Assembly (NCBI RefSeq): GCF_004010195.1
Contig: NC_057751.1
Location: 4,767,615 to 4,787,614 of the forward strand
Length of the DNA stretch: 20,000 bases
Direction of reading: 5' to 3'
DNA from: Chiloscyllium plagiosum
Lineage: Eukaryota
In this document: positions 1 through 20,000 of the stretch, in pieces
Layout of the letters: each line of letters opens with the position of its first letter
Position numbering within the stretch: the stretch's first letter is position 1
Notes under the pieces: generated by a model
Seen by the model: the letters and a program-made list of their open reading frames with translations, nothing else
What the model was told of the DNA's origin: nothing
Database searches by the model: none
Made by a program: the position numbers and the translations under genes

Positions 1-82
1 GAGCAGTGCTCTGGATAAACCTGTTGGTGTTGTGATTTTTAACTTTGTCCACCCCAGTCCAACACCAGCTCCTCCACATCAT
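1..82 (+). mobile_element. Truncated fragment of a second Penelope-type pseudo-LTR repeat family
   Basis: gagcagtgctc hairpin followed by taaacctgttggtgttgtgatttttaactttgtccaccccagtccaacacc matches a recalled shark repeat that carries a hammerhead motif. The 5' core would lie left of the window and the GAAA segment is missing. Confidence 0.5.
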
Positions 83-84
83 TG

Positions 85-290
85 TGAGGAAAGACACAGA
101 CTATCAAACCTTCTTCACCACAGAGTGGGGGGGATCAGAAGCTCACCAAAACCACGTAGAGATGAACAGAGTCAAATCATTTCAGAAGACTCAGAAAAAC
201 ATACAAGGGAGAAAGTCCTGGAATGGAAGCTGATGACGAATTCATGCTCAGAGGAGTGGAAGCTTCATGGTCCTATTCCTCTCTATTGTA
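85..290 (+). mobile_element. Highly decayed CR1 LINE 3' end
   Basis: TFFTTEW...VEMNRVKSFQK resembles the CR1 ORF2 C-terminus FFTQRVV.LWN.LP..VEA.S...FK, followed by a CR1-like 3' UTR. Confidence 0.45.
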
Positions 291-334
291 CATCAGCTGA
301 GATAAATGTCAGCCTTGGCATGTCCTAAAATTCG

Positions 335-684
335 ACAGAGTCATAGAGTCATACAACATGGAAACAAACCCTTTGGTCTAACTCATCCGTGCTGAACAAA
401 ACATCCAATCTGACCTAGTCCCATTTGCCAGCACTTGATCCATATCCCTGTAAACCCTTCCTATTCATATACCTATCCAAACTCCTTTCAAATGTTGGAA
501 TTGTACCCACCTCCACCACTTCTTCCAGCAGTTCACTCCATACCTGCACCACCTTCTGTCCCTCAGGTCCCTTTAAATCTTTCCCCTCTCATCTTAAACT
601 ATGTCCTTTACTTTTGGAATCCCCCATCCTCGGAAAAAAGATCTTGGCTTTTCAACCTATGCAAACCCTTCATGATTTTACAAA
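335..684 (-). mobile_element. CR1 LINE 3' fragment
   Basis: (catagagt)n tail at 335-352, CR1 3' UTR and ORF2 C-terminal sequence (ccacctccaccacttcttccagcagttcactcca) on the reverse strand. Confidence 0.85.
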
Positions 685-1006
685 TAGTGGGTCAGAACTT
701 GTCACATGGAATATAAAAGGTGGGAAAATGGCAAGTTATGCACTTGGCTGTTTCTAACTGAAATCTTTCTCAATTTAAATGATATTTTACTCATCTATTC
801 TTCCAGTCACAGAGGGGATTGAGGGTCCTCATTCAGAAATCACAACAGGTTGGCATGCAAGTTCAGGTGGTAAGAGGGCAGGCAAATTATATGTTAGTCA
901 TTATTTCAAAGGAAATTAAGTATAAAATAGCAAAGTCCTGCAATAATTATACAAGGAACTAGTTAGATCACACCAAGAAAATTATGAATAGATCTAGTCC
1001 CCTTAT

Positions 1007-1145
1007 TCCCCTTAGATTCCTGATGAAGGTCTTATGCCTGAAATGTCAATTCTCCTGCGCCTCGGATGCTGCCTGACTTGCTGTGCTTTTCCAGTGCCAC
1101 ACTCTTGTCTCTGAGCTCCAGCATTTGCAGTCCTCACTTTCTCTC
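1007..1145 (+). mobile_element. Short Penelope pseudo-LTR-type element with hammerhead motif and 10-bp TSD
   Basis: gtccccttat at 997-1006 and 1146-1155; body ctgatgaagg...gatgctgcctgacttgctgtgcttttccag shared with the copies at 2870, 7831, 8201 and 8294. Confidence 0.85.
1016..1050 (+). ncRNA. Minimal type I hammerhead ribozyme motif (partly decayed)
   Basis: AUUC-CUGAUGA(1020-1026)-[AGGU cuuau GCCU]-GAAA(1040-1043)-UGUC-AAU; catalytic core intact, stem I and III positions altered by apparent CpG decay. Confidence 0.6.
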
Positions 1146-1519
1146 GTCCCCTTATCTAAAGAAAAGATATACTGGCTTTGGAGGCAGGCCAGAGAAGGTT
1201 CACTGTGTTGATCCCAAGCATGGAGGGATTTTATGAGAAGAGATTGAGCCAATTGGGCCGAGAGTCTGAGGAGTTCAGAAAAATGGGACCTGAGCTTGCT
1301 GCATGCAATGTTCAAGATTCTGAAGGGACTTAACAGGGTAGAGGTTGTTTCTCCTTGTGGGAGAGTCGAGGACCAGATGGTGTAATCTCAGAATTAGGGG
1401 TTTCTTACTTAAAATACAGGTGAGGGGAAATAGCACAGTGAAACTATGGAATTCTTTGCCACAGCGGACTGTAGAGATCATGTCCTTAAATATATTCAAG
1501 GATGGAACCAAGAAAAAAA

Positions 1520-1660
1520 GTTTGCATTTATATAATGACATTCATGACCTGAAGATGTCCCAAAGACGTTCACAGCCAATGAATGAATGTTTGAAATGCA
1601 GTCACTGTCATTATGTTGCAAGCTCCTACACAACATCAGTGTGAAAATTACTGGATCAGT
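1520..1660 (-). mobile_element. Deu-domain SINE (SacSINE1-like) 3' fragment
   Basis: ttgcatttatata...gatgtcccaaagacgttcacagccaatgaa...tgcagtcactgt; same family as 7401-7814. Confidence 0.7.
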
Positions 1661-2551
1661 TGTTGTTAAGTATTTGGCAGGGAGTTAATACAATCTATAA
1701 GTGAAGATGCCATTTGTTTCCTGTGCTTCTGAATTTGTTTATTCACAATTTCAGACTTGGTAACCACAAAATCTCTCCAAAGGCTACAGTTATTAACCTC
1801 TTCCGATTGAGCCTTCATTGTTATCTAGGTTTATGATTCCAGAATGAAATCCCTTGGAAGAAGAATCTGCTGTGCAGCCACACTCAGAGTCGCTGTCCAC
1901 AGTGCAATCCTCCAACTCTCAGATCAAAACTGGGAGGAGTTGATTCCCTACTGAATTGATAGCCAGCCACAAAAGAAACAAGGCTGCTGCTTCTCTGTGT
2001 AGAGAAGGGATGTTCCACCCAGATGAACCTGAATGATAATACTCAGCAGAGACAAGAATAAGGCCGTTGTGAATGGTGAACCTGCTACCAGCAGCTTCAA
2101 ACCCAGTGCCAGTGTGGGACATGGTACATTGACTCCCAATGACCAGCTCATCAAACACTGATGTTTGCTCTCACGCAGATGGGCATCCCTTGCAGGTTTC
2201 ATTTTAATTTGTAAAAGTAAATACACTTTGTTATTTCCTGCATTGTGCAACCTTGAGGACCAGGAGAAGAAGTGCACAGTTGTAATCTCTCCCTTTATGC
2301 TCCATGAGTGTGTGAAAGAACCGGTCAGAGCGTGTCTGTTTGCACAACACTGAGTCTGTACTTGCTGTCTCTTTCCCTTTAGCAGCCTGGGTTTGTTTGC
2401 CTTTTCCTCTCTGTCAAAAAGTAACCATTTTCAACAACTCATTACCTCTAACAATTGATGTCCTGGCCTTCTTGCCATTCCTTTTGTTATCTGCAAATAA
2501 CAATTCAACAGGTGCCTGGAGAGATTGTAAGTGTCTGCACAAACACTAAGG

Positions 2552-2836
2552 ATCACGGTGGCACAGTGGTTAGCACTGCTGCCTTACAGCACCAGAGATC
2601 AGGGTTCAATTCCTGCCTCGGGCAACTGACTGTGTGGAGTTTGCATATTCTCCCCGTGTCTGCGTGGGTCCCCTCCGGGTTTCCTCCCACAATCCAAAAA
2701 TGTGCAGGTCAGGTGAATTGGCCATGCTAAACTGCCCGTAGTGTTAGGTGAAGGGGTAGGGGTGGGTTGCGCTTCAGCGGGTCAGTGTGGACTTGTTGGG
2801 CCGAAGGGCCTGTTTCTACACTGTAAGTAATCTAAT
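2552..2836 (+). mobile_element. HE1-type tRNA-derived SINE (V-SINE), near full length
   Basis: Pol III box A tggcacagtgg (2559-2569), box B ggttcaattcc (2603-2613), central tgtgtggagtttgcatattctccccgtgtctgcgtggg, CR1-like tail ttgggccgaagggcctgtttctacactgtaagtaatctaat; possible 7-bp TSD atcacgg (2552-2558/2837-2843). Confidence 0.92.
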
Positions 2837-2869
2837 ATCACGGAGGGCAACAAACACTTCACCAAAACC

Positions 2870-2965
2870 CTCATTCCTGATGAAGGGTTTATGCCCAAAA
2901 CATCGATTCTCCTGCTCCTCAGATGCTGCCTGACCTGCTGTGCTTTTCCAGCATCACATTGCTCG
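2870..2965 (+). mobile_element. Short Penelope pseudo-LTR-type element with 9-bp TSD and mutated hammerhead
   Basis: accaaaacc at 2861-2869 and 2966-2974; CUGAUGA at 2877-2883, stem GGGU uuau GCCC, but GAAA reads AAAA and GUC reads AUC. Confidence 0.85.
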
Positions 2966-3071
2966 ACCAAAACCAAGGCCAATGTTGGCTCCTGTGGTTT
3001 TCACTGCAGTCCCTTCCTCATCTCCTCCCACACATTCGGCACCACAAGCTCTTGGTGTTACTTCTGAAGCA

Positions 3072-4785
3072 ATAACATAGAAACATTGAAAACAAAAGCA
3101 GGAGGAGGCCATTCAGCCTTTCAAACATGCTCTGCCATTCAATGCAATCACGGCTGACCATCCAATCCAATACTCTGTTCCCACTGTCTTGCCCATAAAC
3201 TTAGTTCTCTTCAGCCCAAAGAACTACATTTTACTTCTGCTTGAAAAAAATTCAAAGTTATGGCTTCAACTGGTTTCTGTGACAGAGAATTCCACAGTCT
3301 CACTATTCTCCAGGTGAAGACATTTCTCCTCATCGCAGTTCAAAATGGCCTACAGAGTGTCCTCAGACTGTGACCTGTGCTTCTGGACTCCTCAGTCTTT
3401 GGGAAAACTCTGTGTGCATTTACCCTGTCTCGTCTTGTTCACATTTTGTAAGGTTCTGTGAGATCTCCCCTGCCCCTCAGTCTGAACTCCAACGAAAAGA
3501 GTACAACGCCATTCAATCTCTCTTAATAATACATCAGCCCTGCCATCGCAGGAATCAGACTGGTAAACTTTCACTGCACTCCCTCCAAAATCAGACCATC
3601 CATCTTCAAATAAGGAAGCAAAACTACACACAATATTCTTGGCATGGTCGCACCAAGGTCCAGTACAATTGCAGCAAGACAACCCTGCTCCTGTACTTGA
3701 ATTCTCCCAATGTGAAAGTTTACCTTCTTCCCCACCTGCTGCATCTACATGCTTACTTTCGACAACAAGTGCACAAGGATCTGGTCTTGTTGCACCTCCC
3801 CCTTTCCAAGTCTATTGCTATTCAGGTATTAATCTGAATTTATTGAATTTATTGTCACGTGTACAGAGGCACAGTGAAAAGCTTTGTCTTGCGAGCAATA
3901 CAGGCAGATCACAGAGTTAAGTAGCATAGGTAAGTTAATATTAGGTAAACAGCAGCAAACACAAAAACACAGGTACAGGTGAGTGTTGAGAGTTTGTGAG
4001 TCCATTCAGCATTCTAACAACAGTATGGTAGAAACGGTTACAAAACCAGCTGGTGCTTCTGTACCTTCTCCCCGATGGTAGAGGTTGGAGAAAAACATTG
4101 CCAAGGTGGGATGGATCTTTGAGAATGCTGGCGGCCTTTCCTTGACAGCGAGCCTGGTAGATGGATTCTATAGATGGGAGGTTGGCCTTTGTGATTGTCC
4201 GGGCTGAGTTCACCACTCTCTGCAATGTTCTCTGATCTTAAATTGTACAGTTGCCATACCAGATAGTAATACATTCAGACAGAATGCTCTATATGGCGCA
4301 CCTATAAAAGTTGGCAAGGATATTCGCCGTCATGCCAAACTTCCTCAGCTGCCTGAGGAAGAAGAGACATTGTTGGGCCTTTGTAACCAGTGCGTCCATA
4401 TGAAGAGTCCAAGAAAGCTTGTTATGGCTGCTCCCAGGAGTTTGACACTCTCCACTCGTTCCACCTCTGTGCTGTTAATGTGTAGTGGGGGGGATGAGTA
4501 ACATCCCGCTGAAAGTCAATAATGAGTTCCTTGGTTTTTCTGGCATTGAGAGTTAGGTTGTTCTCAGTGCACTATTTTTCCAGGTCTTCCACCTCCTGTC
4601 TGTAGTCTGTTTCATCGCCAGCTGAGATTCAACTGACAATGGTGGTGTCATCAGCCAACTTGTAAATGGCATTAGTCTAGTGTCTGTCTGCTCGTTTCTT
4701 GCTGCCGAAATGAATAACCTCACATTCATCGATATTATACTTCATCTGTCATCTTCATACTGCCCACTCACTCCAGTTGTCGAGT
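3072..4785 (-). mobile_element. CR1 LINE 3' fragment split by a Rex1/Babar insertion (pieces 3072-3835 and 4679-4785)
   Basis: Tail aacatagaaacattgaa, 3' UTR gcaggaggaggccattcagcc, ORF2 sequence; CR1 sequence resumes at 4679 (gaataacctcacatt...ctgcccactcac). Confidence 0.85.
3836..4678 (-). mobile_element. Rex1/Babar-clade LINE, 5'-truncated, comparatively young
   Basis: Reverse translation IYKLADDTTIVS*ISAGDETDYRQEVEDLEK*CTENNLTLNARKTKELIIDF (RT catalytic motif) and C-terminus QRVVNSARTITKANLPSIESIYQARCQGKAASILKDPSHLGNVFLQPLPSGRRYRS; (aataaattc)2 tail. Confidence 0.88.
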
Positions 4786-5199
4786 TAACAGCAGCAGGAA
4801 GCCTTCAGTTCACAACTCTGGAATTTGGTGAGACGGACTGGCATTGTCTGGAGATCTATGGCATAGGCAACAGGGAAGGATTGGATAAGTGGGCCCAAGG
4901 TGTGATTGGATCCGGAAGGCCTGGGTTGGAGTAGGGTGAAATGGGCTCAAACTGGGAGATGTGGGTGGGAAGGGGCAATCTCTACATGTCCAACATGTGT
5001 TCAGGACACTGAGGCAGCAATCCATGGCTCACAAGGAATTTGTTCAATGAGCAATACCCCTTCAGAACAATAGAAATTATATACCACAGCCTTCATTAAG
5101 AATGCTGACAAGGTTTACTCTGTCACTTCTCAGTTTGTTTATATACTAAATCAGAACATCTAACACTTGGATGTGGGGGAAGTATGACAAAATATTGCC

Positions 5200-5377
5200 C
5201 ACGAACTCACAGAAATCACAACACCATCCTGGACAAAGCAGCCCACTTGACTGACACCACATTCATAAACATGGGCTCCCTTCACCACCAACGCACAATG
5301 GCAACACGGTCTATGTGTCATCTACAAGATGTCCAATTTCAGTGCAACAATTCAGTAAGGCTCTTTCAATGACATCC
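5200..5377 (+). mobile_element. Fragment of a distinct CR1/L2-superfamily LINE (ORF2 C-terminal region)
   Basis: TILDKAAHLTDTTFINMGSLHHQRTMA resembles the recalled 'IQDKAARLIG....SLHHRR.VA' LINE motif. Confidence 0.6.
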
Positions 5378-5954
5378 TGCCTCGAGCCAACTGCATTTTC
5401 CATATGCTTTGAAGAGTCTTCAAATAAACTAATTCCTGTCTCTGAAGGTCAGACTCAAAAGTCAAGCCTCCAAGTTTATAAACTGAACCAGATGCCACAC
5501 TCCATTAAATGTGCTCTAACCTTCAACAGCAAAGTCATAACAACTACCACTTACCAGGTAAAGCAGCTTGGAGGGAAGATCAACTTGAGGCCACGTGCAA
5601 GTGACAGACTGTAGAACATCCAAGATACACAATGTAATTTCCTTGCATGTCTGTTCTCCATAGCCACAACCATTAGTTTCCACTCTTTCTGCAGTCTCTC
5701 TGTGCAGTTAGTTTCAATCACTTGCATGTGACGTAACCAAGCAAAACCTGTGGATTACTGATGTAGTCAAATGAACGATCCCAGAAGATAAAATTAGCAC
5801 CACAGATCAACGGGAGATCAGACTTTGTGAAAGAAATGACCCAGGGGATCACATCCACCAATCTGTCTCAGACGACATGCCACCTGTCCCTACTCATAAA
5901 CACTTCCAGATCTCTCTTCAATCTATCAGTCTGAGTTCATCCTGCCAGGCAGTT

Positions 5955-6030
5955 CGAGGAATAGCAACAGTGGGATTGGAACCAGGAACTTGAGGACTCC
6001 AAGACAGTGCTACACACCAACTGACCAAGA
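5955..6030 (-). mobile_element. tRNA-derived SINE head remnant
   Basis: Reverse strand reads ttggtcagttggtgtgtagcactgtc...ggttccaatcccac, i.e. degenerate box A and box B. Confidence 0.4.
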
Positions 6031-6194
6031 CAGGGCCACTGTTCCCTTGGGTTCTATCCACATCAAGGATGTGACTGTGATGGGCTGGAGTGAGGTGGGC
6101 TGGAGGCATGGAGCAGAGTGGGATGGTTGTTGGACTTTGGAGATAGGCTTAGGCAGTTATCAGCTTGCAAGGCTGGTCAGACCACGTGTGGAAA

Positions 6195-6477
6195 CACCTG
6201 CACTGATCTACTGCAATGTCATGTTCACCTGTAATCTGTTTATCTGACTATAATGCTCATCCTTTTAACTAGATGTCTTATTTTCTAACTTGTACTATAA
6301 ATTGCTGTGAGGTAATGTAACCTTTTTCTTCTTTATTTCTCTTTTTTCTGTCTTGGATTTGTACCATTGTACTTTGTACCTAAGATGGCCATGTGAGGGG
6401 CAACATTGTAAACTTTTCACTATATTCCTGTATTTCAAGACCTGAGTACATTTGACATTAAAACCTAATTGTAATTC
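6195..6477 (+). mobile_element. LINE 3' UTR fragment, Rex1/Babar-like tail
   Basis: Ends aaacttttcact...gagtacatttgacattaaa, similar to the tail of the 3836-4678 element (aagcttttcactgtg...gtacacgtgacaataaa). Confidence 0.5.
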
Positions 6478-6482
6478 CAATT

Positions 6483-6890
6483 GAGAGGGTGGAGATGATG
6501 CGACTGCTCTCCTTGAAGAGGAAGAGGCTGAGAGGAGATTCAATGCATCTCAGGAGTGGTCAGGGCAGAGTGGGTAGGGAGAAACAGATCCCACTCGCAA
6601 ACAGATCAAGTAACAGATATCACAAAAGGAGCAAGCAGCAATGTGAGAAAACTCTTTTTCACACACTGAGTTGTCAGTTAGGGTCTGGAGTGGAACGCCT
6701 GGAAATATGGTGAAGGCAGGTTCAAAGTAAGCATTTAAGAGGGTACTCAATGATAACAAATAAAAACAAAGCACACTGCTATAAGGTAAAGGCAGGAGAT
6801 TGGCACTCAATGAAAATGCTGAGAGAGAGGTAGAGTGGACAGGGTGAGCCAAATGGCCTCCTTCTGCATCTTAACAGTTCTCAGATTCTA
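6483..6890 (+). mobile_element. CR1 LINE 3' end (old)
   Basis: LLSLKRKRLRGD (CR1 LFSLE.RRLRGDL motif), tttttcacacactgagttgt, 3' stem-loop gagccaaatggcctccttctg and attct tail. Confidence 0.8.
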
Positions 6891-7400
6891 CGTTCTCACA
6901 TCATTCCATTGTCAGGTCCCTGGTAAGCTTGACAGCTCATCCTCCCCCATCACTTTTATTGAGGTCATTTCTCCAGATGAACAAACTGATCCAGCCCCAG
7001 CCAAATGTTTCCCCACTGTGATCTGATTGCAAGGCTCAAAAGTTACCATGTGCCTGGAGGGAGGGGTCTGTGATAATGGCAGCACAGCGTTATGACACTG
7101 TTGGAGCTGTACAGTGGCTGGTACTGTCTCAAAGTTTGCCATGCCAACATTTCACTGACTGTCCCACCAAGAGCTACCTCCTTAACCCCCGCATCACCCA
7201 GCCCAGCACCCCTCCCCCCACTCTGAGTAACTTGTTGGCTATTGCTGCACCTTCAGCATGTGGAGTTTGAGAGGTGAAAATCCCTTGGGCTTTCTTGAAA
7301 CCATTAACATTAACTCTTTCTTCCCTCAGCAATGGATAAGAGTTTGGCATTTTTACTTCAACCTGATCCTTACTTTTGACATTCCATTTCAAAGAAAGAT

Positions 7401-7814
7401 GTGCATTTATGTTGCATGTTTACTGCTATGTGACAAAGAGCATAGCAGCTCATGAGTACCATTTGAACTCAGTCACTATTGTAATGTTGGAAAACACAGC
7501 AGCCAATTTGCAGAAAGCAAACTCCCAAAACGAGTTTTGGGATCAATGGTCGGATCATCTCATCCTGGTGATGTCAATTGAGTAATCAATATTGGACAGA
7601 GCACCCAAGAGAACTCCCCAGCTCTTCTGCAAGGCCAGCTTTTCCATCCTCCTGAAGGAGTGGTCGTGGCTTCGTTGCAGAGACAGCATCTTTGACAGTG
7701 CAGCACACCTTCAGCACTGTATTGGGAGGGTGATGCAAACGCTGGAAGCAGAATTAAATCGAGAACCTCAGAACTCAGAAACAAGAATGTCACCGACTCA
7801 ATTTCAGTTGACAC
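7401..7814 (-). mobile_element. Deu-domain SINE (SacSINE1-like), near full length, old
   Basis: cagtcactattgtaatg, gcagccaatttgcagaaagcaaactccca, aatattggacagagcacccaagagaactcccc, ttgacagtgcagcacaccttcagcactg and a decayed tRNA head, in the expected order. Confidence 0.75.
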
Positions 7815-7830
7815 AGTTAAGCTGCTCCTG

Positions 7831-8167
7831 TGGTAAAAACAAGGACTGCAGATGCTGGAAACCAGATTCTGGATTAGAGTGGTGCTGGAAAAGCACAGCA
7901 GGTCAGGCAGCATCCGAGGAGCAGGAAAATTGACGTTTCAGGCAAAAGCCCTTCATCAGGAATACAGGCAGGGTGCCTGCAGAGCGGAGAGATAAATGAG
8001 AGCGGGGTGGGGAGATAGTATGACCTTGGGGTTACAGTGAGAGAGAGACTCAATGAGATTCTTGTAGAGAGAGGAGGAAAACTTCTTCAAGGCAGGCATC
8101 CTTGCAAGAGGATTCGCAATAGGGTTAAAATCAACTTGGTAAAAACAAGGACTAGGGCAGATGCTGG
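7831..8167 (-). mobile_element. Internally deleted Penelope-like element: pseudo-LTR with hammerhead, short internal remnant and terminal redundancy (306-bp period)
   Basis: Direct repeat tggtaaaaacaaggact(..)gcagatgctgg at 7831-7858 and 8137-8167; hammerhead at 7928-7963. Confidence 0.8.
7928..7963 (-). ncRNA. Minimal type I hammerhead ribozyme motif (best-preserved core)
   Basis: Reverse strand AUUC-CUGAUGA-A-[GGGC uuuu GCCU]-GAAA-C-GUC-AAUU; palindromic ACGU in place of stem III; first stem I pair mismatched. Confidence 0.7.
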
Positions 8168-8200
8168 TGTCCACTGAGACTAGTGTGAAAGATGAAGTAT

Positions 8201-8404
8201 TGAGAGTGTGGTGCTGGAATAGCACAGCAGGTCAGACAGAACCCCAGGAGCAGGGGATTCAACATTTCGGGATTACGTCCTTCATCAGGAATACCCAAAA
8301 CGTTGATTCTCCTGCTCCTGGGGTGCTGCCTGACCTGCTGTGCTTTTCCAACACCACGCTCTCAACTCTGATCTCCAGCATCTGCACTCCTCATTTCCCC
8401 TCCC
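8201..8404. mobile_element. Inverted pair of Penelope pseudo-LTR fragments inserted as one unit, 15-bp TSD
   Basis: Arms 8200-8271 (-) and 8294-8365 (+) are reverse complements sharing the variant ccccaggagcagg; TSD tgaaagatgaagtat (8186-8200) / tgaaagattaagtat (8405-8419). Confidence 0.85.
8257..8292 (-). ncRNA. Minimal hammerhead ribozyme motif
   Basis: Reverse strand AUUC-CUGAUGA-A[GGA cguaa UCC]C-GAAA-U-GUU-GAAU; stem I AUUC/GAAU pairs perfectly. Confidence 0.6.
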
Positions 8405-8419
8405 TGAAAGATTAAGTAT

Positions 8420-8625
8420 CACAGGAACAAAAGGAAGACATCCAGCTTTTTGAACCAGTTGTACCATTCAATTTGGTCATGGCTGATCTGGATGTGAACT
8501 CCATAAATGCACCTTGTTCTGTAACCCCTCGTACAAACCCAACTAAAATCAACCAAATTCTGTTTCCAACCTTCCAGCCAAAATCCCAGCTTCACCAATA
8601 GTGTTAGACTCCAGACTCCCCTTTG
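8420..8625 (-). mobile_element. Decayed CR1 3' UTR
   Basis: caggaacaaaaggaagacatccagc...ccattcaatttggtcatggctgatct is the reverse of the CR1 3' UTR. Confidence 0.65.
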
Positions 8626-8699
8626 AGGAATTTCTGAACACCAAGTCAGCCCCAGAGATTCTGTTAACAGTATGAGATCTTCTCAACTCTGTCTCTAGA

Positions 8700-9807
8700 T
8701 GGCAGAACAATTAAATACCTATTTGAATTCTGTCTTCACAGAGGAAGACACAAATAACGTCCCAAATATATAAGGGAACTCAGGGCTTAATAGCAATGGA
8801 AATTAAATCAAGATTAGACAAGAGATGGGGCTGGGCACATTAATGTATTTGAAGGCTGATAAATCCCCAGACCTTGACATGTGGTTAGCATGCAAAATTA
8901 TGTGGGAGGACTGCATTGAATGAAGAATTGGTTGACACACAGGAAACAAAGTGAAGGATATATGTCTTTTTCCAACCAGCATGGGACTGCAAGGATCAGT
9001 GCTTGGACCCCATCTATTTACAGCAATATATAAATGATTTAAATAATCAAACTGTATGTCATAGCTGCAAAACTGCAGATGACACAAAGCTGGGTGGGTG
9101 GGTTAGCTTTGAGGAGGATGCAGAGAAGAAGCTTCAGTGTGATTTGTACAAGTCAGTGGCAAATGTTTGGCAGATAAGTATAATGTAAATAAATATGAGG
9201 TTAATCACTTTGATGGGAGATTTTTATTTGAACGGTGATAGATTGGGAAAGGGGCAGGCACAACCAGACCTAGCTGTCTTCTTACAGCACTCACTGAAAG
9301 AAAGAATGCAGATGCTGTCGGTGGTGAAGAAGGCAAAGGGTATATCGGCCTTCATGGTGAGAGAGTACAGGAGCAGGGATGTCTTGGTGCAAATTATATT
9401 CGGCCTTGTTGACACCACACCTGGGGTCCTGTGTGCAGTTCTGGTGTCTTTTTCTCAGGAAAGGTGTTCTGCAGTAGAAGGAGTGCAGCAATGGTTTACC
9501 AGACTGATTCCTGGGATAGCAGGATTGATGTATGTCGAGATGTTGAATCAGGAGTGATAGTCTTAGGATAAGACCTTTAGAATAGAGATGAGTAAGCATT
9601 TCTTTACGCTGAGTGTGGTGAGCCTGTGGACCTCTCTCCAACAGAAAGTGATCGAAACCAAAACACAGAATGTTTTCAAGATGGCGTTTTTGGGGCTATG
9701 GGGAGAAAGTCGCAACAGGGTACTGAGTTGGCTGATCAACCATGATCATATGAAATGGAGGTACAGGCTTGTGAAGGGCTGCGTGGTCTAATCCTACATT
9801 CTATGTT
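8700..9807 (+). mobile_element. CR1 LINE ORF2 fragment with an internal deletion near 8880
   Basis: YLNSVFTEED, LKADKSPD, QGSVLGP, YINDL..KTADDTKLGG, FFTLSVVSLWTSLQQKV, then 3' UTR and ttctatgtt tail. Confidence 0.9.
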
Positions 9808-10050
9808 TAACCCTCTGAGGTCTCTTGCCCATGTCACATATTGATTGCTGCACCCACCAGCTTTGGAATTCCTTCCCTATCGCTCTCCCTCTCCTCCTTT
9901 TCGATCCTCCAGAAACCCTGCCTCATTGATCAAACCTTGGACCCCTGTCATTGCAGTTCCTTCATGGTTTAATGTCACATGTACTGTCGCAGCTCAAGCT
10001 GTGCTGCAATGTTAAACCTGCTGGTTAGATCCTGCTGTAGGTGTTGACTG
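9808..10050 (+). mobile_element. L2 LINE 3' end (old)
   Basis: aaccctctgaggtctct...agctttggaattccttcccta...ctcctcctttt...cctcattgatcaaac matches the recalled L2 3' consensus. Confidence 0.6.
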
Positions 10051-10727
10051 TTGATAGCATTGGCAGTGTGCCCCACACACATAGAGAATCTGTAAACTAA
10101 CCAACTTGTTTATATTTTCTAACACCATCTGCAGTTAAAGAATCTCTTGTCCCTCTGGAACTTTCCTCCAATTGTATACAGTTTCTCTCCGGCTGATAGC
10201 CGATCTGACAATTCCTTGCATGTTCAACTTCTTATCTTTTGATGATATAATCTCACTTCTACTTTTGGATGGTTCATTATCTACTGCGCCTCGCTTTCGA
10301 AATGTGTAACACTGACCAGATTACCCTTATTAAAGTTACAGCTGCTTCTCTTTTTGTCCTCTTTATCTCCAAGCACAATTGCCCCAATTGTTGAAACTCC
10401 TTCATTAAGCGGCAAGTCTGGAGATGTTTCTGCAGGGTGTCACAGAGGACATTTGGAACTCAGTTGAAACCCCCAACTCACTCGCCACAAGAAGAAATTG
10501 GGATCAGAGAGTGACTTGAAGCAGTCACTGTGTTTCACAATCCCTCAGAAGCTGACAAGGCTGTGGGTCTAAACTCCAAGACTGGCAGGTCCTGTACCCA
10601 TTCATTCAGGTTCAGGTCCTCCCTTGAGCACAGGCTTTCAGCCGAGGGCAGCTCCACACCCTGAGGCTCCTCATTCGACCGACTGCTCCCCATTCAAAGG
10701 CAGGTGTGATCTTGAGCTTTGGGCTTG

Positions 10728-10848
10728 TCACAAGTGCAGCCAATGGTTAAGTTTCAGATTTCTAATTCTTGAACCATTTCCTTGTGAAGAGTGTTCTCCG
10801 TTGATTTCCTTCACTGAGTTATAACCAAAGTCAACAACGTGCACAAAG
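10728..10848 (-). pseudogene. Exon 9 start (phase 2), (R)FVHVVDFGYNSVKEINGEHSSQGNGSRIRNLKLNHWLHL*; may be the 5' part of a decayed large exon reaching the donor at 10101
   Basis: Acceptor ctgacatttgtgtacttag| with CTGAC branch-like motif; in frame with exon 8; unique sequence between two LINE fragments. Confidence 0.45.
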
Positions 10849-10882
10849 CTAAGTACACAAATGTCAGATCTCAAATTCCTGG

Positions 10883-11385
10883 GCATAGAAGACATATCAG
10901 GAGCAGAAGGAAGCTGTTCAAGTCCTTCTGTTCCCTGTTCGGTACAGCTGATTTTGGGTTCAACTCCAGTTTCCTGCCCCCTTCCCCAGTCCCTCATTTC
11001 CCTGAGAGACCAGATGATGTCTATCACAGTCTGCAGTTTCTTCAGCAGTTAGAGAATTCAAAGATTCACAACCCTTTCAGACTGAGGACATTCCTCCCCA
11101 TTTTATACCAACATTCAAGCCCCTTCCACCAAAATTGGCTCTGCATCCCAGATTACCCTGTGAGGAAATGAGGGGAAGCAACCTCTCTGTCAACCCTGTC
11201 AAGTTCATGCAGAACCCTCTATATTGTTGTGTTGTCTCTGATTTATGTAAACATACTCAATCCCTTCATCAGAGGATAAGGTCCTCACTCCAGATACCAG
11301 TTAAATGAATGCTCATGATAATTGCCTCCAATGCCAATGTATCATTTGTTAAATTCAGAGACCAAAACTGTACTCCATGTATGTT
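10883..11385 (-). mobile_element. Decayed CR1 3' fragment
   Basis: agagaattcaaagattcacaaccctt, ggaagcaacctctct, tgcctccaatgcca, gagaccaaaactgtac are reverse CR1 ORF2/UTR motifs. Confidence 0.75.
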
Positions 11386-11659
11386 CCATGCAGGATGTGT
11401 TCTCTCTGTTATATCAGCTCCTCTTCAACTATTCTAAGCTTACTGCTTGTGGAGACAGATAGAGGCAGCTTGCTTTTCTACTGAACTGAGGCAGGAGGGC
11501 AGGGTGACTGCAAAACTGAGTGGAGACCAAACCTTTTCTCAACCATCAAGCAAGAGTTTAAACTAAAACTGGTCAGTTGAATGTTTAAGAGAAATGCACG
11601 ATACTGACTGAACTCCTCAGCCTTCAGGAGACCATGGGCAGAAGTTCACAGACTTCATT

Positions 11660-11825
11660 TCAAAAGCAGGTCAGGAACTTGCTCCCTGACAGTACCATGG
11701 ATCAAGCTTCAGCAGAGGAACGTCAGTGGTGCAAGAAGGCAGCACACTACCACCTTCTCCAGGGCCATGAGGAATGGCCAATAGGTGCTGGCCTAGCCAG
11801 ACAGGCTCACATCCCCTGAAGAAAT
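11660..11825 (+). mobile_element. 3' end of the LINE family seen at 5200-5377
   Basis: caagaaggcagcacactaccaccttctccagggc...aatggccaataggtgctggcctagccag...cacatccc. Confidence 0.65.
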
Positions 11826-11924
11826 ATTACCAAAAGAGGATTGATAGTCACCAGTGTTCAACACTCAAGAACAAAGGCTTTCTCTCAAGCCAGCTCCACA
11901 GAGAGAGTAAGAAGAAAGAGATTC

Positions 11925-12008
11925 CAATTCCGTAGCTCCTTCCACAACCACAGGATATCCTAAAGCATTTCAGAAGCTGTGACGTAATGATACAATGTTC
12001 ACTGTTAC
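11925..12008 (-). mobile_element. Deu-SINE 3' tail remnant
   Basis: ttccacaaccacaggatatcctaaagcatttca resembles 1540-1580. Confidence 0.4.
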
Positions 12009-12049
12009 AGCACATTCCTGCCTGGCCTCTCGAGTTTCACTGACATTTG

Positions 12050-12521
12050 CCCAAGTTTGTGCAAAACCCTGTTTTTAAGCTCAATGCAAATCTAATTCAC
12101 CTATCACTGCCCTGTCCACTGAGCTGCACCAGCTCCAGATACGTGGGTTCCACTCTGTTACTGCTGTCCCCCTCTTATTTCCAAATCCCTTCATACCGTT
12201 TCATCTTTGTAGTCACCTCCAACCTCACAACCTGCTCTGAGATCTCCCTGTTCTTCAACTTCCTGCCCAGTTGAGCTTTCAGATTTCAACTACTTTATCA
12301 TGGGTGGCCATGACTTCAGCTGCCTGGGCCCTGGGTTGTAGAGTTTTCAGGAAAATCATTTTCTCACTCTCCTCCTGGAACCAGTCCTCACTGACCAAAA
12401 AATAAATACTGCTGCCCACCTGTTATGGTAAGGGATGTAAGTGTTTGTTTACTCAGACTGCTGGGAAGTGAACTGGGACTTTGGGAGATTGAGGACATGC
12501 TCTGACAAGGGGCGTTGTTGT
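12050..12521 (+). mobile_element. L2 LINE 3' end (old)
   Basis: ttccaaatcccttcat...tctgagatctc...catgggtggccatgacttcagctgcctgggccct...gaccaa...gttgttg. Confidence 0.65.
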
Positions 12522-13192
12522 CACTGTAATTGAGTGTGCACTGAGGCACAGGTACAAACCAAGAGCTGAGAGGACTTATCTCACTGAGTGTCTGTCATGT
12601 AGAGGCAGAACTTCACGCTTGACATTTCTGATGAGCCCAGCACAAACAAGATTACATGTCGCTTTGTATTGCATAAACACAGGAGTGCATTAAGAGCCAG
12701 GCCAACGCAGCTTGATTGCATGCGGGCATCTTAAAGAGAATTAACTGATAAGGTTCCACCTCTTGCAGAAAAAAACATCAGGAATCCCAAATGGGCTGCA
12801 CAAAAGGCAAACAGTCATAGGTTGAAAACCCAGAGTCTTGCCTCGAATTGTTGGGCCCTCCAGTGAGCCTTGTTTACACATTGCTGCTCATTATCAAAGA
12901 TCTTGAATATCCTTTTAACGTTTCACAGCTAGGCACAAATGCTGCAGAAGCACAGAGAGACCCATTGTTTCTCTCCAAAACTGGTAAGGTTATCTCAGCC
13001 AAAGTAGCAACTGTAATTCTTGAGAGAATGAAAGAATGAGAGGAGATAAACCTTTCTGCACTGACAGACAGAATCAGATGAAGGTGCAACATCAGGAGAT
13101 TGGTTCACTTCTCACTGTTTTAGGTTAGGCAAGTCCCAAACTTGCTTTTCCTTTTGAAAAGGATTCTTGCGCCATGTGAGTGAGGTACTCAC

Positions 13193-13324
13193 CGGTGAAT
13201 ACAGAAAGCAGGACTGTCATCGATCCTGACAGTGCCCAGTGTGGCAGTGGCCTGTGCATGGTTGCCAACCATGATGTCAAAAGGTGCCAAGTCATCACAC
13301 TCACACTGACCACTCGTGTGAAAT
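13193..13324 (-). pseudogene. Exon 8 (132 nt, phase 2-2, open), (K)FHTSGQCECDDLAPFDIMVGNHAQATATLGTVRIDDSPAFCIH(R)
   Basis: Strong acceptor ctgacctctttcag| and consensus donor CCG|gtgagt. Splicing to exon 7 across 4.27 kb completes the FN3 motif LQPQTDY-K-F. Confidence 0.65.
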
Positions 13325-13379
13325 CTGAAAGAGGTCAGCTGAACTTAAGTGGTCAAATTATCAACAGTCACTTGGAGAC

Positions 13380-13475
13380 AAACAGCTCGCCATCACCTTA
13401 TCTGGGACAATTAGGATGGGCAATAAATGCTGTCCCAACCAGTGCCGTCCCTTTCTGTGAACAAACAGAGGAAAA
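13380..13475 (+). mobile_element. LINE/SINE shared 3' tail fragment
   Basis: caattaggatgggcaataaatgct, the same tail as 11660-11825 and 19545-19612. Confidence 0.6.
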
Positions 13476-13514
13476 TAAAATCCAGCTTCCTCAAAGATAG
13501 TGGATCAGTAAACG

Positions 13515-16500
13515 TTGCACTGTAAATAAGGAGATCACACAGCCAGAGTTAGACACAGCCTGAGTGAATATATAGCTCGGGGAATTTGGAGGCAGTGTGG
13601 GAATTTATTGCAAAGGGGAAGAGGTGTTTTTTTGTTGGCTTTTCTTTTGGCTCATAGTTTGTAGGGTTTTGTTTTACTCAAGATAAATTTAAACCCTAGA
13701 TCAGAAGCCCAACACTAAAGAGGGACATTATAGCTGAGCTGGTGTCGATGTCCCATGAATTCAAACTGGTTTCTATGGTGGAATGGGCTCAACTTGAATC
13801 CTGCTGGGACCAGAGTCCTGGCAAATTGCCTACCTAGGGCTGTGGGCAGGGCTTTCAACTAAATGCCTGAGAGTGGGATGTGCGGTTGTCAGAAAATTAT
13901 GGAAGATGTTCAATGGAGAGGGGGCTCAGGAGAGGTTCTACAAATTTTCCAGAACAAGGATTAGGACAGAAAGTCTGGAAAGGGTCAGGAATATAACTTC
14001 AGGTACAGGAGATAAGGAGACAATAATGAGCAAAAGGGCAGTCAATGCAAGACTGGGTGTATTGAACAGAAATACACATGGCGTACAAAACAAGGGAAAC
14101 AGACGGAAATTGGCAAGTGCAATGTTGTAAATATCACAGAGACAGGAGTGCAGATGGATCTGCGCTGGGAACGAAATAACCGAGGATACATGTCATATCA
14201 AAAGAACAGGGAGAAGGGTAGAGGGGACAGGGTTGCCTCATCAGAAAGAAAAGAAATTAAACCAACAGTAAGAAACCAAACAGTCAGAAAGCTGACAATC
14301 TGTGTGCTTCGAGTTGAGGAACAACAAAAGCAAGATCACCATAATACAAGACAATGCATCCTGCAACTCCAAAGGAAGAAGCTGGAATCAGATGGAACAA
14401 TATTACATTTGATAAAGGTAACTGCAAAGGCATGAGGGAGGGGAGCTGACCAAACTTGATTAGAAGGGGAATCTGCAGGAAAACATTGGAGTAGCAATGC
14501 TAAGAGTTTCTAGGGTAACTCAGAAGGCACAGCAGAAATTCATCTCAAGGAAGAAGCATACTAAGGGAAGGACAAGGTAACCACAGCTGACAAGGGAAGT
14601 CAGGGACAACATAAAAACCAAAAGAAAAACATGCAATGTGGTGAAGATTTGTGGGAAGCTGGATGGTTAAGAAGCCCTTAAAAACCAGCAGAAGACAATT
14701 AAAAAAAAGCAACAGCAAGTGCAAGGGATGGTGAAATACGAGCAAAAGCTCACTAGTAAAATAAAATTGCAAGATTTTTTTTTAGTACGGACTGGATTAG
14801 GGAGCTGATGGTGAAGGAGCCCCGAGGGGACAATGACCAATAATATGATCAAATTGACCCTGCAGTTTGGGAGAGAGAAGCTGGAATCAGATGGGACGGC
14901 ATTACAGCTGAGTAAAGGAATGACAAGAACACCAGGGAATCAATTGGAAGGCGTGCCCCTGCAGGGAGGACATTGGAACAGCAATGCTACACATTTCCAG
15001 GGTAATACGGAAGGCACATCAGACCCATTCATCCCAAGGAACAGACTCAGGGTAGGACGAGGCAACCATGGCTAATGAGGGAAGTCAGGGGACAAGATAA
15101 AAACCAAAAGAAAAACATGCAATCTGGTGAAAGTTAGTGGGAGGCAAAGGATTGAGAAGCCTTTAAAAGAATAGTTAGAAAGCACTAAGGGAAGAGAAGG
15201 TGAAATATGAGCATATGTTAGCTCATAATTCAAAAAAAAATTGTTTTTTTTAAATATTTAAAGGTAAGTGAGAGAGGCAAGAGGGGAGATTTTAACCACT
15301 GGAATTTGAGGCTATAGAAGCAGCAATGGGAAACAAAGGTGTGGCAGATGAATCGATTAGAAACTTGGCATCAATTTTCACAGTGGAAGACTCCAGCAGC
15401 ATACCAGAACTTCAAGAGTCAGGGGGCAGAGCTGAGTGTTGTGGCCAGCACTAAGGTGGTGCTGGGGAACTGAAACTGAAGCTGGATAACTCACCAGTAC
15501 AAGTTAGACCACGCCCCAGAGTTGTGAGGGAGATAGCGGAGGAGATCGCAGAGACATTGGCGATGATTTTTCAGGAATCAATGGAGTCAGGGAGGGTCTC
15601 AGTGGAGTGGAAAATGGCCAATTTAAGACCCCTGTTTAAGAAGGGAGGGAAGCAGAAGATGGAAATTTATAGGCCAGTTAGCCTGACCTTGGTCATTGGG
15701 AAGATTTGAGAGTCCATTATTAAGGATGAGATTGCAGAGTTTTTGGAAATGCGTGGTAAAATATGGCTCCGCCATAAGGGGGCCATGCCTAACAAATTTG
15801 TTAGGAATTCTTTGGGGAGGTAACAAGCACTTTAATCAAAGGAGAACCAGTAGATATATTTGAATTTCCCAAAGGCCTTTGACAAAGGGCTACCCAAAGG
15901 GCCCATGGCAGGAGGGGCAAGCACAGAAGACTGCCTGACTGGCAGAAGGCAGAGTGTGGAAATAAGAGTCTTTTTGAGGACAGCAGCCTGTGGCTAATGG
16001 ATTTGCACAAGGGTCATGTGGGACAACTGTTCACATTATAATTTACCGATCTGGGCCAAGGAACTGGTGGCATTGTTGCTATATTTGCAAATGACACAAA
16101 CAGAGGTGAAGGGACAGATAGTGTTGAGGAAGCAGGGAGTCTGCAGAAGGATGTGAATGCCTCTGCAGAAGGCTCAGAGGGTGGGCAAAGATGTGGCAGA
16201 TGATATACAATGTGGGAAAGTGCGAGGTTATGTAGTTTGGCAGGAAGAATAGAGGTGTAGACTATTTTCTAAATGGGGAAAGATTTCAAAAGTCTGAAGC
16301 ACAAAGGGATTTTGGAGTCCTAGATCAGGCTGCAGGTTCAGCTGGCAGTTAGGAAAGCAAATGCAACGTTAGCATGCATTTCAAGAGAGGGAGAATACAA
16401 AAGCAGGGACATAGTGCTGAGACTGTATAAGGCTCTGGTCAAACCGCATTTTGTACATCATGAGCAGCTTTGAGTTCTGTGTTAGCATTGGAGGAGATCC

Positions 16501-16925
16501 AGAGGAAGTTTAGGAGAGTGATTCACAGTATGGAGGGTTTGTCATACATGGGATGAATGAGGACTCTGGGTGTGTTCCTGATGGAGTTTGGAACGATGAG
16601 GCAAGGTGATGGAGAACATATAAGAAATTGAGAGGACAGGCTAGAGTGGAGATGGAAAAGATGCTTCCACTAATTAGAAAGACGAGGGCACAGCGTCAGT
16701 GTGAAGAAATGACCCTACTAAACTAAGATGAGGAGGGATTTCTTCAACCAGAGGGTGGTGAAGCGAGGGAACTCATTGCTGCAAGTTATTGAGAGTAGTG
16801 CAAAGCAGAGACAGATGTGTTCTGGATCAAGGGTTACAGGAACAAAGCAGGAGAATGAGGTTGCAAAACTATCAACTATAATTGACAAGACAGAAGAACC
16901 CAACTCTACACCTATATCTTATGGT
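13515..16925 (+). mobile_element. Near-full-length decayed CR1 LINE (5' UTR, ORF1 esterase C-terminus, ORF2 APE-RT, 3' UTR) with internal duplication
   Basis: 13782-13862 NGLNLNPAGTRVLANCLPRAVGRAFN* (ORF1 SGNH-type DGLHLN block); APE remnants (NVVNITET); RT REIAEEIAETLAMIFQES..WKMANLRPLFKKG..YRPVSLT; FANDT at ~16084; MRRDFFNQRVV; tail tcttatggt. Confidence 0.9.
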
Positions 16926-16939
16926 ACTTGCAGAACCCG

Positions 16940-17112
16940 ACTGTTTGGAACACTGCATAGTGCTCTCATGAAGAGCACGGGACTAATGCCAGATGTCGTG
17001 GGTTGTGATTTATCCTTCAGTAAACATGGCACATTATCTTAACATCAGACTGATGCTTGTGGGATCTTACTGCACAAATTTGAGGAACAGGTCATTTGCA
17101 TCAACATGTAAT
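16940..17112 (+). mobile_element. Deu-SINE central fragment
   Basis: gaagagcacggga...atttatccttcagtaaac...gcttgtgggatcttactgcacaaattt. Confidence 0.5.
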
Positions 17113-17147
17113 GAAAGGGGAGAGAGCGAAGCAAAGAGCAGGATTAG

Positions 17148-17210
17148 ACTGAGTGGGATATTAAAGGGTGTAACAAGCAATGGGAAAACTGGGTGGGATA
17201 TTAAAGGGTG
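17148..17210 (+). repeat. 23-bp direct repeat, 40-bp period
   Basis: actgagtgggatattaaagggtg (17148-17170) and actgggtgggatattaaagggtg (17188-17210), 22/23 identical. Confidence 0.9.
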
Positions 17211-17592
17211 CAGCGAGTGAGGGGGAGAATGGGATGTTGAAAAGTGCACCAAGGAGAGCAAGAATGGATTCAGTTTGCACGCAATATCGAAGGCTGAGGA
17301 AAGGGAGAAGAAACAGGAGATCAGTGTTGTGATTGTAACAAGGTCAGCTAGGTGGACTGGACACAGCATTGTGTACTAAGATACTAATGCAAACTGGGGA
17401 TCAATCAACACAAATGTGAGAAACACAATGTAGCCATGAAGCAGAGAACTTAAGTGTACTGACACCAAGTTAAGACATTCATGCACCACTACTTCATTTT
17501 GAAGAAGAGGTGGTGTGTTATAAAGCCATGAGAAAGTAGGACCAAATTCACATGATATATTTTTGTGACAGTAGCATTGACAACAGAGTTAC

Positions 17593-17791
17593 TTGTAATC
17601 GGTTTGTGGTTGCAGGTGGCTCACATGTTTGGTTTCAAACCATAGAGATGATGTATATTCAGCCAAGCAAAGTGACAGGTCCAAATGAAGCAGTTTGGTA
17701 GAGGGAAATTGTCTCATCCGATTCCCAGCTGCTGTAGTTGGTTCAGTACACTCCAGCAGCCCAGGACATCTCAATTGGTCCCTCTGAATTT
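17593..17791 (-). pseudogene. Pseudo-exon 7, FN3 domain core: NSEGPIEMSWAAGVY*TNYSSWESDETISLYQ/LLHLDLSLCLAEYTSSLWFETKHVSHLQPQTDY(K)
   Basis: Acceptor gcacctcag|, donor AA|gtaact. 199 nt = 198+1, explained by one extra base in the TTT at 17694-17696. FN3 hallmarks: strand-B Trp (IEMSW), strand-C Tyr (YQLL), tyrosine-corner L-x-P-x-T-x-Y. Confidence 0.6.
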
Positions 17792-17794
17792 CTG

Positions 17795-18010
17795 AGGTGC
17801 AGTCACTGTCAGCAGGACAGAGCCAAGCTCCCACAAACCACAGTAATTCAGGTGGAGACAGAACAGGGGCCCACTACACCACACTAAGTTTCAAACTCCA
17901 ACATGTAAAATGGGGGCAGCTGGGGCATGGTTAAACATCTCATTGACTAAACAGCACCTTCTAACATTGAAGCAGTGTCAGTTCACATCATGTGCTCAAC
18001 TCTGTGGACT
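17795..18010 (-). mobile_element. Deu-SINE remnant filling pseudogene intron 6
   Basis: gtgcagtcactgt, caagctcccacaaac, gggcatggttaaacatctcat, cagcacctt, tgtgctcaa in consensus order. Confidence 0.55.
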
Positions 18011-18030
18011 GTTACTTTCAACAGACTAAC

Positions 18031-18103
18031 TGGACCCATAACCACACTGATTGAATCAAGATTGGGGACTAGCTCAATGACAGTTCAAGAGCTTTGACAG
18101 GTC
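18031..18103 (-). pseudogene. Pseudo-exon 6 (73 nt, phase 1-2), RPVKALELSLS*SPILIQSVWLWV
   Basis: Acceptor ttataactgcag|, donor CA|gttagt. The upstream intron is only 41 nt, so this may instead be a frameshifted continuation of exon 5. Confidence 0.4.
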
Positions 18104-18144
18104 CTGCAGTTATAAGTGACCCGACGTAAATTAAAACAACGTAC

Positions 18145-18385
18145 TTATTTTCAGTATGAAAACCTCAAAATAGTTTTGTAACATTTTAATTGAGTCAGCT
18201 TGTGAGTGGGGAGCTGAAACAGAAGCTCAAAGGTGCCACCATGTGGGAAGTACCTTAAATAACACCTTGGCCAGTCAGGTTTCCGCTTGACACTGCACTT
18301 GCACGCTGTCCTTTCCATACTTGTGCAACCCATTTGCATCACTCATTTCTCTCAAACATGTACAAATAAATTCCAATCACAAAAC
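18145..18385 (-). pseudogene. Pseudo-exon 5 (241 nt, phase 0-1), VL*LEFICTCLREMSDANGLHKYGKDSVQVQCQAET*LAKVLFKVLPTWWHL*ASVSAPHSQADSIKMLQNYFEVFILKI
   Basis: Acceptor ctactttctgttttgagcag|, donor TAA|gtacgt; three TGA stops in one otherwise continuous 80-codon frame. Confidence 0.55.
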
Positions 18386-18471
18386 CTGCTCAAAACAGAA
18401 AGTAGCATTCAAAGACCCACTGCAGGAGACCAGGTTAAAATGATTTTTAATTTAGCATTACAAAAATATAC

Positions 18472-18582
18472 ATTCATCTTTGAAGAATCTTTCGAACTTT
18501 GTGCAGACATGGACTGCCACACCTCAACGTAAAGGTAATTCTCCAACAAACAATCATGTTTCTACTCTTCACAATGTAAAAT
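18472..18582 (-). pseudogene. Pseudo-exon 4 (111 nt, phase 0-0), ILHCEE*KHDCLLENYLYVEVWQSMSAQSSKDSSKMN
   Basis: Acceptor gtatatttttag|, weak donor AAT|gtatat; flanking introns 90 and 86 nt; one TAG; LYVEV resembles FNDC11 YYIEV. Confidence 0.5.
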
Positions 18583-18672
18583 CTAAAAATATACATTCCT
18601 TCAATATCAGTGCATCTGAAGAATACAGCAGCAGTTGAGAGGTCAAGTCCGAATGATATTCAATGCAAGTAC

Positions 18673-18829
18673 CAGTCGGAAGGCCACAAGAAACATTTGA
18701 GTGTGCGTGTGGAAGTGTCTTTCTCAGAAGCTGGTCAACCAGATTGCAATGAGAACTTCAACCTGAGCAAGTTGCCGGGACCTGACATTCTTGCAGGAAA
18801 GAGGTTTGGACAATCGGACCAGCAAAATC
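18673..18829 (-). pseudogene. Pseudo-exon 3 (157 nt, phase 2-0), ILLVRLSKPLSCKNVRSRQLAQVEVLIAIWLTSF*ERHFHTHTQMFLVAFRL
   Basis: Weak acceptor cacaaatag|, donor CTG|gtactt; one TGA; W-x-T...ER...FL pattern resembles the recalled FNDC11 N-terminal helix. Confidence 0.5.
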
Positions 18830-19093
18830 CTATTTGTGATCACCTGCACTTGAGGCACAATCCCATTTGCCAGTCACTATTCCAGTGATCAGTGTACACC
18901 CTGCTTCAGGAAGCCAAGGCCAGAAGCTTGAGTCTCCCTTGGCAAGGGTCATGCTATCTTCACATATCATGTTTCCCTGAGTGGGGCACAGAACACACCT
19001 TAAGGCAAGGCACTCAACAATCCTGCCTCCCCACCATCCTCCTATGTTGGGGACAATGAAGACAGGGCTATTTGTCTGTCCATGTGTGCATAC

Positions 19094-19263
19094 AATGACT
19101 CTATAGCCTTCGGTGCCAATTCATGTAAATCCTTGGGAAGCTTGCAAGTCAAACTGCCTTTGGTAGAAGAAAGACAATCCAAGGAGAAATATGACATCAG
19201 CTGAAGGGCTATATACGGTCAAAGTTCCTATATCAGGTATAAAATGACATTTTTGATATCTGA
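19094..19263 (-). pseudogene. Pseudo-exon 2 (170 nt, phase 0-2), SDIKNVILYLI*EL*PYIALQLMSYFSLDCLSSTKGSLTCKLPKDLHELAPKAIES
   Basis: Acceptor ccctatttctcag|, donor TT|gtatgc; two stops. Confidence 0.45.
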
Positions 19264-19399
19264 CTGAGAAATAGGGAATCTTTTCCCTAAAATGACTGAA
19301 AACAAAGATCAAGAGAGCTGGGCGGATGAAGAGCAGATTAGTTTGAGGGCAAGTGAGTCAGAAAACGAGGTGGAATCCAGAACAAGAGGGATCACTTAC

Positions 19400-19501
19400 A
19401 AGAGGAAAGACCATCAAACATTTAAGATTGCAAGCCCCAACATTAATTTAACACTCAAAATAATGTCAATCCAGAAGACCTCACCCACCCCGGGGAAAAT
19501 T
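19400..19501 (-). pseudogene. Pseudo-exon 1 (102 nt, phase 0-0), NFPRGG*GLLD*HYFEC*INVGACNLKCLMVFPL
   Basis: Acceptor ttgtctttag|, consensus donor CTT|gtaagt; three stops; included because its phase fits the next exon. Confidence 0.35.
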
Positions 19502-19544
19502 CTAAAGACAACCTTAATCAATAGGACGTTCACATTTTTACAAA

Positions 19545-19897
19545 AACATTTCACACGATGAGCGTTGTTGACAAGGTAAGCATTTATTGCCCATCCTACT
19601 TGCCCTTGAACCAAGTGGACTGATCACCCATTTCAGAGAAGTTAAGGTCCAGCACCTTGCTATGGTGCCTGGAGTCACATGCAGCTCAGGAGAACAGATT
19701 TTCTTCCCAGAAGGACATTAGAGTACCAGATTAGTTTTTCTGAAGTTGTTTATAGTCGTCAAGGCAACGTTGACTAGGACTGGATTTTATCTTCTATATA
19801 GATTGGGTTTAGGTTGCACCAGTAGCCATTGTGGGATTTGAACTCATGCCTCGAAGACATTTGCTGGGCCTCTCGATCCAGTCGCACCATCATTACA
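19545..19897 (-). mobile_element. tRNA-derived SINE with LINE-shared 3' tail (old)
   Basis: Reverse box B gagttcaaatcccac (~19831-19845), central aatctggtactctaatgtccttctgggaagaaaatctg, tail caagggcaagtaggatgggcaataaatgct. Confidence 0.7.
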
Positions 19898-19898
19898 T

Positions 19899-20000
19899 CT
19901 CTCTCTCCCTCCCTCCCGTGCCGCTCTCTCTCTCTCTCCCTCCCTCCCGTGCCGCTCTCTCTCCCTCCTTCCCTCCCGTGCCGCTCTCTCTCTCTCTCCC
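19899..20000. repeat. Compound CT-rich minisatellite, ~30-bp unit (ct)n-ccctccctcccgtgccg, runs off the window
   Basis: ccctcccgtgccgctctctctc occurs three times at ~28-32 bp spacing. Confidence 0.95.

What the first reader, a model, noticed from the sequence alone, without database searches (positions are those of the whole stretch)
1007..8404. Family of ~100-200-bp hammerhead-bearing elements that appear to insert as discrete units
Seen: five related copies (1007-1145, 2870-2965, 7831-7963, 8201-8292, 8294-8404). Four contain ATTC-CTGATGA-A-hairpin-(G/A)AAA-Y-RTY. Three insertions have TSDs (10, 9 and 15 bp), and in three copies homology stops within a few bases of the ribozyme's 5' stem-I strand. 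Established: CUGANGA/GAAA/NUH is the hammerhead core, and Penelope-like elements carry minimal type I hammerheads in their pseudo-LTRs. Inference: copy ends may reflect ribozyme processing of the RNA template, or these are SINE-like ribozyme-only retroposons mobilised in trans. Ordinary 5' truncation of Penelope copies is the alternative.
Basis: partly seen in the sequence, partly recalled or inferred. Interest (0 to 1): 0.7.

Follow-up and report, generated by a model that had tools for sequence, protein, structure and literature searches.

The report
Penelope stubs stop before their ribozyme
These short repeats are end-pieces of a known kind of jumping gene (Penelope-like), and close to half of them begin just in front of its small hammerhead-ribozyme motif rather than at the motif's predicted cut site, likely because the copying enzyme starts near the front of the element's RNA and runs off its end.

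Summary
The five copies and three target-site duplications are real. They are not a separate ribozyme-only family. They are short insertion products of a Neptune-type Penelope-like element (RT plus GIY-YIG parent); 286 arms lie in 1.35 Mb of random genome. Copies 4 and 5 are one head-to-head insertion; copy 3 extends into the parent's 3' UTR. The end clustering is real: 113 of 253 arms end at -7..+5 around the CUGA core, about 12 times the per-base rate on either side, and simulation shows no calling artefact. The predicted cut site, 28 bases downstream, shows no excess over the adjacent +6..+25, so ribozyme cleavage does not set the ends. A second family repeats the wall (37 of 74); a third lacks it (0 of 18). 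Best reading (about 60%): transcription starts at this spot, about 30 bases below a TATA-like element; RT primes internally at about +90 or +125 and runs off the RNA's 5' end. No start site was mapped, and a cap-G test was negative. The scan noted this pattern before (14 findings, at least 2 genomes); I did not find it in print.

The parts
1007..1145 (+). Copy 1: single tailed arm from -4 to about +125, preceded by 9 extra bases (8 repeat target sequence, then one G)
997..1006 (+). Left TSD of copy 1 (10 bp; right copy 1146-1155)
1016..1052 (+). Decayed minimal hammerhead motif of copy 1 (core starts at 1020; predicted cut after 1047)
2870..2965 (+). Copy 2: single tail-less arm from -7 to about +88; G12 lost
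2861..2869 (+). Left TSD of copy 2 (9 bp; right copy 2966-2974)
7831..8012 (-). Copy 3: tailed arm that extends about 54 bases into the parent's 3' UTR, including the AT-rich patch and initiator-like sequence
8020..8167 (-). Upstream partial-tandem piece of the copy 3 unit: tail (+99) through the start of the parent ORF (+243); no TSD seen
8201..8294 (-). Copy 4: inverted tail-less arm (-5 to about +88) of a head-to-head insertion
8291..8404 (+). Copy 5: tailed arm (+14 to about +125) of the same insertion; overlaps copy 4 by about 3 bases at the junction
8186..8200 (+). Left TSD of the copy 4+5 insertion (15 bp, one mismatch; right copy 8405-8419)

Best explanation
The repeats are short insertion products of a Neptune-type Penelope-like retrotransposon, and their 5' ends pile up at the front edge of the hammerhead motif, likely because the element's RNA starts there and the reverse transcriptase, primed only about 90 or 125 bases downstream, runs off it. 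Shown: parentage, two preferred 3' ends, the 5' wall at -7..+5, no excess at the predicted cut site, one-long-one-short head-to-head pairs with TSDs. Inferred: a pseudo-LTR promoter (AT-rich or TATA element about 30 bases upstream, pyrimidine-A initiator at -4) starts the RNA. Inferred by analogy with the Anolis element: the RT-endonuclease binds near the RNA's 5' part, nicks both target strands and primes at two internal sites; the tailed and tail-less cDNAs run to the RNA's 5' end and join the target or each other through microhomology. The product resembles retroviral strong-stop DNA inserted directly. Copies reaching further upstream would come from tandem read-through RNA, a template jump or a circle. 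Stubs are likely dead, because in the Anolis element the RNA needed for activity extends beyond the priming site, which stubs lack.
For: Parent: L161 shows ORF start, RT N-terminal part, Cys linker, GIY-YIG, UTR, hammerhead and tail in order; L152 has the RT YIDD and GIY-YIG motifs, with Pfam GIY-YIG above cutoff for the isolated domain and RVT_1 below cutoff. Wall: 113 of 253 arms; 0.070 per base vs 0.0057 at -8..-140 and 0.0059 at +6..+60; it is present in single arms (39 of 115), inverted arms (74 of 138) and arms at 93% identity or more (61 of 126). Leave-one-locus-out simulation: 33 true vs 27 called ends in the window, 3 of 226 longer ends miscalled to -12..+12. Further sets: 11 of 29 young copies at -6..+8; 11 of 39 incidental arms. 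Family G: 37 of 74 at -13..+5, with TATAAA at about -38; family F has a TATA box at -35; subfamilies A-D have an AT-rich patch at about -38..-31. Pairs: 51 of 69 are long+short, 40 of 69 have a TSD of 8 bp or more. PMC11167929: RT starts at two internal sites, product length follows the template's 5' end, hammerhead mutants still insert. PMC2377424: the Drosophila Penelope transcript starts within the pseudo-LTR.
Against: No transcription start was mapped. No extra G at the junction (6 of 25 vs 7.2 expected). Reads from 2% of one single-cell run of a relative show no pile of molecule starts, though that is not a real test. Family H has a TATA-like box at about -47 but no wall (0 of 18 at -7..+5, one at -21). 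Copies that run on into the ORF start end further upstream, 11 of 36 at -5..-16, which a single start at -4 does not explain. The AT-rich patch in A-D is a poor TATA match; the TATA and initiator consensus and spacing are recalled, not from a call. Windows were chosen after seeing the data, and arms of a pair are not independent.
Confidence: 0.6

Rival explanations
1. The template continues upstream, but RT stops at -4 because of RNA structure or a bound protein at the 5' foot of the ribozyme fold.
For: The wall coincides with the 5' strand of stem I. Subfamily A has a predicted 5-6-bp hairpin at about -20..-6, and ORF-bearing A copies end inside it. No cap-G. The Anolis ribozyme is protein-assisted (PMC11167929).
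Against: RT meets the 3' foot of a fold first (+28..+33), where there is no excess over +6..+25. Subfamily B has no such local hairpin in its predicted fold but has the same wall (mode -3/-4). Family H has a hammerhead and no wall. The monomer folds are weak. [quoted passage not shown]
Confidence: 0.2
2. Short non-autonomous masters that begin at -4 are transcribed and mobilised in trans, like a SINE.
For: Very high number of short copies (about 210 arms per Mb). Drosophila Penelope has an internal promoter downstream of its start (PMC2377424).
Against: Short copies are not closer to each other than to long copies (105 short, 46 long; same-label neighbour 0.60 vs 0.574, p=0.245); the three largest identical haplotype groups each hold a long copy; no shared host flank among 83 short single arms apart from element sequence. 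The same fold-back junction occurs with the tail on either arm, which points to independent events. The Anolis minimal RNA needs sequence beyond the priming site.
Confidence: 0.12
3. Hammerhead self-cleavage of the RNA template defines the copy ends.
For: The motif is conserved with covariation across families. A few copies start exactly at +28: L247, with a flush 11-bp TSD, L222 and L095. The +26..+32 rate is 3.2 times that of +33..+60, but shorter arms are under-detected there.
Against: Cleavage gives a 5' end at +28 and a 3' end at +27; observed walls are at -4, about +90 and about +125. No excess over +6..+25 (ratio 0.92, p=0.65). Anolis: uncut RNA is the main substrate (PMC11167929).
Confidence: 0.05
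4. Ordinary random 5' truncation, with the peak produced by reference mismatch or palindromic microhomology.
For: The motif is more conserved than the UTR, so unpanelled subfamilies look truncated there (six arms were reassigned). Recurrent microhomology junctions sit at -3/+2 and -1/+9.
Against: The simulation shows no pile-up. The wall holds in high-identity arms and in single arms without an inverted partner, and in family G, which has a different sequence.
Confidence: 0.03

Closest known systems
EN+ Penelope-like elements, Neptune (or Nematis) clade; insertion units described in PMC8557442 and PMC3846280
   Same: RT plus C-terminal GIY-YIG with Cys linker; 5'-truncated copies, partial tandems, adjacent inverted copy, optional 30-40-bp tail, TSDs.
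   Different: The passages I read describe 5' truncation as variable; here 45% of arms end in a 13-base window. Neptune vs Nematis was not resolved (no tree).
Minimal type I hammerheads of metazoan PLEs (PMC4209133)
   Same: CUGANGA core, extra base after position 9, short stem I, palindromic remnant of helix III; mostly single dispersed motifs; a U3-A8 variant also occurs here.
   Different: Sharks are not named in the parts I read. Cleavage was not tested here; the window's five copies are decayed.
Anolis Poseidon PAc (PMC11167929)
   Same: Two internal RT start sites about 110-120 bases past the ribozyme, both target strands extended, cleavage not needed for insertion.
   Different: Different clade; there the ORF starts in stem II, here about 165 bases downstream. 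The text I read does not map genomic 5' ends; Fig. S2 could not be seen.
Non-LTR retrozymes (PMC7229834; bioRxiv 10.64898/2026.07.22.740005)
   Same: Non-coding, type I hammerhead, PLE-related, TSDs longer than 4 bp.
   Different: Retrozymes are head-to-tail tandem repeats expressed as circles; these are solo or head-to-head arms with one motif each.

Membership tests
EN+ Penelope-like element (parent) | ORF with RT and C-terminal GIY-YIG endonuclease, contiguous with the repeat | tested here: met
   L161 is contiguous from ORF to hammerhead. L152: GIY-YIG 23.2 bits vs cutoff 22.6 for the isolated domain; RVT_1 E=0.007, below cutoff. Four other fragments gave no Pfam hit. All copies seen are broken.
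EN+ Penelope-like element (parent) | Pseudo-LTRs in direct or inverted arrangement with optional 30-40-bp tail | tested here: met
   3' ends bimodal about 35 bases apart; 51 of 69 pairs long+short; partial tandems.
Neptune/Nematis clades | [quoted passage not shown] | tested here: met
   CxxC within the GIY-YIG motif in L152; full linker read from L161 DNA and in fragments; L152 has substitutions at two linker cysteines.
Neptune clade | RT phylogeny | not tested
   No reference PLE proteins were held.
Minimal type I hammerhead | Core, stems I and II with covariation, palindromic helix III remnant | tested here: met
   67 hits vs 0 in three shuffles; stems covary between families, not within the main one. 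The window's copies fail the strict descriptor.
Minimal type I hammerhead | Self-cleavage | not testable with these tools
   Needs an in vitro assay.
Non-LTR retrozyme | Head-to-tail tandem units each with a hammerhead | tested here: not met
   No such tandem array in the window; short copies are solo or head-to-head. Internally deleted two-motif units exist elsewhere.
Non-LTR retrozyme | Expression as circular RNA | not testable with these tools
   No suitable RNA run of the organism was listed.
SINE-like non-autonomous lineage | Own master sequences distinct from the autonomous element | tested here: not met
   Nearest-neighbour test p=0.245 on 77 bases; limited resolution.

The most novel reading that the evidence does not exclude
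Some vertebrate Penelope-like elements load their reverse transcriptase near the 5' end of their own mRNA, so the default product is a strong-stop-like stub of 95-130 bases, roughly 0.7 million of which fill this genome. Full-length copying would need a retrovirus-like strand transfer, tandem read-through or a ribozyme-made circle, which makes the hammerhead, placed a few bases after the start site, a candidate switch between abortive and productive copying. The stubs would then be a fossil map of start sites and priming sites for each family.
Probability: 0.3. Interest if true: 0.65.

Novelty: new member of a known kind. Interest (0 to 1): 0.42.

Why it matters
How Penelope-like elements regenerate their pseudo-LTRs, and what their hammerhead does, are open questions (PMC2377424, PMC4209133, PMC11167929). 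A sharp, family-dependent 5' wall gives an in vivo constraint: most insertions were copied through an intact cut site and stopped just upstream of the motif. It predicts a start site to within a few bases and a defined short cDNA, both easy to test. The elements themselves are ordinary repeats.

Tried and rejected
Rfam at E<=5: only chance microRNA and lncRNA matches. Pfam on four parent fragments: nothing. PDB sequence search: nothing significant. The Atlas gave DUF8422 clusters, some members with RVT_1; a lead only. Two own-genome searches with subfamily B queries returned nothing, which the tool says shows nothing. No RNA holder listed. Read-laying: one raw run gave no reads; the other (2% read, a relative) showed no place where many molecules begin. 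Its depth step and loose ends at -4 are confounded by subfamily divergence upstream and are not counted as support. Cap-G test negative; a post hoc look had suggested a G excess among ends at -3/-4, and I dropped it. The first family G run used a reference with an inverted arm upstream and was redone. A further random sample for a hold-out test could not be obtained, so 145 kb of flanks of held loci were used; these are not fully random. Supplements of PMC11167929 gave no text hits for four terms; its Fig. S2 may already show genomic end profiles. bioRxiv supplements were not seen.
Full report
Coordinates: 0 is the C of the CUGA core, so the A of ATTC is -4 and the first base after the predicted cut is +28. 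An arm is one homologous segment; a head-to-head insertion has two. The genome is 3.56 Gb. That it is a shark is a recalled resemblance, not a tool result.

Observation. The five copies, the motif text and the three TSDs are as described. Copies 4 and 5 share one 15-bp TSD and form one head-to-head insertion with a tail-less and a tailed arm. Copy 3 extends 54 bases into the parent's 3' UTR and is preceded by a tail-plus-ORF-start piece. All five motifs are decayed: none passes a strict descriptor that finds 67 motifs in 140 random stretches and none in three shuffles. Across families the stems covary, the helix III remnant is palindromic, and one family swaps C3-G8 for U3-A8, as described for minimal PLE hammerheads (PMC4209133, parts 1-2 of 4 read).

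Parent. Longer copies run upstream through a pyrimidine-rich UTR into GIY-YIG and RT coding sequence, and downstream into an ORF start. L161 holds the whole order in one locus, with an internal deletion. L152 has the RT catalytic motif and a GIY-YIG domain at Pfam's cutoff; RVT_1 scored below cutoff, and four other fragments gave no hit. The Cys linker points to Neptune or Nematis (PMC8557442, passages). No tree was made.

End map. I took 140 10-kb stretches, 138 at arbitrary positions and 2 beside the window, 1.347 Mb without N. Ends were called against 41 natural long copies, excluding the arm's own locus. This gave 286 arms, roughly 0.7 million by extrapolation. I dropped 19 arms of a distant family and 14 at gaps or edges, and treated 6 as longer than called. 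Of 253, 113 end at -7..+5 (mode -4/-3): 0.070 per base against 0.0057 upstream and 0.0059 downstream. The wall holds in single arms (39 of 115), inverted arms (74 of 138) and arms at 93% identity or more (61 of 126). By subfamily, ends at -12..+12 are A 53 of 91, A2 4 of 14, B 65 of 106, B2 13 of 20, C 10 of 33. In 420 simulated truncations there was no pile-up. The windows were chosen after seeing the data, and paired arms are not independent. Two further sets agree more weakly: 11 of 29 young A2 copies at -6..+8, with 13 reaching -34 or beyond, and 11 of 39 incidental arms, in a table with two duplicated rows.

Cut site. The window +26..+32 holds 14 ends, 0.92 times the rate at +6..+25; it is 3.2 times the rate at +33..+60, where short arms are under-detected. 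Three arms start exactly at +28, so a minor cleaved template is possible. Cleavage does not explain the main wall.

3' ends and pairs. 3' ends cluster at about +85-95 and about +125. Of 69 head-to-head pairs (one is the window's), 51 join a long and a short arm and 40 have a TSD of 8 bp or more. Single arms have such a TSD in 23 of 99 cases against 3 of 98 with swapped flanks. This matches the tail and inverted pseudo-LTR of PLEs (PMC3846280, PMC8557442, passages) and the two internal RT start sites on both target strands shown for Anolis PAc (PMC11167929, parts 1, 2 and 4 of 4 read; supplements searched without hits).

Why the wall. In family G, 37 of 74 arms end at -13..+5 and one at -14..-40, with TATAAA at about -38. 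Family F has a TATA box at -35, and A-D have an AT-rich patch at about -38..-31 before a pyrimidine-A at -4. By recalled promoter spacing this predicts starts at about -8 and -4. In PAc the product length follows the template's 5' end, and hammerhead mutants still insert; the Drosophila transcript starts inside the pseudo-LTR (PMC2377424, parts 1-3 of 4 read). I therefore favour run-off from the RNA's 5' end. Against it: no cap-derived G (6 of 25 vs 7.2); family H has a TATA-like box and no wall (0 of 18, three references only); ORF-bearing A copies end at -5..-16 (11 of 36 usable, from 48 loci), inside a predicted hairpin; and no RNA start data exist here.

SINE and retrozyme readings. Short and long copies share haplotypes, and the same junction appears with the tail on either arm. 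The stubs are not tandem units as non-LTR retrozymes are (PMC7229834, passages; bioRxiv 10.64898/2026.07.22.740005, part 1 of 5 and passages).

Novelty. The kind of element is known. Nine literature searches showed no report of 5' ends piling at the hammerhead's front edge; the library lacks most subscription papers, and figures were not visible. PMC6155905 and PMC12029980 were seen as passages and add background only. The scan's own notes hold the same pattern and reading in 14 findings; I stated my reading before opening them, and they are not independent support.

Verdict: real, ordinary in kind, with one real and testable regularity. Interest 0.42.

Noticed in passing
window 1-82: 3' end, with tail, of a second hammerhead-bearing Penelope-like family (family G here), cut by the window edge.
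   Followed up: partly
L196:4824 (+), L054 near 369 (+), L069 (-): Hammerhead cores with U3-A8 in place of C3-G8; family F also has a perfect 4-bp stem I and a canonical TATA box 31 bases before the A at -4.
   Followed up: partly
L154, L156, L159, L162, L165, L169: Internally deleted units with two hammerhead regions about 530-680 bases apart and differing junctions; they could yield dimer-competent, retrozyme-like RNAs.
   Followed up: no
L206, L049, L104 and related loci (family H): A hammerhead-bearing family with the same two 3' ends but mostly long copies and no 5' wall; clade untested.
   Followed up: partly
L071, L107, L205, L222, L199, L108; L087, L095: Recurrent fold-back junctions at -3/+2 and -1/+9 with 2-3 bases of microhomology, with the tail on either arm.
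   Followed up: partly
window 2549-2840: High-copy short repeat (up to 115 matches in the sample); looks like a shark SINE by recall.
   Followed up: no
window 331-685, 3074-3911, 8975-9800, 14340-16783: Recurrent repeats, by recall CR1-like LINE fragments; the last includes a roughly 486-bp duplication.
   Followed up: no
window 19898-20000: 29-31-bp pyrimidine-rich tandem repeat at the window end.
   Followed up: no
window 1007-1015; L052, L213, L099: Extra bases between TSD and element often copy the target or a short inverted piece of the element.
   Followed up: no
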